Source of the DNA: Eubacteriales bacterium
GTDB taxonomy: Bacteria; Bacillota; Clostridia; Oscillospirales; JAAYXM01
Reading direction: 5' to 3'
Length of the DNA: 60,081 bases
Assembly (NCBI GenBank): GCA_045652405.1
Contig: JAZRUF010000107.1
Coordinates: 1-60,081, forward strand
In this document: positions 1-60,081 of the stretch, piece by piece
Layout: each line of letters starts with the position of its first letter
Numbering within the stretch: position 1 is the stretch's first letter
Notes under the pieces: model-generated
Database searches by the model: none
Told to the model about the DNA's origin: nothing
The model's input: only the letters and a program-made list of their open reading frames with translations
Translations under genes and position numbers: made by a program

Positions 1-1
1 T

Positions 2-166
2 ATCCTTGATATGGATAGAAACACTGCACCGTACTTCCTGGAAATCGGTATGCACTGCCTGGGTTGTCCTGCATCGCGCGGCGAAACAATTGAACAGGCT
101 TGTGCGGTTCATGGTACGGATGCAGATGCGCTGGTTGCAAAGCTCAACGCTCATTTTGGTGAGTAA
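2..166 (+). CDS. C-terminal fragment of a DUF1858 / hybrid-cluster-protein-associated redox-disulfide domain protein (5' end outside window)
   Basis: Frame 2 reads ILDMDRNTAPYFLEIGMHCLGCPASRGETIEQACAVHGTDADALVAKLNAHFGE*. It carries the GMHCxGCP motif of this small domain. The track ORF 6..188 is in a different frame. A terminator follows. Confidence 0.6.
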   Translation: MLDMDRNTAPYFLEIGMHCLGCPASRGETIEQACAVHGTDADALVAKLNAHFGE

Positions 167-190
167 TCAGATGTCTTTTTGCAAATAAAA

Positions 191-227
191 ATCAGGAGCC
201 GGGTTTTAGCGGCTCCTGATTTTTTTG
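191..227 (+). terminator. intrinsic terminator
   Basis: ATCAGGAGCC-gggttttagc-GGCTCCTGAT followed by TTTTTTT. Confidence 0.85.
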
Positions 228-395
228 GATATTGTTCTTATGGGAGAATTTATATATGCCCGGATTTCTTCTAAGATTAAAATCGTTTACATATGAGTAT
301 GGTATGGGGCGAATGTCAAAGGAGTTTCGTACCTTTGCATATGTGTATTTTGCCCTTGATGCAGCACTTAATATGCAGTTTAGGGGAGTAGAAAA

Positions 396-1076
396 ATGAA
401 AGAAAAAGCACTTACCCCAAGGCTTATGACGGTCGCAACGCTTGTCCCCAAATGTCAAACCTGTGCAGACATCGGCTGCGACCATGCGCAAGTTTCTATA
501 TGGCTTGCGCGTCAGGATAAAGTAAATAGAATAATTGCGTCGGATGTCAACGAAGGACCGCTCAGCCGCGCAAAAAGCGCAGTGCGTGCGGCAGACCTTG
601 AGGGGCGAATAAACTGCGTGCTGACCAACGGTCTTGAGGGTATTGAGCCACAGGATTGCGTGATAATCGCAGGTATGGGCGGTGACCTTATAGCGGATAT
701 TCTGAGGCGTGCTGAATGGACCAAAAGCGGAGAGAGGACACTGATTCTTCAACCCATGACCGCCGCATACCGTCTGCGCGAATTTTTGCTCGAAAATGGG
801 TACAGTATGGTAAAAGAAACCTATGCGGCCGAAAAAGAAAAAATATATGCGATTATATGTGCAAAACCCGGAATGCAAGAATACCGGGATATTTCAGAGC
901 TGTACATTAGCCGGGCGGGAGAGGCGGATGCAGGTGGATGTGAATACGCAAAATGCGTCATAAAAAAACTTGAGTGTGAGCTCCACGGTCTGCTTCAGGC
1001 GGAAGACCCCAGCCAAAAGGATATAGAGCATCGCCGTCTGGCAATAGAGCTTTTACAAAAGCGCTTTAAAATATAA
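396..1076 (+). CDS. trmK: tRNA (adenine22-N1)-methyltransferase TrmK family
   Basis: SAM-MTase motif DIGCDHA, IIAGMGG and LILQP, with the usual helical C-terminal domain. It sits next to a Nif3 gene, as in many Firmicutes. Confidence 0.8.
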   Translation: MKEKALTPRLMTVATLVPKCQTCADIGCDHAQVSIWLARQDKVNRIIASDVNEGPLSRAKSAVRAADLEGRINCVLTNGLEGIEPQDCVIIAGMGGDLIADILRRAEWTKSGERTLILQPMTAAYRLREFLLENGYSMVKETYAAEKEKIYAIICAKPGMQEYRDISELYISRAGEADAGGCEYAKCVIKKLECELHGLLQAEDPSQKDIEHRRLAIELLQKRFKI

Positions 1077-1093
1077 ATGGGAGTGACTAAAAT

Positions 1094-1897
1094 ATGAGCA
1101 TATGCGTTTCGGATATTTACAATGAGCTTAAAAATTACGCACCCCTTGAATACGCGTTGGATTTTGATAACCCCGGTCATTTGGTGGGCGACTTGCGCCA
1201 ACCGGTAGAGCGTGTACTCATCGCGCTTGATGCAACAAGCGCCGTGATAGACGAAGCTTTAAAGAATAATGCACAGCTTATTATTTCCCACCATCCGCTT
1301 ATTTTTAATAAACTCGGCGCAGTGGTAGCTGACGATAGCGTGGCAAGACGCGTAATCCGCCTTATAAAGTCGGATGTTTCGCTCATCTGCATGCATACGA
1401 ATTTAGATGCGGCAGAGGGTGGCGTGAATGACATTCTTGCTGAGAAAATAGGTCTTAGAAACTGCCGTGTGCTGGATGTTCTCGGAACTTGCGAGAACAG
1501 GGAGTACGGCATAGGTCGAGTCGGGGAGCTAAGCCAGGAAGAAGATGTCACGACCTTTTTAAAACGCGTAAAATCCGTTTTAAACGCACCGGGACTGAGA
1601 TATGCGGCATCTGACAGAAAAGTAAAAAAAGTGGCTGTCGGCGGCGGCTCATGCGGTTCATATCTGGAGAAAGTGTATAACATCGGGTGCGATGCGTTTG
1701 TCACCGCGGATGTAAAGCATGATGTTTTCCTTACCGCGCGTGAGCTTGGAGTAACCGTAATTGATGCTGGGCACTTCTCCACGGAAAACCCGGTGTGCAT
1801 GGCGATTGATAAGCGCTTGCGTCAGTGCTTTCCTACGCTTGATGTAAGCATCGCAAAAGCAAACCGCGAACCCGAGGAATTTTATATAGGAGAGTAG
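1094..1897 (+). CDS. Nif3-like dinuclear metal centre protein (YqfO/GTP cyclohydrolase 1 type 2 homologue)
   Basis: Family-typical blocks include DNPGHLVG, ISHHPLIF, MHTNLD and GHFSTE. Confidence 0.85.
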   Translation: MSICVSDIYNELKNYAPLEYALDFDNPGHLVGDLRQPVERVLIALDATSAVIDEALKNNAQLIISHHPLIFNKLGAVVADDSVARRVIRLIKSDVSLICMHTNLDAAEGGVNDILAEKIGLRNCRVLDVLGTCENREYGIGRVGELSQEEDVTTFLKRVKSVLNAPGLRYAASDRKVKKVAVGGGSCGSYLEKVYNIGCDAFVTADVKHDVFLTARELGVTVIDAGHFSTENPVCMAIDKRLRQCFPTLDVSIAKANREPEEFYIGE

Positions 1898-1903
1898 TAA
1901 GCT

Positions 1904-3634
1904 ATGGCATTGGATGCTTTGTTTTTATCCGCGCTTGCACGTGAGCTCGATGAAAAGCTTAAGGGCGTGCGTGTGGATAAAATACATCAACCGGATAAGG
2001 AGGGTGTTCGTTTTGCCCTGCGCACCGGCGAAAAGCTTTTGATAGATGCGGGAAACAATTACCCGCGTATTCATTTAACAAAATCAGCAACCGAAAACCC
2101 GCAAACGCCGCCCATGTTCTGCATGCTTTTGCGGAAGCACCTTTCGGGCGGAAAAATTTCCGAGGTGCGGTGGCAATATCTTGAACGCGCAATAGATATA
2201 GAATTTGAGACTACGGATGAGCTTGGAATGCCTACCCGGAGAACACTCACCGCCGAGCTTATGGGAAGGCATTCAAACCTGATTTTGCGCGATGCGGATG
2301 ACCGTATCATAGATTGCTTAAAGCGTGTGGACCTTGCAATGAGTGAAAAACGCCAGGTTTTACCCGGGCTTTTCTACCAAAAGCCTCCTGCGCAGGATAA
2401 AAAGAATCCGCTTACAATCGGGCGCGCAGAGATGTTTAATGAGCTTCTCTCAGCACCTGACGAGGCACGAGCAGATAAATGGTTGCAGGATACTTTCATG
2501 GGCGTTTCACCCCTTATATGGCGCGAGATTATCTATCGCGCGGCGGGGGATAGCGGATTGCGCTTCTGTGAGATGGATGTTAAGGTAAAAGAGCGCATTG
2601 CATCATGCGCGATAGAACTGTTTGAGCAAGCCCTCGGCGAAAAGTACGTGCCGTGGATAGTCTATGAAAACGATAAGCCCAAGGACTTTAGTTTTTGCCG
2701 CATAAGCCAGTATGACGGAGTGTATGTCGGAAAAGAAATGCAAAGCCTTTCTGAGCTTTTGGATGCCTTTTATTCTGAGCGTGGTCTGCAGGAGCGTATG
2801 CGTCAGAAATCCCAGAATATTACGCGCACCGTCCAAAACGCCTATGAACGCGCTGTCCGGAAACAGGAGGTTCAGAAAGAAGAGCTTTTGCAGGCGCGCG
2901 ACCGTGAGCGGGACCGCGAGCTTGCGGATATAGTAACCGCAAACCTTTATCGCATGGAGCGTGGAATGAACCGTCTTGTCGCGCAGGACTTTTTTAAAGA
3001 GGATGCCCCCGAAATAGAGATTCCGCTTGATATACGCCTTTCCCCTCAGCAGAACGCGGCAAAGCTCTATAAGAGCTATAACCGCAAGAAAAATGCCGAA
3101 CTGTTTCTCACTGAGCAAATAGAAAAAGGTCAGCAAGAAGCTGAGTACCTTGAAAGTGTTTTGGAGAGTATTTCGCAAGCTGAAAGTGAAAAAGAACTCG
3201 AGGCGATACGTGAAGAACTCCATGACGGAGGATATATCTCGCATAGAAAAAATGCGGGAAGGGTACGCAAAAAAGACGAGCTTGCGCCTCGTGAATTCAT
3301 ATCCGAGGATGGATTTAGGATACTCGTCGGTCGCAATAATCGTCAGAACGATATATTGACGCTTAAATACGCCAATAAAAACGATATTTGGATGCATACG
3401 CAGAAAATACCCGGCTCTCACGTTGTCGTCGAATGTAACGGCCGGCAAGCGCCTGACAGAACACTTACTCAGGCGGCAGAGCTCGCCGCATATTACTCAA
3501 GAGCGCGCGAGTCAGGTCAGGTTCCGGTGGATTACACAAAAGTACGCAACGTTAAAAAGCCTGCGGGCGCAAAGCCCGGCAAAGTAATTTATGTTGATTA
3601 TCAGACCGCATATGTTTCGCCTAAGAAAATATAA
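1904..3634 (+). CDS. rqcH: NFACT-family ribosome quality control protein RqcH (fibronectin-binding protein A-like)
   Basis: 576 aa. It has an N-terminal NFACT-N block (LxGxRVDKIHQP), a central coiled coil, and a C-terminal NFACT-R block (GFxILVGRNNxQND, PGSHVV). Confidence 0.85.
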   Translation: MALDALFLSALARELDEKLKGVRVDKIHQPDKEGVRFALRTGEKLLIDAGNNYPRIHLTKSATENPQTPPMFCMLLRKHLSGGKISEVRWQYLERAIDIEFETTDELGMPTRRTLTAELMGRHSNLILRDADDRIIDCLKRVDLAMSEKRQVLPGLFYQKPPAQDKKNPLTIGRAEMFNELLSAPDEARADKWLQDTFMGVSPLIWREIIYRAAGDSGLRFCEMDVKVKERIASCAIELFEQALGEKYVPWIVYENDKPKDFSFCRISQYDGVYVGKEMQSLSELLDAFYSERGLQERMRQKSQNITRTVQNAYERAVRKQEVQKEELLQARDRERDRELADIVTANLYRMERGMNRLVAQDFFKEDAPEIEIPLDIRLSPQQNAAKLYKSYNRKKNAELFLTEQIEKGQQEAEYLESVLESISQAESEKELEAIREELHDGGYISHRKNAGRVRKKDELAPREFISEDGFRILVGRNNRQNDILTLKYANKNDIWMHTQKIPGSHVVVECNGRQAPDRTLTQAAELAAYYSRARESGQVPVDYTKVRNVKKPAGAKPGKVIYVDYQTAYVSPKKI

Positions 3635-3673
3635 GATAAAAGGAACCACAGTTTTAGGTGGTTCCTTTTGCGC

Positions 3674-4738
3674 TTATTTACTGAGAATTTCATCCGATAC
3701 CCGCTCGGCAAGAGCGTAGATACTGTCAAAATCTATGTGCGGATTATATACCGCTTCAAGCTCATCATGTGCTGATTTTGCTTCACTTAATGTTAAACAT
3801 GCCTCATCGATAAGCGCAGAGTACAGTTTTCCGGTAAATGAGAATTTTTGCTTTTTGGGTTTTAATATTTCGGGGCTCAGCATAGCATCTATCCGGCATC
3901 TGCGTGTGTACGGATAAGGATACATTTCTTTTTTGTTGGATGTAACGAATGCCAAAGAAAGTTCGGGAATAATAAGATGTTCAATACGTTGAGGGATAAG
4001 GGGTGAGTAGCAACAAATAGCCTTGTATTTTGAGCTCAGGGCCGCATCTTTTATTGGGCTTAGAACTAATGATGCAAGGCCACAGGTGTCCTCAAGTATG
4101 TACACACGCTCTGCTAAACTCCCAACAGTGTCAAACAGTGTTACATATCCGTCAGGTGAAATGGAGGATAAAAATCTGGGGATTTCAACCGCGCCGTTTC
4201 CTGCCCCCTTTATTTCACGCGAGGCTATTGCGCGAGCTTTTTTGTTAAGCTTTTCAGAATCTGCCGCACTGAGCGCAATATCAAACATTTCATTTGCCAA
4301 TGTTCCCGCACATCCGCAAAGGCGGTAAGCGCGGGTATAAAAACTTTTGTACTTTTTATAAAGGGATATAATTTCATTCTTCTTTTCAGCGATTGCAGAT
4401 GAGTCTGCGTATACAGATAAATCAAGATAGCTCTCAACCGCTATCGGATATTTCGGCTCCACGACATGCGGTGAGGTTCCATCAACCAATGCAACACCCA
4501 ATGCAGGGAAAACAACACCGTCGAGGGAGGATGGGTCTGAAGAGCATTTAATCTCATCTGCATCATAGCCTGCGGATACTACGTTTTTCTCCACGCGCCG
4601 CATAAAAGAAGATTTACCGCATCCCGGGCTTCCCTTTATAATAAACACCTTGCGGGCTAAGTTTTCATCTATCAGAGTATCATATAACGAGAAGAAGCCT
4701 TGTTTTGAGTTGGCTCCGAGGAAAAAACTTGTTTGCAT
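3674..4738 (-). CDS. P-loop NTPase of unknown function
   Basis: Walker A GSPGCGKSS lies near the N-terminus. A GGAGG RBS sits 8 nt upstream of the ATG. I recognise no further family. Confidence 0.7.
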   Translation of the reverse strand: MQTSFFLGANSKQGFFSLYDTLIDENLARKVFIIKGSPGCGKSSFMRRVEKNVVSAGYDADEIKCSSDPSSLDGVVFPALGVALVDGTSPHVVEPKYPIAVESYLDLSVYADSSAIAEKKNEIISLYKKYKSFYTRAYRLCGCAGTLANEMFDIALSAADSEKLNKKARAIASREIKGAGNGAVEIPRFLSSISPDGYVTLFDTVGSLAERVYILEDTCGLASLVLSPIKDAALSSKYKAICCYSPLIPQRIEHLIIPELSLAFVTSNKKEMYPYPYTRRCRIDAMLSPEILKPKKQKFSFTGKLYSALIDEACLTLSEAKSAHDELEAVYNPHIDFDSIYALAERVSDEILSK

Positions 4739-5124
4739 CGAAATTACCTCCGATTATCTTTATCTGTTAACAGATTATGCAAAAGGAGATTATTTCGTCC
4801 GTTATTACTTGGATTTTAACCAAGCTGTGGCTATTGTTGGCAGCGGAACTACCCGGGGTTAAGCCTTCAATTTTTACCGGGAAGGAGTTTTCCAAAGTAG
4901 AGATTTTCTCATACAATGATATATCATTAATGAAAAACACCTTGAAATCAAAATTGTGCTAATAATAAGCAAAAAACAATGGCGTACAGGAAAAATATAT
5001 AATATAATATTATTGTACTTATAGGATTTAAACAGAGAAAGCAATAAAAGAGATTTATTATGCATTTGGGTGTAATGCCACATTAACGGTTTAATGAATT
5101 TTAAAAGGGAAAGGTGAACAGCAC

Positions 5125-5790
5125 ATGAATGAAAGTCTTAAAAAATGCATGCTAAAGCGCGTTGAGCGCACATGCGAGAATTTAAACAAAAATGGGATTG
5201 ACAGTTTTTACGTTGAGAAAAAAGAAGAGGTGGTTGAGCTTCTCAAAAAACTCATCAAACCCGGAGCGACGGTATCCGTAGGCGGTTCGGTAACTCTCGA
5301 TGAATGCAAAGTCACCGAGTTTTTGAAAAACGGAGATTTCAATTATCTTGACAGATATGCCCCCGGTCTCAACCGTGAGCAAATAGAGGAGATTTTTCAC
5401 AAAGCATTTTTTGCAGATGTGTATTTATCAAGCTCCAATGCGGTCACGGAAAAAGGTGAGCTTTATAATGTTGACGGTAATTCAAACCGCGTAGCCGCTA
5501 TTTTATACGGCCCCAAGCAGGTTATCTTAGTCTGTGGTGTAAATAAAATCGTGCCAGATATTCAAGCGGCGGTACAGCGCGTCAAAAGCGTGGCAGCACC
5601 GGCAAATGCCATGCGCTTAAATTGTGATACTTACTGTGCCAAAAGCGGAAATTGCGCAGGTGTAAACGGAGATATGCCGAGCGGCTGTGCTGGCGACGGC
5701 AGAATTTGCTGCAACTATGCAGTAAGTGCGAAACAGCGCAAATCCGGCAGAATTAAAGTGATTTTTGTCGGCGAAGAACTCGGGTATTAA
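5125..5790 (+). CDS. LUD (lactate-utilization, LutC/YkgG-like) domain protein with Cys-rich C-terminus
   Basis: Contains a GGSVTL block, NAVTEKGELYNVDGNSNRVAA, and C-terminal CDTYC..C..C motifs. Confidence 0.75.
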   Translation: MNESLKKCMLKRVERTCENLNKNGIDSFYVEKKEEVVELLKKLIKPGATVSVGGSVTLDECKVTEFLKNGDFNYLDRYAPGLNREQIEEIFHKAFFADVYLSSSNAVTEKGELYNVDGNSNRVAAILYGPKQVILVCGVNKIVPDIQAAVQRVKSVAAPANAMRLNCDTYCAKSGNCAGVNGDMPSGCAGDGRICCNYAVSAKQRKSGRIKVIFVGEELGY

Positions 5791-5812
5791 TACTAAAAAA
5801 CAAGAAATATCA

Positions 5813-5853
5813 ACAGAAGCACAGCGCTTTGCGCCGCCGTGCTTCTGTTTGTA
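5813..5853 (+). terminator. intrinsic terminator
   Basis: ACAGAAGCAC...GTGCTTCTGT stem followed by a T-rich run. Confidence 0.7.
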
Positions 5854-5877
5854 ATTTAAGTATATATGTGGTATAAT
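5849..5877 (+). promoter_or_regulatory. sigmaA-like promoter TTGTAA-17-TATAAT with TGn extension
   Basis: TTGTAA at 5849-5854, a 17 nt spacer ending TGTGG, and TATAAT at 5872-5877. Confidence 0.55.
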
Positions 5878-5880
5878 GAT

Positions 5881-6075
5881 TTCAAGCCTAGCTTGAAATC
5901 GTCGATATGAATTCTTACGAATTCTCGATATGTCATAAATGACTCGATATTTGCTAATGCACTCGATATGTCGCTTGCGCGACGAGAATTCATATCATAT
6001 CGAGTTTGACCGAAGGGAAAACATATCGATTTTACAAAGTAAAAATATCGAGCAAACTTTAGTTTGCATATCGAC
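5881..6075. repeat. symmetric array of 4x TCGATAT plus 4x ATATCGA separated by unrelated mini-palindromes
   Basis: TCGATAT starts at 5902, 5925, 5944 and 5963. ATATCGA starts at 5997, 6023, 6045 and 6068. The apex hairpin GTCGC-ttgc-GCGAC is at 5970-5983. Every spacer is a small palindrome (see findings). Confidence 0.85.
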
Positions 6076-6147
6076 AAAAATGATGTCATCTAAATCGTTT
6101 ACGAATTCTATAATATATTGTATCTGCAGTCAGATGGGAATGATTAA

Positions 6148-7395
6148 ATGGAGAAAACTAAATCATATGGGCTTGCAAAATATGCCTGCTATCTTACGAA
6201 TATATCAATGGCGGTTGTGGCTAGCTTATCACCGCTGTTGTTTGTCACGTTTCGTCAAATGTATGGGATTTCATATACTTTGCTTGGCTTGTTGGTAGTC
6301 GTAAATTTTTCAACTCAGTTGTTTATCGATTTGGTATTTGCTTTTTTTGCAAAAAAATTCGATATACAAAAAACAGTTCGGCTTATGCCATTTATTACTT
6401 TTTTAGGTCTTTTGATTTATGGAATACTTCCGGCGGTGTTTCCGAAAAGGGCATACTTGTGTATTGTGCTGGGAACGGTTGTGTTTTCGGTTTCTTCAGG
6501 CTTAAACGAGGTGTTGTCAAGTCCTGTAATAGCCGCTATTCCGAGCAAAAATCCTGAAAGAGAAATGAGTAAATTGCATTCAATGTATGCGTGGGGCGTA
6601 GTTGGTGTTGTTATAGTAAGCACGACGTTTTTAAGCGTGTTTGGAACTCACAATTGGGGATATCTGGCATTGTTTTGGTCGTTAGTTCCTCTGTCTGCAT
6701 TTATAATGTTCAGAAAAGCTGAACTTCCTGAAATCGGAAATTCAAATGATGAGTGCAAAAAACAAAAAAGTATAGGTATAGGAGTCATTCTTTGCTTTGT
6801 ATGCATATTCCTCGGTGGTGCTGCTGAGTGTACGATGGCGCAGTGGGCATCGGGCTTTATTGAAAACGCGATAGGGATACCGAAGCTTTGGGGTGATATA
6901 CTGGGCGTTGCGCTATTTGCGGCTCTTTTAGGGCTTGGACGAACTGTGTACACCAAATATGGGAAAAATGTACTTAATGTTATGCTCTGGGGAATGGCGG
7001 GTGCTGCAATATGCTATTTTGCTGCGAGCATCTCGCTCAATCACATAATAAGTCTTTGTGCATGTATTTTAACCGGAATTTGTGTTTCAATGTTATGGCC
7101 GGGAACTATAATATGCGTTGGCGAAAAATTCCCTTCAGCGGGAGTTGCAATTTATGCATTGATGGCTGCTGGAGGAGATATGGGAGCTTCGATTGCGCCT
7201 CAGTTGGTAGGTATCGTTTCAGATAAAATAAGCCTTAGCAATTTTGCTCTTGAATTATCGGAACTTCTTAAGATAAGCACGGAACAGATAGCAATGCGAA
7301 TGGGTTTGCTTGTTTCAACGGCATTTCCGATAATGGGTCTGATTGTGGTTATTTGCTTAAAGGCATATTTTTCTACACTGAGAAGTAATGGATAA
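6148..7395 (+). CDS. MFS transporter
   Basis: 415 aa with about 12 hydrophobic segments and a short charged central loop. Confidence 0.8.
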   Translation: MEKTKSYGLAKYACYLTNISMAVVASLSPLLFVTFRQMYGISYTLLGLLVVVNFSTQLFIDLVFAFFAKKFDIQKTVRLMPFITFLGLLIYGILPAVFPKRAYLCIVLGTVVFSVSSGLNEVLSSPVIAAIPSKNPEREMSKLHSMYAWGVVGVVIVSTTFLSVFGTHNWGYLALFWSLVPLSAFIMFRKAELPEIGNSNDECKKQKSIGIGVILCFVCIFLGGAAECTMAQWASGFIENAIGIPKLWGDILGVALFAALLGLGRTVYTKYGKNVLNVMLWGMAGAAICYFAASISLNHIISLCACILTGICVSMLWPGTIICVGEKFPSAGVAIYALMAAGGDMGASIAPQLVGIVSDKISLSNFALELSELLKISTEQIAMRMGLLVSTAFPIMGLIVVICLKAYFSTLRSNG

Positions 7396-7431
7396 AGTGT
7401 TTCTGCTGATGTGATTTTGGAGGAAGAAGCG

Positions 7432-8070
7432 ATGACAAATCTGATTTTAATAAGGCATGGAGAGAGCGAAGCTAACCGCATGGGCGTGTTTGCAGGGCAT
7501 ATAGACCCTGATTTGCAGGGTAGAGGTGTAAAGCAAGCGGAGCTTACAGCGGAATATATAGCCGGAAATTACAGCGTTGATAAAGTTTATTCAAGCGATT
7601 TAAAACGTGCTTATAGAACTGCGAAGAGTCTCGCGGACAAGTTGGGGCTGGAGATTATCCCTGATGTGAGACTGCGTGAGATAGACGGCGGCAAGTGGGA
7701 AAATGTTAAGTTTGAAGATATAGTAAAACTTTATCCGGAAGAGTTTGGAATGTGGATAAACGATATAGGAAATGCAGCTTGTCCGGATGGAGAGAGTGTC
7801 GCCGAGCTTGGTGAGAGAATAATGGAAGTCCTTGAGGAGATTGCCGTGAATAACGTTGGAAAAACCGTTGCAATTGCTACGCATGCTACACCTATAAGAG
7901 TAGCGCAGGGCATTATTCAAACCGGCGGACTGGGTGAAATGAAGGATATACCGTATGTGTCAAATGCGTCTGTGACGCATCTTGAATATGACGGAGACTG
8001 GCGGGTTCTAAAAGCCGGTGAGGATGCGCATTTGGCAGAGCTTAGGACTTCGCTTCCACACAATATTTAA
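7432..8070 (+). CDS. histidine phosphatase family protein (phosphoglycerate mutase-like)
   Basis: Has LIRHGES (RHG motif) at the N-terminus and ATHATPIR later. I moved the start to the ATG at 7432 because a GGAGG lies 8 nt upstream. The track ORF begins at 7411. Confidence 0.85.
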   Translation: MTNLILIRHGESEANRMGVFAGHIDPDLQGRGVKQAELTAEYIAGNYSVDKVYSSDLKRAYRTAKSLADKLGLEIIPDVRLREIDGGKWENVKFEDIVKLYPEEFGMWINDIGNAACPDGESVAELGERIMEVLEEIAVNNVGKTVAIATHATPIRVAQGIIQTGGLGEMKDIPYVSNASVTHLEYDGDWRVLKAGEDAHLAELRTSLPHNI

Positions 8071-8113
8071 GAAAAGATATTATAATATTTGAAAGCATTG
8101 AGGATTTAGAAAG

Positions 8114-10183
8114 ATGGCGTACATTAAGTGGGATGTTGGCAGTTACTGCCCGGATAAAGTGCAGAAGCTCTCTGAGAGCTTGGGGATATCGTCGCTTGCG
8201 GCGCGGGTTTTATGCTCGCGCGGAATATGTGACGAGGCAGCTGCACGCGCTTTTCTGGATACTAAATCTGCGGCATTTCATGACCCGATGCTTCTGCGGG
8301 ATATGGATTTGGCACTCGAGCGCATAGAGATGGCGCTTGAGGGTGGAGAAAAAATTGCGGTTTACGGCGATTATGATGTTGACGGAATAACCGCAACTTA
8401 TATATTGTCCGATTACTTGCAGAGTCTGGGAGCAGACTGTGTTTATTATATACCTGAGCGCGATGGAGAAGGCTACGGAGTAAATATGGAAGCCGTGAAA
8501 AAGCTAAGTTCAGAGGGTGCAAGTCTTATAGTCACGGTTGATACCGGCATAACTGCGGTTGCAGAGGTTGAAGCCGCACGTGAAATGGGAGTTGACTTTA
8601 TAATAACCGACCACCATGAATGCCAAAGTATTTTGCCGGATGCCTGCGCGGTTATAAATCCGCACAGATCTGATTGCGATTATCCGGAGAAAAATCTTGC
8701 AGGTGTCGGTGTCGCGTTCAAGCTCATATGCGCGCTTGAAGAAGGGATAGCCGAGCAATACTTGCCGTTTGTATGTATTGGAACGATTGCGGATGTCATG
8801 CCGCTTGTTGGAGAGAATCGGGTTATTGCGGCTCAGGGACTTTCGCGTATTGAAAACTCCAGAAACCCGGGGCTGTGCGCGCTTGTACGCTTAGCAGGTG
8901 CGGAGGGTAAGGCGATAAACGCGGATACAATAGGCTTCCAGCTTGCCCCGCGCATAAATGCGGCGGGGCGTATGAGCTCGGCTTCGCGCGTGGTTGAGCT
9001 CTTTACGGTTGGTGACTATCAAACCGCAGAAAGTCTCGCTGAGGAGCTTTGTTCGCTTAATGTGCAGAGGCGCGAAATTGAAGCGGATATTTTCAAAGAA
9101 GCTTCCGAGAAGGTTGACAGAGAGTTTGACTTAAACCGCGACTATGCTCTGGTAATACAGGGACGCGGCTGGCATCACGGGGTTCTCGGCATCGTGGCAT
9201 CGCGTATTTGTGAAAAGTATCAGAGACCCGCGGTGCTTATATCGATTGATGAGGGTGAAGGAAAAGGTTCCGGAAGAAGTGTAAAAGGTGTTAATCTTTT
9301 CAGGGCGCTTTCTTCATGCGGTGAGTATTTGCAGAAATTCGGAGGCCATGAGCAAGCCGCAGGCCTTAGCATAGCCGAGGAGAATATAGACGCATTTCGT
9401 AAGGCTCTCAACCGCGAGATTGAGGAAGAAATGAAGATCTATCAGCCGTCCATGCATATCGATTTTGAAGCCCAGCCGGGCGAGCTTACAATTGAGGAAG
9501 TACGCTCACTGCGCGTGCTTGAACCGTACGGTACAGGTAATCCGAGACCGGTTATAAAGCTTAGCAATATGCGCGCTTGTGATATAACACCAATCGGCGC
9601 GGGCAAGCACCTTAGAATGACCTTTGAGCGCCAAGGAAAGTTCCAAAGTGTGTTTTTCGGAAAGACTGAGCGGGATATTGGCTTTGAAAACGGCGCGGTG
9701 GTCGATGTGGCATTTGTGCCTGAGATAAATGATTTCAGGGGCGAGAGTGTTCAGCTTATGCTGCGTGATGTTCGCCCGGTGCAAAGTGAGGAGCCTAAAG
9801 AGCTTAATGCGGTGCAGTGCTACAGAAGCTTTCGAAACGGCGAGGCGCTCAGCGAGGACGAAACGAACGTTTTAAAAGTCCAATATAACGATTTGGGCGC
9901 GGTTTGGAGATATATCGCCAAGTGCGGTAAAATTAAGGATACACCGCTTGAAGAACTGTGCAGTGCGGTAAATTCGGTCTTTAACAGAAATCTTTCGAAG
10001 GTAAAGATAATTATAGCAATGGACATATTCAAAGAGCTCGGGCTTTTGGAATATAAGAGCAGGGCTTCGCGTATAAGTGTTACGGTTTGCGGGCAAATAC
10101 AGAGAGTGGATTTAAGAAATTCACAGACTGCGCGGAGGTTGGGTTGTATCGGAAATCCCGCGCAGGACAGAGAAAGGGCGTAG
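8114..10183 (+). CDS. recJ: single-stranded-DNA-specific exonuclease RecJ
   Basis: DHH motifs (GDYDVDGITA, ITDHH) and a DHHA1 block (GGHxxAAG). Confidence 0.95.
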   Translation: MAYIKWDVGSYCPDKVQKLSESLGISSLAARVLCSRGICDEAAARAFLDTKSAAFHDPMLLRDMDLALERIEMALEGGEKIAVYGDYDVDGITATYILSDYLQSLGADCVYYIPERDGEGYGVNMEAVKKLSSEGASLIVTVDTGITAVAEVEAAREMGVDFIITDHHECQSILPDACAVINPHRSDCDYPEKNLAGVGVAFKLICALEEGIAEQYLPFVCIGTIADVMPLVGENRVIAAQGLSRIENSRNPGLCALVRLAGAEGKAINADTIGFQLAPRINAAGRMSSASRVVELFTVGDYQTAESLAEELCSLNVQRREIEADIFKEASEKVDREFDLNRDYALVIQGRGWHHGVLGIVASRICEKYQRPAVLISIDEGEGKGSGRSVKGVNLFRALSSCGEYLQKFGGHEQAAGLSIAEENIDAFRKALNREIEEEMKIYQPSMHIDFEAQPGELTIEEVRSLRVLEPYGTGNPRPVIKLSNMRACDITPIGAGKHLRMTFERQGKFQSVFFGKTERDIGFENGAVVDVAFVPEINDFRGESVQLMLRDVRPVQSEEPKELNAVQCYRSFRNGEALSEDETNVLKVQYNDLGAVWRYIAKCGKIKDTPLEELCSAVNSVFNRNLSKVKIIIAMDIFKELGLLEYKSRASRISVTVCGQIQRVDLRNSQTARRLGCIGNPAQDRERA

Positions 10184-10189
10184 CAGAGA

Positions 10190-12370
10190 ATGAAAAACCT
10201 TGAAACTCGCTATAAATTGCTTATAGAGAAGGTAAAACAGTATATTCCGAATGCAGATGCGGATAAGATTCATCAGGCTCTTGAGTGTGCAACTGATGCA
10301 CATACCGGGCAGAAAAGGAAGGATGGCACGGATTATGTAACGCATCCGATTGCGGTTGCGGAGATAATTGCGGATATGGGCCTTGACACAGAGAGTGTCA
10401 TCGCAGCTCTCCTGCACGACTGCATTGAGGACACCCGGTTCGTATACGAGGATATAAAGAATAAATTCGGCGAAGATGTGGCGGATATTGTAGAGGGCGT
10501 ATCAAAGCTTACGCGTATGCCGTACACGAGCAAGGAAGAAGAGCAGATAGAAAATTTGCGCAAGATGTTTCTTGCAATGGGCAAGGATATTCGCGTAATT
10601 ATGATAAAAATTGCAGACAGGCTGCACAATATGCGTACAATCCAGTTCCAGCCTCCTGCAAAGCAACGTGAGAAATCTCTTGAAACCATGGAGGTTTACG
10701 CGCCGCTTGCTCACCGCTTGGGAATGCAGAAGATAAAGTGGGAGCTTGAGGACAGGTCGCTTAAGTGCTTAGACCCGGTCGGATACGAGGAAATTACCGA
10801 GGAGCTTGAGCGCCGCAGACCTGAGCGCGAGGAGTTTCTGCATCATATAAAGGACCGCCTGATGGAGCATTTAAACCATGCGGGAATAGAGGCGGTTGTA
10901 GCCGGGCGCGTAAAGCACATATACAGTATTTACCGCAAGATGTATACCCAGCATAAGGACATCAGCGAGGTATACGATTTATATGCAATGCGCGTTATAG
11001 TTGACAGCGTGGCGGACTGTTATAATGTTTTGGGATTTATCCACGATATATACCGCCCGATACCCGGAAGGTTTAAGGATTATATTTCAACGCCGAAGCC
11101 TAACATGTATCAGTCACTTCACACTACGGTTATAGGCCGTGAGGGAATACCATTTGAGGTTCAGATAAGAACGCATGAAATGCATCAGACGGCGGAGTAC
11201 GGTATCGCCGCGCATTGGAAATATAAATCCGGTGTTTCCGGACGTGATAATCTGGAGGAAAAGCTTGCCTGGGTGCGCAGACTGCTTGAAAATCAGCAGG
11301 ACGTTGACGGCGAGGACTTTATCCGCTCGCTCAAGACCGAGATGTTTGCAGACGAGGTGTATGTATTTACACCTAAGGGAGACGTTGTCAGCTTGCCGGC
11401 GGGCTCAACGCCGATTGACTTTGCATATTCCATCCACTCGGCTGTAGGAAACCGGATGATTGGTGCGAAGGCAAATGGGCGCATTGTACAGCTCGATTAT
11501 ATTTTGAAAAACGGTGAGATAGTTGAAGTTTTAACGTCTAATGCCAGCCACGGTCCGAGCCGTGACTGGCTCAAGATAGCCAAGAGCAGCGAGGCTAAAA
11601 ATAAGATTAAGCAATGGTTTAAGAAAGAATGCCGCGAGGAAAATATTCAGCGCGGAAAAGAGGCGCTGGCAGCGGAACTCAAGCGCATGGAAGTGCATAT
11701 GTCGCTTCAGGATTTAAATGAGGTTTTGCAGAGCGTAAGCCGCAGAATATCATTTAATACGCCTGATGATATGCTTGCAAGCCTTGGATTTGGCGGTATA
11801 ACGCTAAATCGTGTAGTAAATCGCATACGCGATGAGATTGCAAGAAGCCATAAAGAACAGACCGGAAAGGATATAATAGATAAGCTTGTCGCGCAGCCTA
11901 AAAAGCAAAAATCCACTTCGGGCGTAATTGTACCGGGTGTGGAAAACTGCATGGTTAAGTTTGCGCGTTGCTGTACTCCTATACCCGGGGACAGGATAAT
12001 AGGATTTATAACTCGCGGTTACGGTGTAAGCGTGCATCGTATGGACTGTAAGAACGTTACGGAAGCTATGAAAAATGCCGATGATTTGAGCCGTTGGATT
12101 CGTGTGGCATGGGCGGATGAAATTAAGGACCGCTTCCAGACATCGCTTCAGATTTCCGCAAAGGACCGAATGGGTATTGTAGCGGATGTGGCTACTGCGC
12201 TCTCCAACCTCAAGATACCTGTGCATCTGATGGATGCCAGAAGCTTTGAGGATGGGTATGCGGTCATGAACGTGGTTATGGATTTAAACGGCGTTGACCA
12301 GCTTGAGTACGTAGTCGGAAAGCTGCGCGGAATTCAGGGCGTAATAGACATAAAGAGAACGTTAAGTTAG
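10190..12370 (+). CDS. relA: bifunctional (p)ppGpp synthetase/hydrolase RelA/SpoT (Rel)
   Basis: Contains an HD hydrolase block (HDxxED), the synthetase block (YxSLHTTV), and TGS and ACT C-terminal domains. Confidence 0.95.
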   Translation: MKNLETRYKLLIEKVKQYIPNADADKIHQALECATDAHTGQKRKDGTDYVTHPIAVAEIIADMGLDTESVIAALLHDCIEDTRFVYEDIKNKFGEDVADIVEGVSKLTRMPYTSKEEEQIENLRKMFLAMGKDIRVIMIKIADRLHNMRTIQFQPPAKQREKSLETMEVYAPLAHRLGMQKIKWELEDRSLKCLDPVGYEEITEELERRRPEREEFLHHIKDRLMEHLNHAGIEAVVAGRVKHIYSIYRKMYTQHKDISEVYDLYAMRVIVDSVADCYNVLGFIHDIYRPIPGRFKDYISTPKPNMYQSLHTTVIGREGIPFEVQIRTHEMHQTAEYGIAAHWKYKSGVSGRDNLEEKLAWVRRLLENQQDVDGEDFIRSLKTEMFADEVYVFTPKGDVVSLPAGSTPIDFAYSIHSAVGNRMIGAKANGRIVQLDYILKNGEIVEVLTSNASHGPSRDWLKIAKSSEAKNKIKQWFKKECREENIQRGKEALAAELKRMEVHMSLQDLNEVLQSVSRRISFNTPDDMLASLGFGGITLNRVVNRIRDEIARSHKEQTGKDIIDKLVAQPKKQKSTSGVIVPGVENCMVKFARCCTPIPGDRIIGFITRGYGVSVHRMDCKNVTEAMKNADDLSRWIRVAWADEIKDRFQTSLQISAKDRMGIVADVATALSNLKIPVHLMDARSFEDGYAVMNVVMDLNGVDQLEYVVGKLRGIQGVIDIKRTLS

Positions 12371-12380
12371 GAGATTTGAT

Positions 12381-12833
12381 ATGCGTGCGGTTGTAACGCG
12401 TGTAAGTCATGCAAGGGTCGAGATAGACGGAAAAGTACATTCGCAGATAGGGGCAGGACTTATGGTGCTTCTTGGTGTACTTGATACGGATGAAAAAGCC
12501 GATGCAGAGTATGTGGCTAAAAAAGTCGGGGATACACGGATTTTCAGTGACAGTGAGGGCAAAATGAATTTATCGTGTGAGCAGATAGGCGGCGAGATAC
12601 TCGTTGTAAGCAATTTTACGCTATACGGCGATACACGCAAAGGAAACCGCCCGAGCTTTGTGCGCGCGGCGCGTCCTGAGCTTGCCGAGCCGATGTACAA
12701 ATATTTTTGCAACATACTGCGTGAGCGCGGGTACACCGTGGGATGCGGGGTATTTGGTGCAGATATGCAGGTTAGCTCTGTAAATGACGGACCGGTGACG
12801 TTGGTTATAAACAGTCCGTCAAAGGAGAATTGA
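12381..12833 (+). CDS. dtd: D-aminoacyl-tRNA deacylase
   Basis: 150 aa with MRAVVTRV..., SNFTLYGD and NDGPVT motifs. Confidence 0.95.
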   Translation: MRAVVTRVSHARVEIDGKVHSQIGAGLMVLLGVLDTDEKADAEYVAKKVGDTRIFSDSEGKMNLSCEQIGGEILVVSNFTLYGDTRKGNRPSFVRAARPELAEPMYKYFCNILRERGYTVGCGVFGADMQVSSVNDGPVTLVINSPSKEN

Positions 12834-12853
12834 TTAAAAGGCAGGTTTTAAAA

Positions 12854-13489
12854 ATGAAAATACGCAGTTTTACCGTCGGGCGCGTGGCGGCACAGTGCTA
12901 TATTGTGTCAGATGAGGCATCGGGTGAAGTATTTATGATAGACCCGGGCGATAACGCGGAGTATCTTCTAAAAAAGCTTGATGAACAGGGTGTAGAGCTT
13001 AAATATGTTATTCTGACGCATGGGCATTTTGACCATGTCATGGCGGCAAATGAGATACTCAAAAAGACCAGGGCAAAGCTTGTCGTATGCGATAATGAAG
13101 TGCCCGCACTTACTGATCCGGAGCTGGGCGGATTTAACAATTTTGGAATAACAAAGTTTGTGCCGCTTAGCGCAGACATTGTGGTATCGGATGGAGAAAC
13201 ACTTGATTTTGCAGGGCATGAGCTTGAATTTATGAATACCCCGGGGCATACTAAAGGCAGCATGTGCATAAAAATGGGGGATGTTATTTTCACCGGGGAT
13301 ACGCTCTTTGCGGGAACCTGCGGCAGATGCGATCTTGCAGGCGGGGATTACCGCGAAATGCTCGACTCGCTTAAACGCTTGGCAGAGCTTTGCGGAGAGT
13401 ATACCGTCTACCCAGGGCACGGTGAGGCGACAAAAATGAGCATAGAGCGGCAGTATAACCCCTATATGCGTGAGGCAGTGAGAAGATGA
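12854..13489 (+). CDS. MBL-fold metallo-hydrolase
   Basis: Has the THGHFDH metal motif. The start may be 12830 (track) or 12854 (MKIRSF...). Confidence 0.85.
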   Translation: MKIRSFTVGRVAAQCYIVSDEASGEVFMIDPGDNAEYLLKKLDEQGVELKYVILTHGHFDHVMAANEILKKTRAKLVVCDNEVPALTDPELGGFNNFGITKFVPLSADIVVSDGETLDFAGHELEFMNTPGHTKGSMCIKMGDVIFTGDTLFAGTCGRCDLAGGDYREMLDSLKRLAELCGEYTVYPGHGEATKMSIERQYNPYMREAVRR

Positions 13490-14958
13490 AGCTTTATCTT
13501 AAAGGACATGATTACCGTTTTGCGGTAGAACAAATACTGGTGGTGCTCTTTCCGGGGGAAAAGCCGGAATATCCGGAAGGTGAGCCGTGCGGCGATTTTG
13601 CCGAAGTAAGTCTTAAAAAGACGAAAAAACAGATTTCGGCATGCACAAAACTTGTAAAAGACGGAAAGCTGTCGAGCTGTACATCTGTGTTGCCGTTGCC
13701 ACAGGACGATGACGTGCAGGAATATGACAGACGTGCGCGCCAGGTGATACGCACATCGTTTTTTAAAGCCAGTAAAAAAGCTTGCGGAATATCTCCGGAA
13801 TGGGGTGCGATGACCGGTATAAGGCCGGGGAAGGTTGCGCAGAAGCTTTTGGAGCAGGGCGAGAGCGATGAGAGTGTTGATAAGATACTCAAAAATGCAT
13901 ACTATGTAAAAAAGAAACGCCGTGATTTATGTCTTCAAGTTGCGCATGCGGGGATAAAAGCCTCGTTGGGTGGCACGGACAAGGATATATCTGTTTACGT
14001 GGGGATACCGTTTTGTGTGTCGAGGTGTAAATATTGCTCCTTTGTAAGCCATTCGATTGACAAGGCGCAGCATTTGGTTGAGCCCTATCTGGATGCACTT
14101 GTTTATGAAATGGAGAATACCGGCAGGGTAGCAAGGGAGCTTGGGCTTAATATTAAATCCGTATATATTGGAGGCGGTACGCCTACGTCACTTTCTGCCG
14201 CTCAGCTTGAGCGCGTGATGAAGGCTTTAAATCAAAACTTTGATTTATCGTCAATAGAGGAATATACGGTGGAAGCCGGGCGGCCGGACACAGTGGATAA
14301 AGAAAAGCTAAAGGTAATATTTGAAAACGGAGCGACGCGCATAAGCGCAAACCCGCAGACAATGGATGACCGTGTGCTGGAGCTCATGGGCCGTCGCCAC
14401 ACCGCGCAGGATATAGTAAAAATGGTGTCTGACATAAGAGCGTGCGGCGATATTGACATCAACATGGATGTTATTGCGGGACTACCGGGTGACAACATTG
14501 ATGGCTTTACAGATACTATTAAGAGAGTAATAAAGCTGGGTCCTGAAAACATAACCGTACATACTCTTGCCATAAAAAAAGGCTCCACACTAAAGGACGA
14601 AGGAGTTGCAATTCCAGACGGTGAGGAGACTCTCGCGATGGTAGAGTATGCGCAAAAGGCATTGAAGCGCGCAGGATATGCGCCGTACTACCTGTATAGG
14701 CAAAAGTATATGTCCGGAAATCTTGAAAACGTCGGATATGCGCGTGACGGAAGAATAGGGCTTTACAATATTTATATTATGGACGAGTTGCATACCATAC
14801 TTTCATTGGGGGCAGGAGGAGTTACAAAACTCGTCAATAAAAAAGAGGTCAAGATAGAGCGCATATTCAATCACAAATATCCGTATGAATATAACAATGC
14901 CCAAAATCGACTCGAGGAGAATGCGGAAAAGATACGTAACTTCTATAGCGAAAAATGA
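13486..14958 (+). CDS. hemZ: radical SAM coproporphyrinogen dehydrogenase-like protein (HemZ/HemN family)
   Basis: Has the CxxxCxYC radical SAM motif (CVSRCKYCSF) and a HemN-like C-terminal part. Its start overlaps the upstream stop by 4 nt. Confidence 0.75.
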   Translation: MKLYLKGHDYRFAVEQILVVLFPGEKPEYPEGEPCGDFAEVSLKKTKKQISACTKLVKDGKLSSCTSVLPLPQDDDVQEYDRRARQVIRTSFFKASKKACGISPEWGAMTGIRPGKVAQKLLEQGESDESVDKILKNAYYVKKKRRDLCLQVAHAGIKASLGGTDKDISVYVGIPFCVSRCKYCSFVSHSIDKAQHLVEPYLDALVYEMENTGRVARELGLNIKSVYIGGGTPTSLSAAQLERVMKALNQNFDLSSIEEYTVEAGRPDTVDKEKLKVIFENGATRISANPQTMDDRVLELMGRRHTAQDIVKMVSDIRACGDIDINMDVIAGLPGDNIDGFTDTIKRVIKLGPENITVHTLAIKKGSTLKDEGVAIPDGEETLAMVEYAQKALKRAGYAPYYLYRQKYMSGNLENVGYARDGRIGLYNIYIMDELHTILSLGAGGVTKLVNKKEVKIERIFNHKYPYEYNNAQNRLEENAEKIRNFYSEK

Positions 14959-14975
14959 CTCAGGAGGGGATAGAT

Positions 14976-15911
14976 ATGCCACTTGATTTAGCGCAAGTAA
15001 ACAGACGAATAGAAGAGGATGCGAACGCTTTTGTAAGCGAATGTGAAGCGGAGTATGCAGCAAAAATCGACAATGCTGCGCGCAAAATTGCAAGCCGCGC
15101 AGAAAACTGCCGAATAGTCTTGCTTTCGGGACCGTCAGGTTCAGGGAAAACAACCAGTGCGCTTAAGCTTCAGCGCGCGCTTGAAAGCTACGGCATAGGT
15201 ACAAAGTCCATTTCGATGGATGATTATTTTAAAACGGTTAATCCGGAAACCGCGCCTAAAAATGACAAAGGGGAGATTGACTATGAATCACCGCTTTGTC
15301 TGGATATTCCGCTTCTTAAAGAGCACATGCGGATGATTGTTCGCGGTGAAGAAATTGAGGTTCCCTCATTTATTTTCGCAAAGCAGTGCCGAAGCGACAT
15401 AAAAAAGCCGATGAAACTTGAAAAAGACCAGGTTGTTATTATAGAGGGGATTCATGCGCTCAATGATATGTTTGACGATGCTGCGGGTGAGCACGAGACC
15501 AAGCTCTATATAAGCGCGAGGAGCAATTTTGAATTAAACGGCGAGACGATTTTTAAAGGTACGTGGACGCGCCTTATGCGACGGATTGTGCGTGATAATA
15601 ATTTCCGTGGCACAAATGCGGATTTTACTCTTAAAATTTGGGATGGCATACGCACGGGTGAGAAAAAGTATATATCACCGTTTAAAAATAAGGCGGATAT
15701 AATAATAGATTCTACGCACCCATATGAAATATGCATGCTCAAAAAGCATATAGCGCAGGCGATGCCACATATACCCGAGCAAATACCGCGCTATAAAGAG
15801 GTATGCTCAATACCGCCCTCCCTTGAGCTTTTTGCGGATATGCCCGATGAGCTTGTGCCTGAGGATTCACTCCTGCGTGAATTTATAGGCGGCGGGAATT
15901 TTAAATATTAA
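14976..15911 (+). CDS. uridine kinase-like nucleoside kinase / P-loop ATPase
   Basis: Walker A is GPSGSGKTT. I chose the ATG at 14976, 6 nt after GGAGGGG. The track start is 14955. Confidence 0.7.
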   Translation: MPLDLAQVNRRIEEDANAFVSECEAEYAAKIDNAARKIASRAENCRIVLLSGPSGSGKTTSALKLQRALESYGIGTKSISMDDYFKTVNPETAPKNDKGEIDYESPLCLDIPLLKEHMRMIVRGEEIEVPSFIFAKQCRSDIKKPMKLEKDQVVIIEGIHALNDMFDDAAGEHETKLYISARSNFELNGETIFKGTWTRLMRRIVRDNNFRGTNADFTLKIWDGIRTGEKKYISPFKNKADIIIDSTHPYEICMLKKHIAQAMPHIPEQIPRYKEVCSIPPSLELFADMPDELVPEDSLLREFIGGGNFKY

Positions 15912-15982
15912 GCTTGAAATATTTTATAATTTATGATAAAACTTTCTTAAGGGAAAGATATAAGTTTAGGAGGTAAGTGATT

Positions 15983-16369
15983 ATGAATTTTAGTGAATTA
16001 ATTAATAAAGTAAAGGCGAGTGCGACTGTTGCGGGAGAATATGCGAGCAAAAAAGCTGCCGAAATCGGTGAAAAAACCAGTGATGCATTTAATACCGGCA
16101 AGCTCAATGTAAAGCTGTTTGACCTTAATACAGATATGGATGTTATTTACAAGGAAATCGGAAAAATTATTTATGCATCCCATTCGGGTGAGGATACCGA
16201 GGCTGAAACGCTTGAGGCAAAACTCAGTCAGGCAGACGAGAAAATGGCGGAGATAAATGAGATTAAAGAGCAGATAGCAAAGCTTTCAGCTTCTAAGAAA
16301 TGTCCGTCATGCGGAAAAGAATGCGAAAGCGATGCGGCGTTCTGCTCTAAGTGCGGGGCAAGCTTCTGA
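15983..16369 (+). CDS. zinc-ribbon domain protein
   Basis: C-terminal CPSCG...C..CG motif. An AGGAGG lies 9 nt before the ATG at 15983. Confidence 0.7.
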   Translation: MNFSELINKVKASATVAGEYASKKAAEIGEKTSDAFNTGKLNVKLFDLNTDMDVIYKEIGKIIYASHSGEDTEAETLEAKLSQADEKMAEINEIKEQIAKLSASKKCPSCGKECESDAAFCSKCGASF

Positions 16370-16441
16370 TATTCGTAAATTGCTAAAAGCAAAGCGGCGA
16401 GGGATACTTCCTCGCCGTTATACTTAGGAGGTATAATAACT

Positions 16442-17260
16442 GTGACTGCAGAAAAATATATGCAAAGTGCAAATGCGGTTAAAGAACGCATAGGCGATAT
16501 AAAGCCTGAGGTCCTTTTAATACTCGGTTCAGGACTTGGCGGGCTCTCGGATGAAGTCGTCAATGCGGTAGAGATACCATACTCGGAGATTCCAAATTTT
16601 GAAGTATCCACCGCGCCCGGGCACAGCGGAAAGCTTGTCTGCGGAAACTTGGGCGGAAAACAGGTTATAGTTATGTCAGGTCGTATGCATTACTATGAGG
16701 GATATAGCTACGATAAGGTTACGCTTCCTGTTCTTGTTGCAAAGCTTTTGGGTGTGGATAAGCTTATAGTTACAAACGCGAGTGGCGGAATAAATGAAAG
16801 TTATAATGTTGGTGACCTGATGCTTATATCAGACCACATAAAGCTTGTTGGAGATTCACCTCTTCGCGGCAAAAATTTAGACGAATTTGGTCCGCGATTC
16901 CCGGATATGACATATGCGTACTCAAAACGCCTGCGCACTCTTGCAAAGGAAGTGGCGGAGGAAATGAATATTGCGCTGCGGGAGGGTGTGTATTACTATG
17001 CTATGGGGCCGCAGTATGAAACACCGGCGGAGATACGCGCAATGCGAGTTCTGGGTGCAGATGTTGTCGGAATGTCTACCGCGCCGGAGGCGATTGTAGC
17101 ATCTCATTGCGGGATAGAGACGCTCGGGATTTCATTGGTTTCAAACATGGCGAGCGGAATTCTTGATAAACCACTTACAAGCGAAGAGGTAATAGAGGCA
17201 GGAGAAAAGGCAAAGGATGTATTCGGGGCACTTGTTGTAAAATGCTTGGAGAGAATGTAA
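16442..17260 (+). CDS. punA: purine nucleoside phosphorylase (trimeric PNP family)
   Basis: Has GSGLG, a GRxHxYEG block and VGMSTxPE. The start is GTG with an AGGAGG upstream. Confidence 0.9.
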   Translation: MTAEKYMQSANAVKERIGDIKPEVLLILGSGLGGLSDEVVNAVEIPYSEIPNFEVSTAPGHSGKLVCGNLGGKQVIVMSGRMHYYEGYSYDKVTLPVLVAKLLGVDKLIVTNASGGINESYNVGDLMLISDHIKLVGDSPLRGKNLDEFGPRFPDMTYAYSKRLRTLAKEVAEEMNIALREGVYYYAMGPQYETPAEIRAMRVLGADVVGMSTAPEAIVASHCGIETLGISLVSNMASGILDKPLTSEEVIEAGEKAKDVFGALVVKCLERM

Positions 17261-17276
17261 AAGGGGGATGTAATTG

Positions 17277-18584
17277 ATGGAGCTTCTTTTTTGCAATATA
17301 TGCGTGGTTACTATGAACGACGCGGGAGTTATAAACAACGCTTATGTAGGCGTAGATGGAGGGAAGATTGTATATATCGGCGAGAGTGAGCCGGAAAATG
17401 CAGATATTAAACGTCGTGTTTCCGGAAAAAACAAAGTGCTGATGCCGGGTATTGTAAATACTCATACCCATATTCCGATGACGCTTTTGCGCGGATATGC
17501 GGATGATTACGCATTGCAGGACTGGCTTAACAATCACATCTTCCCGGCAGAGGACAGGCTGGATATACGCTCTGTAAGCGCGGGTGTTTATGTGGGGCTT
17601 GCAGAGATGATAGCCACGGGAACCACGTCTTTTTCCGACAGTTATTTCTTCTGCGAAGCTATCGCGGATGCAGTAGATAAAAGCGGGATAAAAGCAAATA
17701 TTGCGCGCTCTGTCACCAATTTCGGAAATGAAGTGCGCTTGATGGAGTTTACAGGTACTCGTGAGGAAGTCGAGCTTAAGGAAAAATGGCATATGGCAGA
17801 TTGCGGGCGTATACGAATTGATGCAGCTATACATGCCGAATATACCACATCCGAATCTCTGTGGCGTGAGATTGGCGGATACGCAAAAGAGAATGGCTTA
17901 ATAATGCAGGTACATTTATCTGAAACACAGGCAGAGCATGACGTATGCATCGAGAAGTATAAAAAAACACCGGCGCGCCTTTTTTGCGATGCGGGAGTTT
18001 TTGATGCAAAGACGGTTGCGGCGCATTGCGTTTGGGTAAATGACGAGGATGTGGAGATTTTAAGAGAAAAGGGTGTCAGCGTTGCGCATAATCCGGTTTC
18101 AAACTTAAAGCTTGCATCCGGAATTGCGCGCGTTCCTTATATGATGGACAGAGGCGTAAATATTGGGCTTGGAACCGACGGCGTGGCTTCAAATAACAGC
18201 TTTGATATGTTCGAGGAGATAAAGCTTGCCGCAATTTTACACAAGGGGAATACCCTTGAACCCACGGTTATATCAGCCTGTCAAGCATTGGAACTTGCCA
18301 CGATTAACGGTGCAAAGGCGCAGGGGCGCGAGTCAGAGTGCGGCAAAATCCAATGCGGTATGGATGCAGATTTGATAATGGTTGACTTTGATAAGCCTCA
18401 TCTTACACCGTGCCACAATCCGGTTTCGAATTTGGTTTATGCCACGCGCGGAGGCGATGTGTGCATGACGATGGTGCGTGGAAAGATACTCTATGAAAAC
18501 GGTGAATTTACCACGATTGATTGGGAAAAGGTAAAGAGTGAGCTTTCAGAGTACGGTGTCCCGAAAATCTGCGGAAGACTGTAA
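17277..18584 (+). CDS. mtaD: amidohydrolase, 5'-methylthioadenosine/S-adenosylhomocysteine deaminase-like
   Basis: Has HTHIPM, HLSET and GTDG motifs of the ATZ/TRZ-type deaminases. Confidence 0.8.
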   Translation: MELLFCNICVVTMNDAGVINNAYVGVDGGKIVYIGESEPENADIKRRVSGKNKVLMPGIVNTHTHIPMTLLRGYADDYALQDWLNNHIFPAEDRLDIRSVSAGVYVGLAEMIATGTTSFSDSYFFCEAIADAVDKSGIKANIARSVTNFGNEVRLMEFTGTREEVELKEKWHMADCGRIRIDAAIHAEYTTSESLWREIGGYAKENGLIMQVHLSETQAEHDVCIEKYKKTPARLFCDAGVFDAKTVAAHCVWVNDEDVEILREKGVSVAHNPVSNLKLASGIARVPYMMDRGVNIGLGTDGVASNNSFDMFEEIKLAAILHKGNTLEPTVISACQALELATINGAKAQGRESECGKIQCGMDADLIMVDFDKPHLTPCHNPVSNLVYATRGGDVCMTMVRGKILYENGEFTTIDWEKVKSELSEYGVPKICGRL

Positions 18585-18620
18585 ATTGCATAAAAGAGAA
18601 GTTATCAGCATAAATTCCCA

Positions 18621-20255
18621 GTGACAATTAGTTTTGTTAGACTGAAAGGTTGTGACCGGGAATTGAAACATTCTCAAAAGCAGAGTTTTTTACACGGTGC
18701 AGCGGTGCTTGCAGCGTCCGGAATTGTCGTCAAAGTGCTTGGAGCATGCTTTAAAATCCCGATTGGAGCTATTTTAAAGCCGGAGGGAATGGCAATATTT
18801 TCTATTGCCTATAATATTTACGCTCTTCTTTTTGTTTTGTCAACCGCGGGGGTTCCGGTTGCAGTGTCAAAGATGATAGCGCACACTCAAGCGATAGGAC
18901 GAGGGTGGGAGAGCGAGAGGATATATAAGATAAGTCTTACGTTTTTTGCTGCAATAGGTGCTGTTGCAAGTGCTGTGATGTATGTCGGCGCTTTCCGATT
19001 TGCCCGGATGATGTCCGGACCCGGCAGTGAGGCGGCTATACGTGCAGTTGCACCGGCTGTGTTTTTTGTATCTGTTTCTGCAGTCAGCCGCGGATATTAC
19101 CAAGGATTTTCTGATATGTACCCCACCGCTAAGTCACAAGTGCTTGAGGCATTTGGGAAACTCGCGGTTGGATTTGGTGCGGCGTGGTTTTTAAATAAAA
19201 ACGGTTTTGGACCGTCAATTGTTGCAGCAGGCGCGGTATTCGGTGTGAGTGTCGGAGCTCTTTTTTCGACGGTTTATCTTGCGGCTATAGGGAAACGGCG
19301 AAGAAAAGAGGAAAAGCCTAAATTTGCAGTTCCGAAAGCGGGGAGGAAAATTATATCCGAGCTTATCGGGTTATCAGTACCGATAACATTGGGTGCTGCG
19401 GTTATAAGCCTTACAAATGTTATCGACAGTGCACTGGTAATGAAGCTTTTGCAGAAAATCGGATATGCCGACAGGGAAAGCATGTGGCTTTATGGGGCGT
19501 ACAGCTATGCGTGTAACCTATTTAACCTGCCGTCTGCACTGATAACCACTTTAGGAGTGAGTCTCATTCCTAAAATCAGCGCGGCACATGCGGTGGGAAA
19601 TTCCTCTGAGCTTAATAAAACCTCGCAGTCGGCAGTTGGGCTTGCAATGCTTGCGGCACTGCCGTCAGCGGCAGGACTTTTCGTTTTAGCAGAACCGATT
19701 ATGGATTTACTTTATGGGCATAGTATAGACCGCGATGCAATTGTTCTCTCCGGAAAGCTTTTGGCATATTTGGCTGTGGCTATACCCGCGATGGGAACTG
19801 TAACCGTTACAAATGCAATACATCAGGCGTGCGGAAACGTAAGGCTTCCGGTGGTTTCGATGCTTTTGGGCGCGGCTGTAAAGCTCATAGCAAATTATTT
19901 TTTTGTAAGTATTCCGGAAATTAATATAAAAGGTGCTGCAATCGGGACGATTTTGTGTTATACTGTAATTGCTGTTATAAATTGCGCGGCATTTGTTAGA
20001 AATGGTATACGGATAAGATTTGTAAAAACATTTTTTAAACCCGTTATACTCGCACTTGTTGCGGGTGGTGCAGCTTTTGGTGCATTTTCCTGCTTTACAG
20101 GCGGGAATTTTGCCAGAATTGGCGTTATTGTGTCTGTTTTGGCGGGGGTATGTGCATGCGGAGTATGCGCTATTTTCATCGGCGCAGTGGGCGAAGATGA
20201 GAAAAAAAGCGTTTTTAAGGGCGATAAAATCTCGAAATTTTTAAAAATACATTGA
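18621..20255 (+). CDS. MOP-superfamily polysaccharide/lipid II flippase (YabM/SpoVB/MurJ-like)
   Basis: About 14 TM segments. It sits immediately upstream of mazG, as yabM does in Bacillus. The start codon is uncertain (GTG). Confidence 0.8.
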   Translation: MTISFVRLKGCDRELKHSQKQSFLHGAAVLAASGIVVKVLGACFKIPIGAILKPEGMAIFSIAYNIYALLFVLSTAGVPVAVSKMIAHTQAIGRGWESERIYKISLTFFAAIGAVASAVMYVGAFRFARMMSGPGSEAAIRAVAPAVFFVSVSAVSRGYYQGFSDMYPTAKSQVLEAFGKLAVGFGAAWFLNKNGFGPSIVAAGAVFGVSVGALFSTVYLAAIGKRRRKEEKPKFAVPKAGRKIISELIGLSVPITLGAAVISLTNVIDSALVMKLLQKIGYADRESMWLYGAYSYACNLFNLPSALITTLGVSLIPKISAAHAVGNSSELNKTSQSAVGLAMLAALPSAAGLFVLAEPIMDLLYGHSIDRDAIVLSGKLLAYLAVAIPAMGTVTVTNAIHQACGNVRLPVVSMLLGAAVKLIANYFFVSIPEINIKGAAIGTILCYTVIAVINCAAFVRNGIRIRFVKTFFKPVILALVAGGAAFGAFSCFTGGNFARIGVIVSVLAGVCACGVCAIFIGAVGEDEKKSVFKGDKISKFLKIH

Positions 20256-20300
20256 AAAATTTATTTTTTTCAAAAAAAAGCTTGCAGGATGTGAAAAAAT

Positions 20301-21113
20301 ATGATAAATTTTTTACATAAGCCCAATTATACGTTTGAGGACTTGGTCGAGATAACAAAAATCCTCAGATGTGATGAAGGTTGCCCATGGGATAGGGTGC
20401 AGACGCATGAGTCAGTGCGAATGAACTTTATTGAAGAGGTCTACGAAGCTTGCGAGGCTATAGATAATGGGGATCTTGACCTTTTGAAAGAGGAGCTTGG
20501 CGACGTACTCGCCCAGGTGGTTTTCCATTCTCAGATTGAAGAGGAGAATGGGAACTTTAATGTTGATGATGTGGCAGATGGAGTTTGCAAAAAGTTCATT
20601 GAGCGGCATCCACATATTTTTGGGCAGGTAAAAGCTGAGACTGCGGATGAGGTTTTATCAAATTGGGATGACATCAAACGTAGTCAAAAGGGGCACAGCA
20701 CCCATTTTCAGGCGATGGATTCGGTGGCGAGAAGCTTGCCGGCGCTCATGCGTGCCGAGAAGCTCCAGTCAAAGGCAAGAAAAGCCGGGTTTGACTGGGA
20801 AGACGCGGAGGGCGCGTTTGCAAAGGTTACCGAGGAGCTTGAAGAGCTCAAGGGCGCAATGAAGGATGAAACTAGCGAGCATATCGCAGAGGAAGCAGGG
20901 GATTTGCTTTTCGCGGTTGTCAATGTAGTCAGACTTTTAAAGATAAATCCTGAGCTTGCGCTTGACCGCGCCAATGAGAAGTTTCTGCGCCGCTTTGGCG
21001 AGATGGAAAAGCTTATTGCCGAGGACGGTAAGGAAATGTCAGACATGCAGCTTCCGGAGCTTGATGCGTACTGGGAGCGTGTGAAAAAGTTCGAAGAGGC
21101 GGACGGGAAATAA
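20301..21113 (+). CDS. mazG: nucleoside triphosphate pyrophosphohydrolase MazG
   Basis: Tandem MazG EExxE motifs (EELGDVL and EEAGDLLF). Confidence 0.9.
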   Translation: MINFLHKPNYTFEDLVEITKILRCDEGCPWDRVQTHESVRMNFIEEVYEACEAIDNGDLDLLKEELGDVLAQVVFHSQIEEENGNFNVDDVADGVCKKFIERHPHIFGQVKAETADEVLSNWDDIKRSQKGHSTHFQAMDSVARSLPALMRAEKLQSKARKAGFDWEDAEGAFAKVTEELEELKGAMKDETSEHIAEEAGDLLFAVVNVVRLLKINPELALDRANEKFLRRFGEMEKLIAEDGKEMSDMQLPELDAYWERVKKFEEADGK

Positions 21114-21168
21114 GAATACATCCCTAAGAGCCTTGCGATAATAAAAAAATTTTAGGAGGATATCACAA

Positions 21169-21444
21169 ATGAACAAAACAGAACTCGTAAACGCAGTAGC
21201 AGAGAAGGTTGGAGCTTCCAAGAAGGACTCTGAGAAAATAATCAATGCTACAATCGACGCTATCGCTGACGCTCTTGCAGCAGGCGATAAGGTACAGCTG
21301 GTTGGCTTTGGTGCATTCGAGGTTAAGACCCGTGCAGCAAGAATCGGCCGTAATCCGAAGACCAAGGAAGCTATCAACATTCCTGAGTCAAAGTGCCCGG
21401 TATTCAAGGCTGGCAAGGCTCTGAAGGACGCTGTTTCCAAGTAA
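21169..21444 (+). CDS. hup: HU family DNA-binding protein
   Basis: 91 aa with MNKTELV... and GFGxFE..R.AR.GRNPxT. Confidence 0.95.
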   Translation: MNKTELVNAVAEKVGASKKDSEKIINATIDAIADALAAGDKVQLVGFGAFEVKTRAARIGRNPKTKEAINIPESKCPVFKAGKALKDAVSK

Positions 21445-21521
21445 GGTCAAAAAATAACAAGCAGCCTCGCGGCGGAAACGTCGCGGGGCATATTCTCATT
21501 TAAGGGGAACAGAGACAGGTT

Positions 21522-21761
21522 ATGCGAATTGATAAATATTTAAAAGTTTCACGTCTTATAAAGCGCCGCACGGTAGCAAACGAGGCATGCGATAAGGAAC
21601 GAGTTCTTGTAAACGGCAAGGTGGTGCGCGCCTCATACGATGTAAAAGTCGGCGATGAAATTGAGATTCGCTTCGGTGAGCGCTCGCTTCGCGTGCGCGT
21701 GCTGGAGGTTCTTGAGCATGTAGGCAAAGACCAGGCTCATACCATGTATGAGGAAATCTGA
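21522..21761 (+). CDS. S4-domain RNA-binding protein (YabO-like)
   Basis: MRIDKYLKVSRLIKRR is an S4 signature. The position matches the yabO cluster. Confidence 0.85.
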   Translation: MRIDKYLKVSRLIKRRTVANEACDKERVLVNGKVVRASYDVKVGDEIEIRFGERSLRVRVLEVLEHVGKDQAHTMYEEI

Positions 21762-21842
21762 TAGGACATAAATAAGCATATTTTCTATGCGCCTTAAATA
21801 TATTTTGAATAAAGGCTATATTTTAGGAGGCGTGTAAAAAAT

Positions 21843-22133
21843 ATGCTTGCAGATGACAGAATCAGAGCGTTAAATTCAGATGCCCCGCACAATGTTATCA
21901 TGGAGGGGCGCAGTCGGATGAGTATTTCAGGTGTTGAGGATGTTGAGAGTTTTGATGATATGTCCGTCTCTCTTTTTACGACGCGTGGACTTATGACTGT
22001 GCACGGTGCAGGGCTTCATATTGAAAGACTCAGCCTTGAAACCGGTGAGCTCAATATAGAAGGCACGATTGATGGGGTACAGTATTCGGACGAAGCACCG
22101 CAAGGAAGCTTTTGGTCACGGTTGTTTAAATAA
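21843..22133 (+). CDS. yabP: sporulation protein YabP
   Basis: The size, the GVEDVESFD block and the conserved neighbourhood all match. Confidence 0.8.
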   Translation: MLADDRIRALNSDAPHNVIMEGRSRMSISGVEDVESFDDMSVSLFTTRGLMTVHGAGLHIERLSLETGELNIEGTIDGVQYSDEAPQGSFWSRLFK

Positions 22134-22147
22134 GCGGCGGTGAGCAA

Positions 22148-22603
22148 GTGAATGTATCTGTAACAGGTCAGACGCTTGAGTTTCTCTACTCAGGTGCACT
22201 TGGAATAGGGCTGGGAGTAGCGTATGATATTTTCAGGCTGTTTAGGGTGCATTTGAGAGCAGGAAGGATACTTACCGGCGTTTTTGATGTTATTTACTGG
22301 TTAGTTGCAATTGCCGCACTTTTATTTTTTGTTTTGACGGTTTCGGGTGGGCAGATGCGATGGTACGTATTGCTCGGAGCTTTTTGCGGCGGTTTTATTT
22401 ATATGTGCACCGTAAGCTACTTGTTTTTTAGAGCGTTAGATATTATAATTAAAGTAGTGGTGCGCTTACTGCATGTGGCGGTAAAGCCAATATACTTTAT
22501 TTCAGAAAAGGCTTTGCATGTTGCGAGAAGTGCTGACAAGCGCATAAAAGAGCGTGTTAAAAATAAGGGGCAAAAGGAAGACTCCGCAGTGCAAGATGAG
22601 TAG
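22148..22603 (+). CDS. yabQ: spore cortex biosynthesis protein YabQ
   Basis: A membrane protein directly after yabP, with the typical YDxFR motif. Confidence 0.7.
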   Translation: MNVSVTGQTLEFLYSGALGIGLGVAYDIFRLFRVHLRAGRILTGVFDVIYWLVAIAALLFFVLTVSGGQMRWYVLLGAFCGGFIYMCTVSYLFFRALDIIIKVVVRLLHVAVKPIYFISEKALHVARSADKRIKERVKNKGQKEDSAVQDE

Positions 22604-22620
22604 CAAGGAGGTATGCCATT

Positions 22621-22911
22621 GTGGCAAGCAGGAGAAGAAAGAAGAAAACCGGCTTTTTTCCAAAGCTTATTTTAGTTGCTTTTGTTATTTATTCTGCGGT
22701 TACATTGGTAACCCTTCAGATGAAAATAAACGCACAGAAGGCTGAAAATGAGCTCATAGCAGCCCAGATTGAAGAAGAGAGAATAAAGCAGGCTCAACTT
22801 AAGCAGGAAAATGAAGCTGTAATTGAGGATGAATATATAATAAGTGAAGCACAGAAGCAAGGATACGCAGCTCCAAATGAGCGTGTGTTTATTGATACAT
22901 CCGGCAGTTGA
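22621..22911 (+). CDS. septum formation initiator family protein (DivIC/FtsB-like)
   Basis: Basic N-terminus, one TM segment and a coiled coil. The position matches the cluster. The start is GTG. Confidence 0.7.
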   Translation: MASRRRKKKTGFFPKLILVAFVIYSAVTLVTLQMKINAQKAENELIAAQIEEERIKQAQLKQENEAVIEDEYIISEAQKQGYAAPNERVFIDTSGS

Positions 22912-22951
22912 TAGGTCGGAATAAACTAATGAGAGGACTTTGTGGGAAGGT

Positions 22952-23368
22952 ATGAGTTTGGAAGTCGGTTCAATTTTAGAGGGAAAGGTTACCGGTATAA
23001 CCAAGTTTGGTGCGTTTGTATCATTGCCTGACGGGAAAAATGGGATGGTACATATTTCGGAGGTTGCAAATTCCTATGTCAGTGACATAAACGAGCACTT
23101 GAGCGAGGGGCAGGAGATCAAGGTAAAGGTTCTGTCTGTTGATGGTGGTCGAGTCAGCCTGTCAATAAAAAAAGCGCAGGAAGCGGATAGAAGCCGCAAC
23201 TTTAATGGGCGTAGCGCACCTTCCGGCAGAGGAAGACAACCGGCAGGGGATAGCTCTGCGTCATCTTCGTTTGAGGATAAGCTCAAGCAGTTTATGCAGG
23301 AAAGTGAAAACAGGATGTCCGATCTCAGAGCTCACACGGAAAACCGGCGGGGAAGAGGTCGCCGCTGA
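22952..23368 (+). CDS. S1 RNA-binding domain protein (YabR-like)
   Basis: G.ILEGKVTGITKFGAFV... is an S1 signature, followed by an R/G-rich tail. I prefer the ATG at 22952 over the track start 22940. Confidence 0.85.
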   Translation: MSLEVGSILEGKVTGITKFGAFVSLPDGKNGMVHISEVANSYVSDINEHLSEGQEIKVKVLSVDGGRVSLSIKKAQEADRSRNFNGRSAPSGRGRQPAGDSSASSSFEDKLKQFMQESENRMSDLRAHTENRRGRGRR

Positions 23369-23385
23369 TAGCGTAAATGTGTCAG

Positions 23386-23422
23386 TGCGCACTGCAAAGC
23401 AGGTTTTGCAGTGCGCATTTTT
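23386..23422 (+). terminator. intrinsic terminator
   Basis: TGCGCACTGCAAA-gcagg-TTTGCAGTGCGCA followed by TTTTT. Confidence 0.85.
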
Positions 23423-23670
23423 GCATAAAAAAGGGACGCCCGGAGGAGATATACCTCGGGCGTCAGAAAAGTGGGTTGTGGGGATAAAGATATGAATGGT
23501 GCCACTGTAAAAGTTGCACGCTACCGGGGACACTGCCAAAAGAAAAGTACACTGTTCCCGCCTACACGCAACTTCCAAAAAATGGAAATATCTTACGGTT
23601 GTTAGTATAGCACGTCTTAGGAAACTTGTCAACCAATTTCTGGAAATTTTTAAAAAATCAGGAGGAAAAA

Positions 23671-24819
23671 ATGAAAACCATAATAAACTGCCGTGTGTAC
23701 ACTATGGAGTCAGCTGTTATAGATAATGGATATGTATGCCTTGAGGCAGGTAAAATAACCGCTTTGGGTGATATGCGTGATATGCCCGCGAATATCGAGA
23801 ATGCAGATGTTATTGACGGTAATGGAGGGTATCTGCTTCCGGGACTTATTGATATACACAGTCATATAGGACTCTTCAATGAGGGGTTACGCATTGAAGG
23901 TGAGGACGGAAACGAAGATACTGACCCGGTTACCCCGCAGCTTAGAGCGATTGACGGAATTAATCCGCAGGATCGTGCATTTGGCGATGCGCTTCGTGGC
24001 GGAGTTACTACGGTTTTGACAGGCCCCGGCAGCGCAAACCCGATTGGCGGAAGCTTTGCAGCTATGAAAACCTCCGGTATATGCGTGGATGACATGGTAA
24101 TATCCGAGTGCGCGGCCATGAAGTTTGCATTGGGTGAAAATCCGAAAATGACTTATAACAGCAAGGAACGCTCACCTGTGACGCGTATGGCGACGGCCGC
24201 CGTAATACGTGAAACGCTTCTCAAAACGCGTGAGTATATGGAAAAGATAAATGACCCGGATGAAGATATGGAATTTGATTTTAAATATGAGGCACTTGTT
24301 CCGGTTTTAAACGGTGAAGTACCGGTTCAATTCCATTGCCACCGTGCGGACGATATATTTACCGCCGTGCGTATAGCAAAAGAATTTTCACTTAAATATA
24401 TGCTTGTGCATTGTACTGACGGATATTTGATAGCTTCAAGACTTGCAAAAGAGAATGTGCCGATAATCGTAGGCCCTGTAATGACTACGCGTGGGAAGCC
24501 CGAGCTTAGCGGGATGACGATATCAAACGCCGCATTGCTCAGTGCTGCGGGAAATACCGTTGCACTGTGCACGGACTATCCGGAAACCGCTCAGGAGCAT
24601 CTTATGCTCTCTGCTGCGCTTGCCGCAAAAGAAGGTTTAAGCGATGAGCAGGCATTTTCTATGATAACGATAAATCCTGCGCGAATAGCCGGTCTTGACA
24701 CACGCGTTGGAAGCATAGCCGTCGGAAAAGATGCGGATATGGTTTTGTATGACGGACATCCGTTTGACATGCGCACAGGCGTAAAACAGGTGTTTATAGA
24801 CGGAAATAGTGTACTGTAG
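23671..24819 (+). CDS. amidohydrolase family protein
   Basis: Has a DIHSH metal motif and a GKDAD C-terminal block. The ATG at 23671 follows AGGAGG. The track ORF starts at 23626. Confidence 0.85.
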   Translation: MKTIINCRVYTMESAVIDNGYVCLEAGKITALGDMRDMPANIENADVIDGNGGYLLPGLIDIHSHIGLFNEGLRIEGEDGNEDTDPVTPQLRAIDGINPQDRAFGDALRGGVTTVLTGPGSANPIGGSFAAMKTSGICVDDMVISECAAMKFALGENPKMTYNSKERSPVTRMATAAVIRETLLKTREYMEKINDPDEDMEFDFKYEALVPVLNGEVPVQFHCHRADDIFTAVRIAKEFSLKYMLVHCTDGYLIASRLAKENVPIIVGPVMTTRGKPELSGMTISNAALLSAAGNTVALCTDYPETAQEHLMLSAALAAKEGLSDEQAFSMITINPARIAGLDTRVGSIAVGKDADMVLYDGHPFDMRTGVKQVFIDGNSVL

Positions 24820-24996
24820 AAGTGTCTCCCAAAAAAGAGTATAAAATACACCGGTGAATGAATTGGTTTTACTATGCAAAATGTTTGTAAAAATATGCAA
24901 AATGTGCCATTTTATTTCAATTGTATTGAATATGAAAAAAACATGTGATAGAATTAAAAAACGGAATTTTATGACAGGTTTGAGGAGGCTTTATCT

Positions 24997-26214
24997 ATGT
25001 CTAATACAAACAAAAGTTGGCATGAGAGATTGCATAATACCATGCCAAACGGTTCGAGTACAACGTCTAAGAATCCTACGTTCTTGCCTGAAGAGCCCGA
25101 GGTAATTGCAAGAGGCAAGGGTTGCCGTGTATGGGATGACAAGGGCAGAGAGTTTATTGATTTTAGAAACAGCTTAGGTCCGGTTACCCTCGGATACTGT
25201 TATCCGGAAGTTGATGAAGCAATAAAGGCTCAGATGGAAAACGGCATTATTTTCGGCCATCCGACTGCGCTTGAAGCGGAAGTTAGCGAGATGCTCTGCG
25301 AGCGAATTCCGTGCGCTGAGCAGGCACGCTTCTTAAAGACCGGCGGTGAGGCTTGCTCTGCGACAATTTATATTGCGCGTGCATATACCGGCAAGGACCA
25401 TATCATTCAGATTGGCTACAACGGCTGGCTCAATACCTTGGGAGTAGGCGCACGTATTCTTCCGACTCAGACTTCGATGGCAAAACCCGGTGTTCCTGCT
25501 GCAGTAAGTGCTCTGTACCATCCGGTTGGTTGGAATGACACCGAAGCTGTAGCAAAACTTTTTGAAGAGTATAAGGGAAACATTGCGGCGGTTATCGTTT
25601 CAGCTGATTATGTGGATTTTGAGGCGGGTAAGACTTTCTACCCATGGCTTCGCGAGATTACGAAGAAAAACGATGCTCTTCTTATTTATGATGAAATTGT
25701 TACCGGATTCCGCGTAGCTTTGGGCGGTGTTCAGGAGTACTTCGGTGTTACACCGGACCTGTGCGTATTTGCAAAGGGTATTGCAAACGGTATGCCGCTT
25801 TCAGTTTACGCAGGCTCACGCGAGGTAATGAAAACCTGCGAAACTCCGGGATTTAGCGTTTCTTCCACCTACGGTGGCGAGACACTTTCTCTTGCAGCAT
25901 GCCGTGCAGTAATGCAGGTACATGCAAAGCATGACGTTGTCGGTCACATCTGGAACGAGGGTAACTTCGTATGGGATGGGTTTAATAAAATCATGGATGA
26001 AAAGGGAATTCCGGTACATATGCACGGTGCTGCACCGTGTAAGGCTCTGCGCATGGATGAGGGAGCACCTGCAGATATGACAGAGAGATTTTACAGAGCT
26101 GCATACAGAAACGGCGTATCCCTATACGCAACATCGTATGTAAACTTCAGCCACAAGCATGAGGACTTAGTTGAGGTGCTGCAACGCTTAAGCCGCGCGG
26201 CGGATGAACTATAA
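24997..26214 (+). CDS. class III (PLP) aminotransferase, glutamate-1-semialdehyde aminomutase-like
   Basis: Has the DEIVTGFR block and the AKGIANG lysine block. Confidence 0.85.
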   Translation: MSNTNKSWHERLHNTMPNGSSTTSKNPTFLPEEPEVIARGKGCRVWDDKGREFIDFRNSLGPVTLGYCYPEVDEAIKAQMENGIIFGHPTALEAEVSEMLCERIPCAEQARFLKTGGEACSATIYIARAYTGKDHIIQIGYNGWLNTLGVGARILPTQTSMAKPGVPAAVSALYHPVGWNDTEAVAKLFEEYKGNIAAVIVSADYVDFEAGKTFYPWLREITKKNDALLIYDEIVTGFRVALGGVQEYFGVTPDLCVFAKGIANGMPLSVYAGSREVMKTCETPGFSVSSTYGGETLSLAACRAVMQVHAKHDVVGHIWNEGNFVWDGFNKIMDEKGIPVHMHGAAPCKALRMDEGAPADMTERFYRAAYRNGVSLYATSYVNFSHKHEDLVEVLQRLSRAADEL

Positions 26215-26224
26215 AATAAGATTT

Positions 26225-26260
26225 AACCGGTCATCGCAAGTTTTGCGATGACCGGTTTTT
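26225..26260. terminator. intrinsic terminator (between convergent genes)
   Basis: AACCGGTCATCGCAA-gttt-TTGCGATGACCGGTT followed by TTT. Confidence 0.85.
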
Positions 26261-26280
26261 GCGTGTTGGAAATCACGCGT

Positions 26281-26652
26281 TTAAAATAAATTCTGTTCTG
26301 TGATGTTATGGCCGTGATGCGATACGAGCTTGCTCCTTGTGCGTTTTACGAAATTTGAAGGAACTTCTACTTGAAGACACACATCGTTTGAAACTACATC
26401 TCTGAAAAGGTGCTCATGCGTTGGATTTACACTGCTTGTAAGCAATGGGAGAGGTGCTATACTGTGGCTCATCGGGTCAGCGCGATGAGCGGAATATATA
26501 GGTGCCATATAAAAGATGTCATGCTCATGCTTGTAATTGTCTACCTTGCGTGAGGTGTAATGCAAGATGGGGATATTGTCACGATGCATTGAGATAAGTG
26601 CAAGCTCTGCCGCATCCGGGCTTTCGAAAACTGCGGAAATTGCCTTTTTCAT
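26281..26652 (-). CDS. hypothetical protein
   Basis: A 123 aa ORF between a terminator and an AT-rich promoter region. I recognise no family. Confidence 0.55.
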   Translation of the reverse strand: MKKAISAVFESPDAAELALISMHRDNIPILHYTSRKVDNYKHEHDIFYMAPIYSAHRADPMSHSIAPLPLLTSSVNPTHEHLFRDVVSNDVCLQVEVPSNFVKRTRSKLVSHHGHNITEQNLF

Positions 26653-26835
26653 ATAAAATCATCCTTTGGTTGACTGAGTCTTATTCCGCCAACAATCATA
26701 GCTTGTGTAAAAACGGGGAATATATTTAAGGCAATTATTACTTTAAATTCAAGTAAAAAACGCAATGTTTGCGTTGCAATTTTACGTCAAAAATGGTATA
26801 ATATTTTTTAATAATTACAATGGGGATGAATAGCT

Positions 26836-27027
26836 ATGGATATACAAGTCGGCGACGTTCTCGAAATGAAAAAACAGCATCCCTGCGGAAATAAATGTTG
26901 GGAAGTCTTGCGGACGGGTATGGATTTCAAGCTTAAATGCCAGGGTTGCGGGCATCAGGTTATGCTTGCGCGCCATAAATGCGAAAAAAATATAAAAAAA
27001 ATCATCAGAAACGGGCAGGTGCTGTAA
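26836..27027 (+). CDS. DUF951 family protein
   Basis: 63 aa with HPCG...C.GCG, the four-Cys small protein typical of DUF951. Confidence 0.75.
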
Positions 27028-27028
27028 T

Positions 27029-27805
27029 ATGCTCAGTGAACATAAGCGTCAGTATCATATCGGATGCTTGCCGGGTGATGTGGGAAGATACTGTATTTTA
27101 CCGGGTGACCCGGGGAGATGTGAGCAAATTGCGAAATGTTTTGATAATGCGAAAAAAATTGCTCAAAACCGTGAGTTTGTGACATATACCGGCGAGCTGG
27201 ACGGAGTTTCGGTGTCGGTTACGTCTACCGGGATAGGCGGTCCAAGCGCGGCTATTGCTATGGAGGAGCTTGCTGCAATAGGTGCGGATACCTTCATACG
27301 CGTAGGTACTTGCGGCGGCATAGCGCGTGATGTACGTTCAGGTGATGCGGTTATAGCTACCGGCGCGGTGCGTGCGGAGGGAACGAGTCGGGAATATGCG
27401 CCGATAGAGTTTCCGGCAGTATCGGATTTTGGGATTGCCAATGCGCTTGCTAACGCTGCTGACAGCTTGGGTATAAAGTGGCACGCAGGTGTGGTTCATT
27501 GCAAGGATTCTTTTTATGGGCAGCATTCGCCGGAGCGGATGCCGGTATCATATGAGCTTAAAGAAAAGTGGCAGGCATGGAAACGCTTGGGCGTTTTAGC
27601 AAGTGAGATGGAGTCTGCAGCACTCTTTACGGTGGCGGCTGCGATTAATGTGCGATGCGGTGCGGTTTTTCATACGGTGTGGAACCAGGAAAGATATGCA
27701 GCAGGGTACAGAGAAGAGGAAAACCATGATACGCAAAGTGCGATAAATATAGCAATTGAGGCACTTAGCGAGATAATAAAATGTGATATAAGGAGGCAAA
27801 AATAA
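27029..27805 (+). CDS. udp: uridine phosphorylase / PNP-UDP family nucleoside phosphorylase
   Basis: Has [15 protein letters not shown] and a SEMES block. Confidence 0.85.
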
Positions 27806-28356
27806 TGAAAGACGGTTTAAAAGAAATCGGTGCACGTATCCGTGAACTGCGCGATGTGTGTGGATATACATGTGAGGAGCTTGCACGCGAGCTGGGTCTT
27901 GAGCTTGAGGTCTATTGCGCCTATGAGGAGAGCGGAGAGGATATTCCGATAAGCGTAATATACGAAATTGCAAATAAATTCGGTGTGGATTTTACCGAGA
28001 TTATCACAGGTGTCGGCGGTAAGCTTGATACATACCATGTTGTAAAAAGCGGCGAGGGAAAACCGATTAACCGTGTTCCGGGTTACAGATTCGAGGATTT
28101 GGCATTCAGATACCGCAACAAAATAATGCAGCCGCTTCTGGTTACGCTTGACCCATCTGATAAGCCGGCTGAGTCGATTACCCATAAAGGTCAGGAGTTT
28201 AACATGGTGCTTGAGGGATGCATTGCACTTTGCTTTGACGGAAAAGAGATAATTTTAAATAAGGGTGACTCAATTTATTTTAATCCTGAGCATCCGCACA
28301 GTCAGAAATGCATAGGAAATGAAAAAGCGCAGTTTTTGACTGTGATTGCAGAATGA
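27805..28356 (+). CDS. XRE-family HTH regulator with C-terminal cupin domain
   Basis: An N-terminal HTH_3 pattern plus a cupin block (GDSIYFNPEHPH). Confidence 0.85.
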   Translation: MKDGLKEIGARIRELRDVCGYTCEELARELGLELEVYCAYEESGEDIPISVIYEIANKFGVDFTEIITGVGGKLDTYHVVKSGEGKPINRVPGYRFEDLAFRYRNKIMQPLLVTLDPSDKPAESITHKGQEFNMVLEGCIALCFDGKEIILNKGDSIYFNPEHPHSQKCIGNEKAQFLTVIAE

Positions 28357-30034
28357 AAGGGCGGGGACAGACGTGCTTCTTGACAGATTTCTTCCGAGAA
28401 TAGAATTTGATTCATATGAGGATTTTAAGAAAAATTACAGAGTAAATGTACCGGAAAACTTCAATTTCGGATTTGACATTGTTGATGCGTGGGCAGAGCA
28501 GGAGCCGGAAAAACGCGCGTTGGTTTGGTGCGATGACCACGGCGGTGAAAAGGAGTTTACCTTTACTGATATTAAGCGTCTTTCAAACAAAGCTGCGAAT
28601 TTTTTAAAGGATTTGGGCATTGGTAAGGGCGATGTTGTAATGCTTATCCTACGCCGCAGATGGGAGTATTGGGTATGCGCAACCGCGTTACATAAGCTCG
28701 GCGCAACTCTTATCCCGGGTTCACTTCAGCTTACAAAGAAAGACATAGTCTACCGAGCAAATGCCGCAAATATAAAGGCGATAATATGTGTAAACGATGA
28801 TTTTGTAATAGACCAGGTAGAGAGTGCATGGGATGAAACCCCAAACCTCAAAAACCGTATCATGGTTGTTGACAAGCGCGACGGTTGGCTGTGCTTTGAA
28901 GATGAAATAGAAAAGTATTCGGATGTTTTTGAGCGCCCGACAGGTGAGGATGCTACAAAGATTGATGACATCATGCTCGTCTACTTTACCTCAGGAACTA
29001 CCGGGATGCCCAAAATGGTTCAGCACAACTTCGCATATCCGCTCGGACATATTGTTACAGCCAAGTATTGGCAGCAGGTTCAGGAGAATAAGTTGCATAT
29101 GAGCGTATCTGATTCCGGCTGGGCAAAGTTTGGCTGGGGAAAGATTTACGGTCAGTGGATTTGCGGAGCGGTTATCTTTGCTTATGATATGGACAAGTTT
29201 ATCCCCTTGAAGCTTCTTGAGAAGATAACTGAGCACAAGGTAACCACGTTCTGCGCACCGCCTACCATGTTCCGATTTATGCTGCAGGAGGATGTTACTA
29301 AGTTTGATTTAAGCTGCATAGAGCACTGCTGCATTGCGGGTGAACCGCTTAATCCGGAGGTGTTCAAGAAGTGGTACGAGGTTACCGGTCTTAAGCTGTG
29401 CGAGGGATTTGGTCAGAGTGAGTCATCGGTAATTTTAGCAAACTTCCAGTGGTTTGACCCGATTCCGGGTTCGATGGGTAAGCCATCTCCGCTTTATGAT
29501 ATTCAGCTTGTCGATGCCGATGATAACCCTTGTGAGGACGGTGACGAGGGTTCGGTTGTAGTAATGGATGTTGCTCATAATCCCCCGGTCGGACTGTTTA
29601 CCGGTTATTATAAGGATGAGGACCTGACTTGCGCAAACCTGGGCGGAAAGTATTACGATACCGGCGATATTGCATGGAGAGACAGTAACGGTTACTACTG
29701 GTTCGTCGGAAGAAATGACGATGTTATAAAATGCTCCGGATACCGAATTGGACCGTTTGAGGTTGAAAGTGCATTGATTGAGCATCCTGCGGTTGTAGAA
29801 TGTGCGATTACTGCAGCACCCGACCCGATTCGCGGTCAGGTGGTAAAGGCTACGGTAGTTCTGGCAAACGGATATGAGGGAAGCGATACACTTGTAAAAG
29901 AGCTTCAGGATTATGTTAAAAAAGTAACCGCGCCGTACAAGTACCCGAGAATTATTGAGTTTGTTGATGAACTTCCAAAGACCTTGGGTGGAAAAATTAA
30001 ACGTGCGGAAATCCGCAAGAAAGACCACGAATAA
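28346..30034 (+). CDS. AMP-forming acyl-CoA synthetase (medium-chain type)
   Basis: Has YFTSGTTGMPK, YDTGD and GKIKR motifs. The start is ambiguous: ATG at 28346, or GTG at 28373. Confidence 0.85.
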   Translation: MQNERAGTDVLLDRFLPRIEFDSYEDFKKNYRVNVPENFNFGFDIVDAWAEQEPEKRALVWCDDHGGEKEFTFTDIKRLSNKAANFLKDLGIGKGDVVMLILRRRWEYWVCATALHKLGATLIPGSLQLTKKDIVYRANAANIKAIICVNDDFVIDQVESAWDETPNLKNRIMVVDKRDGWLCFEDEIEKYSDVFERPTGEDATKIDDIMLVYFTSGTTGMPKMVQHNFAYPLGHIVTAKYWQQVQENKLHMSVSDSGWAKFGWGKIYGQWICGAVIFAYDMDKFIPLKLLEKITEHKVTTFCAPPTMFRFMLQEDVTKFDLSCIEHCCIAGEPLNPEVFKKWYEVTGLKLCEGFGQSESSVILANFQWFDPIPGSMGKPSPLYDIQLVDADDNPCEDGDEGSVVVMDVAHNPPVGLFTGYYKDEDLTCANLGGKYYDTGDIAWRDSNGYYWFVGRNDDVIKCSGYRIGPFEVESALIEHPAVVECAITAAPDPIRGQVVKATVVLANGYEGSDTLVKELQDYVKKVTAPYKYPRIIEFVDELPKTLGGKIKRAEIRKKDHE

Positions 30035-30063
30035 TACTTGATACAAAGGGCAAGGTGGTAGAG

Positions 30064-30789
30064 ATGGATAAAAGAGTTGATATTTTCGGGATAGGCTTTG
30101 ACGATGTGACTCTGCCTGAGGCAGTTGGGCGCGCCATGGCGTTAACTGAAGCGGACGGAAATCACATGGTTGTAACGCCGAACTCTGAAATTGCTTATAT
30201 GACCAAGGATGATTCAAAGCTCAAGGATATTATTAATAAGGCTGACCTTGTTGTACCTGACGGAATAGGAATAATCAAAGCCGCAAATATTCTTAAAACA
30301 CCCATGAAGGGCAAAGTTGCGGGAATAGAGCTCGGTGAAGCGCTCATTGAGCGTTTGAGCAAAACCGAAAAGAGAATATTCCTTTTAGGTGCAAAGCCTG
30401 GCGTTGCGCAAACCGCGGCGGATAATCTGGTAGAGAAATATCCGGGACTTGTAATTGCAGGCGTGCACGACGGCTACTTCAAGGACGATGCCGAGGTTGT
30501 TGATGAGATAAACGCAAGCGGTGCCGAGGTCCTGTTTGTATGCTTAGGCGCTCCCAAGCAGGAGTATTGGATGGGCAAGAACTTTTCAGCGCTTAATACA
30601 AAGCTGATGCTCGGTCTTGGCGGCTCATTGGATGTTTTTGCAGGTGAGGTTAAACGTGCACCTGAGTTTTGGATAAAGCTTGGGCTTGAGTGGTTTTACC
30701 GCCTTGCAAAACAGCCGTCAAGAATTGGACGCATGATGGCACTGCCTAAATTTATTTTTGCAGTGAAAAAGTATGCCAAAAAGAAATAA
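30064..30789 (+). CDS. WecB/TagA/CpsF family glycosyltransferase
   Basis: Has a VTPNSE block, PDGIGI and GAPKQE. The ATG at 30064 follows AAGGTGG. Confidence 0.85.
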   Translation: MDKRVDIFGIGFDDVTLPEAVGRAMALTEADGNHMVVTPNSEIAYMTKDDSKLKDIINKADLVVPDGIGIIKAANILKTPMKGKVAGIELGEALIERLSKTEKRIFLLGAKPGVAQTAADNLVEKYPGLVIAGVHDGYFKDDAEVVDEINASGAEVLFVCLGAPKQEYWMGKNFSALNTKLMLGLGGSLDVFAGEVKRAPEFWIKLGLEWFYRLAKQPSRIGRMMALPKFIFAVKKYAKKK

Positions 30790-30810
30790 AAGGGAACGAG
30801 TGAATTAAAA

Positions 30811-31467
30811 ATGCCTGGAAAACTGATTGTTTTAGAGGGAACTGACGCATCAGGGAAATCTACGCAGTTTAAGCTTTTGTGCAATAGGCTGCGTGAGGAA
30901 AAATGCGAGTTTAAAACGGTAACTTTCCCGAGATATAATGAAGAGTCATCTGCGCTTATACGCATGTATTTAAACGGTGATTTCGGCAAAAAGCCGGAGG
31001 ATGTTAATGCTCATACCGCGTCTGTTTTCTTTGCGGTTGACAGATGCGCCTCATACTTAAGCGATTGGCGTGAGTATTATCAGTCGGGAGGATTATTAAT
31101 ACTTGACAGATACACTACATCCAATGCAGTCCATCAGGGAGCTAAGATGAGTGAGGAAAAAAGGGCAGAGTTCTTTAACTGGCTCTTTGATTTGGAGTAC
31201 AATCTTCTGGGACTTCCGGCACCTGACCACGTGTTCTTACTGGATATGCCGATAAGCTGTGCGGCTGAGCTTCTTGCCCAGCGCGAAGGAAAGCAGATTG
31301 ATATACATGAGCATGACATGGGATACCTGCAGCAATGTTATGAGTCGGCAGCTCAGGCGGCGCAAATGTTTTCGTGGCACAGCATAAAATGCACGGAAAA
31401 TAATCATATTAGAACTATTGAGGATATACATTCCGAGTTATATACGCGTGTGCGAGAGGTTTTATAG
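30811..31467 (+). CDS. thymidylate kinase family protein
   Basis: Has an EGTDASGKST P-loop and a DRY motif. It may be a tmk paralogue. Confidence 0.75.
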   Translation: MPGKLIVLEGTDASGKSTQFKLLCNRLREEKCEFKTVTFPRYNEESSALIRMYLNGDFGKKPEDVNAHTASVFFAVDRCASYLSDWREYYQSGGLLILDRYTTSNAVHQGAKMSEEKRAEFFNWLFDLEYNLLGLPAPDHVFLLDMPISCAAELLAQREGKQIDIHEHDMGYLQQCYESAAQAAQMFSWHSIKCTENNHIRTIEDIHSELYTRVREVL

Positions 31468-31486
31468 AAGGTAAGGGACGTTTAAC

Positions 31487-32392
31487 ATGATGCTTGATTT
31501 TGAGCCGGTTGATATTTCACACAGAGAGCGAGCAGGGAAATATCTGTGCTGTGAAAACGCCATACATGCGGAGGGGTCATTCAATGCGTTGTATGCATGG
31601 GCGAAGTTTTTTAATACACAACTGTGTTTTTATGAAGATTTTCTCTTTATACGTTCAGGCAAAAATGGGAATAATTTTTATCAAATGCCGAGGGGCGAGG
31701 GCGACTCTGTCCACGCGATAGAGTTAATATGTAACGACGCAAAAGAGCGTGGCACGAGGCCTACGCTTATTAGTGTTACCGAGTGTATGCGTGAGCGCCT
31801 GGAAGATATTATGCCCGGTGCATTTGATTTTTTTGAGGACCGCGACAGCTTCGATTATGTTTATAACGCAAAAGACTTGATTGAACTTGCGGGAAGAACG
31901 TTCCATCAGAAGAGAAATAACGTTAATAAGTTTAAAAAGCTTCTTGACGGCAGATATGAATATCATGACTTTACCTCGGCTGATTTAGCGGAGGTATATG
32001 AGTTTCAGAAGTACTGGCTTGAAAAAAACATAAACGATGATAACCGTGTCTCTCTTGAAGGCGAAATGACGGTGATAGAGAGAATATTTAAAAATTTTGA
32101 TGAACTGGGTTATGTTGGAGGACTCATCAGAGTCGATGAAAAGATTGCCGCATACAGTATAGGTTCGCGCTTGTGCAGCAATGCGTTTTTGGTATCGGTA
32201 GAAAAAGCGGATATACAGTATCCGGGCATTTATCAGGCGATAAATCAGTTTTTTGCCGCGAGCCATTGCACAGACGTGCGATACATTAACCGTGAGGATG
32301 ATGCGGGCTCTGAGGGATTGCGTAAAGCAAAGCTTTCGTACCACCCTGAAATTTTGCTTACAAAATACAGAGCGGTTTGGAAAAGGGACTGA
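31487..32392 (+). CDS. DUF2156 (lysyl-PG synthase C-terminal-like) domain protein
   Basis: Size and the FHQKRN / GLRKAKLSY blocks are typical of this GNAT-like fold. Confidence 0.6.
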   Translation: MMLDFEPVDISHRERAGKYLCCENAIHAEGSFNALYAWAKFFNTQLCFYEDFLFIRSGKNGNNFYQMPRGEGDSVHAIELICNDAKERGTRPTLISVTECMRERLEDIMPGAFDFFEDRDSFDYVYNAKDLIELAGRTFHQKRNNVNKFKKLLDGRYEYHDFTSADLAEVYEFQKYWLEKNINDDNRVSLEGEMTVIERIFKNFDELGYVGGLIRVDEKIAAYSIGSRLCSNAFLVSVEKADIQYPGIYQAINQFFAASHCTDVRYINREDDAGSEGLRKAKLSYHPEILLTKYRAVWKRD

Positions 32393-32394
32393 AC

Positions 32395-33249
32395 ATGGAA
32401 AAATACTGCGTAAGACACGGCGAAGAGAACGACTTTGAACAATTACGTGAGCTGTGGGAGATATGCTTTCCGGAGGCTCCTGAATTTAACGTTTTTTTCT
32501 TTGAAAGAATGTATAATACCTGTGCGGTAAGGCTCATTTCATGTTCGGGGAAAATTGCCGCAGCGCTGTATGTTTTCCCATACTCGTTTATTAAAAAAGG
32601 ACAAACCGAGCTTAAAGGATATTATCTTTACGGCGTGGGTACGCACCCTGAAATGCGTGGACGCGGACTTGCAGGAATTCTTTTGAATGAAACGCTCAAA
32701 GAAGCGCGTGAGTGCGGCATGGATTTATGTATGCTGGTTCCGCAGAATGAAGGACTTTTCGCATTTTATGAGAAGTTTGGATTTTTACCTGCGTTTGGCA
32801 TGCAAGAAAAGCTTTATCACGCGAGCGCTAGTGGGGAAAAGAATGTGCGCAAAGCATGTGCGACGGATATAGAAAGTATAAACGCTATATATGAAGCGTG
32901 TTTTGGCGATAAGCTTCACGTGAAGAGAACATATGAAGAATGGAAGCTTCTTATTGAAGAGTTTGAGCTCTCGGGTGGCGGTATTTACCTGCTTGAAGAG
33001 TGCGGGAAGCCGGTCTCATACGGAACGTATGCCGAGGAGAATGGGAGAGCAACCGTAAGGGAAATTGCCACAGAGGATGATAAATATGTTGATGCCGTGC
33101 TCGAAGGTATAGCGAGGGTATCGGATAAAAGCGATATTAATATCTTTATGCCGTGCGGTGAGGTGTGTTACGGAAGCGTGTGCCCGCTCAGTCAGGCGGC
33201 AGAAGAGTTTGATTTTAAAGATGCATATATGAATTTAATGCACAGCTGA
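32395..33249 (+). CDS. GNAT family N-acetyltransferase
   Basis: Has an HPEMRGRGLAG acetyl-CoA loop. The ATG lies 2 nt after the upstream stop. Confidence 0.75.
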   Translation: MEKYCVRHGEENDFEQLRELWEICFPEAPEFNVFFFERMYNTCAVRLISCSGKIAAALYVFPYSFIKKGQTELKGYYLYGVGTHPEMRGRGLAGILLNETLKEARECGMDLCMLVPQNEGLFAFYEKFGFLPAFGMQEKLYHASASGEKNVRKACATDIESINAIYEACFGDKLHVKRTYEEWKLLIEEFELSGGGIYLLEECGKPVSYGTYAEENGRATVREIATEDDKYVDAVLEGIARVSDKSDINIFMPCGEVCYGSVCPLSQAAEEFDFKDAYMNLMHS

Positions 33250-33272
33250 TATGGAAAGGTGAGTATTTAAAA

Positions 33273-33818
33273 ATGGTTTACGTTTTGGTTGCTGACGGAT
33301 TTGAGGAAACCGAGCTTATTGTGCCTGTGGATATACTCAGGCGCGGAGGGGCGGACGTAAAGCTCGTCGGTGTGCACGGCAGCGAGGCGCGCAGCACGCG
33401 CGGAATAACTGTAAAGACGGATATTTGTCTTGATGACTTGATAATATATGAAATGGATATGCTTGTACTCCCCGGCGGTCAGCCCGGAGTAGATAACCTG
33501 TGGGCTGATGAGCGCGTCAGATTGCTTGTAAAGCAGGCGGCTGCAGCCGGGAAGATTGTAGGCGCTATTTGTGCCGCACCCATGATTTTGGGAAGGCTTG
33601 GTCTTCTGGATGGCAAAAAGGCGGTGTGTTATCCGGGATGTGAAGGCGATTTAAAAGGTGCGCAGATTTCGGAAAAATCCGGTTGTGTATCTGACGGTAC
33701 GTTTATAACCGCCAAAGGTGCGGGGGCAGCATTCCAATTTGGATTTTCGCTTCTTTCAGCGCTCAAAGGGAAAACAGTTGCCGATGACGTAGCTACGGAA
33801 ATTCAGTATAAGAAATAG
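33273..33818 (+). CDS. DJ-1/PfpI family protein
   Basis: AICAAP nucleophile elbow and a LPGG block. Confidence 0.85.
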   Translation: MVYVLVADGFEETELIVPVDILRRGGADVKLVGVHGSEARSTRGITVKTDICLDDLIIYEMDMLVLPGGQPGVDNLWADERVRLLVKQAAAAGKIVGAICAAPMILGRLGLLDGKKAVCYPGCEGDLKGAQISEKSGCVSDGTFITAKGAGAAFQFGFSLLSALKGKTVADDVATEIQYKK

Positions 33819-33836
33819 AATTTGCGGGTGGTTTAA

Positions 33837-34397
33837 ATGGATAAAAAGCTGCTGCGTAAAATACATATGGAAGAGCTCGTGCGAATGCAGGAGAGTAGGA
33901 TGGTTGAGGCAGATTTTAAAATTTGCAAAAACATACTGCAATCAGAAGAGTACAAAAACGCTAAAAAACTGTTTTTATATGTAAGTGTAGGAAAAGAGGT
34001 CAGTACACGTAAGCTTATATCGCAGGCACTTGGGGACGGTAAAAAGGTATATATTCCCATATGCTACGGTGGCGGTATTATGCATGCGGCACGGCTTAAA
34101 AGCGAAGATGAGTTAGTCGGGGGGCGTTACGGTATTCCAACGGTTTCGGAGGAAAGTGAAAAGGCACTGCCCGATGAGCTTGATTTCATACTCGTACCCG
34201 GTGTATGTTTTGACAGGCGAGGAAACCGTTTGGGGCGTGGTGGCGGATATTATGACCGGTACCTTGCAAATGACATTGGAGCGTCTCTTGTAGGCGTGTG
34301 TCGCAAAGAGCAGCTTCTTGATTATATGAATGTTGATGAGCACGACAGGAAAGTCAATATAATCATAAGCGATGAAGAGATTGTACGCATAAAATAG
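33837..34397 (+). CDS. 5-formyltetrahydrofolate cyclo-ligase
   Basis: Has the RLGRGGGYYDR signature. Confidence 0.85.
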   Translation: MDKKLLRKIHMEELVRMQESRMVEADFKICKNILQSEEYKNAKKLFLYVSVGKEVSTRKLISQALGDGKKVYIPICYGGGIMHAARLKSEDELVGGRYGIPTVSEESEKALPDELDFILVPGVCFDRRGNRLGRGGGYYDRYLANDIGASLVGVCRKEQLLDYMNVDEHDRKVNIIISDEEIVRIK

Positions 34398-34402
34398 ACA
34401 AA

Positions 34403-34423
34403 GGCTCCGGAAAATCCGGAGCC
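34403..34423. terminator. hairpin, probable terminator mainly for the minus-strand micro-ORF
   Basis: GGCTCCGGA-aaa-TCCGGAGCC. The T-rich tail is present only on the minus strand (TTTGTCTATTTT). Confidence 0.5.
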
Positions 34424-34456
34424 CCGTACAAAGGGTATGGACATTTGCGTTAAGGA

Positions 34457-34540
34457 TTAGTTGCAGCAACAGCAGAGAACAACGATGATTACAAGAATCC
34501 AAATCCAGTTGCAGTCGTCAAAAATATTGTTAAAGCACAC
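34457..34540 (-). CDS. 27-aa hydrophobic Cys-rich peptide (not on the ORF track)
   Basis: GAGAGGTG RBS, 7 nt, GTG, then VCFNNIFDDCNWIWILVIIVVLCCCCN*. A hairpin with a T-tract lies downstream. The composition resembles tiny sporulation peptides of Firmicutes. Confidence 0.4.
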   Translation of the reverse strand: MCFNNIFDDCNWIWILVIIVVLCCCCN

Positions 34541-34640
34541 GATATTTCACCTCTCTTTATTGGCTCTGGTTTATACTATGCCAAAGCATGCGAGAGTGTC
34601 ACAGTGTTGGGATAATAATTTGAAAGGCAGGGGATATACA

Positions 34641-35744
34641 GTGGCAGGTTACAGAAACGAGAGAACCCAGAAATTTGATGTTCGGCAGACTTCTGCAGGA
34701 CGCAGGAAATCAAAGAAAAAGAAGATAAATAAAAACGCGCTGATGATGTACTGGGCGTTTGTTCTCGGGGTATCAATGCTTCTTTCGGCGTTTATTATAG
34801 TTGCCGCCAATGAGGTGTTTGCATTTAAAAAGCCGGACTATACTGCGGTTGTAGAAATACCCGAAAATGCGGGCACGTATCAGGTCGCACGCATATTGAA
34901 AAAGGCGGATATTATAAATCATCCGATGCTCTTTAGCTTTTTTGTCGGGCTTACAACCGATGATGTAAAGTTTATCGCCGGAAAACACGAGCCGAATGCG
35001 GCGCTTGATTACAGAGCACTTCTGCGTACGTTAACGCGCAAGTCAACATATAAGGAGACTGTGCGTGTAACAATACCTGAGGGATATAACATTAAGCAAA
35101 TAGTCGACCTTATGGTGGAAAATGGTGTTTGCGAAAAACAAGCGATTGAGGATGTACTCAAGGGGCATGACTTTGAAGAGACGATTCTTGAGAATTTAAA
35201 GACAGGCGAGCTAAATCGTCTTGAGGGCTACTTATTCCCGGATACCTATGAGTTTTATGTGGGCGATGACCCGGTACGCGTAGTAAATAAGCTTATCTCA
35301 AACTTTAAAAATAAATTCACCAACGCTATGGTATCCAGAGCGGGTGAGCTCAACATGACGGTTCATGAAGTCATCACGCTTGCCTCAATTATAGAGAAGG
35401 AAGCTACAGCGGCTGACCGCGAAAAAATTTCGTCTGTGTTCCATAACAGACTTGATAGCAAAAGCTATCCGTACCTTGAATCGTGCGCTACGGTTCAGTA
35501 TGCGCTGGGCACTAATAAGAAGGTGCTGACGATAGAGGATACTAAGGTTAAAAGTCCGTATAACACGTATGAGAACAAGGGATTGCCGCCGGGACCGATA
35601 GCAAGTCCGGGAATAGAGGCTATTGAGGCGGCGTTGTATCCGGCGGACACGGATTACCTGTTCTTTGCTCTGCAGGAAAACGGAACGCACAAATTCTCGA
35701 AAACATACGCAGAGCACCAAAAAGTGCCCAATTTAAATCCGTAA
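34641..35744 (+). CDS. mltG: endolytic murein transglycosylase MltG (YceG-like)
   Basis: Basic N-terminus, one TM segment, and the LEGYLFPDTY and ASIIEKE signatures. I chose the GTG at 34641. The track's N-terminal extension from 34461 is antisense to the micro-ORF and looks non-coding. Confidence 0.85.
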   Translation: MAGYRNERTQKFDVRQTSAGRRKSKKKKINKNALMMYWAFVLGVSMLLSAFIIVAANEVFAFKKPDYTAVVEIPENAGTYQVARILKKADIINHPMLFSFFVGLTTDDVKFIAGKHEPNAALDYRALLRTLTRKSTYKETVRVTIPEGYNIKQIVDLMVENGVCEKQAIEDVLKGHDFEETILENLKTGELNRLEGYLFPDTYEFYVGDDPVRVVNKLISNFKNKFTNAMVSRAGELNMTVHEVITLASIIEKEATAADREKISSVFHNRLDSKSYPYLESCATVQYALGTNKKVLTIEDTKVKSPYNTYENKGLPPGPIASPGIEAIEAALYPADTDYLFFALQENGTHKFSKTYAEHQKVPNLNP

Positions 35745-35772
35745 TTAAGATATGATAAAAGGCGGGAAAGTT

Positions 35773-36993
35773 ATGAAGAGACCGGAGCTTTTGTCACCGG
35801 CAGGGGATAGAGAAAAGCTTGAAACCGCGCTTGCATACGGCGCAGACGCGGTATACCTGGCAGGCGAGGAATTTGGAATGCGCTGTGCATCTGAAAACTT
35901 TTCGGAGGATAGCATCGCAGACGCGATAGCGTATGCCCATAAACGAGGGGCGGCGGTATATGTTACTTTAAATACAATGCCGCGCAACGATGAAGTTGCG
36001 CGGCTACCCGCATTTCTTGAGGTGCTTGAGAGTGCAGGTGCAGATGCGGTCATTGTCGCAGATATAGGTGTTATGACGGCGGTTAAAAAATACGCGCCGA
36101 ATGTTAAAATTCATATAAGCACTCAGGCAAGCATTGTAAATTATCAAAGTGCGAATGCGTGGCATGAGCTGGGCGCAGACCGTATAGTTTTAGCGCGTGA
36201 ACTCAGTCTTGACGAAATTCGCGAGATACGTGCAAAAACTCCTGCCAAGCTTGAGATAGAGACGTTTGTGCACGGAGCAATGTGTATGTCCTACTCCGGG
36301 CGGTGTATGCTCTCAACATATATGACCGGGCGTGACTCTAACCGGGGACGCTGTGCTCAACCTTGCCGGTGGAAATATGCGGTTGTAGAAGAAAAACGTC
36401 CGGGCGAGTATTATGAAATTTGCGAGGATGGAAAAGGTACGTACATATTCAACTCAAAGGATATGTGCATGATTGAGCATATCCCTGAGCTTATTGATGC
36501 GGGGATTGACAGCTTTAAGATAGAAGGCCGCGTCAAATCTGCATTTTACAATGCGACGATAACAAATGCCTACAGAATGGCGATTGACTCATATCTGGAA
36601 TGTCCGGAAAAATGGAATCCCAAGGGTCCGTGGTCAGAGGAGGTTCACAAGGTAAGCCATCGCGAATACTTTACCGGTTTTTATTTTAGAGAAACACCCA
36701 GCGAGTATCACAGGGACTCGATGTATATTCGTGACTGGGATGTTGCAGCGGTTGTTTTGGATTGTGATGTCGATGGAAAAGCGCGCATAAGCGTGCGAAA
36801 TCGCTTTTTTAGCGGGGATGATTTGGAACTTCTTGAGCCCAAAAAGGAAACATGCGCGTTTAAAGCCGAGCTTTTTGATTTGGACGGTGAGCCGCTTGAG
36901 GTTGCGCGCCATGCCAAGATGGAAGCGCATATAACCTTGCCGCGCCAAGCAGTAGCGGGCGCAATGCTCAGAGTAAGACGTGGCGAGGAATGA
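35773..36993 (+). CDS. U32 family peptidase (YrrN/YrrO / TrhP-like)
   Basis: Has PELLSPAG at the N-terminus and the E.F.HGA.C..YSG.C signature. Confidence 0.85.
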   Translation: MKRPELLSPAGDREKLETALAYGADAVYLAGEEFGMRCASENFSEDSIADAIAYAHKRGAAVYVTLNTMPRNDEVARLPAFLEVLESAGADAVIVADIGVMTAVKKYAPNVKIHISTQASIVNYQSANAWHELGADRIVLARELSLDEIREIRAKTPAKLEIETFVHGAMCMSYSGRCMLSTYMTGRDSNRGRCAQPCRWKYAVVEEKRPGEYYEICEDGKGTYIFNSKDMCMIEHIPELIDAGIDSFKIEGRVKSAFYNATITNAYRMAIDSYLECPEKWNPKGPWSEEVHKVSHREYFTGFYFRETPSEYHRDSMYIRDWDVAAVVLDCDVDGKARISVRNRFFSGDDLELLEPKKETCAFKAELFDLDGEPLEVARHAKMEAHITLPRQAVAGAMLRVRRGEE

Positions 36994-37898
36994 ACAGAGT
37001 AATTAAACACTGCGTCACAGCGGCGCAGGATGGCTCTTTTTTGCGCGATTTGCTAAGACGTGAGATTTCTATATCCGCAAAGCTACTTGCGAGGATAAAA
37101 CGCACTGCGGGCGGAATAACATTGAACGGAGAATCTGTACATGTCAATGTGCGGGTAAAACAAGGGGATATTATCAAAGTTGTAATTGAAAACAATGAAA
37201 GCGCATGTGCAAATCTTATCCCTGTGCCCGGAAAGCTTGATATTTACTATGAGGATGAAGATGTCCTTGTAATAAATAAACCGGCTGGGATACCGGTTCA
37301 ACCCGCCATAGGTGCACCTGAAGGTGCGTTGGGGAATATAGTTGTCTGGCACTATGCTCAAAAAGGCGAAAATGTGATTTTCAGACCTGTTAACAGACTT
37401 GATAGCGGTACATCCGGTCTTATGGCTGTGGCAAAGAACAGCCATGTGCATACCGCACTCATAAAGACGCTGCATACTGGGCAGTTTAAGCGTAAGTACC
37501 GCGCGATAGTACACGGTAGATTTAGCCGAGAGTGCGGTAGTGTAGAAGCTCCTATTTGCAGAGTGGAAGGCTCGGTGCTTAAAAGGATGGTTCATCCGGA
37601 TGGGAAGTGGGCTAAAACGAATTATCGCGTTCTCGAAGAAATCGGGGATTGCAGCCTTATTGAGCTTGAACTTATGAGTGGGAGAACTCATCAGATCCGC
37701 GTGCATATGTCACATATAGGTCATCCGCTTGTCGGCGATTTTTTGTACGGAATAGAAGAGGTGGAAGTAATAGGAAGATTTGCGCTTCACTCTGCAGAAA
37801 TGAGGTTTACTCATCCTATTTCGAGCGTAGAGATTATCTTAAAATCCGATTTACCCGAGGATATGTGTGATGCAATGAGAAAAATCAGCAGTATCTGA
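36990..37898 (+). CDS. RluA family pseudouridine synthase
   Basis: S4-like N-terminus, the HRLD-type motif (NRLDSGTSGL), and GRTHQIR. Confidence 0.9.
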   Translation: MNRVIKHCVTAAQDGSFLRDLLRREISISAKLLARIKRTAGGITLNGESVHVNVRVKQGDIIKVVIENNESACANLIPVPGKLDIYYEDEDVLVINKPAGIPVQPAIGAPEGALGNIVVWHYAQKGENVIFRPVNRLDSGTSGLMAVAKNSHVHTALIKTLHTGQFKRKYRAIVHGRFSRECGSVEAPICRVEGSVLKRMVHPDGKWAKTNYRVLEEIGDCSLIELELMSGRTHQIRVHMSHIGHPLVGDFLYGIEEVEVIGRFALHSAEMRFTHPISSVEIILKSDLPEDMCDAMRKISSI

Positions 37899-37938
37899 AA
37901 TAAAAACAAAAAAACTTATAAAAAGTCTGAAATAACTC

Positions 37939-37967
37939 TTGACAATCAGCTCGGAAATCTCTATAAT
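37939..37967 (+). promoter_or_regulatory. consensus sigmaA promoter TTGACA-17-TATAAT
   Basis: An exact hexamer pair lies about 20 nt upstream of tRNA-Pro. Confidence 0.8.
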
Positions 37968-37986
37968 ATAACAAGTGTTGAGACAA

Positions 37987-38063
37987 CGGGTTGTGGCTCA
38001 GTTTGGTAGAGCGCTGCGTTCGGGACGCAGAGGCCGCAGGTTCAAATCCTGTCAACCCGACCA
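37987..38063 (+). tRNA. tRNA-Pro (anticodon CGG), CCA encoded
   Basis: The cloverleaf folds by hand. Acceptor is CGGGTTG/CAACCCG, anticodon arm is CTGCG-ttCGGga-CGCAG, and T-arm is GCAGG-ttcaaat-CCTGT. Confidence 0.95.
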
Positions 38064-38067
38064 AAAT

Positions 38068-38103
38068 AAAGGAATCTCGAAAACCGAGGTTCCTTTGTTT
38101 TTT
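38068..38103 (+). terminator. intrinsic terminator of tRNA-Pro
   Basis: AAAGGAATCTCG-aaaac-CGAGGTTCCTTT followed by GTTTTTT. Confidence 0.85.
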
Positions 38104-38108
38104 GTTTA

Positions 38109-38270
38109 GATTGGGAGGATTTGAACCTTAAGAAGGCATGCGGAGAAAAGCAAAATACTCCGGTGGAGTGTTTTGCCGACGCATGGTGCGAAGACGGGTA
38201 CTGAGCGGTTAAACCGCTCGGTCGTCAAGCAAATAAGACGCGAAGCGGCTGTATCCTGTCAACCCGACCA
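38109..38270 (+). ncRNA. tRNA-3'-end-linked structured element, copy 1 (unclassified candidate ncRNA or miniature element)
   Basis: 5' arm 38116-38128 is the reverse complement of the tRNA-Pro T-arm (13/13). Hairpin A is 38151-38175 and the TGGTGCG box is 38184-38190. The bulged hairpin B GACG-GGT-ACTG...CGGT-CGTC is 38193-38226, and hairpin C (GAA loop) is 38236-38250. The tail 38253-38270 is identical to the last 18 nt of tRNA-Pro. Confidence 0.55.
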
Positions 38271-38274
38271 AAAT

Positions 38275-38310
38275 AAAGGAATCTCGTAAAACGAGGTTCC
38301 TTTGTTTTTT
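38275..38310 (+). terminator. intrinsic terminator (near-duplicate of 38068-38103)
   Basis: It has the same stem as the tRNA-Pro terminator, with 2 substitutions at the loop edge, followed by a T-tract. Confidence 0.8.
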
Positions 38311-38315
38311 GTTTA

Positions 38316-38338
38316 GATTGGGAGGATTTGAACCTTAA
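38316..38338 (+). repeat. truncated second copy of the element 5' arm
   Basis: GATTGGGAGGATTTGAACCTTAA repeats 38109-38131 exactly and then diverges. It belongs to an 86-bp direct repeat (38046-38131 versus 38253-38338). Confidence 0.85.
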
Positions 38339-38345
38339 ACAATAG

Positions 38346-38381
38346 GGAAAAAGAGAAACTCTCGTGAGAGTTTCTCTTTTT
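38346..38381. terminator. bidirectional hairpin terminator (serves the minus-strand CNNM gene)
   Basis: AGAGAAACTCTC/GAGAGTTTCTCT stem flanked by an A-tract and a T-tract. Confidence 0.8.
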
Positions 38382-38384
38382 CGT

Positions 38385-39656
38385 TTAGTCTTTGTTTTTT
38401 TCTTCATCTTCGGTTTGGACAGTGCGGATTACTTTTGCGAAAGCGACACGATGGGAATCGGTTTGCGTTACAATTATATTTAAATTCTCGTAAGTGAAGC
38501 GGTCACCTTTTACAGGTATTTTATCCAATTGCTCCATAATCCAACCACCGAGAGATACGCTATCTGCGTCTTCGTCGTCAATGTCAAAAAACTGGCAGAA
38601 GTCATTGAAATTTACTGTGCAGTCAACCAAGAATACGTTTTCGGATAATTCGCGGAAGGTAACTGTTACTTCATCGTGTTCATCCCATATTTCACCGACC
38701 AACTCTTCGAGTATATCTTCCATTGTGACAATACCTAAAGTGCCGCCGTATTCGTCAATGACGATTGCTATATGAGACTTGCGAGTTTGCAGAAGCTTGA
38801 GTAAGTCATCTATCTTCTCCGACTTATGTATAAACAGCGGAGGAGTGATGATGTCAGTCACTTCTTTTTCGGTTACACCTGAGCCGATATAAAAATCCTT
38901 CTGATGGATTATGCCAACGATATTGTCGATGTTTTCCTTGTATACCAACAAGCGTGAAAATCTTGACTCATTGAAAACGCGTGCTATTTCCTCCTTGGGT
39001 GCTTCAATAGGAACTGCTTCCAAATCTACACGGTGGGTTAAAATATCCTCGGCTTCCAAATCGCCAAACTCTATTGCGTTGCGTAAAAGGACACCTTCAT
39101 CAGTGTCAATGCTTCCTTCTTGCTCAACCTCGTCTACCAGAAGAAGTAACTCTTCCTGAGACATTTTTGAGTCTTCCTCTACGTTAAAAAGCTTAGATAT
39201 AAGCTTTTTCCACATAGAGAATAGGAAATTGATGGGGGTAAGTACCCAAATGAGCAGACGGATAAACGGAGCAGAAAACATTGCAAATTTTTCAGGGAAA
39301 TCCTTTGCTATGCTCTTTGGTGTTATCTCGCCGAAAATGAGGACTGCTATAGTTACTACAACCGTGGATACCGTAGCTCCGATATCGCCATATAAGTGGA
39401 CAAAAAGAACCGTGCCTATAGAGGCGACTGCAATGTTTACAATGTTATTCCCTACCAAGATTGTGGAAATCAGGCGGTCATATTGCTCGGAAAGAGCCAG
39501 TGCGAGTTCTGCCTTTCGGTTCCCTTTCTCCGACAGAGCTTTTAAGCGTGTCTTGTTAAGCGAGGAAAAAGCAGTTTCGGTTGCTGAAAAATACCCTGAG
39601 AATAGTATGCATAATGCCATAGATATAATATAGGGTAATATGTCACTTGCGGTCAT
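38385..39656 (-). CDS. CNNM/CorC-type membrane protein (DUF21 + CBS pair + CorC_HlyC; 'hemolysin family')
   Basis: N-terminal 4-TM DUF21 domain, a CBS pair, and a C-terminal transporter-associated domain. Confidence 0.9.
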   Translation of the reverse strand: MTASDILPYIISMALCILFSGYFSATETAFSSLNKTRLKALSEKGNRKAELALALSEQYDRLISTILVGNNIVNIAVASIGTVLFVHLYGDIGATVSTVVVTIAVLIFGEITPKSIAKDFPEKFAMFSAPFIRLLIWVLTPINFLFSMWKKLISKLFNVEEDSKMSQEELLLLVDEVEQEGSIDTDEGVLLRNAIEFGDLEAEDILTHRVDLEAVPIEAPKEEIARVFNESRFSRLLVYKENIDNIVGIIHQKDFYIGSGVTEKEVTDIITPPLFIHKSEKIDDLLKLLQTRKSHIAIVIDEYGGTLGIVTMEDILEELVGEIWDEHDEVTVTFRELSENVFLVDCTVNFNDFCQFFDIDDEDADSVSLGGWIMEQLDKIPVKGDRFTYENLNIIVTQTDSHRVAFAKVIRTVQTEDEEKNKD

Positions 39657-39883
39657 TGTTTTTTATTCTCTCCTTAAAATTAGTTGTTAAAATAGGTTTA
39701 GTTTTAAAAATCAGAGCCGAAAATAGATTTGCCGATGCATTGAAACGCAAAAAGGCATATCCACGAGGTGTTCTGACCGCGTGGATACGCCAGTATATAC
39801 ATATCTGCAACTGTAATGGTTTCCAGTTTCGTCGTCGCTACTGTCCATTTAAAATACTGTCTCCTAAAATACAAGTTTTTATT
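39657..39883 (-). promoter_or_regulatory. about 227-nt structured 5' leader (candidate riboswitch or attenuator)
   Basis: It lies between promoter 39884-39912 and the start codon. It contains an intrinsic terminator and repeated ACAGT/ACTGG segments that could pair alternatively. Confidence 0.45.
39746..39791 (-). terminator. leader (attenuator) terminator
   Basis: On the minus strand it reads GGCGTATCCACG-14 nt-CGTGGATATGCC followed by TTTTTG. It sits about 95 nt upstream of the start codon. Confidence 0.65.
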
Positions 39884-39912
39884 ATTGTACCAAAAAGGAA
39901 TTAAACTGTCAA
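39884..39912 (-). promoter_or_regulatory. sigmaA promoter TTGACA-17-TACAAT
   Basis: Read on the minus strand, TTGACA is at 39912-39907 and TACAAT at 39889-39884. Confidence 0.7.
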
Positions 39913-40027
39913 CACATGAGAGGGATTTTCTCTGCGATTAAATCAGGGTGTATAAGGATTGTGCGCGATTTTTTGAAAATGTAGATTGAAGTTTTAAAAG
40001 AAAAAATAAAAAAATTTAAATTTAGGG

Positions 40028-40056
40028 TTGATTTTAAAATAAAGATGTGGTATCAT
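40028..40056 (+). promoter_or_regulatory. sigmaA promoter TTGATT-17-TATCAT with TGn extension
   Basis: It lies about 30 nt upstream of tRNA-Arg. Confidence 0.6.
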
Positions 40057-40088
40057 AATAAAGCTGTCAACAAAACAGCGTGAAAAAT

Positions 40089-40165
40089 GCGCTCGTAGCT
40101 CAGCTGGATAGAGTGACTGGCTACGAACCAGTAGGTCAGGGGTTCGAGTCCCTTCGGGCGCGCCA
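40089..40165 (+). tRNA. tRNA-Arg (anticodon ACG), CCA encoded
   Basis: Acceptor is GCGCTCG/CGGGCGC, anticodon arm is ACTGG-ctACGaa-CCAGT, and T-arm is AGGGG-ttcgagt-CCCTT. Confidence 0.95.
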
Positions 40166-40170
40166 GAAAA

Positions 40171-40197
40171 AGCATCGACTATAGTCGGTGCTGTTTT
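40171..40197 (+). terminator. intrinsic terminator of tRNA-Arg
   Basis: AGCATCGAC-tata-GTCGGTGCT followed by GTTTTGTTTTG. Confidence 0.8.
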
Positions 40198-40216
40198 GTT
40201 TTGTTTTGTAAATGTC

Positions 40217-40378
40217 AGGAAAGGGACTCGAACCCTGAGAGGGCACGAACCGTGAAGCAAAACAGTCCGGTGGACTGTTTTGTAGGTGAGTGGTGCGCAG
40301 ACGGGTACTGAAAGGCAAAGCCTTTCGGTCGTCAAGCAGTGCGGTTGCAAAGCAATCGTTGTCCCTTCGGGCGCGCCA
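40217..40378 (+). ncRNA. tRNA-3'-end-linked structured element, copy 2
   Basis: 5' arm 40221-40235 is the reverse complement of the tRNA-Arg T-arm (15/15). Hairpin A is 40258-40282, the TGGTGCG box is 40291-40297 and hairpin B is 40300-40333. Hairpin C (AAA loop) is 40342-40358. The tail 40361-40378 is identical to the last 18 nt of tRNA-Arg. Confidence 0.55.
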
Positions 40379-40384
40379 CAAAAA

Positions 40385-40412
40385 AGCATCGACGATAGTC
40401 GGTGCTTTTTTT
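40385..40412 (+). terminator. intrinsic terminator (near-duplicate of 40171-40197)
   Basis: AGCATCGAC-gata-GTCGGTGCT followed by TTTTTTT. Confidence 0.8.
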
Positions 40413-40452
40413 GTTTTGTTTTGAAAAAACAAAAGTATTAAATATACAATAA

Positions 40453-40481
40453 TTGACGAAAACTTAAAATATTGATATACT
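40453..40481 (+). promoter_or_regulatory. sigmaA promoter TTGACG-17-TATACT
   Basis: It lies upstream of glnA. Confidence 0.55.
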
Positions 40482-40512
40482 TATAACAATAAAAAAACAG
40501 GAGTGAAGTAAT

Positions 40513-41937
40513 ATGTCCAAAAGTGTAAATGATATTATCGCGCTTATTAAAGAAAAAGATATTAAGATGGTTGACTTTAAAATGGTTGACATCAACGGTC
40601 AGTACCGTCACGTCACAATTCCTGCAAAGAACTTTTCAGAGGATACTATGAAAAGCGGTATCGGTTTTGATGCATCAAACTACGGTTACGCGGTTGTTGA
40701 AAAAAGTGACATGGTATTTATCCCTGACCCGGACACTGCCATGATAGATCCGTTTTGTGATGTTCCCACGATTTCGATGACGGGTAATGCAATGATTATA
40801 GATAATCCTGAAAATCGACCGCTTGCCCAGTACCCGAGAAACATTGTTCTGGCTGCAGAACAGTATATGAAGGATAGCGGGATAGCAGACACCATGCTTA
40901 TTCTGCCGGAGTTTGAGTTTTATCTCTTTGACCAGGTTGCATGGGATGTTCAGCCTAACAGCATCGGCATGACGCTTGATGCAAATCAGTCGTACTGGAA
41001 CAGCGCGTCTGACGGAATGGGATGTGTGGTTCCCAAACAGAAAAATTACCATATTGCAAAGCCGTTTGACCCGACGTATGAATGCCGCAGTGAAATGTGC
41101 ATGCTTATGGAAGAGGCGGGAATACCGATAAAGTATCATCATCCTGAGGTGGGTGCTTCCGGTCAGTTTGAAATCGAGCCAAACCTGGGTCAGATGTCCA
41201 AGATGGCGGACGCATCAATGATGATTAAGTATATAATACGCAATACCGCGCTTAAGTACGGAAAGACCGCGACGCTCATGCCCAAACCTGTGTACGGCGA
41301 GGCAGGCAACGGTATGCACGTGCATATTCTGCTTATGAAAGACGGTCAACCTGTATTCTCCGATGACAACGGATATTCAAACTTAAGTGAGACTGCACAT
41401 TATTTCATGGGCGGACTGTTAAAGCATATTGCATCTCTTTGTGCTATAACAAACCCTAGTACAAACTCATTTAAGCGACTGGTTCCAGGCTTCGAGGCTC
41501 CGGTAACTGTCGGATATGCAACATCAAACCGCAGCGCGGTTATAAGAATTCCGGCATACGCAAAGAGCCCGAATATGCGTCGCTTTGAGATTCGGAATCC
41601 CGATGCAACATGTAACCCATATTTCTGCTATGCTGCAATACTCATGGCAGGGCTTGACGGAATTAAGAATAAAATTGATCCTCATGCAAACGGCTGGGGT
41701 CCGTATGACGTAAATCTTTACAATCTGCCGGAAGAGGAAAAGGCGAAATTGAAGAGCCTGCCCACTTCACTTGAAGCGGCTCTTGATGCTCTTGAGGCGG
41801 ATAATGATTACCTGACCGCCGGAGGAGTATTCCCGAAAGAGCTTATAGAAAACTTCATTAAAACAAAGCGTGAGGAATGCCGTCAGCTTGCCGCAATTCC
41901 GCACCCCGCAGAATTCGATAAATATTATAATATGTAA
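40513..41937 (+). CDS. glnA: type I glutamine synthetase
   Basis: 474 aa with KPxxGxxGNGMHVH and NPYF motifs. Confidence 0.95.
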   Translation: MSKSVNDIIALIKEKDIKMVDFKMVDINGQYRHVTIPAKNFSEDTMKSGIGFDASNYGYAVVEKSDMVFIPDPDTAMIDPFCDVPTISMTGNAMIIDNPENRPLAQYPRNIVLAAEQYMKDSGIADTMLILPEFEFYLFDQVAWDVQPNSIGMTLDANQSYWNSASDGMGCVVPKQKNYHIAKPFDPTYECRSEMCMLMEEAGIPIKYHHPEVGASGQFEIEPNLGQMSKMADASMMIKYIIRNTALKYGKTATLMPKPVYGEAGNGMHVHILLMKDGQPVFSDDNGYSNLSETAHYFMGGLLKHIASLCAITNPSTNSFKRLVPGFEAPVTVGYATSNRSAVIRIPAYAKSPNMRRFEIRNPDATCNPYFCYAAILMAGLDGIKNKIDPHANGWGPYDVNLYNLPEEEKAKLKSLPTSLEAALDALEADNDYLTAGGVFPKELIENFIKTKREECRQLAAIPHPAEFDKYYNM

Positions 41938-41945
41938 GATAAAAA

Positions 41946-41981
41946 GGCTGTTGCAAACACAGGGTTGCAACAGCCTTTTTT
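41946..41981. terminator. bidirectional terminator between glnA and the convergent transporter gene
   Basis: GGCTGTTGCAA-8 nt-TTGCAACAGCC flanked by AAAAA and TTTTTT. Confidence 0.85.
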
Positions 41982-43353
41982 AATAATTAACTACGCCCAT
42001 TATTCCAAGTATAAATATAAGTGTTATTGTAATCGGTGCGATGTAGCGAACCATAGTTGTCCACGCTCTATGGAGGGGGAAAGTAAAGCGCCTGTTTTGA
42101 GATATTTCATCCACCGCATGATGCGCACCCCATATCCAGCCTGCAAAAAGGCAAAAGCCCAGGCTGCCCAAAGGAATGAGGAGATTATCGGTTATAAGCT
42201 CGAGCATATGACCTAACGGCGGGAATACTATTCCGTCACGCACGGTATACCATATTCCCTTTAATGGCAGCGCGCCTTGGGAAAGAGAATATAATATACT
42301 GATAGGCAGCATGCCGAGGCATGAGTAAAGCACGGATTTCGACCGCGAAAGCTTTTTTTCCTCACTAAGATATGCAACCGTGCCCTCCAAAAGCGCAATT
42401 GAACTTGTAAGGGCAGCAAAGCTTAAGAGAAGATAGAATAAGAGACCGTAGAACGTGCCGCCGGACATTTGTGAAAATACCTGCGGTAAGGCTACAAAGG
42501 CAAATACACCACCGGTACTAAGCTCAGTACCGGTTGAAAAAACTGCGGGGATTATGGTGAAGGCGGCGATTAATGCGATAAATGTATCAAACACACATAC
42601 GATTATTGAGCTGGTACTTAAGTTTTCATCTTTGCTCAAATATGAACCATATGTGCAAGTGGTGCCCAGACCGATGGATAGGGAGAAAAGAGCTTGCCCG
42701 AGAGCGGAGAGAAAATCCGAAGAAGTCAGGGAAGAAAAGTCGACGTTAACAAGGAATTTAACACCTTCGACTGCTCCGGGCATTCCGAGTGAATGTACCA
42801 TTATTACGATGAGAAGCACTATAAGAGCAGGCATGAGGATTTTGTTTGCCCGCTCGATGCCACCGGATATTCCGCGTAGTACAATGAAACCGGTGATGGC
42901 AAGGAACAAAACTCCCCACAAAATGGGTTCCCATATGCCTGATATGAAGCTATTGAAATATACCGAATAGTCTTTGGAAAAGTTTGCGCCGAAGAGATAT
43001 AAAAATGTGTATTTAAGAACCTGACCGCCAATGATGCTATAATATGCAAGCACAATGAAACCGCATACAATTCCCAAGTAACCGACGAAGGTCCATTTTC
43101 GGTTTAGCTTGCGGAATGCACCTATTGTGTTTAGCTGTGTTGAGCGCCCGACGGTTAATTCTGCGAGCATTACGGATATGCCTATTGTGAATACTATGGC
43201 TGTGTATATAAGTATATAGGCTCCGCCACCCGCAGCGCCTACTTTCCCGGGGAATTTCCATATATTACCCAAGCCGATTGCGCTTCCTGCGGCAGCAAAA
43301 ATAAATCCTATTTTGGATGACCATTGCCCGCGTTTTTCCTTTTCCACCCGCAT
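41980..43353 (-). CDS. sodium-dependent transporter (NSS/SNF family)
   Basis: Has the N-terminal WSSKIGFIFAAAGSAIGLGNIWKFP signature and about 11-12 TM segments. Confidence 0.9.
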   Translation of the reverse strand: MRVEKEKRGQWSSKIGFIFAAAGSAIGLGNIWKFPGKVGAAGGGAYILIYTAIVFTIGISVMLAELTVGRSTQLNTIGAFRKLNRKWTFVGYLGIVCGFIVLAYYSIIGGQVLKYTFLYLFGANFSKDYSVYFNSFISGIWEPILWGVLFLAITGFIVLRGISGGIERANKILMPALIVLLIVIMVHSLGMPGAVEGVKFLVNVDFSSLTSSDFLSALGQALFSLSIGLGTTCTYGSYLSKDENLSTSSIIVCVFDTFIALIAAFTIIPAVFSTGTELSTGGVFAFVALPQVFSQMSGGTFYGLLFYLLLSFAALTSSIALLEGTVAYLSEEKKLSRSKSVLYSCLGMLPISILYSLSQGALPLKGIWYTVRDGIVFPPLGHMLELITDNLLIPLGSLGFCLFAGWIWGAHHAVDEISQNRRFTFPLHRAWTTMVRYIAPITITLIFILGIMGVVNY

Positions 43354-43463
43354 ATTTCCTCCTTTTGTCTATCTTTGAGCATTGCTTAAAGTGTAGTATA
43401 CCCGAAAATGTTAGGATATTTTCAATAAAACGTAAAAATAATATGAATAATTGAGTTTGAGTC

Positions 43464-43492
43464 TTGACGCTTAAAAGCTTATTTTATATAGT
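43464..43492 (+). promoter_or_regulatory. sigmaA promoter TTGACG-17-TATAGT
   Basis: It overlaps the 5' end of track ORF 43464, which argues that the real start is the ATG at 43530. Confidence 0.55.
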
Positions 43493-43529
43493 ACTTATCA
43501 AATACATATATCAGGGGTTGTGTGAAACT

Positions 43530-44279
43530 ATGAACAAAACGAAGAAAAATCGAGGTCTTGCAGCGGTTTACTTTATTCTACGTGCCTTTGTGATAGTGGT
43601 AATGGTGCGTCAGGCGTGGATAGGAAATTATACAAACGTGATGCTTTGTGCACTTACACTTACTCTTTTTATGATACCGTCTTTTGTGGAAAAACGCATT
43701 AAAATTGATATACCCGATACACTTGAGGTAATTATACTTCTTTTTATATTCTCTGCGGAAATACTCGGCGAAATCAGAGAGTATTATATAACTTTCGAGT
43801 ATTGGGATATAATGCTTCATACGATAAATGGTTTCCTTATGGGGGCTATAGGATTTTCGCTTATTGATATTTTAAACCGCAATAAAAAATTTACCATTGA
43901 GATGTCGCCGCTTTTTGTGGCGATGGTCGCGTTTTGCTTTTCCATGACAATAGGGGTGATGTGGGAGTTTTATGAATATAGCATGGATAAATTCTTTATG
44001 ACGGATATGCAAAAGGACACCTATGTTTCACAGGTGTCCTCAGTCGAGCTTAATGAAAACGGTAAAAATTCTCCAAAGGTAGTGGATATTAAAAACGTAA
44101 GAATAAATGGTGAAGAATGGCAGGGGTATTTAGATATAGGCCTTACAGATACCATGCAAGACTTGTTTGTAAATTTTATAGGCGCGGCAGTTTTCTCAAT
44201 TATCGGTTATTTTTATATAAAAAGGCGCGCCAATATAGGAGTCATACGAAGACTTACACTCGTGTACAAAAAGGATTAA
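43530..44279 (+). CDS. integral membrane protein of unknown function
   Basis: About 6 TM segments. I cannot name a family with confidence. Confidence 0.65.
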   Translation: MNKTKKNRGLAAVYFILRAFVIVVMVRQAWIGNYTNVMLCALTLTLFMIPSFVEKRIKIDIPDTLEVIILLFIFSAEILGEIREYYITFEYWDIMLHTINGFLMGAIGFSLIDILNRNKKFTIEMSPLFVAMVAFCFSMTIGVMWEFYEYSMDKFFMTDMQKDTYVSQVSSVELNENGKNSPKVVDIKNVRINGEEWQGYLDIGLTDTMQDLFVNFIGAAVFSIIGYFYIKRRANIGVIRRLTLVYKKD

Positions 44280-44281
44280 TT

Positions 44282-46921
44282 TTATTCTTTTATCCTCTTC
44301 CTCTTTATGCTTAAGAAAATTCCGTTTAAAACAGGAACTGCCGCGCAGTAAGCGCAAATTATTCCAAGTTCATTTAAACTCAGAGGAACTGTGAAGAAAA
44401 TTTTTGCAAAAAACGGAGAATATATTCCCATGAATATCGCGGCAACGGATACTATAACCGATAAAAGAAGCGGGATGTTGTTAAACCAGTTTATTGATAA
44501 AAGTCCGCGTACTTCGCTTTTACATTCAAAAACATGTATAAGCTGAGTCATAACAAGTGTAAGGAGTGCAGCGGTGCGTCCGGTATCTATATTCCCGCTT
44601 CGATGATAGAGGGTGAAGAAAGCACCCAATGTAGTAAGTCCTATAAGGATACCGCGGGTTATTATTGTCGAGGCGAGACCTCTTGAAAAAACCGATTCAT
44701 CGGCATCGCGCGGTTTTAGCTCCATTATATCTTCTTCTGCAGGCTCAAGCCCAAGAGAAATTGCGGGAAGACTGTCGGTTATTAAATTTATAAGCAGTAT
44801 CTGTATCGGAATTAAAGGTACCGGGAGTCCGATAAGCATGGCGAGGAACATAGTCACAACCTCGCCGATATTGCATGAAAGCAGATAACGAATGAATTTG
44901 CGTATGTTTGAGTAAATAACGCGCCCTTCCTCAACTGCGCATACGAGGGTTGCAAAGTTATCATCCAAAAGGATTACGGATGCAGCTTCCTTTGTCACGT
45001 CAGTCCCTGTAACACCCATGGACACTCCGATATCCGCCTCTTTTACGGCGGGAGCATCGTTTACTCCGTCACCGGTCATTGCGACAATATCGCCACGCGA
45101 TTTAAACGCTTGCACTATGCGTAGTTTATGTGCCGGAGTGACTCTTGCAAATACCGAAACGTAGGGAAGTTCGCGGCTTAGAGTCTCATCACTCATCGCA
45201 TCGAGCTCAGCGCCGGTTATTATGCGGTCGCCGTCATTATAAATGCGTAGCTTGCCGGCGATTGCCTGTGCAGTAACTGCGTGGTCGCCGGTAATCATTA
45301 TCGGGCGTATACCTGCGCGTTTACATTTTTTAACCGCGTCATACGCTTCACGGCGAGGCGGGTCGAGAAGTCCGGCAAGACCTGCAAAGATGAGGTTTTC
45401 TTCATTTGCGTCTTCAGCACCTGAAGCCGTGCGATAAGCAAAGGCGAGAACGCGAAGAGCGTTTGAAGCCATGCGATTGTTTTGGGATAAAATCATGTGC
45501 CGAGTTCGTGTATCCATCAGTTTTACACCCGAAGGAGTTAAAACATGCGTACAGCGGCCTAGCAGTAAATCGGGCGCACCCTTTGTCATCATCTCAAATT
45601 TGCCTGAGGATTCGGCTATAACGCTCATGCGTTTGCGAGTCGAGTCAAATGGGATTTCACGGCATACTGACATACCAAGTTTTTCTCTTGTGATTTTTCC
45701 TTTTAGAGCAGCTATTAAAAGGGCAGCTTCTGTGGGTTCACCGGTCACATCTGCATAGGATTTTGAGTTTTTTATAAGCTTGCCGAAGCCACGGCTTCGG
45801 GAGGGTGAGGCGGTTGCGTTGTTACACACTGTTGCAATGGTTAAAAGCTTTTCAAGCTGAGGTGTTTCATTTGTTCTGACCGGAACTTTGCCGCAGGTAA
45901 AGGTGCCTTCCGTTTCAAGACCGGTTCCTAAAACATTGATTTCTCGGTTGGGAATATAAATTTGAGTCACGGTCATTCGGTTCTCGGTTAGGGTTCCGGT
46001 TTTATCTGAGCAAATGATGTTTGCGCATCCGAGCGTTTCTACCGCGTGCAATCGCCGGATTAATGCCTTTCTTTTTACCATGCGTTTTACGGATAAGGCG
46101 AGAGCTATCGTGACGATTGCGGGTAGTCCCTCCGGGACTGCGGCGACGGAAAGTGAAATACCGGTAAGGAGCATATCAAAAACCGGCTCGCCGCGCAGAA
46201 TTCCGGTAAGTGCGACTATGGCACAGATGAAAAGACAGCCAATACCTATGTATTTACTAAGCTGTGCCAGACGGTTTTGCAAAGGTGTGGGTTGAGTATG
46301 TATACTTCCAAGCATTCCCGCAATTTTTCCCATTTCGGTCAAGTCACCTGTTTGGCGAACGCGCAGTAGACCTTTACCGCGGGTGACTAAGGTTCCCATG
46401 TACACCTTGCTTTTTTCTGAGGAGTCGCTTTCGCTTTTTGCAGCGGTCTTTTCGACCCCGCAGGATTCGCCACTCAACATAGATTCATCGCATGTAAGCT
46501 CATTTGATGTGATAAGTATTCCGTCAGCGGGGATACGGTCACCTGCGCGGAGTGAAACCAAATCGCCGGGAACAATAAGGTTTGCCCGGATTTTGATTTC
46601 ATGTCCATCGCGTATTACCGATGCCGTGGGTGCGGCAAGTTCACCGAGCTTTTCCAAGGTTTTTTCGGTTTTAAATTCCTGGATAAAGCCCATAAGAGCG
46701 TTTATGAAAATAATCGCACTTATCGTCATCGCCTCGGTAATTTCTCCCATAAAAAGCGAGAGAAGAGTTGCGGCGAGCAATATCATAATAAGCGCATCCC
46801 GAAACTGGCTTGCAAGTATTTTAAATGCTCCGTTTGACTTGCGCTTGCTTATTGAGTTCTCACCATAGCGGGTGAGAAGTTCATTGGCTGCGCGTGTACT
46901 TAAACCTTGGTATTCTGCCAT
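44282..46921 (-). CDS. P-type ATPase, Ca2+-transporting (P2A/PMCA-SERCA-like)
   Basis: Has DKTGTLT, TGDH, MTGDGVNDAP and 10-TM architecture with the PEGLP motif. Confidence 0.9.
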   Translation of the reverse strand: MAEYQGLSTRAANELLTRYGENSISKRKSNGAFKILASQFRDALIMILLAATLLSLFMGEITEAMTISAIIFINALMGFIQEFKTEKTLEKLGELAAPTASVIRDGHEIKIRANLIVPGDLVSLRAGDRIPADGILITSNELTCDESMLSGESCGVEKTAAKSESDSSEKSKVYMGTLVTRGKGLLRVRQTGDLTEMGKIAGMLGSIHTQPTPLQNRLAQLSKYIGIGCLFICAIVALTGILRGEPVFDMLLTGISLSVAAVPEGLPAIVTIALALSVKRMVKRKALIRRLHAVETLGCANIICSDKTGTLTENRMTVTQIYIPNREINVLGTGLETEGTFTCGKVPVRTNETPQLEKLLTIATVCNNATASPSRSRGFGKLIKNSKSYADVTGEPTEAALLIAALKGKITREKLGMSVCREIPFDSTRKRMSVIAESSGKFEMMTKGAPDLLLGRCTHVLTPSGVKLMDTRTRHMILSQNNRMASNALRVLAFAYRTASGAEDANEENLIFAGLAGLLDPPRREAYDAVKKCKRAGIRPIMITGDHAVTAQAIAGKLRIYNDGDRIITGAELDAMSDETLSRELPYVSVFARVTPAHKLRIVQAFKSRGDIVAMTGDGVNDAPAVKEADIGVSMGVTGTDVTKEAASVILLDDNFATLVCAVEEGRVIYSNIRKFIRYLLSCNIGEVVTMFLAMLIGLPVPLIPIQILLINLITDSLPAISLGLEPAEEDIMELKPRDADESVFSRGLASTIITRGILIGLTTLGAFFTLYHRSGNIDTGRTAALLTLVMTQLIHVFECKSEVRGLLSINWFNNIPLLLSVIVSVAAIFMGIYSPFFAKIFFTVPLSLNELGIICAYCAAVPVLNGIFLSIKRKRIKE

Positions 46922-47043
46922 TTCATAATACCTTCCTTTCAGCGGTTGTCCTTAATACTTATGATAAAAAAGAAGAGTATATGACGTGCCGCCCGAAGCT
47001 GAACGGCGGAATGAAAAAAATTTTATTTTTCTTAAAATAACTC

Positions 47044-47072
47044 TTGTGTTTTTAAAAAATGTGTGATAGAAT
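47044..47072 (+). promoter_or_regulatory. sigmaA promoter TTGTGT-17-TAGAAT with TGn extension
   Basis: It lies about 20 nt upstream of tRNA-Leu(CAG). Confidence 0.6.
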
Positions 47073-47092
47073 ATTAAAGCTGATTATCATTT

Positions 47093-47179
47093 GCGGATAT
47101 GGCGGAATCGGCAGACGCGCTAGATTCAGGTTCTAGTCGGGGCAACTCGGTGGAGGTTCAAGTCCTCTTATCCGCACCA
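47093..47179 (+). tRNA. tRNA-Leu (anticodon CAG), type II, CCA encoded
   Basis: Acceptor is GCGGATA/TATCCGC, anticodon arm is CTAGA-ttCAGgt-TCTAG. It has a long variable arm and the T-arm GGAGG-ttcaagt-CCTCT. Confidence 0.95.
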
Positions 47180-47181
47180 AA

Positions 47182-47214
47182 AGCTACCCATTGAGGGTAG
47201 CTTTTATTTTTTTT
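47182..47214 (+). terminator. intrinsic terminator of tRNA-Leu(CAG)
   Basis: AGCTACCC-attga-GGGTAGCT followed by TTTTATTTTTTTT. Confidence 0.85.
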
Positions 47215-47218
47215 CTTT

Positions 47219-47375
47219 AAAAGAGGACTTGAATCTTAAGAAGGCAACGAGCGTACAAAAAACGATTCATAATCGTTTTTAGCGAAGTTGGTGCGCAGAC
47301 GGGTACTGAAAGGCGCTGCCTTTAGGTCGTCAAGCAAGTAAGACGCGAAGCGACTGTGTCCTCTTATTCGCACCA
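47219..47375 (+). ncRNA. tRNA-3'-end-linked structured element, copy 3
   Basis: 5' arm 47221-47236 is the reverse complement of the tRNA-Leu T-arm (15/16). Hairpin A, at 47258-47280, has a completely different stem sequence from the other copies. The TGGTGCG box is 47289-47295, hairpin B is 47298-47331 and hairpin C (GAA loop) is 47341-47355. The tail 47358-47375 matches 17/18 of the tRNA-Leu(CAG) 3' end. Confidence 0.55.
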
Positions 47376-47380
47376 AAAAC

Positions 47381-47413
47381 GATAAGGTTCTAAAAGAATC
47401 TTGTCTTTTTTTA
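47381..47413 (+). terminator. intrinsic terminator (unrelated in sequence to 47182-47214)
   Basis: GATAAGGTTC-taaaa-GAATCTTGTC (2 G.U pairs) followed by TTTTTTT. Confidence 0.7.
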
Positions 47414-47514
47414 CTTTTTATACACATTTCATTTGATGTTTTGGGTTGTATAAAGGCGGAAAATGCGTTATACTATAAATATGTATGCCGCAGTTTTCTG
47501 CGGCACGGAAGGGA

Positions 47515-47682
47515 TTAGTCAAGCATGTTCTGAAAGTTGTCAATTAAGCTGCCTACGGCTTTAATAGCTTTTCCGGCGCTGCTTTTCATAGCGCGCTTTT
47601 TGCAGGATTTAGGCATTAAAGTTGCGGTGGCAGCAGCTCCGACAACAAGACCGGCAGCCATTCCTTTTACGAAGTTATTCAT
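47515..47682 (-). CDS. small Gly/Ala-rich membrane-associated protein (YtxH-like?)
   Basis: MNNFVKGMAAGLVVGAAATATLMPK... An AAGAGG lies 8 nt upstream of the ATG at 47682. The track ORF starts 18 nt earlier. Confidence 0.55.
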   Translation of the reverse strand: MNNFVKGMAAGLVVGAAATATLMPKSCKKRAMKSSAGKAIKAVGSLIDNFQNMLD

Positions 47683-47784
47683 TCTAAAACCTCTTTTCAA
47701 AATCTGTCATTTGATCGTCAGATATAGTATTTCACGCATGATTGGTATTATTGCAAGGTAGTTTGTGGGAATAGGAGAAATGTT

Positions 47785-48357
47785 ATGAAAAAATTTTTAT
47801 GCGTTACTGTGATTGCATGCATTTTAGCACTTCTTTGCTCGTGTTCAGGGGATGAGGTTCCGGTGTATGACCCAACTGCAGTTGCACCCGAAACACGCGA
47901 GGAGTTGTATTCATACTATGACCAGATAAAGCGCAACATGACGCGCGAGCAGATAGAGGACTTGTTTGGAAAAGGTGAAATCAAGTACGATGAGGACGGT
48001 ATAGAGATGTACCGCAGCTACCGCAACGAGAAGAAGAGTGCTGGCGTAAATATCATATACAAGCCAAATGATACGGTTTACGGCAAAATTCTTTATTACA
48101 ACAAAGCCGCGGACCTTGTACCGTTTTCAAATGAGTATACGGAAGATAGAATTCCTGAAATTAAGGAAGGTCAGCTTCTTGCAAAGGCAGAAGAGGTGTT
48201 TGGAAAGCCTTTGGAAATCGCGTGTACTTACAGTGATGAAACCGTCGGGCAGACATCTCGGATTCATTCTTGGTTTAATGCAGACGGCACCAATTTTCAA
48301 GTGCACACGACCGATAATATTATAACCTCGCGCGTACTCAATAAGCCTGAGAGGTAA
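47785..48357 (+). CDS. lipoprotein of unknown function
   Basis: Signal peptide with a lipobox (ILALLCSC). Confidence 0.7.
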   Translation: MKKFLCVTVIACILALLCSCSGDEVPVYDPTAVAPETREELYSYYDQIKRNMTREQIEDLFGKGEIKYDEDGIEMYRSYRNEKKSAGVNIIYKPNDTVYGKILYYNKAADLVPFSNEYTEDRIPEIKEGQLLAKAEEVFGKPLEIACTYSDETVGQTSRIHSWFNADGTNFQVHTTDNIITSRVLNKPER

Positions 48358-48410
48358 GATTTGTAAAATACAGAAAAATAATATATTAAAAATTTTCGGG
48401 GTGGGTAATT

Positions 48411-49025
48411 ATGCTTACGGTAAATAATACGAGTGTTATGAATTTTGAAAATGCACTGCGCGGAGCGCGAAATCCGATGTGCAGCTGGAACCGTATGGAC
48501 AGTAGCTATGATGCGGATGGGAATTTCTGTATAGGTGATGCGGATTTGGATTTGGCATCACGGCTTTGCCGAGCGGGAAGTGACCACAGAAAATTCCTGC
48601 GTCAGATATTTGTATCTGTGGATATAACCGCGCCGCTGTATTGGTGGAAAGAGTTTGATACATATAAGGTAGGCACAGTTGCAAACTCGACGAGTACCAT
48701 GCATAAAATCCACAGCCAGCCGTTTTCGATAGAGCAGTTTAGCTGCGATAAGATGACCCCTCAAACATATGCTTTTATGGAAAGTGTAATAGATAAACTG
48801 GAAGAAATCCGTCTTAGATATTTGGAGAATAAAGATAAGAAGGATTGGTATGATTTAATTCAGCTCTTGCCGTCGAGTTATCATCAAATGCGAACGGTTA
48901 CTTTAAATTATGAAATCCTCATCAATATCTATAATGCGCGCAAGGAGCATAAGCTAACGGAATGGCACGTATTTTGTGATTGGATAAAGAGCTTGCCTTA
49001 TGCGGATAAGCTTATAACTTTCTAA
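48411..49025 (+). CDS. ThyX-fold (FAD-dependent thymidylate synthase-like) protein lacking the RHR/SxRY motifs
   Basis: It aligns by eye to ThyX. [40 protein letters not shown] matches [72 protein letters not shown] matches [33 protein letters not shown]. Confidence 0.5.
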   Translation: [204 protein letters not shown]

Positions 49026-49107
49026 ACCTGCAGGGGAAAGAAAATGCAGTGGGGAGGAGTTGCGCGAGAGGGCATCTCCTCTTTTTACATGTGTGGGATT
49101 AAGGGAT

Positions 49108-49725
49108 ATGAGCAGAGTGGAGATAGGGAAATTATTCCTGTGCGTGATTTCCATTATAAGCTTGATGGGGTGTAAGGAAGAAAATTACAGCATTTCCATA
49201 AAACATGAAGAAATCTATATGGATGTTAACAGTGTGTGCAATTTACCTGCAATAGTATCTCCGAGCGATGCGGAGGTTACATACCACAGCTCGGATGAAA
49301 GTATAGCTTGGTACAGCAACGATTTACTCATTTCAGGAAAACCCGGAAAATGTGTAGTATACGTGACAGCCGGAGATTCGGCAAGTGAATTGGTTACCGT
49401 GCACGTGCATGATTTTTTAAAAGAAGCAGGCGAGCTTCGTGAAAGGATAGAAAAGCTGTACACAGAAGGGCGAATGAGCGAATTTATCGCCAAGGAACTT
49501 AGCTTAAGATATAACACATTTCCGGATTATGCAAAGTCCGTGGTTGATAATTTTTATATAGTAAGCATGTATAGGGATTACAGCGACGAAAAGCAGGTGT
49601 ATATCACACAGTCCGGCAAGAAATACCACGAGGTAGGATGTGGTAAGCTTAAGGGCCATGTGCGCGCGATACCATATAATCTTGCCCTAATTGAGGGTAT
49701 GACGGCGTGTACGCAGTGCAACTGA
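49108..49725 (+). CDS. lipoprotein with Ig-like (Big_2-type) domain and a C-terminal KYH..C..(n)..CxxC motif
   Basis: Lipobox SLMGC, an Ig-like segment (VTYHSSDESIAWYSN...GKCVVYVTAGD), and a C-terminal GKKYHEVGCGKL...CTQCN. The start is uncertain: 49060 on the track, 49108 preferred. Confidence 0.6.
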   Translation: MSRVEIGKLFLCVISIISLMGCKEENYSISIKHEEIYMDVNSVCNLPAIVSPSDAEVTYHSSDESIAWYSNDLLISGKPGKCVVYVTAGDSASELVTVHVHDFLKEAGELRERIEKLYTEGRMSEFIAKELSLRYNTFPDYAKSVVDNFYIVSMYRDYSDEKQVYITQSGKKYHEVGCGKLKGHVRAIPYNLALIEGMTACTQCN

Positions 49726-49827
49726 GTTATAAGGATAAAATAACCACGAAAAATAAGGGAACTTTATGGGCATGTACTATGTCATAATTATAGAGATATT
49801 AAAAAGAGACCTCCGGAGGATAAAGAG

Positions 49828-52176
49828 ATGAATTTTTTTAGGAAAGTGACCGCGTTGGTGTTTGTTGCGGTGCTTGCAGTACAGATGTTTTCTGCAATGC
49901 CAGCAGCTAAAGCCGCACAAGCTGATATGCGCGCTGTGTGGGTATCAACCATATACGGTTTGGATTACCCGAATAAAGCCACAACAAATCCGCAGGAGCT
50001 GATGGAGCAGGCGGATGTGATAATTGCAAACACTAAGGCTATGGGGATGAATGCGATAATTCTTCAGGTAAGACCATCTGCGGATGCTCTTTATAAGTCG
50101 GATTTATTTCCTTGGAGCAAGTATTTAACCGGAAGTCAGAACATTGCACCGGAGGATGGATTTGACCCGCTTGAGTACTGGGTGGCAAAAGCGCACGAAA
50201 ATGGGCTTGAGCTTCATGCGTGGGTAAATCCGTTTCGCATTGCAGTAAGTGAGGATGAGTATAATTCGCTTTCGGATAAAAATCCAGCGCGTATTAATCC
50301 GCAGTGGGTTGTAGAGCACGGCGGGCAATATTACTTTAATCCGGGGATAGAAGAAGTGCGCGAGCTAATTGTAACCGGAGTAGAAGAAATTATTGCTAAT
50401 TACCCTGTAGACGGAATTCATCTTGATGACTATTTTTATCCTGCATCCTCTTTTGCCGATGAGGATACATACGCAGAATACGGCAGTGGGTTTAAAGAGA
50501 TTGGCGATTGGCGGCGCGATAATATAAATAAGTTGGTCTCATCACTCAGCGAGGTGGCGGACAGAAAGGACCGTGAGGTAAAGTTCGGAATAAGCGTAGC
50601 CGGAATATGGGCTAATGCGAAGAATATGGATGGCGGTTCCGACACCGGCGGAAATCAAAGCTATTTTTCAAGCTATGCAGATTCGCGTGAGTGGGTAAAG
50701 AGAGAGTGGGTGGATTATATTTGCCCGCAGATATACTGGTATATAGGGCATAGCCTGGCAGATTACCAAACACTCGTTAATTGGTGGGCGGATACCGTCA
50801 AAGACAGCGATGTTTCACTCTACATCGGAATGGCAGATTATCAGGCGGGGAATGCCGATACTACAAGCCCTTGGCACGGAATAAAGGAGATAAAACGGCA
50901 GACTGAGCTCAACCGCAGTATTCCGGAGATAACCGGAGAAGTGCATTTCAGATACAAGTTCTTAGCTGAGAACGAGGATTTGTATTTGTTCTACCGTCAG
51001 TTATACGGCGGTGAAGGATACAGTGCATATCAGGAAAAGAAGCTTATAACACATCCGGCATATATGCAAGGCTCGAAAAATAAGTTTAAGCCGGACGGAA
51101 AGCTTACGCGTGCAGAAGCTGCTATTCTTTTTGCAAGGCTTATGACTGATGAGGACGGAAAAGCAATTTTTGATGAGAATTCAAACTATAAGACCTCGTT
51201 TAAGGACGTTTCCAAAAATGCGTGGTATGCCAATGCAGTAGGCTTTATGGAAAAGCATAAGGTGATATCAGGATATTCAGACGGAACATATCTTCCGGAT
51301 AAAACCATAACACGCGCTGAATTTACAGCACTTGTCGCGCGTTTTGAAGGTGATGAGAAGGAGATTACAAGCACAGATTTTCAGGATGTATCGGATGCGC
51401 ACTGGGCAGCTGGGTATATAGCAAGTTCGGTAAAGAAAGGGTATATTTCAGGATATGGTGACGGAAGCTTTAAACCGGAAAATCAGATAACGCGTGCGGA
51501 GACGGTTAAAATAGTAAATCGCATGCTTGGAAGAGCACCGGATAAAGGATATATCGACAGCGCGCCCGGCGTAAATTCCTTTACTGATATTACACCTAAG
51601 CACTGGGCATATTACGAGGTTATGGAAGCGACATATGAGCATAAATGCGCGGTGGAAGCCGGAGTAGAGGAGTGGGACGACAGCGACGGAAAGCCGATGA
51701 TACCTTATATCTCCGATACCTTTAAATTTGTATTGCCTGACCTTATTACCACAGACCCGCTTGTGCCTTTGGATTTGAGTAAAATTGAGGGCCTTGCACT
51801 CCATCACATGGCGCACCCGACTGCGGACTTTAAAACCGTGGAAAAATGGCACTTGAACCAAGGGTGGAGAGCGTTTGGATATAATTTCTGGATTGATTTT
51901 AAAGGGAATGTCTATGTAGGTCGCGGATGGAATGTGGGCGCAGGTGTAGCAAACCGCAACAGTACCCTGATTAGCATTGGATTCCAAGGTGATTATGAAG
52001 ATACTAATAAAAAAATGCCGACTGCGCAGTACAAGGCGGGCGTTGAGCTTATAAAGTGGATAGCTGAGCGTGTTCCGAGTGTTAAAGAGGTGGGTGGGCA
52101 TTGCGATTATAATGCCACACTGTGCCCAGGCAAGTATTTTCCGCTAAAAAAGATGCGGATTGAGGCGGGATTTTAA
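49828..52176 (+). CDS. secreted multidomain wall enzyme: GHL10 (DUF187) glycosyl-hydrolase-like domain + 3 SLH repeats + N-acetylmuramoyl-L-alanine amidase (Amidase_2)
   Basis: Signal peptide, then a MRAVWVST...HAWVNPF block. Three repeats of the F.DV....WA...V......ISGY.DG.F.P...ITRAE type follow. The C-terminus has HH.A....DF..V..WH...GW...GYNF.I...G. Confidence 0.8.
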   Translation: MNFFRKVTALVFVAVLAVQMFSAMPAAKAAQADMRAVWVSTIYGLDYPNKATTNPQELMEQADVIIANTKAMGMNAIILQVRPSADALYKSDLFPWSKYLTGSQNIAPEDGFDPLEYWVAKAHENGLELHAWVNPFRIAVSEDEYNSLSDKNPARINPQWVVEHGGQYYFNPGIEEVRELIVTGVEEIIANYPVDGIHLDDYFYPASSFADEDTYAEYGSGFKEIGDWRRDNINKLVSSLSEVADRKDREVKFGISVAGIWANAKNMDGGSDTGGNQSYFSSYADSREWVKREWVDYICPQIYWYIGHSLADYQTLVNWWADTVKDSDVSLYIGMADYQAGNADTTSPWHGIKEIKRQTELNRSIPEITGEVHFRYKFLAENEDLYLFYRQLYGGEGYSAYQEKKLITHPAYMQGSKNKFKPDGKLTRAEAAILFARLMTDEDGKAIFDENSNYKTSFKDVSKNAWYANAVGFMEKHKVISGYSDGTYLPDKTITRAEFTALVARFEGDEKEITSTDFQDVSDAHWAAGYIASSVKKGYISGYGDGSFKPENQITRAETVKIVNRMLGRAPDKGYIDSAPGVNSFTDITPKHWAYYEVMEATYEHKCAVEAGVEEWDDSDGKPMIPYISDTFKFVLPDLITTDPLVPLDLSKIEGLALHHMAHPTADFKTVEKWHLNQGWRAFGYNFWIDFKGNVYVGRGWNVGAGVANRNSTLISIGFQGDYEDTNKKMPTAQYKAGVELIKWIAERVPSVKEVGGHCDYNATLCPGKYFPLKKMRIEAGF

Positions 52177-52193
52177 GCGTTTGTAAATGGAGT

Positions 52194-52238
52194 AACCGTG
52201 AGGACAATTTACCGTCCTCACGGTTGAAAAAATTTTTT
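52194..52238 (+). terminator. intrinsic terminator
   Basis: AACCGTGAGGAC-8 nt-GTCCTCACGGTT, then a T-run after a short A-run. Confidence 0.7.
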
Positions 52239-52258
52239 GAGTTTTTTTGATTTCAGTA

Positions 52259-52287
52259 TTGACAAATACGATAAAAACAGATATAAT
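52259..52287 (+). promoter_or_regulatory. consensus sigmaA promoter TTGACA-17-TATAAT
   Basis: Exact hexamers lie about 30 nt upstream of tRNA-Leu(GAG). Confidence 0.8.
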
Positions 52288-52318
52288 AGTCCTGCTGCTG
52301 TAAAAATGGCGGCGATGC

Positions 52319-52402
52319 GCGAGTGTGCTGGAACTGGCAGACAGGCACGTTTGAGGGGCGTGTGCTTATGGCGTACGGGTTCAAGTCCCGTCACTCGCAC
52401 CA
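52319..52402 (+). tRNA. tRNA-Leu (anticodon GAG), type II, CCA encoded
   Basis: Acceptor is GCGAGTG/CACTCGC, anticodon arm is CACGT-ttGAGgg-GCGTG. It has a long variable arm and the T-arm ACGGG-ttcaagt-CCCGT. Confidence 0.9.
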
Positions 52403-52405
52403 AAT

Positions 52406-52437
52406 AAAAAAAGAACACCTATGGGTGTTCTTTTTTT
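52406..52437 (+). terminator. intrinsic terminator of tRNA-Leu(GAG)
   Basis: AGAACACC-tatg-GGTGTTCT followed by TTTTTT. Confidence 0.85.
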
Positions 52438-52450
52438 ATTTTATGATATC

Positions 52451-52598
52451 AGAAGGGACTTGAAGCCTAAGAGGGTTTTTGCGTAAAACAAAACAGTCCG
52501 GTGGACTGTTTTGTAGCAAAAAGGTGCGAAGACGGGTACTGCAAAGCGGTCGTCGAGCAAATAGTATGCGAAGCATACGTGTCCCGTCACTCGCACCA
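52451..52598 (+). ncRNA. tRNA-3'-end-linked structured element, copy 4
   Basis: 5' arm 52455-52464 is the reverse complement of the T-loop and T-stem of tRNA-Leu(GAG) (10/10, with partial matches beyond). Hairpin A is 52489-52513 and the GGTGCGA box is 52523-52529. Hairpin B, at 52531-52554, is minimal (ACTGC-aaa-GCGGT). Hairpin C (GAA loop) is 52564-52578. The tail 52581-52598 is identical to the last 18 nt of the tRNA. Confidence 0.55.
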
Positions 52599-52601
52599 AA
52601 T

Positions 52602-52633
52602 AAAAAAAGAACACCTATGGGTGTTCTTTTTTT
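52602..52633 (+). terminator. intrinsic terminator (exact duplicate of 52406-52437)
   Basis: It is part of the 54/54 identical direct repeat 52385-52438 = 52581-52634. Confidence 0.85.
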
Positions 52634-52715
52634 AGCTTATGTGGCAGAATTTTGACATAAAAAGGCGATGCAATTTAAATAGTTGCACCGCCTTTTCGCT
52701 TTATGCGAGGAAACA

Positions 52716-53798
52716 TCAGATATTGGCTATCGAGGTGTATATTCCTTTTTTACCGTCATCCAATAGGCTTTCTTTTGTAAAGATAACAGGGGGCACTAAA
52801 ATCTTATCCGCGAGGTTTTTGCCGGCGGAGAAGTGCTTGTAGAGCATATCTACCGCCATCACGCCTTGGAAAAATGTATTCTGATACAATGTTGCATAAA
52901 TTACACCGTCAGTTATATTTTTTCTACAATCTTCGGATAAGTCAGTTGCAATTATTTTTATCTTACCGCTATTTCCGCTATCATCAACTGCACGACAAAC
53001 ACCGCTTACCGCACCGGTGGCAACATATATTCCGTTTATCTCATTATTTGAGATAACACTTGCGACCATACTGTTGGAGAGGTTATCATCGTCACGCGTT
53101 TCTAGCTCAGCACTCAGGATAAGCTTTCCGCCTTCATTTATTCTATCCGAAAAGCCTTTTATTTTCTCGAGGTGGGGGGTAACTCCTTTACTGCCCACTA
53201 CTACTGCGACGCGGGAATTTTCAGGCAAGCAGTTTTCCAGTAACTCAGCGGCTATTCTTCCGCATTTGTATGCATCTATTTCTATTACCGCGGAAAAATT
53301 TATGCTTTTGTCCAAAAGCCCGATTCCAACGCACACTACGTCTATTCTTTTTTTGGCTGCAAACTCAAGTGCCTTTGCATATGTAGAGTAGTTGTCATGA
53401 CAGAAAATAAGAGCGTTTATGCCATCCTCATGCATACTTTTAAAGCACTCAAGAACCTGCTGCTCAGCATTATCATCTTTGACCGAGTACTTCAAAGTAA
53501 CACCTTCGACTTTCCAATCTATAAGGCGGTCCATCTCATAGGCAATTCCGTCGCAAATATCACTGTAGTAATCTTCCCAATCGACAGGTATAATTATACC
53601 TATTCGTATGGCATTTCTTGCCAGCGACCCTGCAACGTGATTTGTTTTATAATCAAGGCGTTCGACGGTGTCTAAAATTCTCTGTTTTAATTCTTTTGAG
53701 ATACCGTTCTTGCCTGTAAGGGCGCGGTTTACTGTTGAAAGGGAAACACCGGCTTCTCTTGCAACATCTTTAATTGTTGTTCTTCCCAAATATATCAC
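52716..53798 (-). CDS. LacI family transcriptional regulator
   Basis: N-terminal TIKDVAREAGVSLSTVNRAL HTH plus a periplasmic-binding-protein-like sugar domain. The start is GTG. Confidence 0.9.
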   Translation of the reverse strand: MIYLGRTTIKDVAREAGVSLSTVNRALTGKNGISKELKQRILDTVERLDYKTNHVAGSLARNAIRIGIIIPVDWEDYYSDICDGIAYEMDRLIDWKVEGVTLKYSVKDDNAEQQVLECFKSMHEDGINALIFCHDNYSTYAKALEFAAKKRIDVVCVGIGLLDKSINFSAVIEIDAYKCGRIAAELLENCLPENSRVAVVVGSKGVTPHLEKIKGFSDRINEGGKLILSAELETRDDDNLSNSMVASVISNNEINGIYVATGAVSGVCRAVDDSGNSGKIKIIATDLSEDCRKNITDGVIYATLYQNTFFQGVMAVDMLYKHFSAGKNLADKILVPPVIFTKESLLDDGKKGIYTSIANI

Positions 53799-53829
53799 TC
53801 TTTTTTATATTTAGAATAGTATAATGATG

Positions 53830-53858
53830 ATTATACATTCAAAGTGTTTGTTTGTCAA
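53830..53858 (-). promoter_or_regulatory. consensus sigmaA promoter TTGACA-17-TATAAT for the LacI-family gene
   Basis: Read on the minus strand, TTGACA is at 53858-53853 and TATAAT at 53835-53830. Confidence 0.7.
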
Positions 53859-53880
53859 ACAAAAACGTTATGTGACAAGG

Positions 53881-53924
53881 AAATAAAAAGGTGCGACGGG
53901 CGACTGAAGTTTCGCCCATCGCAC
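53881..53924 (-). terminator. intrinsic terminator of the aminotransferase operon
   Basis: On the minus strand it reads GTGCGATGGGCGA-loop-TCGCCCGTCGCAC followed by CTTTTTATTT. Confidence 0.8.
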
Positions 53925-53931
53925 GTTATTA

Positions 53932-55308
53932 TTACAGATTGAATTTTTCCTTTGCTGCAGCAAGAGCCTTGTCAAATGTTGCAAACATCTCATCAATGTT
54001 CTCATAAGTAAAGACAATCGGAGGAGCTACAACAATGAGGTCATCGTTATTTCTCATTATAAGACCGTTGTCATAGCAGAAGTCATTGATAAATGTTCCA
54101 ACGTGATACTCAGGATTGAGCGGGATAAGGTCATCGCCGTCGGTATAGGCAAGCTCGATGCAGAGCATGAGACCCAAGCCTTCATAGCCGGATACAAAGT
54201 TGTATTTCTTCATTAAAACTTCAATTTGCTCTTTTATGTAAGCACTCAGCTCGTTACATCTGTCGACAAGCTTATTCTTTTCAATGTAATCGAGGGTTGC
54301 AATAGCAGCAGCGCATGCAAGGTTGTGAGCACCGAAGGTGTTGCCACTTACAAATTCGTTGCCGGGCTTCTCTCTGAAGCTGTCCATAATTTTCTGCTTC
54401 ATCGCGCAAACACCCATCGGCATGATGCCATTTGTCAGGGATTTTGCGGTTGTCAGAATGTCCGGTGTAACGCCAAAGAGCTCTGAAACGAACATTGCGC
54501 CGCTCTTTACGATACCTACCTGAATCTCATCGAATATTAGAAGGATTCCAAATTCATCACACATATCACGGACAGCCTGCAAATATCCCTCGGGCGGGAC
54601 CGGGTATCCCGAGTTTGAACCCGGCAGCGGATCCATAATAAGGCATGAAATGGTCTCAGGATCGTTATCGATTATGGTCTGTCTGAGAGATTGAATGCAA
54701 TCCATATTGCAGGTCGATTTCTTCTTGCCGAGGTGGCAGTGCTTACAGTTTGCACCGTTTGCTCTTATTACGAAATCGTTTACCATCGGCTCGTAATTTT
54801 TTCTGAAGTAGTCAATACCTGTTGCAGACATTGCAGAAACAGTTGTTCCGTGATACGAACCTTGTCTTGAAATTACTTTATAGCGCTTTGAGTCGCCACG
54901 GTTTAAGTGGTATGAACGTGCCATTTTCATAGCTGCGTCATTTGCCTCGGAACCGCTTGATACAAAGAAGTAGCTTGAGAGACCCTCAGGCATTACTTTG
55001 TCAAGTCTCTTTGCAAGTTCAATTGCGGGTACGCAGTAGTCGTCACCAAAGTTCGGGAAAAAGTCGATTTTTTTAAACTGCTCGTTCATTGCGTCCATAA
55101 TTTCCTGAGTATTGTGTCCGCAAATGGTTGTCAGCAGTGAACCGAAGGTGTCGAGATAACGTTTGCCGTGAATGTCGTAAACGTAAACTCCATCGCTGCG
55201 ATCATAAATTTTGGGATGTTTGTCAATATCTGAATTTACTGCATAATGAGTGCACACGTGTTTGGCGGCATACTCTTTTATTTCTTTAATTTCCTGTTCT
55301 GTATACAT
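53932..55308 (-). CDS. class III (PLP) aminotransferase (omega-transaminase-like)
   Basis: 458 aa with the DEIQVG block, a TTAKSLTNG lysine block and SGSEAND. Confidence 0.85.
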   Translation of the reverse strand: MYTEQEIKEIKEYAAKHVCTHYAVNSDIDKHPKIYDRSDGVYVYDIHGKRYLDTFGSLLTTICGHNTQEIMDAMNEQFKKIDFFPNFGDDYCVPAIELAKRLDKVMPEGLSSYFFVSSGSEANDAAMKMARSYHLNRGDSKRYKVISRQGSYHGTTVSAMSATGIDYFRKNYEPMVNDFVIRANGANCKHCHLGKKKSTCNMDCIQSLRQTIIDNDPETISCLIMDPLPGSNSGYPVPPEGYLQAVRDMCDEFGILLIFDEIQVGIVKSGAMFVSELFGVTPDILTTAKSLTNGIMPMGVCAMKQKIMDSFREKPGNEFVSGNTFGAHNLACAAAIATLDYIEKNKLVDRCNELSAYIKEQIEVLMKKYNFVSGYEGLGLMLCIELAYTDGDDLIPLNPEYHVGTFINDFCYDNGLIMRNNDDLIVVAPPIVFTYENIDEMFATFDKALAAAKEKFNL

Positions 55309-55344
55309 GGTTTTACCTCCGTGATTTAGATTTGTTGCATAGAG

Positions 55345-56370
55345 TTACATGGTCTGCAATTTGCTTTCAATATATGAAATGCTGTCGAGTACCCAGCCAG
55401 AGAAGCATGCAGCATGGTCAACGTAAATGAGAAGGATATCGGGCTCGTCATCATACCAGAAACCGCCGGCATACTTACCGTCTTTATCGGAAATCTTAAC
55501 CTGAGTTTCAACAACGAAGTCGATGAATTTAACCGCAGCTTCCATAGCACGCTCGTCGCCGGTGAAGGAGTAGTACATTGCACAGCCGAGAGCTGCCTTG
55601 CCGCTGCCCCAGTAGCTCCAGGTATCTTCTGCACAGGTGAAGAGGAATTCCATAAAGCGCTTTGCATAGCCGAGGTATTTCTCATCTCTGGTTATCTGAT
55701 ACATTCTGTCCATAAGCATCATTGCAAAACCGCATTCCCAATAGCACTGCTTGGTCTTTTTGGTGTCAATGAATTCGCCGCCCATTTCCTCGGTAGCGAG
55801 CTTTCCGTCCGGAGTGGTCATGAAATAGAAGCGGCCTTCGTCCGGCTGTGCGTCGAGCACGTCGATGCACCACTTTGTGCACTTCTCAGCCATTTCCATA
55901 TCGTTAAAGTAGATTGCGGTTACGCCTACCCATGCGGTTGTCATCATACGTGCGAAGGGCATTCCGTGATGGAGCGGATAGCCACCGCACGGCATCTGGA
56001 GAGTTTTAAGGAAGTTGTAAATCGGGTAAGAAACATCAAATCTACCAAGTCTGTGAGCACCCTGACAAGTCCATGCGTGCTTGTAAACGTCTACGTTGTT
56101 TACGGTGTCATTTACATCCTCGGTCAGGATGAGAGAGCCGTTGGGGCGAAGTCTGTTATCGCGAATCCAGGTTAAAATTCTGTGTGCCTCGTCATTGTTG
56201 CCGACCAGGTTCCAGGAATATGCCTGTTTGTGGAATGCATCGGATACATATCCGTCCCAAATATATCCGCCGTCTTTCTGCAGGAAACCGAGCTGGAAGT
56301 CAACCGCGTTGCGGATGGCCTTTTTACCTGCTTCAAATTTTACCTTTAATTCATTTCTGTCCATAGCCAT
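55345..56370 (-). CDS. hypothetical protein, possibly alpha/alpha-toroid (prenyltransferase/terpene-cyclase-like repeat) fold
   Basis: Has three GG(Y/F) aromatic motifs (KDGGYIW, PCGGYPL, YAGGFWY) reminiscent of QW-type repeats. It is the first gene of the LacI-controlled operon. The function is unknown. Confidence 0.45.
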   Translation of the reverse strand: MAMDRNELKVKFEAGKKAIRNAVDFQLGFLQKDGGYIWDGYVSDAFHKQAYSWNLVGNNDEAHRILTWIRDNRLRPNGSLILTEDVNDTVNNVDVYKHAWTCQGAHRLGRFDVSYPIYNFLKTLQMPCGGYPLHHGMPFARMMTTAWVGVTAIYFNDMEMAEKCTKWCIDVLDAQPDEGRFYFMTTPDGKLATEEMGGEFIDTKKTKQCYWECGFAMMLMDRMYQITRDEKYLGYAKRFMEFLFTCAEDTWSYWGSGKAALGCAMYYSFTGDERAMEAAVKFIDFVVETQVKISDKDGKYAGGFWYDDEPDILLIYVDHAACFSGWVLDSISYIESKLQTM

Positions 56371-56421
56371 TTTCCTTTCTGCCGATAAATCGGGCTTAAA
56401 ATTTTACAAATTCAGCTCGCG

Positions 56422-56437
56422 TTCGAAACGTTTCGAA
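56422..56437. promoter_or_regulatory. LacI-family operator, perfect 16-bp palindrome TTCGAAACGTTTCGAA
   Basis: It has the AACG|CGTT centre typical of LacI/CcpA-type operators. It lies between the promoter and the start of the 56370 operon. Confidence 0.7.
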
Positions 56438-56454
56438 TTAGCTTTAAAAAAATA

Positions 56455-56468
56455 TCGAAACGTTTCGA
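56455..56468. promoter_or_regulatory. second LacI-family operator TCGAAACGTTTCGA
   Basis: It has the same 14-bp core, 32 bp centre-to-centre from the first, and sits just downstream of the -10 box. Confidence 0.7.
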
Positions 56469-56479
56469 ATCACATTTTT

Positions 56480-56508
56480 AATATATCACACCATATTTCT
56501 TTTGTCAA
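56480..56508 (-). promoter_or_regulatory. sigmaA promoter TTGACA-17-TATATT (TGn-extended) of the operon
   Basis: Read on the minus strand, TTGACA is at 56508-56503 and TATATT at 56485-56480. Confidence 0.65.
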
Positions 56509-56604
56509 CAATTTATTCGTGCCTTTTTTAAACTTATTTATATTTAGATAGAAAAGAGATAAGAGTATTTGCACAATTTATTTTGCAAAAATTAAAAATA
56601 TTTG

Positions 56605-56633
56605 TTGAAAAGCTCTTACACGTGTGTTATACT
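56605..56633 (+). promoter_or_regulatory. sigmaA promoter TTGAAA-17-TATACT (TGn-extended) for hpf
   Basis: The hexamers and spacing were read directly from the sequence. Confidence 0.55.
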
Positions 56634-56693
56634 GAAATCAGATAGCAGAGATGCTGTTTAGAACCTTCAAAAGTTAACAGAAAAGGAGTGGCC

Positions 56694-57230
56694 ATGATGA
56701 AGTTCATTTTCACAGAGAGAAAAATCAATCTTTCCGAGGATGTGAAAGCCTATGCGGAGAAGAAGCTTGCAAAGCTTGATAAGTACTTCCGCAACGATGC
56801 GTTAGCATATGTCACCGCCGGGCTTGAAAGGGGACGTCACTGGCTGGAGGTTACCGTCAAGCATGACGGAATGTATTTCCGGGCTACGGAAAAAAGCGAC
56901 GATTTATGTCATGCGATTGACAATGCTGAAACCACGATTGACCGCCAGATACGCAAGAATAAGACGCGTCTTGAAAAACGCCTGAGGGAAGGTGCTTTCG
57001 ATATGGCCTATTCCGCGATGTCTGCTGAGGATGTTGTGGAGGAAGAAAAGGAATTTGATATTGTTAAAACCAAACGCTTCTCGGTTAAACCGATGACCGT
57101 CGAGGAAGCTATTTTGCAGATGAACTTACTCGGGCATAATTTCTTTGTGTTCAAGAGCATGGATGAGGAATTGTTCTCGGTAGTCTATCGTCGCAAGGAC
57201 GGCGGTTACGGTCTTATTGAAGGTGAATAA
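56694..57230 (+). CDS. hpf: ribosome hibernation promoting factor (long HPF)
   Basis: N-terminal YfiA/HPF fold (KINLSEDVKAYAEKKLAKLDKYF) plus a C-terminal dimerisation domain (VKTKRFSVKPMTVEEAILQM...F.VF). The ATG lies 5 nt after AAGGAG. Confidence 0.9.
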   Translation: MMKFIFTERKINLSEDVKAYAEKKLAKLDKYFRNDALAYVTAGLERGRHWLEVTVKHDGMYFRATEKSDDLCHAIDNAETTIDRQIRKNKTRLEKRLREGAFDMAYSAMSAEDVVEEEKEFDIVKTKRFSVKPMTVEEAILQMNLLGHNFFVFKSMDEELFSVVYRRKDGGYGLIEGE

Positions 57231-57237
57231 TAGTTTT

Positions 57238-57270
57238 GCCCCTGCCAAAATACACGGCAGGGGCATTTTC
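57238..57270. terminator. bidirectional terminator
   Basis: GCCCCTGCC-10 nt-GGCAGGGGC followed by ATTTTC. Confidence 0.75.
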
Positions 57271-57422
57271 TATTTACAGGATATATCTTTTTTAAACTCA
57301 AGTATTTTGCAAGTCTCCCGCATGTAAAGCTCCTCGGCGCTTATTTGGGCGCACTTTAGTATCTCAAGTGCATCACTTATTCCTTTAAAGAGGATGTGAT
57401 ACATCGTCTCATAATCCGTCAC
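57270..57422 (-). CDS. 50-aa hypothetical protein (not on the ORF track)
   Basis: GAGGTG RBS, 7 nt, GTG, then VTDYETMYHILFKGISDALEILKCAQISAEELYMRETCKILEFKKDISCK*. A TATAAT-like box lies upstream and a terminator downstream. Confidence 0.45.
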   Translation of the reverse strand: MTDYETMYHILFKGISDALEILKCAQISAEELYMRETCKILEFKKDISCK

Positions 57423-57473
57423 GCAAATCACCTCACGGAATATTGATGTGCAGATGCTGCGAAATTATACCCG

Positions 57474-57501
57474 ATAAAAAAGGCGTGCCATTGGCACGCC
57501 T
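57474..57501 (-). terminator. intrinsic terminator of the SDR gene
   Basis: AGGCGTGCC-loop-GGCACGCCT, with TTTTTTAT on the minus strand. Confidence 0.85.
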
Positions 57502-57517
57502 TAAAATATGCACTTTA

Positions 57518-58372
57518 TTATACGCCTGAGTAAGCCAAGAATCCGCCGTCAACATTAATGGTGCTGCCGGTGATAAATCCTGAGTAGTTTTCATCGCACA
57601 AGAACAGCAGAGTGCCGGTCAAATCCTCCGGAATACCGAAGCGACGCATCGGAGTGTGGGAGATAATCTTTTCTGAACGTGCAGAGAGTGAACCGTCTTC
57701 GTTGTAAAGCAGAGCCTTGTTCTGAGCCGTTGAGAAGAAGCCGGGAGCGATAGCATTTACGCGAAGACCAACATCTGCAAAGTGAACGCTCATCCACTCG
57801 GTGAAGTTCTTTATACCCGCCTTAGCTGCACTGTACGCAGGAATGCGGGTGAGGGGACGGTATGCATTCATGGAGGAGATATTGATTATGCAAGCGCCTT
57901 CTCTTCCAATCATATCTTTAGCAAATGCCTGAGTCGGGATCAGGGTGCCGAGGAAGTTTAAGTTAAATACGAACTCAATGCCCTTGGCTTCCATATCAAA
58001 AAAGGTCTTAATATCGCCGTTTTTGTTTTCGAGGTCAGCCAATTCGAGAGTGTCCTTACTTGTGGTACCCTTCGGGTTATTACCGCCTGCTCCGTTTAAC
58101 AGAATGTCGCACGGACCAAGCTTTTCATTTACAACTGCGCGTGCTGCATCCATGCTCTCGCGCTCGAGAACATTGCAAGCTACTGCGATAGCAGTGCCAC
58201 CCTCTGCAATGATTTCATCGGCTACTGCCTGAGCTGCTTCCTCGCGCAGGTCAAGAACTGCGACCTTAACACCCTGCTTTGCCAGTGTTTTTGCGAATCC
58301 GCTGCACAGTACGCCGCCTGCGCCCGTGATAACTGCTACTTTGCCCTTTAATGAGTCATGTACCATCTTCAT
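57518..58372 (-). CDS. SDR family oxidoreductase
   Basis: Has TGAGGVLC (Rossmann), NGAGGN and YSAAK catalytic motifs. Confidence 0.9.
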   Translation of the reverse strand: MKMVHDSLKGKVAVITGAGGVLCSGFAKTLAKQGVKVAVLDLREEAAQAVADEIIAEGGTAIAVACNVLERESMDAARAVVNEKLGPCDILLNGAGGNNPKGTTSKDTLELADLENKNGDIKTFFDMEAKGIEFVFNLNFLGTLIPTQAFAKDMIGREGACIINISSMNAYRPLTRIPAYSAAKAGIKNFTEWMSVHFADVGLRVNAIAPGFFSTAQNKALLYNEDGSLSARSEKIISHTPMRRFGIPEDLTGTLLFLCDENYSGFITGSTINVDGGFLAYSGV

Positions 58373-58552
58373 AATTTTAAGTCTCTCCTTATCATTAAAA
58401 TTGTTGCTATATAAATTATATAGCGTATTAAAATGAAAAACAAGGATAAAGACATGTGTTTTTTTGATGTATTCTATATTATTTATTGACTTTTTATGGA
58501 AAATTTGGTTTAATTAAGTAGTTGTTAATATTAAGTCGGAGGCGAGAGACAG

Positions 58553-59059
58553 ATGCTTCTAAGTTATAGGGAAGTATCCCCATCAGTTTCGGAGAATGCG
58601 AGGCTTATCGGCATGTGTACCGTTGCCGGTGATGCCGAGATAAAAGACGGTGCAAGCATTTGGCCGGGCGCGGTTGTGCGCGCGGAAAATGCAAAGGCGA
58701 TTATTGGCAAAAATTGCAATATTCAGGATAATGTGACAGTCCATACCGACAAGGGCTTTCCGGTAATACTCGGCGAAGGTGTGAGTGTAGGGCATAATGC
58801 CATACTTCATGGCTGTACAATAGGTGATAATACACTCATCGGAATGGGCGCGGTTATACTAAACGGAGCGATTATAGGCAAAAATTGCGTGATAGGCGCG
58901 GGTGCGGTTGTGCGCGGAGGTATGGAAGTACCGGACGGCTCAATGGTTCTCGGAATTCCGGCCGTCATCAAACGCGAGGTACGAGCTGAGGAAATAGAGA
59001 CTAACAAAAATAACGCCTTGGAATATCTGCATTTATCAAAAGGCTATGAAAGTAATTGA
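58553..59059 (+). CDS. gamma-carbonic anhydrase family (left-handed beta-helix, hexapeptide repeat) protein
   Basis: Hexapeptide repeats with the His residues (VHTD..., ILHGC) typical of the YrdA/PaaY group. Confidence 0.85.
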   Translation: MLLSYREVSPSVSENARLIGMCTVAGDAEIKDGASIWPGAVVRAENAKAIIGKNCNIQDNVTVHTDKGFPVILGEGVSVGHNAILHGCTIGDNTLIGMGAVILNGAIIGKNCVIGAGAVVRGGMEVPDGSMVLGIPAVIKREVRAEEIETNKNNALEYLHLSKGYESN

Positions 59060-59074
59060 AGGTAGGTTTGTAAA

Positions 59075-59731
59075 ATGATTTTTGAAAACTATGACAGAAT
59101 AGTATTCATCGGCGATTCAGTAACCGATGCGTGCAGCGGCGGTTCGGTTACCGAGCGGGGTGACGGCTTGGGTCAGGGATATGTGCGAATGATAGAAAAC
59201 TTGCTGCTCTCTACATATCCGGAACTCAACATCCGCATCACAAACTCAGGCATAAGCGGTCATACAACCCGCCATCTTGTAGAGCGCTGGCAGACTGACC
59301 TTCTGGATTTGAATCCGCAATGGGTGAGCATCTGTATTGGTATAAACGACGTGTGGCGTCAGTTTGACCGTCCGGCATGCCAGGAAGAATGGGTGCTTCC
59401 CGATGAGTATGAGGCAAACCTTGTAAAAATGATTGACTCCATAAACGGTAGGGTAAAGGGCATATTTATAATGTCCCCATTCTTTATGGAGCCGTGTAAG
59501 GAGGACAGAATGCGCGCACGTATGGATGAGTACGGCGCAATCTGCCGCAAGCTCAGTGAGAAATACGGATGCACCTTTATTGACCTTCAGGCGATGTTTA
59601 ACGATTACTTTAAGCATAAAGCAACCACGTTTATTGCATCTGACCGCGTACATCCCAACCAGATTGGTTCAACGCTCATCGCAAAAGCATTTTTGGAAAA
59701 AGTGGGATTTGACTACGCGCACAAAGCATAA
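59075..59731 (+). CDS. SGNH/GDSL hydrolase family protein
   Basis: Has FIGDSVTD (block I), GISG (block II), GINDV (block III) and DRVHP (block V). Confidence 0.85.
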   Translation: MIFENYDRIVFIGDSVTDACSGGSVTERGDGLGQGYVRMIENLLLSTYPELNIRITNSGISGHTTRHLVERWQTDLLDLNPQWVSICIGINDVWRQFDRPACQEEWVLPDEYEANLVKMIDSINGRVKGIFIMSPFFMEPCKEDRMRARMDEYGAICRKLSEKYGCTFIDLQAMFNDYFKHKATTFIASDRVHPNQIGSTLIAKAFLEKVGFDYAHKA

Positions 59732-59743
59732 AAGAAATATAAA

Positions 59744-59777
59744 ATAGGGCAGAACGAAAAAATTCGTTCTGCCCTAT
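59744..59777 (+). terminator. hairpin, probable terminator (weak T-tract)
   Basis: ATAGGGCAGAACGAA-aaaa-TTCGTTCTGCCCTAT. Confidence 0.5.
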
Positions 59778-59851
59778 TGACATATTATGGGAAGGTGTGC
59801 TATATTAACTGTGTTAATACGAGTGATACAGTTGACGGAGGAGGTGTTTAA

Positions 59852-60081
59852 ATGATAAACCTTGACTATAAAAGTGGCCAAACTCTGCATGAACAAATAG
59901 GGGAGGGGATAAAGCAGCTTATAATTAACCGCGCGCTCAAGCCGGATGAGCAGCTTCCGTCGGTGCGTGAACTTTCAATAAGCCTGACGGTAAACCCAAA
60001 CACGGTTCAGCGGGCATATAAGCAGCTTGAACAGGACGGGTTTATTTACAGCATCAAGGGTAAAGGAAATTTCGTGTCTGA
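59852..60081 (+). CDS. GntR family transcriptional regulator (3' end outside window)
   Basis: G.KLPSVRELS....VN.NTV..AY..L...G is the winged-helix pattern. A GGAGGAGG RBS is present. Confidence 0.85.
   Translation, partial: MINLDYKSGQTLHEQIGEGIKQLIINRALKPDEQLPSVRELSISLTVNPNTVQRAYKQLEQDGFIYSIKGKGNFVS

Follow-up and report, generated by a model that had tools for sequence, protein, structure and literature searches.

Why should the last 18 nucleotides of a tRNA gene, together with the terminator that follows them, occur a second time shortly downstream? The question is raised by a tRNA-Arg(ACG) gene with an encoded CCA (40089-40165, plus strand; detected by ARAGORN and, at 63.1 bits, by the Rfam tRNA model) in a 60,081-nt stretch of DNA from a Eubacteriales bacterium, the whole of which was analysed and is called the window below. 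A direct repeat that runs from the T-loop to the 3' end of a tRNA is the classic signature of integration by a tyrosine integrase, and the first-pass annotation of the locus had read it as the bracket of an inserted element. The anatomy described there stands, as does the assignment to a family. The inserted element with its target duplication does not, and the repeat belongs to an apparently undescribed family of putative genes for structured RNAs of about 158 nt.

The first copy of the direct repeat (40148-40208, plus strand) comprises tRNA positions 59-76, an A-rich spacer, a terminator hairpin (40171-40192) and an interrupted T run; a promoter-like site lies before the tRNA gene (40028-40056). 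The sequence recurs at 40361-40423 with about 92% identity (about 5 differences in about 62 nt, by gapped alignment), close to the 90% or so first reported, and the differences are exactly those listed at the time: CCA-G-AAAAA in the first copy against CCA-C-AAAAAA in the second, a T in the hairpin loop where the second copy has G, and a T run that reads GCTGTTTT in the first and GCTTTTTTT in the second. Two segments emerged from a repeat search. One (40148-40171 versus 40361-40384) is 96% identical and holds the 18-mer GTCCCTTCGGGCGCGCCA, unchanged in both copies; this is tRNA-Arg 59-76 at 40148-40165, with an exact second occurrence at 40361-40378. The other (40167-40212 versus 40381-40426) is 83% identical without gaps and spans the terminator and the T/G run. 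The duplicated hairpin between the A-rich spacer and the T/G run is AGCATCGAC/GTCGGTGCT, and both versions score as terminator-like (40171-40192 and 40380-40411). The one beyond the second CCA, which ends in an uninterrupted T7 run (40380-40423, plus strand), is probably the terminator of the element in front of it.

The locus also contains an inverted repeat. Positions 40140-40154, which are tRNA 51-65, are complementary to 40221-40235 over all 15 nt, bearing out the early observation that the latter segment is antisense to the tRNA-Arg T-arm. Between the two copies of the direct repeat lie 195 bp without a real ORF. Two minus-strand frames, 39994-40389 and 40136-40432, overlap the tRNA and the covarying RNA described below, and were judged not to be real proteins.

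An element of this kind follows every tRNA gene of the window, as expected if the tRNA-Arg element is one member of a family, which had been proposed from the start. ARAGORN finds only four tRNAs over the window, each with one element behind it, and the four elements have a common layout: an arm antisense to the T-arm, a core of about 120 nt, the last 18 nt of the tRNA, and a terminator. The tRNA-Arg element is the second of the four. Copy 1 (38114-38270) belongs to tRNA-Pro(CGG) (37987-38063), copy 3 (47222-47375) to tRNA-Leu(CAG) (47093-47179) and copy 4 (52453-52598) to tRNA-Leu(GAG) (52319-52402), all on the plus strand. At copy 4 the terminator is duplicated; at copy 3 the terminators are unrelated, and the tail has U where the tRNA has C69. 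The window contains four occurrences of the 19-mer core GGTGCGMAGACGGGTACTG, where 0.01 would be expected, and each of them lies 110-126 nt past the end of one of the four tRNA genes. This excess, the invariable position behind a tRNA and the recurrence at about 50 independent loci exclude chance.

A scan for the core pattern in one genome per species found it at about 70 loci, nearly all of them in MAGs of gut and rumen Clostridia (Oscillospiraceae, Acutalibacteraceae, Congzhengia and 'Eubacteriales'), along with about 15 chance matches elsewhere. A covariance model, R1, recovered 95 copies in the core loci, diverged and tandem ones included, and exactly four in the window, with scores of 128-159 bits. 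The core is found in none of 2.9 million viral contigs. In the JGI metagenome collection the core pattern has only 4 true loci, and a pattern specific to copy 2 has no match. DNA runs that contain the window come from bovine, sheep and other gut metagenomes; their contigs over copy 2 represent a mixed population, from which strain polymorphism is not readable. Rfam 15 places no family on the element, whether the whole window is scanned at gathering thresholds or positions 40050-40450 at E <= 10, and the matches from those scans are tRNAs and chance matches on terminators. Nor did full-text literature searches, whose coverage leaves out most subscription journals, return a published description of such an RNA.

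The copies conform to a model of five helices, in which P1 joins the arm to tail positions 59-65, P2 is a mini-hairpin, P3 a long hairpin, P4 a conserved helix and P5 a variable one. In a structure-blind MAFFT alignment of 48 sequences, 85% of cells at the 53 proposed pairs are paired, against 38-44% in slid controls; in the R1 model alignment of 95 sequences the figure is 89%, against 36-47% for slid partners. Double changes in the latter alignment number 742, compared with 85-126 in controls, and none of 500 shuffles matched the observed covariation values. The element is a structured RNA fold on the plus strand. The assignment of the strand follows from an invariant U-G pair in P4 and many further G-U pairs, all of which turn into A-C mismatches on the minus strand. 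The fold energy of copy 2 is -68 kcal/mol for the plus strand and -58 kcal/mol for the minus strand; the minus strand was considered as the RNA strand and rejected for its weaker fold and for these mismatches.

Copy 2 itself (40221-40378, plus strand) is a five-helix junction of 158 nt, recognized by R1 at 159.3 bits (E = 4.6e-44), with a fold z-score of -3.8 and covariation across the family. Its 5' arm, AAGGGACTCGAACCC (40221-40235), is the reverse complement of tRNA 51-65, and thereby antisense to the T-arm positions 51-63, GGGTTCGAGTCCC (40140-40152). The arm has three segments: a P1 strand that pairs with the tail (40221-40227), the unpaired pentamer TCGAA antisense to T-loop 54-58 (40228-40232), and the 5' strand of P2 (40233-40235). 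P2 as a whole (CCCT-GAG-AGGG, 40233-40243) has a stem that covaries and tracks the T-stem of the tRNA, and the first base of its loop, R17, covaries with arm position Y9 in 100% of cases, a possible sign of a second conformer or of a tertiary pair. The long hairpin P3 (40244-40292), whose internal loop is rich in G and A and whose upper stem is rich in A-U pairs, is supported by covariation. P4 (40294-40338) carries the conserved core TGCGCAGACGGGTACTG ... CGGTCGTCAAGCA; it contains the invariant U-G pair and a GGU bulge, and its tip is a variable hairpin. P5 (40341-40359) is variable and contains two G-U pairs in copy 2. Last comes the 3' tail (40361-40378), the second occurrence of tRNA-Arg 59-76. 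Positions 40361-40367 of the tail pair with the arm in P1. The rest (40368-40378), corresponding to the acceptor 3' strand, the discriminator and CCA, has no partner inside the element, and a search upstream of and inside the element for a cis partner of tail 66-73 gave nothing above the non-cognate control. A single-sequence MFE fold of copy 2, in which the tail pairs with the core motif GGUGCGC, was rejected as peculiar to the Arg acceptor sequence and without family support.

How closely do these RNAs follow their tRNAs? At about 55 loci 40-64 nt separate the element from the tRNA upstream, which is always encoded on the same strand, and the tRNAs concerned are of at least 14 types (Pro, Arg, Leu, Ser, Glu, Gln, Lys, Trp, His, Met, Ala, Thr, Val and Asp). 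In units of several tRNAs it lies behind the last one every time. Matches were counted over 51 cognate element-tRNA pairs. The first 13 nt of the arm are antisense to tRNA 51-63, that is, to the T-loop and 3 bp of stem on each side, and complementarity holds in 50-51 of the 51 loci at tRNA 54-61, in 41-50 at 51-53 and 62-63, and in 26-30 at 64-65. The tail, which forms the last 17-18 nt of the element and equals tRNA 59/60-76, agrees with the tRNA in 49-51 of 51 loci at positions 60-76, the unpaired discriminator and CCA included, and in 44 of 51 at position 59.

Four details of this correspondence argue that the tRNA itself is the thing matched, beyond what the fold of the RNA would need. At position 59 the arm complements the tRNA base in all 51 pairs, including the 7, L007, L014, L018 and L050 among them, in which the tail deviates. 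Y9, the sole variable nucleotide of the unpaired pentamer antisense to 54-58, tracks tRNA R57 in 50 of 51 loci, and does so even within tRNA-Trp (L032 and L063 versus L058 and L075). An unusual A52 in the tRNA of L041 is mirrored by both arm and P2. Finally, tRNA genes that lack CCA are accompanied by tails that lack it (L034 and L068). The correspondence at both ends also extends to the half of the loci that have no duplicated terminator. There, tails are identical to the tRNA at 18 of 18 positions despite unrelated terminators and homology limited to those 18 nt (for example L020, L045 and L056), which favors selection over gene conversion. In principle, DNA-level processes could preserve these matches: for the arm, correction of the inverted repeat with the neighboring T-arm as template, and for the tail, conversion in loci with long repeats.

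The RNA is assembled from parts. Within one MAG, the elements for tRNA-Pro(UGG) and tRNA-Glu(CUC) share about 97% identity over the whole of P3-P5, while arm, P2, tail and flanks differ throughout, which implies a scaffold fitted with tRNA-specific modules. Several other pairs behave likewise, and scaffolds of elements for different tRNAs within one genome can be 87-97% identical; the scaffolds of the four window copies are 61-74% identical. Such pairs could have arisen by gene conversion of the scaffold, or by duplication followed by retargeting. One element, L042, is chimeric, and intact elements are also found away from a cognate tRNA, behind a non-cognate tRNA or none (L037, at 159 bits, L083 and L084).

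The age of the repeat can be judged from an orthologue of copy 2 in a related MAG (L023), which has the same tRNA-Arg/glnA synteny. The two RNAs differ by 10 substitutions, among them two compensatory pairs, which are double changes in P3. The first repeat copy of L023 equals the second repeat copy of the window, which identifies as derived, in the window's first copy, the G after CCA, the T in the loop and the interruption of the T run; the second copy of L023 has lost about 45 bp. Repeat and element are, on this comparison, older than the split of the two species. It had been suggested that the divergence between repeats could date the copies, an idea that this comparison does not support, since a repeat that predates the split is no insertion clock. 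As judged from the two loci, the divergence is later mutation, possibly with conversion as well.

Taken together, these results are best summarized as a new family of structured RNAs matched to tRNAs, known here from sequence and strongly constrained in design. We consider it probable, though well short of certain, that the direct repeat is the visible edge of a putative gene for a structured RNA of about 158 nt with tRNA-derived modules, and that this RNA acts on its cognate tRNA by pairing. That it base-pairs with the tRNA, or mimics it, is our best inference from the match at both ends, which suggests an RNA built to recognize or stand in for one specific tRNA.

A plausible course of events can be outlined. 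Transcription would either read through a leaky first terminator, with its GTTTTG run, or start at a weak promoter belonging to the element, and would stop at the second terminator. The duplicated terminator would supply both RNA and tRNA with the same signals for 3'-end formation. When the RNA is free, the tail (P1) and P2 are predicted to hold the arm, leaving the pentamer antisense to T-loop 54-58 exposed and the acceptor-strand/NCCA part of the tail single-stranded. The exposed segment would nucleate pairing with the cognate tRNA, the arm would then capture T-arm 51-63, and the freed tail would pair with the acceptor 5' strand of the tRNA, whereby the 59-76 segment of the RNA would replace that of the tRNA. 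Candidate outcomes are that unfolded or 3'-damaged tRNA is sequestered or sensed, that processing is controlled, or that the 3' segment is truly exchanged. Cofolding predicts a heterodimer of arm with T-arm and tail with acceptor 5' strand at -12 to -18 kcal/mol, with modest cognate specificity and with tertiary structure ignored. Because the T-loop of folded, modified tRNA is buried, the mature molecule would have to unfold before it could pair.

The same repeats might instead be left by a non-autonomous mobile element or retroelement that inserts behind tRNA terminators and copies the tRNA 3' end and terminator, for instance from a pre-tRNA or read-through transcript; the repeat would then be a by-product and the arm a targeting guide. 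We consider this unlikely. It would account for the non-functional spacer and terminator included in the repeat at about 25 of 51 loci, for the tandem arrays and decayed second copies that are common, for the spread to at least 14 tRNA types, for the 87-97% identity of scaffolds of different tRNAs within one genome, and for the orphan copies. It sits poorly, however, with scaffolds as different as those of the window (where a transposon or MITE would show near-identical copies within a genome), with copies that are orthologous and syntenic between species and evolve by compensatory change, with a repeat older than a species split, and with the absence of the core from viral contigs. Terminal inverted repeats are lacking, the two ends of the element (arm and P5/tail) being inverted only in P1.

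The repeat, moreover, does not behave as the target duplication that the first-pass annotation implied. A transposon or MITE duplicates an arbitrary target over a fixed length, whereas here the start is fixed, at tRNA 59/60, and the length varies with the locus, from 18 to about 85 bp. Roughly half of the loci repeat only the 18 nt of the tRNA and have unrelated terminators, as at window copy 3, and those 18 nt are a module of a covarying RNA, identical to the tRNA even without flanking homology. No suitable enzyme is at hand either. The roughly 30 ORFs of the window are housekeeping genes (RqcH, RecJ, RelA/SpoT, MltG, a U32 peptidase, an RluD-type synthase, CorC, GlnA and others; the neighbors of copy 2 are a CNNM/CorC transporter and glutamine synthetase), and no integrase, transposase, recombinase or reverse transcriptase occurs among them or recurs at the approximately 75 loci inspected. 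A search of those loci for a recurrent neighbor or partner protein returned generic families only, UvrA-like and AraC-like, at 9 loci each.

A different possibility is that the element is a cis-acting 3' extension of the tRNA unit. In a read-through transcript the arm would pair with the T-arm of the same molecule and the tail would serve as a second 3' segment, controlling the folding, 3' processing or decay of the pre-tRNA. Position is in its favor, as the element is always on the same strand, 40-64 nt after the last tRNA of the unit, and so are the transcription signals: no promoter-like site was found before copy 2, and upstream of the arm no -10 element at a fixed distance exists across the family, only AT-richness, which also counts against the preferred reading. 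The T run of the first terminator at copy 2 is interrupted, at position 59 the arm tracks the tRNA rather than the tail, and a contig from run X16 reaches upstream from the element through a terminator-like T run. But intact, high-scoring elements stand behind non-cognate tRNAs or none, and a conserved scaffold of about 100 nt exceeds the needs of a simple antisense or decoy. On balance we doubt this reading as well.

Data on RNA come from relatives, as the window organism is absent from the RNA runs searched and nothing in them matched over copy 1. A conserved 66-mer of related copies has a depth of 1-4 in one metatranscriptome. Related copies are deeper in a second run, of ambiguous library type and with a profile like that of DNA runs.

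A bolder version of the pairing model is a tRNA-specific donor and splint, in which the last 18 nt of the RNA (T-stem 3' strand, acceptor 3' strand and NCCA) would be transferred to the tRNA, renewing or repairing its 3' end, with one donor gene for each tRNA. The arm straddles the 58/59 junction and the tail starts at 59, the arrangement of a guide or splint to which a replacement segment is attached. The arm would bring a tRNA 5' fragment, or a strand-invaded tRNA with A58 as its last nucleotide, to lie with its 3' end beside G59 of the RNA, while the tail paired with the acceptor 5' strand. Transfer would depend on catalysis by the RNA itself or on a ligase such as RtcB after cleavage. We regard this as a long shot.

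The idea that the repeats are decayed attL/attR scars of a tRNA-targeting integrative element (a prophage or island), with the repeated tRNA 3' end as att core, fits the classic signature, since tRNA-gene att sites of the T-loop class likewise have a repeat from T-loop to 3' end that flanks DNA downstream of an intact tRNA (here 40148-40165 and 40361-40378), but it is very improbable indeed, as the 195 bp between the repeats hold no ORF and no island cargo, no integrase is nearby, the same covarying RNA (about 140 nt, conserved) lies between the repeats at 14 or more tRNA types rather than at one or a few targets, the repeat is selected as part of that RNA, and an antisense arm has no role in att sites.

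If the preferred reading, an RNA that pairs with its cognate tRNA, is pursued, several known systems offer partial parallels. The bridge RNA of IS110 and the omega RNAs of TnpB/IscB also combine a conserved scaffold with short programmable segments. One segment of the element is complementary to one strand of its site and the other identical to it, and so complementary to the opposite strand, and in omega RNAs too the 3' segment is flanking target sequence. The element differs in that no adjacent recombinase or nuclease gene is present in the window or recurs at related loci, in that it has no transposon ends and matches no Rfam family, in that its copies are stable orthologous chromosomal loci, and in that its guide-like segments are terminal and pair with each other. 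Trans-splicing group I ribozymes have the same order of parts: a 5' internal guide sequence, a core and a 3' exon. The guide of the element is complementary to tRNA 51-58 and to the start of its own 3' segment (59-63/65), and the structured core is followed by a 3' segment that equals the downstream part of the target. Its core, however, is about 115 nt and forms a five-way junction without P3-P9 architecture or G-binding site, the Rfam Intron_gpI model does not match it, and no nucleotide is conserved at the putative junction.

Other RNAs resemble the element in recognizing or mimicking a specific tRNA, among them T-boxes, RNase P, Y RNA/YrlA and tmRNA. T-boxes, which reside in the 5' leader of the mRNA that they regulate, recognize the anticodon and NCCA, and their specifier and discriminator-pairing base vary with the cognate tRNA much as the arm does here. 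The element, by contrast, lies downstream of a tRNA gene, is antisense to the T-arm, carries the 3' strand of the tRNA and is followed by a terminator of its own; the T-box model has no match over 40050-40450 at E <= 10. The tRNA-like RNAs (tmRNA, Y RNA/YrlA, mascRNA and viral TLS) yield no ARAGORN or Rfam match on the element, which has no acceptor 5' strand. Engineered external guide sequences (EGS) for RNase P come closer in one respect: the predicted fold likewise projects a single-stranded acceptor 3' strand, discriminator and CCA from a helix resembling the T-stem. The only obvious target of the element would be the 5' strand of the tRNA itself, which sets it apart, and we know of no natural bacterial EGS-type RNAs of this kind. 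Models for small self-cleaving ribozymes (HDV-like/theta, hammerhead, twister, hatchet, pistol and hairpin) do not match 40050-40450 at E <= 10. HDV-like theta ribozymes are nonetheless structured RNAs directly 3' of tRNA genes in gut microbes; they abut the 3' end of phage tRNAs and adopt the HDV double-pseudoknot fold (PMC10879173). The element instead follows the terminator, has another fold, is chromosomal and is absent from viral contigs.

If these RNAs are expressed and act as their design suggests, they would be the first bacterial programmable RNA family dedicated to individual tRNAs. They would add a layer to tRNA biology in abundant gut and rumen Clostridia, be it 3'-end surveillance, sequestration, repair or control of maturation, and would offer a naturally modular scaffold for tRNA targeting. 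For annotation, the family explains recurrent partial tRNA duplications that are open to misreading as att sites or pseudogenes, makes repeat divergence at such loci unusable for dating insertions, and adds an unannotated RNA gene of about 155 nt behind many tRNA genes in the genomes that carry it.

The spacer and terminator beyond CCA are duplicated in about 25 of the 51 loci and not in the remainder. The duplicated terminator, together with unequal crossing-over, would account for the frequent tandem or partial extra copies. Further complete or decayed tandem copies are seen at L006, L054, L081, L035, L046 and L010, and in the window itself a third, partial copy of the arm lies past the terminator of copy 1, at about 38318-38337.

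Several related loci outside the window show that the tail of the element, its last 17-18 nt, follows the tRNA gene even where that gene departs from the mature product. Where the CCA is not encoded in the tRNA gene it is also missing from the element tail, and similar bases (TAA) come next, as seen at L034 (3140-3290), L068 (181-335, minus strand), and L026 (381-534). Because gene and tail lack the CCA alike, the tail copies the gene rather than the mature tRNA. Within the window, C69 of tRNA-Leu(CAG) is replaced by U in the tail of copy 3 (position 47365), a change that would preserve pairing with the 5' strand of the tRNA acceptor as G4-U69. This U69 provides a natural marker by which transfer of the tail could be tested.

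At the other end of the element, the arm, antisense to the T-arm of the cognate tRNA, shows a connection to the helix P2. In the alignment of element copies (A2), the segment antisense to the T-loop has a variable pyrimidine at model position 9 (window 40229 in copy 2), and the P2 triloop begins with model position 17 (window 40237). These two bases pair in 100% of 79 sequences, as C-G, U-A, or U-G. A simple P2 hairpin would not accommodate this pair, which may therefore reflect a switch or a tertiary contact.

Copy 2 lies between two terminators, the first (40171-40208, between tRNA-Arg and the element) with a 9-bp stem and an interrupted T run (GTTTTGTTTTG), and the second (40380-40423, 3' of the element) with a 14-bp stem and T7. 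This order of an interrupted run followed by T7 fits read-through into the element; the same arrangement is not a general pattern across the element family.

Behind copy 1, the repeat 3' of the element (38253-38337) runs beyond the terminator into a third, partial arm copy, gggaggatttgaaccttaa, which is followed by a different terminator at about 38355-38385. The partial arm looks like the remnant of a second tandem element. Two complete elements in tandem, with a period of ~200 bp, stand behind a single tRNA at L006 (5463-5815), L054 (3362-3717), L081 (2079-2424), and L035 (6364-6719), and at L046, L010, L082, and L050 the first element is followed by a second copy with an internal deletion. 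Together, the tandem pairs and the internally deleted second copies suggest unequal crossing-over between the repeats and subsequent decay.

Elements are also found away from their cognate tRNA. One matched to tRNA-Met is conserved, along with its upstream hairpin, in four MAGs, each with a different context: L037 (6547-6702, minus strand), L083 (3128-3283), L084 (2693-2851), and L065 (3493-3669), the last carrying an insertion of about 60 nt in P2. These contexts are positions after two different CAU-anticodon tRNAs, a position without any tRNA, and one 3 kb from the cognate tRNA-Met. At L042, the element at 1394-1546 is chimeric, with a tail from tRNA-Gln(CUG) and an arm matched to the upstream tRNA-Pro(CGG).

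ARAGORN calls a tRNA-Leu(GAG) gene at 52319-52402, but when the whole window was scanned with Rfam this gene stayed below the gathering score of the tRNA family. Also in the window are several housekeeping genes related to tRNA or rRNA, namely those for RqcH/NFACT (1904-3634), an aminoacyl-phosphatidylglycerol synthase C-terminal domain protein (31487-32392), a U32 peptidase-family protein (35752-36993), and an RluD-type pseudouridine synthase (36990-37898), whose presence near the elements is probably coincidental.

Follow-up and report, generated by a model that had tools for sequence, protein, structure and literature searches.

The window analyzed here, a stretch of 60,081 nucleotides from a Eubacteriales bacterium, contains four tRNA genes. 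All are on the + strand and are the only genuine tRNAs detected by ARAGORN. Each of the four genes is followed by an intrinsic terminator, a spacer of 8-20 nt and then a related element of ~155-160 nt. The module was named E, and a covariance model finds four copies in the window and none further. The tRNA genes and element copies are arranged as follows.

37987-38063, + strand, tRNA-Pro(CGG), detected by ARAGORN, with a perfect consensus promoter upstream at 37939-37967
38110-38270, + strand, element copy 1 (CM R1, 141 bits), arms matching tRNA-Pro
38316-38338, + strand, remnant of a distal unit behind copy 1, GATTGGGAGGATTTGAACCTTAA, of which the 5' arm alone remains
40089-40165, + strand, tRNA-Arg(ACG), detected by ARAGORN (Rfam tRNA, 63 bits)
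40217-40378, + strand, element copy 2 (covariance model), arms beginning at 40221 and matching tRNA-Arg
47093-47179, + strand, tRNA-Leu(CAG), detected by ARAGORN
47218-47375, + strand, element copy 3, with a type II hairpin A, a direct repeat of only 22 nt and different terminators on its two sides
52319-52402, + strand, tRNA-Leu(GAG), detected by ARAGORN, with a perfect consensus promoter upstream at 52259-52287
52449-52598, + strand, element copy 4, with hairpin B shrunk to GCAAAGC

The core pattern GACGGGTACTG..GGTCGTC occurs four times in the window compared to zero expected. A scan of ten window ORFs flanking the elements, all beyond the first 36 kb, gave housekeeping Pfam domains only. 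A CNNM/CorC transporter gene sits between copies 1 and 2, and the genes downstream of the copies are those of this transporter and of a putative glutamine synthetase (the ORF at 40513, as judged by eye), an ORF lacking any Pfam domain and the gene of a LacI-type regulator. A 131-aa minus-strand ORF (39994-40389) overlaps copy 2 and was rejected as coding sequence; it is a mechanical artifact because the copy-to-copy indels are not multiples of three.

A unit of E is ~200 bp long and has no ORF. It runs from tRNA positions 59-76 through a terminator, a short spacer, an antisense T arm and the core to a displaced second set of positions 59-76 and a second terminator. The 5' arm is the reverse complement of the T arm of the adjacent tRNA (positions 51-65), and the 3' arm repeats the final 18 nt of that tRNA (59-76, CCA included). 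The antisense 5' arm and the sense 3' arm pair to form helix P1. P2 is a 4-bp hairpin with a GAG, AAG or GTG triloop. The core of ~115 nt consists of P3, a stem that contains tandem G.A pairs and encloses hairpin A; P4, which combines TGC/GCA, the invariant GACG-(GGU)-ACUG / CGGU-CGUC with its near-invariant U.G, and the variable hairpin B; and P5, which is hairpin C. Written as RNA, the invariant P4 helix is GACG(GGU)ACUG/CGGUCGUC. Copy 2, which duplicates the T arm and last 18 nt (40148-40165) of tRNA-Arg(ACG) in its arms, has the following parts.

40171-40208, + strand, terminator T1 behind tRNA-Arg; a near-repeat of it follows the element, so T1 belongs to the direct repeat
40221-40243, + strand, 5' arm, the whole being the reverse complement of the tRNA-Arg T arm
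40221-40227, + strand, b' (AAGGGAC), pairing with 40361-40367 as P1
40228-40232, + strand, TCGAA, complement of T-loop positions 54-58
40233-40243, + strand, P2 (CCCT-GAG-AGGG), part of the 5' arm
40244-40292, + strand, P3, CACGAACC/GGTGAGTG with tandem G.A
40259-40281, + strand, hairpin A, AAAACAGTCC-GGT-GGACTGTTTT, inside P3
40294-40338, + strand, P4, TGC/GCA and GACG-(GGT)-ACTG / CGGT-CGTC
40311-40325, + strand, hairpin B, the variable part of P4
40341-40358, + strand, P5 (hairpin C), CGGTTGC-AAA-GCAATCG
40361-40378, + strand, 3' arm, exactly tRNA-Arg positions 59-76 (GTCCCTTCGGGCGCGCCA)
40380-40420, + strand, terminator T2 behind copy 2, a near-copy of T1

An earlier note on this DNA had described a folded RNA at 40258-40358. 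That span lies within the element and covers the core only; the full unit is 40217-40378. Hairpins A, B and C constitute just the core because tRNA-matched arms flank them and form P1. That description left out the defining feature of the module, namely the arms specific to each tRNA and the directly repeated tRNA 3' end.

The arms follow the adjacent tRNA. They match the neighboring tRNA in all 31 copies that have an upstream tRNA, a set that spans Thr, Arg (three anticodons), Lys, Ser, Pro, Leu, Glu, Ala, Trp, Gln and Met. Complementarity of the antisense arm is at least 0.87 over tRNA positions 54-63 and drops steeply at position 50 and past position 66. The stretch complementary to T-loop positions 54-58 stays single-stranded in the fold but still follows the tRNA: opposite G or A at position 57 the arm has C or T in 29 of the 31 copies, and the remaining two form G.U. 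Most sense arms begin at the point 18 nt from the tRNA end, and in 26 of 27 aligned copies at most one base departs from the tRNA sequence, the exception (L099) being an extraction artifact. Two otherwise intact copies (L047 and L133) have lost the acceptor/CCA part of the 3' arm.

Two alignments were used to evaluate the fold. Alignment A4 contains 42 distinct model-aligned copies from gut and rumen Clostridia MAGs. In the five-helix fold 88.6% of its cells pair compared to 36-48% with the partners slid, both partners vary in 36 of the 51 pairs, and covariation scores 0.444 (versus 0.07-0.10), which none of 500 shuffles reaches; these figures lean towards the model structure because A4 was fitted to it. 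An independent MAFFT alignment of 27 copies (A2), evaluated against a structure named by the analyst, gives 85.7% pairing versus 37-47% slid and a covariation score of 0.40 versus 0.09-0.11. There are 116 G.U cells (75 without the near-invariant U.G of ACUG/CGGU) versus 32 A.C cells, 20 of which fall in the outer P1 columns, where pairing is weak. Because G.U far exceeds A.C, it is the tRNA-sense strand that folds. G.U is tolerated to ~30% at several pairs. The tRNA-sense strand thus has a conserved fold backed by genuine compensatory changes. The covariation also fits a folded single DNA strand, and thermodynamic z-scores do not separate the strands (-3.6 versus -4.4) or the chemistries. When copies 2 and 4 are folded singly, their conserved GGTGCG pairs with the 3' tail. 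This pairing was rejected as not general, and covariation favors TGC/GCA. A pairing of GGTGCG with the NCCA end, resembling a T-box bulge, was likewise rejected as it does not covary with the discriminator base.

The earlier note had based its proposal on compensatory changes and strand-specific G.U pairs among the four window copies, and on re-inspection its sequence details are all correct. For hairpin A, copies 2 and 4 share AAAACAGTCC-GGT-GGACTGTTTT and copy 1 reads AAAATACTCC-GGT-GGAGTGTTTT, the changes between copies 1 and 2 being G-C to C-G and C-G to U.G, and copy 3 has an unrelated stem, AAAACGATT-CAT-AATCGTTTT. Copy 1 has GCGG/CCGC as the upper stem of hairpin B, copies 2 and 3 have AAGGC/GCCTT, and copy 4 has none. 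Hairpin C reads AGACGC/GCGGCT, CGGTTGC/GCAATCG, AGACGC/GCGACT and GTATGC/GCATAC in copies 1 to 4, respectively. GACG-(GGT)-ACTG...CGGT-CGTC can be drawn in all four copies, with one G.A in copy 3, which has AGGT. The larger alignment bears out the compensatory changes and the G.U asymmetry, and the covariation persists after sequences are added. The conserved fold and its strand therefore stand from the proposal of a folded RNA on the tRNA-sense strand; its RNA nature is no more than possible, given 0 promoters in 41 copies, the bracketing by terminators and the triloops described below.

Scans of GTDB genomes and metagenomes located at least ~45 real loci, all in gut or rumen Clostridia MAGs labeled Acutalibacteraceae, Oscillospiraceae, Congzhengia or 'Eubacteriales'. 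Both collection scans were keyed to the invariant core, and the taxonomic range seen is a lower bound. A loose core pattern run against genome contigs gave ~28 real loci out of 119 among the matches listed, the rest being mostly high-GC chance matches. Nothing real was found in IMG/VR or in the phage and plasmid collections. Rfam 15 at gathering thresholds returned three tRNA genes only, and at E<=10 over 37900-40450 it returned nothing plausible on the core. A description of this element was not found in the literature, including searches with conserved sequence strings.

L074 and L093 are orthologous tRNA-Arg(TCT) loci with a 5.5-kb upstream flank that is 73% identical and cores that are 94% identical. 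The differences between the cores include one compensatory change from C-G to T-A, and the tRNA-proximal terminators are unrelated. Either the locus is under strong selection or the core was replaced recently. L086 (tRNA-Pro) and L103 (tRNA-Glu) come from different MAGs and also have cores that are 94% identical, joined to unrelated arms, terminators and spacers. The identity begins directly after P2 and stops directly before position 59. This pattern suggests either that arms are readily exchanged or that cores are homogenized by gene conversion.

The direct repeat has a left edge fixed in the T loop (58|59), a variable right edge and a length of 18-85 nt. The repeat stops at or just beyond CCA in some copies (18-23 nt) and spans the terminator in others (54-78 nt, several perfect), and the terminator belongs to the repeat in most copies. 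Around copy 4 the repeat is a perfect 54 nt (tRNA positions 59-76 and the terminator), and the repeat of copy 1 reaches into the next antisense arm. The perfect 54-78-nt repeats suggest recent events. All units are co-oriented with the tRNA, and there is one unit per tRNA transcription unit, as counted for the RNA alternative weighed below. Tandem arrays also occur, with three copies at a 198-nt period in L141 and two copies in L086. Mixed arrays (L028, L093, L074 and L112) include an unrelated second core ('variant X'), and two more cores are carried on the same arms behind a tRNA-Tyr gene (L118) and a tRNA-Ser gene (L102), giving at least four unrelated cores on the same arms. Distal units are truncated, 5'-partial and of varied lengths (copy 1, L146, L139, L135 and L141). 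Those of L139 and L135 break within the loop of hairpin A, L141 shows a 4-nt microhomology deletion, and L146, a close relative, has a slightly longer distal remnant at apparently the same locus as copy 1.

In the relative L147 (CNNM/CorC protein 84% identical) the tRNA-Arg(ACG) gene is identical and is followed by a terminator only, with no E, in a rearranged context. Behind copy 3, the terminator and the adjoining flank have their native homologs in L147, so it was the terminator on the upstream side of this copy that arrived with the insert. Retro-insertion of an RNA that ends at its own terminator, with entry behind the tRNA terminator, is disfavored because the terminator after copy 3 is the native one. 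An exact empty/filled pair was not found via CNNM/CorC homologs; in this comparison contigs end inside the repeat and synteny is broken already at 96-98% protein identity. Neither a recombinase for E nor a circle was found. Integrase-bearing elements adjoin the copies of L135 and L041, and most copies sit among housekeeping genes without mobile-element genes nearby.

Signals for transcription were scored around the element. In a search confined to sigma-70-like sites, 0 of 41 distinct copies have a promoter in the interval from the tRNA terminator to the element, with 2.2 expected by chance. Applied to 46 regions upstream of tRNA genes, the same criteria give 30 matches, and 12 of these carry TTGACA-17-TATAAT at 12/12 consensus. 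The tRNA promoters are of consensus strength, and therefore terminator read-through could be substantial. Each element copy is bracketed by + strand terminators, and in the window copies a terminator follows CCA. Hairpin A itself is terminator-like (A4-stem-T4-6, the flanking A4 and T4 being invariant) and looks like a bidirectional terminator. Terminal loops are triloops in 120 of 164 cases (73%), such as C(GAA)G, C(GCA)G, C(GTA)G, C(AAA)G and C(GGT)G, with few GNRA loops. GNA triloops closed by C-G are classic hyperstable DNA minihairpins, and natural RNAs prefer GNRA and UNCG tetraloops. The + strand is the lagging-strand template, transiently single-stranded in replication, because the GC skew is positive over the whole window. 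Promoter absence, terminators, triloops and GC skew together appear to favor a folded DNA strand over RNA.

The best explanation from these sequence comparisons, held tentatively, is that E may be an ORF-less miniature cassette that inserts at the T loop/3' segment of tRNA genes. E would enter by site-specific recombination in the T loop or 3' segment and supply a replacement 3' end and terminator, so that the tRNA would stay functional. It would move as a small circle, of which the single + strand would fold. In the folded strand P2, the unpaired complement of T-loop positions 54-58 and P1 would mimic the T-arm duplex of the target, with the core exiting at the place of the T loop. By analogy with folded attC sites and the CTX-phage attP, this T-arm mimic would be the recombination site, and the putative recombinase would be provided in trans. 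A precedent is MITEPpu9/ssr9, a MITE-like module of an IS110-family element that carries an sRNA, forms minicircles and uses a transposase in trans (PMC12288879). Against the cassette stands the failure of the searches to find a recombinase, circle or exact empty/filled pair. The 94% core versus 73% flank identity of L074 and L093 fits function at the locus as well as recent spread, and RNA typically shows such frequent, apparently neutral U.G pairs and a near-invariant U.G. A pure att-site mimic would not need its unpaired T-loop 54-58 complement to track the tRNA, as it does here. Nor does the cassette account for the re-matching of the arms to a new tRNA.

E matches none of the known families compared and is filed with tRNA-targeted integrative elements because every known family compared fails a defining feature. 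The closest class is the integrative elements of tRNA genes and the CIMEs, which are cis-mobilizable, gene-less derivatives of integrative elements at tRNA genes. Like E, they are flanked by a direct repeat of the tRNA 3' segment, restore the 3' end so that the tRNA gene is intact, and accrete in tandem at one tRNA. They also vary in presence among relatives, as E appears to do. E differs in being only ~200 bp without an integrase, in having an antisense T arm and a covarying five-helix core, and in its occurrence at nearly every tRNA transcription unit seen. Compared to the tyrosine-integrase type, E has the direct repeat and the intact tRNA gene, and no integrase gene lies inside the element. 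The attC bottom strand and the CTX-phage attP(+) conserve structure over sequence and fold strand-specifically with bulged bases. As in E, two inverted segments pair to mimic a double-stranded partner site, and arrays have one orientation. In contrast, E is without RYYYAAC/GTTRRRY or dif-like boxes, its paired segments copy an individual tRNA target, and its variable part is in an internal-loop position rather than the apex. An integron attC site was rejected since the paired ends are tRNA-specific (e.g. AAGGGAC/GTCCCTT) rather than R''/R' boxes, and an integron array since the ten scanned flanking ORFs are housekeeping genes and the copies are dispersed, one per tRNA gene.

MITEPpu9 resembles E as a small, gene-less, structured sequence that undergoes tandem duplication; unlike E it has conserved A/B end boxes, recombination at an AG dinucleotide in REP sequences and its own promoter (PMC12288879), and it is without target-derived arms. 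The bridge (seek) RNA of IS110/IS1111 is, like E, one folded nucleic acid with segments able to pair both target strands. Its guides lie in two internal loops, it adjoins a recombinase gene and it is associated with a 2-nt duplication, whereas E has target-matching segments at both ends, no ORF and a repeat of at least 18 nt; E was rejected as a bridge/seek RNA on these grounds. A MITE was rejected because the inverted ends change with the tRNA and the duplication is 18-85 nt with one edge fixed. The long direct repeat, a left-end hairpin (the terminator) that varies and the missing Rfam match eliminate an IS200/IS605 derivative (PATE) and a TnpB/IscB omega RNA. A retron msr-msd was discarded as the genes downstream of the copies have no reverse transcriptase domain.

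YrlA (a bacterial Y RNA) and tmRNA share with E, if it is an RNA, a tRNA-like 3' end made of the acceptor 3' strand, discriminator base and CCA. E differs in having neither a T-loop or D-arm mimic nor the acceptor 5' strand, in having no Rfam match, and in copying a specific neighboring tRNA and also its antisense. A tRNA, tmRNA or tRNA-like RNA was rejected because ARAGORN has no match on E and the acceptor 5' strand and T loop are missing. An independently transcribed sRNA gene was rejected on the lack of its own sigma-70-like promoter in all 41 copies, though a 3' intrinsic terminator is present. Hammerhead, twister and other small-ribozyme motifs failed on a defining feature.

E could be a structured noncoding RNA produced by read-through of the tRNA terminator from the strong tRNA promoter and acting on the cognate tRNA or pre-tRNA, a serious alternative that we consider somewhat less likely than the cassette. 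The 5' arm would pair with the T arm (51-65), the 3' arm would offer a copy of the acceptor 3' strand plus NCCA, and the invariant P4 helix would bind a protein or be catalytic, with arrays and repeats as by-products of duplication. Such an RNA might capture unfolded tRNA or control its quality, splint tRNAs with a damaged T loop or 3' end and supply them with a spare part, or guide a protein to the tRNA gene. Strong covariation, G.U up to 30% at several pairs, the near-invariant U.G in the invariant helix and the tandem G.A motifs are all consistent with RNA. So are the single co-oriented and matched unit per tRNA transcription unit, the tracking of T-loop position 57 despite its being unpaired, the core conservation of 94% against 73% for flanking genes, and the terminator that ends every copy downstream of tRNA promoters that reach 12/12 consensus. 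This account is weakened by the lack of a promoter in all 41 copies, the strong terminator immediately upstream, a terminator-like hairpin A inside the RNA, and the prevalence of triloops with GNRA/UNCG loops scarce. At least four unrelated cores on the same arms would be odd for a single RNA function, and L047 and L133 are otherwise intact despite loss of the acceptor/CCA part of the 3' arm. The specific version in which the RNA splints the cognate tRNA and donates a spare 3' fragment (positions 59-76) to repair it is less likely than the self-addressed module considered next.

It is unlikely, though worth stating, that E is a protein-less self-addressed mobile module in which the arms read both strands of the T-arm/3' region, the core recruits a host or trans enzyme, and the target dictates the arms by copying or correction, so that one core could colonize every tRNA gene. 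If this were true, E would be a naturally programmable insertion system of an undescribed kind. More improbable again is an RNA- or DNA-guided programmable insertion module served by a recombinase in trans, with arms rewritten from the target on insertion; its antisense arm would pair with the top strand at 51-65 and its sense arm with the bottom strand at 59-76. The arms do address opposite strands with a 7-10-nt overlap that equals P1, and the 94% identical cores on wholly different arms in L086 (tRNA-Pro) and L103 (tRNA-Glu) are as this module would predict. The arrangement also resembles the reported dual-strand recognition by IS110 bridge RNAs (PMC12288879). However, gene conversion between the cores of resident copies gives the same mosaic, the searches found no partner protein, IS110-like ORF or 2-nt core duplication, and no rewriting mechanism is known. 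At the far end, E as an inert scar, the leftover attachment-site arms of larger tRNA-integrating prophages or ICEs, is disfavored as highly improbable. Integrase-bearing elements adjoining L135 and L041 and the likeness of the tRNA 3'-end direct repeats to attL/attR point in this direction. They are outweighed by the compensatory changes in five helices over 42 copies, the invariant P4 helix and the high conservation relative to flanking genes, and by the location of most copies among housekeeping genes without mobile-element genes and the lack of a match in the phage, plasmid and IMG/VR collections.

If E is a mobile cassette, it would be, to our knowledge, the smallest tRNA-targeted integrative unit described so far, and a gene-less element could fill almost every tRNA transcription unit without harming the tRNAs. 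Mutually pairing, target-matched arms could address both DNA strands, which suggests base-pair-programmed site choice and bears on programmable DNA insertion. As an RNA, E would represent a new class: each tRNA gene would have a partner transcript (antisense T arm plus sense 3' end), which would add a further layer to tRNA biology in abundant, poorly cultured gut Clostridia. E would be categorically new if either the RNA or the programmable-insertion explanation were true. Either way, the repeats break assemblies, appear to mark rearrangement sites between tRNA loci and offer integration sites to larger mobile elements.

The genome of a relative (locus L147), whose CNNM protein is 84% identical to the transporter encoded between window copies 1 and 2, carries a tRNA-Arg(ACG) without the element, the folded module of about 155-160 nt found behind tRNA genes. 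Immediately behind this tRNA gene comes the flank found in the window after tRNA-Leu(CAG) and copy 3, and a 7-kb segment encoding glnA, an SNF-family transporter and a P-type ATPase (window about 40170-47380) is therefore absent from L147 or relocated. The two arrangements point to rearrangement between tRNA/element loci. Contigs of close relatives with 96-98% protein identity (L146, 5272-5402; L150; L152) either stop within the tRNA 3' end repeat or differ in their neighbours. These repeats break both assemblies and synteny.

At two loci an integrase or integrase-like gene lies beside a copy.

L135 755-1813, minus strand, integrase-like ORF (phrog_1, E = 2e-9; Pfam matches below cut-off)
L041 2688-4280, minus strand, large serine integrase gene (phrog_95, E = 1e-124)

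Some 330 nt separate the L135 ORF from a junction at which an element is cut precisely within the loop of hairpin A (..GTGCG/GTCCGGTGGACTG.., slash at the junction), and the junctions in this locus are located near 2140 and 2340. The same loop holds a second, separate truncation (..CAGTCCGGTGGAG/TTTGCAAAC..), which is non-reciprocal and adjoins housekeeping genes in L135 and L139 (about 14390). Both loop junctions share GTCCGGTGGA, and larger mobile elements may use hairpin A as an attachment site. The serine integrase gene of L041 stops immediately upstream of an element without a tRNA in front of it; the 3' end of the gene overlaps the degenerate T-arm/3' end of a tRNA-Lys, whose T loop carries an insertion of 8 nt.

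A second family, variant X, shares both tRNA arms, antisense and sense, and hairpin A with the canonical element but has an unrelated core, GGCAACGAGCnnnGCGAGGCGATAGGyGCGGGCAGCrCCGAGA. Variant X and the canonical element stand in tandem, both behind one and the same tRNA. Two further units of about 200 nt, one behind a tRNA-Tyr and one behind a tRNA-Ser, combine an antisense T-arm and a tRNA 3' end repeat with different cores.

L093 6268-6393, variant X
L028 2076-2198, minus strand, variant X
L112 311-418, variant X
L074 after 5960, variant X
L118 about 6790-6990, ~200-nt unit behind tRNA-Tyr
L102 about 700-900, ~200-nt unit behind tRNA-Ser-GCT

The tRNA-Ser gene of L102 does not encode the CCA, and its unit's repeat matches the gene, not the mature tRNA.

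The most conserved core motif of the element, TGGTGCGAAGACGGGTACT, is present in the core of every copy (window 52522-52541 in copy 4) and resembles the reverse complement of the tRNA-Leu(GAG) 3' end, TGGTGCGAGTGACGGGACT (52583-52600), with 17 matching positions and two 1-nt gaps. tRNA-Leu(GAG) was the best of 41 tRNAs compared with the motif, scoring 13 against 11 for the next best and a mean of 6.8. The likeness could be coincidental, or a fossil left by an older arm.

The sequence GTCGAGnGCCTCGACACGCAAT follows two elements whose tRNA-Pro-like arms differ (L067, after 6270; L114, minus strand, after the CCA); its first arm complements the acceptor 3' strand CTCGAC.

Three other window features were recorded.

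39994-40389, minus strand, mechanical 131-aa ORF overlapping copy 2
37939-37967, perfect 12/12 sigma-70 consensus promoter (TTGACA-17-TATAAT) upstream of tRNA-Pro
52259-52287, perfect 12/12 sigma-70 consensus promoter (TTGACA-17-TATAAT) upstream of tRNA-Leu(GAG)

The ORF was rejected as a gene because indels between the copies are not multiples of three. Across the related loci, the perfect sigma-70 consensus occurs in 12 of 46 tRNA upstream regions.

Follow-up and report, generated by a model that had tools for sequence, protein, structure and literature searches.

A family of elements of about 155 bases, located directly behind tRNA and tmRNA genes of Clostridia, combines a constant core with two ends that vary with the tRNA. 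That the family and its structure are real we hold with high confidence, and the family is apparently undescribed so far. The reading we favor, in which we place about even confidence, is that the element is mobile or selfish and ORF-less, and that its transcript would guide an enzyme encoded in trans through two target-matched parts.

Anatomy and extent of the family

The stretch of DNA that was analyzed (the window, 60,081 nucleotides) contains four tRNA genes, located by ARAGORN: Pro-CGG at 37987-38063, Arg-ACG at 40089-40165, Leu-CAG at 47093-47179 and Leu-GAG at 52319-52402. All four carry the element. Its core, GGTGCGMAGACGGGTACTG, has exactly four exact occurrences in the window, one behind each tRNA, and all four copies lie on the forward strand. 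Copy 1, behind tRNA-Pro(CGG), spans 38112-38340; a full element (38112-38270) is followed there by a second terminator-and-5'-segment stretch (the 5' segment is termed antiT), repeated as far as TTAA, which makes a partial second unit. Copy 2, behind tRNA-Arg(ACG), spans 40219-40378 and has an orthologue in locus L058, and copy 4, behind tRNA-Leu(GAG), spans 52451-52598; both were recognized as matches to the covariance model R1 described below.

Copy 3 occupies 47221-47375, and its terminator runs on to 47413. Its cognate target is the forward-strand tRNA-Leu(CAG) gene at 47093-47179, which also matched Rfam RF00005 with 54.4 bits. A terminator scan placed the intrinsic terminator of this gene, T1, an 11-bp stem with a T-run, at 47180-47215, and a gap of 6 nt leads from its end to the antiT. 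The antiT, AAGAGGACTTGAA at 47221-47233, is the exact 13-nt reverse complement of the T-loop and T-stem 3' strand of the tRNA, TTCAAGTCCTCTT at 47157-47169; 0.11 such matches are expected by chance. It consists of AAGAGGAC, the 5' strand of helix P1 (partner 47358-47365), and of TTGAA, which complements T-loop nt 54-58 and has no partner within the element. At the opposite end lies the tail. A repeat search found GTCCTCTTATCCGCACCA (47162-47179, tRNA nt 59-76, comprising the last 2 T-loop nt, the T-stem 3' strand, the acceptor 3' strand and ACCA) again as GTCCTCTTATTCGCACCA at 47358-47375, the two being the sole matches in the window when as many as 2 mismatches are allowed, with 0.02 expected by chance. 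Identity is 17/18, the one difference being a C>T at 47368. An earlier, sequence-only reading of copy 3 had correctly noted this tail and its single change, but had taken it to be the only identity with the tRNA and had missed the inverted T-arm copy. The element thus matches its tRNA at both of its ends, with an inverted copy at the 5' end and a direct one at the 3' end.

To survey the family, one genome per species was scanned with the pattern AGACGGGTACTG-N(5-35)-GGTCGTC, which returned at least 117 loci. About 80 true members were found among the matches listed, the rest being chance matches in other phyla. All true members among these matches come from genomes or metagenome-assembled genomes of Clostridia, namely Acutalibacteraceae, Oscillospiraceae, Congzhengia, 'Eubacteriales' and Ruminococcus sp. 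CAG:563. In most cases a tRNA gene on the same strand lies about 110-140 nt ahead of the start of the core (loci with enough flank, among the matches listed). At least 24 anticodon types for 14 amino acids are represented, with tails that equal the last 18 nt of the tRNA with 0-1 mismatch (again among the matches listed), and a single core subtype was found at more than 10 tRNA types. At two loci (L078 and L117) the gene ahead of the element is that of tmRNA, and the 3' end copied in the element is the one of the tmRNA. The element is absent from tRNA genes in the middle of clusters, from some tRNA genes of the same loci that end a cluster or stand alone, and from tRNA genes of related gut bacteria. 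At locus L046, a cargo of 1.5 kb separates the tRNA from the element.

The family appears to fit no known kind of element and to be a large RNA family lacking from Rfam. At gathering thresholds, Rfam 15 gave only tRNA matches in the window; at E values up to 10 it gave only tRNA, tmRNA, T-box and Gut-1, the best non-tRNA match in the region scoring 21 bits against a gathering score of 55. Phage and plasmid collections and viral contigs held no real match to the element, and a literature search, which included a search by the core sequence itself, found no description of it.

Target-matched ends and terminators

Across the family, the antiT is the exact complement of the cognate T-arm, covering about nt 51-63 and reaching up to nt 68, with a modal length of 13 nt and a maximum of 18 nt. 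It tracks the T-loop variant of its own tRNA, whether TTCGAAT, TTCAAGT, TTCGATT, TTCGAGC, TTCAAAT or others. In most loci measured, the direct repeat covers the tRNA from position 59 on, 18 nt before its end; because the antiT covers both sides of this point, it straddles the 58|59 junction. No antiT is seen downstream of tRNA genes that lack the element, so the antiT belongs to the element, and the possibility that it is a general feature of tRNA flanks was rejected on this ground.

The tails bear on the source of the copied sequence. Where a tRNA gene lacks an encoded CCA, the tail also lacks CCA (L061, L064/65, L076, L082), which indicates that the tail is copied from the gene or its primary transcript and not from mature tRNA. 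CCA-less tails rule out a role of the tail as a mature-tRNA mimic and, together with repeats that often extend into the terminator, a retroviral-type primer-binding-site origin, in which the mature tRNA 3' 18 nt including CCA would be used. Two members, L106 and L087, have tails with 2 mismatches each. Overall, differences amount to about 1.4% in the tail versus 4.3% in the duplicated terminator, a comparison that is not decisive because just one member of the tail pair can vary freely.

An intrinsic terminator lies about 10-20 nt upstream of each family member. No conserved -10-like box was found upstream of the element in family members; with no promoter of its own and a terminator just upstream, the element would need read-through from the tRNA promoter for its expression. 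A second terminator can follow the element. In copy 3, the scan found terminator-like hairpins at 47179-47205 and 47381-47405, each succeeded by a T-run, the latter belonging to the second terminator, T2 (47376-47413). T1 and T2 are identical at 25/42 aligned bases, which is the background for unrelated terminators of the family (mean 22, maximum 35), and the claim of the sequence-only reading that they differ is therefore upheld. So is its proposal that terminator duplication is optional: the second terminator copies the first in 24-26 of 50 loci and is unrelated to it, as in copy 3, in 24 of the 50. Between close relatives it can be present or absent, as seen for copy 2 and its orthologue. 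A second terminator borne by the element itself was considered and rejected, there being only two T2 similarities across different tRNAs. Arrays of Gut-1-like hairpins follow T2 in L069 and L078, and T2 terminators in some loci may belong to such arrays.

The consensus fold

A structure was derived by hand on seven sequences and built into the covariance model R1, which gave 96 matches from 82 sources; a single weak match (26 bits) was the only one not on the element's strand. Copy 3, whose inclusion in such a model the sequence-only reading had proposed as a check, scored 116 bits (E = 3.7e-30) and aligned to the model from end to end (1-159). It has the features that define the R1 family, with its 13-nt T-arm complement, its 17/18 tail and its place just behind a tRNA terminator. 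Folded singly, it shows no significant structure (z = -1.73 for the + strand, -0.69 for the - strand), and the case for structure comes from the family. In the R1 alignment, standard pairs occupy 91.1% of cells, versus 71.3% in shuffled alignments and about 40% with partners slid; because the alignment was fitted to the model it is biased toward the structure, but the slid controls and the effect size are nonetheless clear. Changes on both sides were found in 50 of 56 pairs (918 cells), and the covariation score was 0.419, a value reached by 0 of 500 shuffles, versus 0.129.

The fold begins at its 5' end with P1 (covariation helix 1), in which the 5' half of the antiT pairs with tail nt 59-63/66. 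Once the ends have paired in this way, the anti-T-loop, TYGAA, is left single-stranded. P2 is a triloop hairpin (in copy 3 TCTT-AAG-AAGG, 47234-47244) in which 4/4 pairs covary and 92% of cells are paired (helix 2). P3 (47245-47290; helices 3 and 4) comprises a closing helix, CAAC/GTTG, then CGT/(A)GCG, in which a U.G is conserved, and hairpin A at 47258-47280. P4, the invariant core (47290-47336; helices 5-7), is formed by GGTGCGCAGACGGGTACTG, hairpin B (47309-47323) and AGGTCGTCAAGCA, and P5, or hairpin C (AGACGC-GAA-GCGACT, 47341-47355), is a helix in which 8/8 pairs covary (helix 8). The fold ends in the single-stranded acceptor 3' strand and NCCA. Accordingly, in copy 3 the first 8 nt of the tail (47358-47375) form the P1 3' strand and the remainder is single-stranded. 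The sequence-only reading had supposed that the C>T change keeps a G.U pair in an acceptor helix; this idea is unsupported, because the consensus fold leaves the acceptor portion of the tail unpaired and the element has no acceptor 5' strand.

Hairpin A is kept as a structure while its sequence is exchanged. Copy 3 has AAAAACGATT-CAT-AATCGTTTTT at this position, which differs from copies 1, 2 and 4, as the sequence-only reading had said for copies 2 and 4, and that reading's further contention that the hairpin persists through the exchange is borne out by the family: all 16 of the 16 pairs of P3 and hairpin A change on both sides, with 89.9% of cells paired among 94 distinct members. The random palindromes that a lack of covariation would have indicated are thus not what the alignment contains. 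The copy 3 type is the commonest variant (32/83 members), followed by the type of copies 2 and 4 (26/83) and by further stems (25/83), so that copy 3 is not the exception it had been taken for. Elsewhere in the fold, divergent members have GTCG/CGAC in place of the GACG/CGTC of P4 (L106, L087), a compensatory change, and ACCG/CGGT in place of ACTG/CGGT, and the orthologue of copy 2 in L058, in a genome that is 91% identical, carries a compensatory A>T/T>A in hairpin A. Copy 3 has the sole non-pair, G.A at 47308/47324, at an otherwise invariant G-C pair of the family alignment. With this broken pair and the C>T in its tail, its sequence reads as that of a slightly decayed ordinary member.

The strand that folds is the tRNA-sense strand, most likely as RNA. 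Cells with G.U or U.G number 272, versus 56 with A.C or C.A, and two U.G pairs are near-invariant, which shows that it is the tRNA-sense strand that folds. An RNA from the opposite strand was rejected on the same counts and conserved pairs. Because single-stranded DNA, when folded, can form G.T wobbles as well, these counts do not prove RNA over single-stranded DNA. Small ORFs on the minus strand overlap copies; they were dismissed because the substitution pattern in helices is compensatory.

Proposed mobility and rival readings

The arrangement of copies argues for mobility. Tandem arrays are found, with two 100%-identical units of 201 nt in L023, two of 195 nt in L088, and two diverged units in L087. 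Arrays also combine the standard core (class A) with classes B, C and D, which share its end architecture. Class B is found in L028, L076 and the third unit of L023, and its antisense part extends over the variable or anticodon arm; the class C core is found in L034; and class D is a short form (L007, L026, L112). The distal unit of an array is often truncated at its 3' side between P1 and P3, as in copy 1 (38271-38340), L088, L100, L101, L103, L106, L112 and L019. L108 is a chimera, the antiT of which fits the upstream tRNA-Pro and the tail and terminator of which are those of a tRNA-Gln, orthologous to L049; such mixed ends indicate recombination between copies. Taken together, the arrays in tandem, the copies that are truncated or chimeric, and the stacks that include other classes of core suggest an ORF-less mobile element. 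The tRNA gene presumably stays intact because a full copy of nt 59-76 and a terminator flank the element on each side.

No enzyme was found linked to the element. When ORFs of at least 120 aa from 80 loci were clustered, no protein family recurred near it. Among 40 window ORFs of at least 150 aa, the Pfam matches were all housekeeping and five ORFs had no match. No transposase, recombinase, nuclease or reverse transcriptase was linked to the element in the 80 loci or the window ORFs. An orthologous pair of filled and empty sites was sought by a metagenome scan with the CorC neighbor and by look-ups of GlnA homologues; no such pair and no conserved synteny were found, and these look-ups gave only non-orthologous empty tRNA genes.

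Under the reading we favor, the element would be non-autonomous, with a lifestyle like that of MITEs or REPINs. Its transcript would arise by read-through from the strong tRNA promoter past T1. The 5' segment would pair with the sense DNA strand of the T-arm and the 3' tail with the antisense strand of nt 59-76, and this dual pairing would direct insertion or copying at or beside the T-loop 58|59 junction by an enzyme encoded elsewhere in the genome. More tentatively, and as a possibility we hold in considerable doubt, the family may be a new class of RNA-guided ORF-less element, in which two segments would read both strands at 58|59 and the guides would be rewritten at each jump, being taken anew from the target; the essential tRNA or tmRNA gene would be left intact. 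The pairing of the 5' guide with the 3' tail in P1 counts against the favored reading, as P1 would need to open for pairing with DNA.

If the favored reading is correct, gut Clostridia would hold dozens of copies per genome of a compact structured RNA with ends programmed by the neighboring tRNA or tmRNA gene, and these would constitute a natural case in which both strands of a matched target are recognized although no protein gene is linked. The element would then offer a handle toward a new RNA-guided enzyme for DNA insertion or recombination, would account for some of the rearrangement at tRNA loci, as in the recombination at L108, and would add a large RNA family to those in Rfam.

By analogy, the geometry of the element resembles bridge RNA, omega RNA and intron guides in logic. 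REPIN/REP and MITE families are ORF-less repeats mobilized in trans and, like the element, are short, intergenic, multi-copy and hairpin-rich, often near terminators, and have no enzyme in cis. The element differs from them in having ends rewritten per tRNA instead of a fixed terminal inverted repeat, in its strict location behind tRNA or tmRNA genes, and in a complex multi-helix core with RNA-type covariation. The IS110 bridge RNA and IS1111 seekRNA are likewise compact structured noncoding RNAs, of about 150-250 nt, and the variable segments of the bridge RNA covary with the DNA target. To the left and right of the crossover, the bridge RNA reads the two DNA strands, with an overlap (PMC11208160), and stand-alone copies of an IS110-associated small RNA are reported from Pseudomonas putida (PMC12288879). 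In contrast to IS110, no recombinase gene adjoins any copy of the element, and no DEDD/Tnp Pfam domain occurs in window ORFs of at least 150 aa. The guides of the element are terminal, 13-18 nt long and mutually pairing, whereas those of the bridge RNA are 4-9 nt long and lie in internal loops; no donor-matched segment or evident second (donor) loop was identified in the element; and its strand assignment is the mirror image, with the target sequence duplicated beside the element. Tests for a recombinase, TnpB, an intron core, conserved end hairpins and an Rfam match all came out negative, and for this reason the element is not filed under any of those families.

Among other explanations, a functional RNA retained by the host, acting in cis or trans as the partner of the tRNA gene, for example as an insulator or as a processing module for read-through of T1, seems to us unlikely, though worth weighing. 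The antiT would then pair with the T-arm of the read-through tRNA, the tail would be a second 3' end, and the element would be retained by selection at the level of the host, with gene conversion keeping its ends matched. The occupancy of all four window tRNA genes and the compensatory substitutions at the orthologous L058 locus also fit a host function, which counts against the mobile reading. The tails, moreover, are nearly always identical to the tRNA, and the invariable place directly behind a tRNA terminator, without a promoter of its own, would cause the element to be co-transcribed. Against this stand the unoccupied tRNA genes, both those within clusters or at some terminal and stand-alone positions and those of related bacteria. 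Identical tandem duplicates, truncations, chimeras and stacked unrelated cores would be unexpected for a tuned host module. Decayed copies, such as copy 3, with its tail mismatch and broken pair, or L106 and L087, with two tail mismatches apiece, also speak against it, and the CCA-less tails of CCA-less genes exclude mimicry of mature tRNA. Were a host function nevertheless to hold, tRNA genes would be shown to have partner RNAs of a new kind, each specific to its gene.

We consider it improbable that the element is an ORF-less, PATE-like derivative of the IS200/IS605 type with a guide resembling omega RNA. The T-loop pentanucleotide TTCRA (nt 54-58) would then be the target or TAM, insertion would occur immediately 3' of it (58|59), and a TnpB-like nuclease encoded elsewhere would have as its guide RNA a scaffold of about 135 nt with an 18-nt flank (nt 59-76). 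As with the omega RNAs of TnpB and IscB, a scaffold, here of about 135 nt, precedes a 3' segment, here of 18 nt, that has the same sequence as the flanking target, and a short conserved motif adjoins the junction, which in most copies lies exactly 3' of TTCRA; the fold is strand-specific, and no classical target-site duplication is present. Although the tail equals nt 59-76 and the tRNA has TTCRA at nt 54-58, the tRNA copy is uninterrupted, and no TnpA or TnpB gene was found near any copy in the 80 loci or among the window ORFs. Rfam gave no match, the IS605-associated RNA families included. The end-proximal hairpins, T1 and hairpin C, differ in sequence among copies, whereas the LE and RE hairpins that TnpA recognizes are conserved. 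P1 sequesters the initial 5-8 nt of the supposed guide, and the second, antisense target-matched segment at the 5' end (the antiT) and the intact upstream nt 59-76 with its terminator would be left unexplained.

Still less probable, in our judgment, is an intron-like element of the T-loop, in which the antiT would be an internal guide that aligns a 5' exon (to nt 58) with a 3' exon (the tail, from 59), such that the upstream nt 59-76, T1, antiT and core could be removed from a read-through transcript, with homing via reverse splicing or break repair. As in a group I internal guide sequence or a group II EBS-IBS pairing, one antisense segment spans the junction; it is ordered as a splice-junction guide would be, its 5' half complementing nt 59-63/68 and its 3' half nt 51-58. 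The 58|59 junction is precise and the core structure is conserved. No intron core, splice-site signature or Rfam intron match (at E up to 10) was found, and the element lies outside a tRNA that is intact and complete without any splicing. As for group I, a P3-P9 core, a U.G 5' splice site, a terminal G and a match to RF00028 were all lacking; the junction follows A58, so that the 5' 'exon' ends in A and not U, the core is only about 110 nt long, and there is no omega-G because the nucleotide that precedes the tail varies. As for group II class C, neither domains V/VI, with no domain V-like hairpin, nor a 5' GUGYG were found, and the sole trait that fits is the position behind a terminator.

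That the copies are relic att sites of islands driven by a T-loop-type tyrosine integrase, the tail being a displaced tRNA 3' end (attR) and the core a leftover arm region, is very improbable: tRNA and tmRNA 3' ends are classical sites of island integration, a direct repeat from the T-loop to the 3' end is reportedly typical of one integrase class, and other islands have integrated at the same tRNA genes, but the standard 155-nt units have neither integrase nor cargo, one core is joined to 24 different tRNA ends (among the matches listed), RNA-type covariation and conserved G.U pairs would be unexpected for protein-binding arm DNA, and the inverted T-arm copy, which att/CIME duplications do not have, lies about 55 nt from the direct copy, versus a spacing of 6-8 bp in core-type sites. 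The other islands are seen at L084, L089, L090, L068 and L058, where the element is preceded by only part of a tRNA, beginning at the anticodon loop, as is characteristic of a tRNA into which another island has integrated.

Alternative cores within the same end architecture

Besides the standard class, represented by the four copies in the window, the Clostridia loci of the family scan (L-numbers) contain elements of three other core classes. Class B, whose core includes ...GCYGCCGGTGGCRG.TGAAGGGAG... and whose ends are organised as in the standard class, occurs at L028:690-890, at L076 (minus strand) and at L023:5860-6080, with fragments in L037, L036, L046 and L108. Its antisense part reaches across the variable arm of tRNA-Ser or the anticodon arm of tRNA-Pro, and in L023 both antisense and sense anticodon-stem sequence are present as a fold-back. 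Class D is a short core of approximately 85 nt (L007:2076-2196, minus strand; L026:6270-6393; L112:1449-1567) that has hairpin A in common with the standard class, while class C is found behind tRNA-Tyr at L034:6790-6955. Classes C and D each carry antiT, the 5' segment antisense to the cognate T-arm, and a tail copied from tRNA nucleotide 59 onward, and are found in arrays, stacked with standard-class units.

Incomplete units and turnover in the window

After copy 1 there is a second round of the tRNA-Pro 3' end, terminator and antiT; this repeat, 88 nt with 3 differences, stops at TTAA, leaving the second unit (window positions 38271-38340) truncated at its 3' side. Comparable truncated distal units occur at at least nine further loci, with break points spread over helices P1 to P3. 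The duplicated terminator after copy 2 (40379-40425) is missing at the orthologous locus, L058, in a genome that is 91% identical. In the window, the ancestral CGACGATAG is retained in the second copy, and the first has CGACTATAG. The sequence behind the copy 2 tail appears to turn over fast. As to the tRNA genes themselves, tRNA-Leu(GAG) at 52319-52402 was called by ARAGORN and was not reported by the Rfam tRNA model at its gathering threshold.

Chimeric element, cargo and other islands

At L108:1269-1700 lies a chimeric element whose antiT matches the upstream tRNA-Pro and whose tail and terminator come from tRNA-Gln. The sequences on either side of it have their orthologue in L049, at the tRNA-Gln locus (L049:2488-2800; identity 85-88%). 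The chimera is evidence for chromosomal rearrangement mediated by element copies. In L046 (minus strand, 890-2420), approximately 1.5 kb of cargo separates tRNA-Met from antiT, with ORFs for a possible small regulator and a putative hexapeptide acetyltransferase-like protein. The motif CATCTAAACCGTTCGGCTCTTCCA lies upstream of the element in both L046 and L067, with a diverged version in L105. At L084, L089, L090, L068 and L058 (first 130 nt), the element is preceded by only the 3' part of a tRNA, from the anticodon loop onward; these partial tRNAs are the footprint of a different island that inserted into the same tRNA gene through an anticodon-loop-type integrase.

Other RNA motifs at the same flanks

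Matches to Gut-1 RNA (Rfam RF01706), or runs of short hairpins with (G)AAAT spacers, occur at L067:111-185 (plus strand) and L078:5550-5620 (minus strand), and similar hairpin arrays at L114:670-860, L106:540-640 and in L071. These matches and hairpin arrays stand immediately after tRNA terminators or the element tail; therefore, a second motif gathers at the same tRNA flanks as the element. Finally, a T-box leader (RF00230; L117:5007-5258) begins right after the element behind a tmRNA gene.

Follow-up and report, generated by a model that had tools for sequence, protein, structure and literature searches.

Many tRNA genes of uncultured Clostridia are followed by short, structured, non-coding units that are probably best explained as a family of protein-less insertion elements of ca. 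190–205 nt, which occupy the 3' ends of tRNA and tmRNA genes and, in the version we favor, spread through an RNA copy. The stretch of DNA analyzed here, henceforth termed the window, comprises 60,081 nt from an Eubacteriales bacterium. Its flanks contain housekeeping genes, and it has four tRNA genes, all on the plus strand and each trailed by one element (Table 1). A 19-mer core, GGTGCGMAGACGGGTACTG, is present exactly four times in the window, as compared with 0.01 occurrences expected by chance, and its copies lie 110–126 nt past the tRNA 3' end. An exact-protein look-up of a neighboring 190-aa protein returned no record. The original prediction had proposed that two separated segments of each element, a 5' arm and a GGTGCG box, are complementary to a tRNA-derived tail at the end of the same element; all sequences it quoted for the four copies are present at the positions it gave. 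In detail, this proposal was half right: the 5' arm is real, whereas the GGTGCG box is a generic match.

Table 1. Features of the four elements in the window, with positions counted from its first nucleotide.
Feature	Position	Strand	Basis or remark
Copy 1, behind tRNA-Pro(CGG) 37987–38063	38064–38270	+	arm 38113–38128; box 38185–38191; tail 38253–38270; own terminator
Second terminator copy and solo arm, 3' of copy 1	38271–38327
Copy 2, behind tRNA-Arg(ACG) 40089–40165	40166–40378	+	arm 40221–40235; box 40292–40298; tail 40361–40378
tRNA-Leu(CAG), target of copy 3, intact	47093–47179	+	ARAGORN; Rfam tRNA, 54.4 bits
Copy 3, own terminator hairpin (gctaccc attg agggtagc and T-tract) and short A/T spacer	47180–47220	+	missing from empty site L116
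Copy 3, 5' arm AAGAGGACTTGAATCT, reverse complement of tRNA 51–66 with one mismatch	47221–47236	+	position-wise tracking
Copy 3, arm segment AAGAGGAC, as delimited originally	47221–47228
Copy 3, mini-hairpin P1 (UCUU-AAG-AAGG)	47234–47244	+	93.9% of cells paired; three covarying pairs
Copy 3, helix P2 around hairpin A, its 3' strand ending in box G1	47245–47290	+	covariation; RNAalifold
Copy 3, box TGGTGCG	47289–47295
Copy 3, conserved core hairpin	47290–47336	+	recurrence; covariation; RNAalifold
Copy 3, hairpin C (GACGC-GAA-GCGaC type) and UGU linker	47337–47357	+	alignments by eye; sequence variable
Copy 3, tail GTCCTCTTATTCGCACCA, direct copy of tRNA 59–76 with one C>T at 47368	47358–47375	+
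Native terminator after the copy 3 tail	47376–47412	+	empty-site comparison
Copy 4, behind tRNA-Leu(GAG) 52319–52402	52403–52598	+	arm 52455–52467; box 52523–52529; tail 52581–52598
Copy 4, terminator repeat	52599–52633

The elements form a family well beyond the window. Scanning one genome per species for the exact pattern yielded 87 loci, 78 of which are true elements, all from uncultured Clostridia (Oscillospiraceae, Acutalibacteraceae, Congzhengia and 'Eubacteriales'); the remaining matches of this species-representative scan are chance occurrences in coding DNA of other phyla. Additional copies, among them box variants, came from a metagenome scan run without the box requirement, and ca. 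90 copies are known to us from Clostridia MAGs. Searches of viral contigs, plasmids and phages gave zero matches to the element, and Rfam, used at the gathering threshold and at E ≤ 10, reported tRNAs only and nothing over the core. In loci with upstream DNA, the box is located 109–135 nt past the tRNA end, on the same strand, and the tRNA is always the last of its cluster. Thirteen isotypes are represented (Pro, Ser, Arg, Ala, Glu, Lys, Gln, Trp, Leu, His, Met, Asp and Thr), and two element copies are preceded by tmRNA genes. An element stands behind 71 of the 82 cluster-final tRNAs in the fetched loci, an occupancy that is biased because these loci were selected for carrying one. All-against-all clustering of ORFs within 3.5 kb revealed no recurrent linked protein family, the best cluster being found at 6 of 83 loci. 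Tandem arrays occur at three loci (L006, L054, L081), and partial distal units that keep the 5' part, i.e., are 3'-truncated, at 12; a single copy is 5'-truncated (L074). No description of the family was found in the full-text literature searched. It is a previously undescribed, protein-less element family specific for the 3' ends of tRNA and tmRNA genes in Clostridia.

The end of each element reveals how the family relates to its targets. The tail is an exact match to the final 17–18 nt of the adjoining tRNA in 47 of 56 cases and begins abruptly at T-loop position 59; all adjoining tRNA genes are called intact. The exceptions comprise truncated copies, two elements whose arms derive from another tRNA-Met than the neighboring one, and a chimera that combines a Pro arm with a Gln tail (L042). 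Where the tRNA gene encodes no CCA, the repeat apparently extends no further than the discriminator, as judged from two cases only (L034, L026). The duplication has a fixed length of 18 nt in this family and of ca. 22–23 nt in two sister families that carry other cores. In 22 of 50 loci the repeat also takes in the terminator; such repeats may have arisen by tandem insertion, and other routes would give the same arrangement. Mismatches are rarer in the tail than in the adjoining duplicated terminator (1.5% vs 4.2%, p = 0.015). The original prediction overlooked that the tail arises on insertion, by duplication of the target. As this duplicate of the last 18 nt acts as a target-site duplication, the tRNA gene stays intact.

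Filled and empty versions of the same site could be compared in a related MAG, JAZTXE, whose neighboring proteins are 89% identical to those of the window. Copies 1 and 2 are present there (L070 and L023, respectively), and copies 3 and 4 are absent. At the empty copy 3 site (L116), the terminator located after the tail in the window comes immediately behind tRNA-Leu(CAG). The window therefore holds an extra block, composed of a new terminator, spacer, arm, core and 18-nt tail, right after the CCA, and the comparison yields a target-site duplication of 18 nt. At the copy 4 site, the window contains ca. 196 extra nt (52403–52598) relative to L112, as read from a repeat-bounded gap; the bounding direct repeat of ca. 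53 nt consists of tail and terminator. This 'empty' site shares the terminator of the element and may have been left behind by excision instead of being a virgin site, and precise loss by recombination between direct repeats would yield 'empty' sites equally well as gain. GlnA synteny, followed in search of an empty copy 2 site, is not conserved.

Relationships between elements in other genomes point to movement as well. A nearly identical terminator-spacer-arm-core unit is located behind tRNA-Pro(TGG) in L006 and behind tRNA-Leu(TAG) in L079. These two tRNAs have the T-arm in common and differ in their acceptors, and each tail carries the local acceptor sequence. The terminator of copy 4 is 93% identical to one behind tRNA-Met in another MAG. 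We also considered a long target duplication including the native terminator as a general rule and rejected it, the terminator upstream in copy 3 being foreign and terminators traveling with the element. Central modules are mosaic between elements (e.g., L007 vs L072); high core identity is thus partly due to recombination or constraint and does not reflect recent movement alone. Collectively, the data demonstrate an insertion element that encodes no protein, is site-specific and combines a structured plus-strand core with its own terminator, an anti-T-arm and an 18-nt target duplication.

When reverse-complemented, the arm corresponds to tRNA positions 51 to ca. 64, encompassing the 5' strand of the T-stem, the T-loop and the 3' strand of the T-stem. 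Position by position, it matches its own tRNA better than permuted ones, with values of 0.93 vs 0.63 at position 51, 0.92 vs 0.53 at position 57, 0.80 vs 0.43 at position 59 and 0.86 vs 0.54 at position 63. The match declines to about 0.5 vs 0.3–0.4 at positions 64–66 and is at background for own and permuted tRNAs alike at positions 67–76. The predicted arm:tail pairing, which involves the T-stem portion of the tail, is real, goes beyond chance and tracks over about 50 homologues. In an alignment of 45 homologues, the arm:tail columns 59–63 pair in 87–100% with changes on both sides (CG25/UA13; GC29/AU13), 86.7% of the arm:tail cells are paired, and double changes occur at five of the seven pairs. 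Arms are complementary to their own tails at 6.08 of 7 positions and to swapped tails at 5.25 of 7 (z = 8.3). RNAalifold retains the three central pairs of this helix, and the single-sequence minimum-free-energy fold of copy 3 is closed by all 8 bp.

As a description of the arm, this pairing is incomplete, since the arm also covers positions 51–58. Because it tracks these positions, which are missing from the tail, the tail cannot be its sole partner or source; arm and tail are complementary because both consist of T-arm sequence. Position 57' of the arm covaries with the first base of the P1 loop (C:G 30, U:A 19, one exception) and position 51' with the P1 3' strand, which implies that the 3' half of the arm has internal partners, too. 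As a fallback, the original prediction had allowed the two segments to pair with the actual tRNA or with the tRNA gene. The tracking of positions 51–58 lends this some support, for the arm only, although the match could reflect copying of the target rather than guiding. Regarding the origin of the arm, no inverted T-arm was found downstream of tRNA sites that lack the element, and a pre-existing inverted T-arm at empty sites was rejected on this ground. A decayed full inverted copy of positions 51–76, as a terminator fold-back would create, was rejected as well: the spacer bears no trace of positions 65–76, even in close copies.

The second predicted pairing, between the GGTGCG box and the acceptor/CCA end of the tail, is present in copies 2–4 and is not conserved as a pairing across the 45 elements. 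G1–C75 and G2–C74 pair in 45/45 and 44/45 elements, respectively, which is uninformative because both sides are essentially invariant. U3 pairs with N73 (A or G) in 43/45. Further into the helix, the counts are 33/43 for G4–N72, 18/45 for C5–N71, 39/45 for G6–N70 and 14/45 for M7–N69; the variable position M, which had been thought to follow the tail, thus pairs in a minority of elements. Nor does the box behave as a second half of an anti-tail, being near-invariant while acceptor ends vary over the 13 isotypes. It stays invariant even where it cannot pair, an outcome that the original prediction had itself named as weakening. When own tails were compared with swapped tails, no own-tail-specific complementarity was found at the box, and the box:acceptor helix contains no informative covariation. 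Box variants include GATGCG, GGTGTG and GTGTG, and M is deleted in some copies. G2→A variants would break the pair with the invariant C74.

Local partners of the box, by comparison, are fully conserved. Box G1 closes P2 (CG40/UG5, 100% paired), U3G4C5 pairs with the GCA of CAAGCA in 45/45 elements with one G.U, and RNAalifold picks these local partners. The minimum-free-energy fold of copy 2 does pair GGUGCGC with GCGCGCC, a trait of the GC-rich Arg acceptor sequence that is not family-wide. In our model, the GGTGCG box belongs to local helices and not to an anti-acceptor segment, and only a generic GGU(G):(Y)RCC match holds.

Covariation supports an RNA-type fold for the core. A local model consisting of P1, P2 with hairpin A, P3, P4, and P5 with hairpin B has 87.5% of its cells paired, as compared with 74.6% in shuffled alignments and 37–45% in slid-partner controls. 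Its covariation score of 0.303 (0.109 when shuffled) was reached by 0 of 500 shuffles. P1, P2/hairpin A and P5/hairpin B covary, the outer P2 pairs occurring as AU31/UA10/GC3 and AU16/CG12/UA9/GC5, and P3 is invariant. P4 is likewise invariant in the 45-homologue alignment, with compensatory GUCG/CGAC in three divergent copies and GAUG/CAUC in L113. RNAalifold predicts the arm:tail helix and P1 to P5. In copy 3, the 5' strand of P1 is the end of the arm, and the R in the P1 loop covaries with position 57' of the arm. The core hairpin proceeds from GGUGCG-C-A to P4 (GACG/CGUC), a GGU bulge, P5 with hairpin B and CAAGCA, P3 being U3G4C5:GCA. P5 is ACUG/AGGU in copy 3, with the first 3' base unpaired, and CGGU in the family form. 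The U.G in P5 is invariant and other G.U pairs occur, which identifies the plus strand as the folded strand. A tRNA- or tmRNA-like RNA on the minus strand was rejected: the P5 U.G and similar pairs would become A.C, and the arm has no acceptor complement. Of the cloverleaf-like junction originally proposed, the joining of the ends via arm:tail and the three hairpin domains in between were recovered, hairpin C from alignments by eye only, and the half contributed by the box was lost.

How the element spreads can be sketched as follows. Element RNA would be made by read-through from the tRNA promoter, begin immediately behind a tRNA 3' end and extend as far as the next CCA. Pairing between the anti-T-arm and the T-stem half of the duplicated tail would close this RNA, which would then be copied back into DNA at a tRNA gene. 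Tail and anti-T-arm presumably provide the homology that selects a T-arm-matching target, because movement is seen between tRNAs that share the T-arm while their acceptors are free to differ. The new tail would be supplied by the target itself, and a putative mobilizing enzyme would have to act in trans. Strand-specific RNA-type covariation and the coincidence of the left end with the tRNA 3' end are indirect hints toward an RNA intermediate. Since the upstream hairpin looks like a real terminator, expression would need read-through. Spread by an RNA intermediate with target-primed synthesis and a tail derived from the target strand is speculative, a possibility we put forward tentatively. Target-primed reverse transcription predicts 5' truncation, so that the 12 loci keeping the 5' part would require secondary deletions. 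A more specific and doubtful form is a bacterial SINE-like, self-guiding retroelement, protein-less, tRNA-gene-specific and mobilized by an unlinked reverse transcriptase. Its RNA would be freed by tRNA 3'-end processing and end in a copy of the tRNA 3' end; the tail might pair with antisense 59–76 and the anti-T-arm with sense 51–64 of the tRNA gene, copying into DNA would take place at a nick, and each insertion would regenerate the 18-nt tail from the target. We know of no description, in bacteria, of a protein-less, RNA-guided mobile element with specificity for tRNA genes.

Insertion might also proceed at the DNA level, by a transposase making 18-bp staggered cuts (58|59 and 76|77) or by template switching on T-arm or T-tract microhomology. 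The fixed duplication lengths in this and the two sister families would fit such a route, the L042 chimera indicates that copies recombine, and inverted tRNA fragments next to arrays (L077, L006) are typical of fold-back or template switching. The usual stagger of DDE transposases, however, does not extend to 18–23 bp. In addition, the two CCA-less repeats ending at the discriminator point to the tRNA end rather than to a ruler, and the strong RNA-type covariation of the core would be left without a role; we consider this route unlikely. A resident trailer RNA would dispense with mobility altogether: the unit would be a 3'-trailer sRNA or a processing or termination module, inherited with the tRNA operon, in which local duplication gave rise to the tRNA-like arms and gene conversion maintains their match. 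Very high occupancy (4/4 units in the window and, in the biased sample, the 71 of 82 cluster ends), the conserved and structured core, and the lower mismatch rate of tails relative to duplicated terminators would all be accounted for. Yet two loci differ in presence or absence between close relatives, identical units with their terminator stand behind different tRNAs in different genomes, and tandem and truncated copies exist. Arms moreover match the last tRNA of a cluster only, and thus no tRNA-specific service to the operon is evident, which leaves this account decidedly unlikely.

Integrase-dependent movement deserves consideration because tRNA and tmRNA 3' ends are classic integrase targets. 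The element would then be an attP-only, CIME-like remnant that moves as a DNA circle with a tyrosine integrase supplied in trans, the repeats representing attL/attR cores and the conserved core protein-binding arm sites. Direct repeats that begin in the T-loop, the tandem arrays, an inter-repeat space of approximately attP size, and integrase-bearing islands at the same tRNAs (L054, L036) agree with this idea. Against it, integrases are tRNA-specific, but a single core is found with 13 isotypes, and no integrase is linked at the 83 loci. Crossover within a carried 59–76 segment would create chimeric tRNAs, but one unit is found behind Pro and Leu tRNAs that are intact, with tails of local acceptor sequence. 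Variable hairpins, compensatory changes and strand-specific G.U pairs suggest a folded single strand rather than duplex sites, and we judge a mini-island of this kind very unlikely. The model of the original prediction, a cloverleaf-like tRNA mimic in which two anti-tail segments sequester the CCA or bind the 3' third of the cognate tRNA in trans, draws on the conserved arm:tail helix, the box:acceptor helix in the copy 2 fold, and the fit of GGU(G) to the (Y)RCC of nearly any tRNA, with G1, G2 and U3 pairing in 43–45 of 45 elements. It is highly improbable given the poor pairing at C5 and M7 in a helix devoid of informative covariation, the lacking own-tail specificity of the box, the existence of G2→A variants, and the fully conserved local partners that RNAalifold chooses instead. 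Pro and Gln tails, furthermore, cannot take the helix past 3 bp.

The insertion element that we prefer as explanation shares traits with several known systems and coincides with none of them. Islands, prophages and CIMEs at tRNA and tmRNA 3' ends use the same target, leave the gene intact, are bounded by a direct repeat starting in the T-loop and accrete in tandem. Unlike these, the element is ca. 200 nt long, lacks an integrase or any gene, uses one core at 13 isotypes, and additionally possesses an inverted copy of the T-arm and a core that folds in the manner of an RNA. The acceptor part of its repeat follows the local tRNA and therefore behaves like a target-site duplication rather than a carried att identity. 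With SINEs and other retroelements that move by target-primed reverse transcription (TPRT), including the Dictyostelium TRE, it has in common that it is short, non-coding and multi-copy, borrows a promoter, contains tRNA-related sequence, has a target duplication in the 15–20 bp range and includes at least one 5'-truncated copy (L074). It differs in being bacterial, in lacking an A-rich tail, and in that insertion point and duplication are set by the T-loop and 3' end of the tRNA; RNA intermediate and partner reverse transcriptase are both putative. MITE-like repeats (Correia/CREE, RUP, BOX, ERIC and REP/BIME) appear analogous in being small, non-coding, intergenic, co-transcribed and foldable as RNA. 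Their terminal inverted repeats are element-specific, their duplications are short, and they lack tRNA specificity, whereas the inverted repeat of our element is locus-dependent tRNA sequence, its ends are not conserved between copies, and it occupies one defined nucleotide site.

Bridge (seek) RNAs of IS110/IS1111 elements are likewise structured non-coding RNAs with segments that match both target strands. In our element, each strand of the T-arm region is matched by one segment, the arm being complementary to the sense strand and the tail to antisense 59–76, and no donor-binding counterpart was found. In contrast to bridge RNAs, the element has no recombinase gene next to it, its tail results from insertion and is not a programmed guide, and similarity at the sequence or Rfam level is absent. 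NCCA-binding motifs such as the UGGN bulge of T-boxes and the GGU of RNase P L15 resemble the box insofar as GGU(G) could pair with the (Y)RCC of any tRNA. Unlike in T-boxes, the box is constant against A73 and G73 tails, shows no covariation with discriminator or acceptor, is locally paired and comes without a specifier-like element. Trailer sRNAs of the 3'ETS-leuZ type may offer a further analogy, as an RNA of the element would derive from the 3' external spacer of a tRNA; such sRNAs are locus-specific and do not form a repeated, structured family carrying a tRNA-end copy. Retron-like non-coding RNAs, IS200/IS605 PATEs, integron attC sites and Xer/IMEX systems were set aside since no reverse transcriptase or TnpA is adjacent and the end structures do not fit.

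The 3' ends of tRNA genes are known as landing sites of large integrase islands. In a widespread group of gut Clostridia, a gene-less element of ca. 200 nt occupies this site behind most tRNA operons. Duplicated tails and extra terminators of this kind can mislead the annotation of tRNAs, att sites and islands in MAGs. If movement is confirmed, the family would represent a new route to nucleotide-precise, tRNA-specific insertion, likely a new class of structured RNA that is absent from Rfam, and, as chimeric copies exist, a source of genome rearrangement. Retroviruses are primed by an 18-nt 3' tRNA fragment. The strict 59–76 boundary of the duplicated tail corresponds to this retroviral primer tRNA fragment, and tRNA-linked retro-mobility in bacteria thereby becomes directly testable.

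Two further core types, represented by L075 and L101 (L-numbers denote loci fetched from other MAGs and metagenomes, with locus-internal coordinates), are built on the architecture of the ~200-nt element. Both run from a terminator through the reverse complement of the T-loop and T-stem 3' strand into the core and finish with the end of the tRNA copied in direct orientation; this tail begins at tRNA position 54/55, whereas that of the main family begins at position 59. The L101-type element is tandem, and the L075 core contains a hairpin, GACAGCCCGGTGGGCTGTC, that is similar to hairpin A of the main family.

By eye, each of the four tRNA genes in the window has an apparent sigma-70-like promoter (ttgaca/ttgtgt ... 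tataat) within ~50 nt upstream. Promoter-like sequence was not evident between terminator and element in the window, as judged by visual inspection rather than by a scan.

Features located in the window and in fetched loci
Feature	Location	Strand	Remark
Putative tRNA promoters	window 37930-37970, 40030-40060, 47040-47075, 52260-52290		by eye
L075-type element	L075:285-430	+	behind tRNA-Arg 208-284
L101-type element	L101:1916-2090	+	behind tRNA-Pro 1841-1915
Chimeric element	L042:~1380-1700	+	
~300-nt element	L026:~75-325		further copies in L047, L065, L084, L041
~300-nt element in L041	downstream of tRNA-Tyr 1678-1762		
Terminator-like modules	L017, L037, L050, L086, L104; and L002, L018, L036, L047		downstream of tails
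Inverted tRNA-Lys fragment	L077, ~15-75 nt past the element's tail	minus	reverse complement of positions 10-74
Inverted tRNA-Pro fragment	L006 distal end, ~5990-6060		

A distinct non-coding element of ~300 nt lies directly after the CCA of either a tRNA or an element tail; it opens with its own terminator, GAAAAAAGCA...TTTTTTCAACGAAATAAATCC, continues with many short hairpins spaced by the iterons ATTTCA(C/T) or AATATCACT, and terminates at its 3' end in ...GTTCGGCTCTTCCA. Two conserved terminator-like modules, CGTCGAAGCAAAGTYCGCTTTGCTTCGATTTTTTTATGCAAAAA and GTTAAAAACCGCTTAACCAATAGGGTTAGGCGGTTTTTACGTT, also recur immediately 3' of the tail's CCA, behind differing tRNAs and across different MAGs. 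The element tail may be a landing site in its own right.

Decayed, inverted tRNA pseudogene fragments adjoin the element arrays in L077 and L006, and in the latter the last arm runs on into tRNA-Pro sequence in reverse complement and into a palindrome derived from the anticodon arm. Upstream of the element in L054 and L036, the end of a tyrosine-recombinase gene lies just 5' of a partial tRNA-Lys whose first bases are those of the anticodon loop. Here an ordinary integrase island has entered the same tRNA gene that bears the small element.

Partial and mismatched units occur as well. Past the tail of copy 1, the terminator, spacer and 5' arm recur at 38271-38327 (identity 67/73 nt), and this repeat breaks off within the core helix P1 (CCTTAA|); it is a second, truncated unit, and similarly 3'-truncated distal units were found at ~12 other loci. 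The sole tail mismatch among the window's copies is a C>T in copy 3 at 47368 (tRNA position 69), which differs both from its own tRNA and from the tRNA of the orthologous site lacking the element. In L037 and L083, arm and tail (GTCCCCGAAGMTCCACCA) derive from another tRNA-Met than the adjoining one, and this terminator-to-tail block is kept in four MAGs with differing upstream contexts. The chimera in L042 has a 5' arm of tRNA-Pro type, a core and a tRNA-Gln tail, behind which lie the Gln terminator and a Gln arm on its own; this arrangement implies that element copies at different loci have recombined and thereby rearranged the genome.
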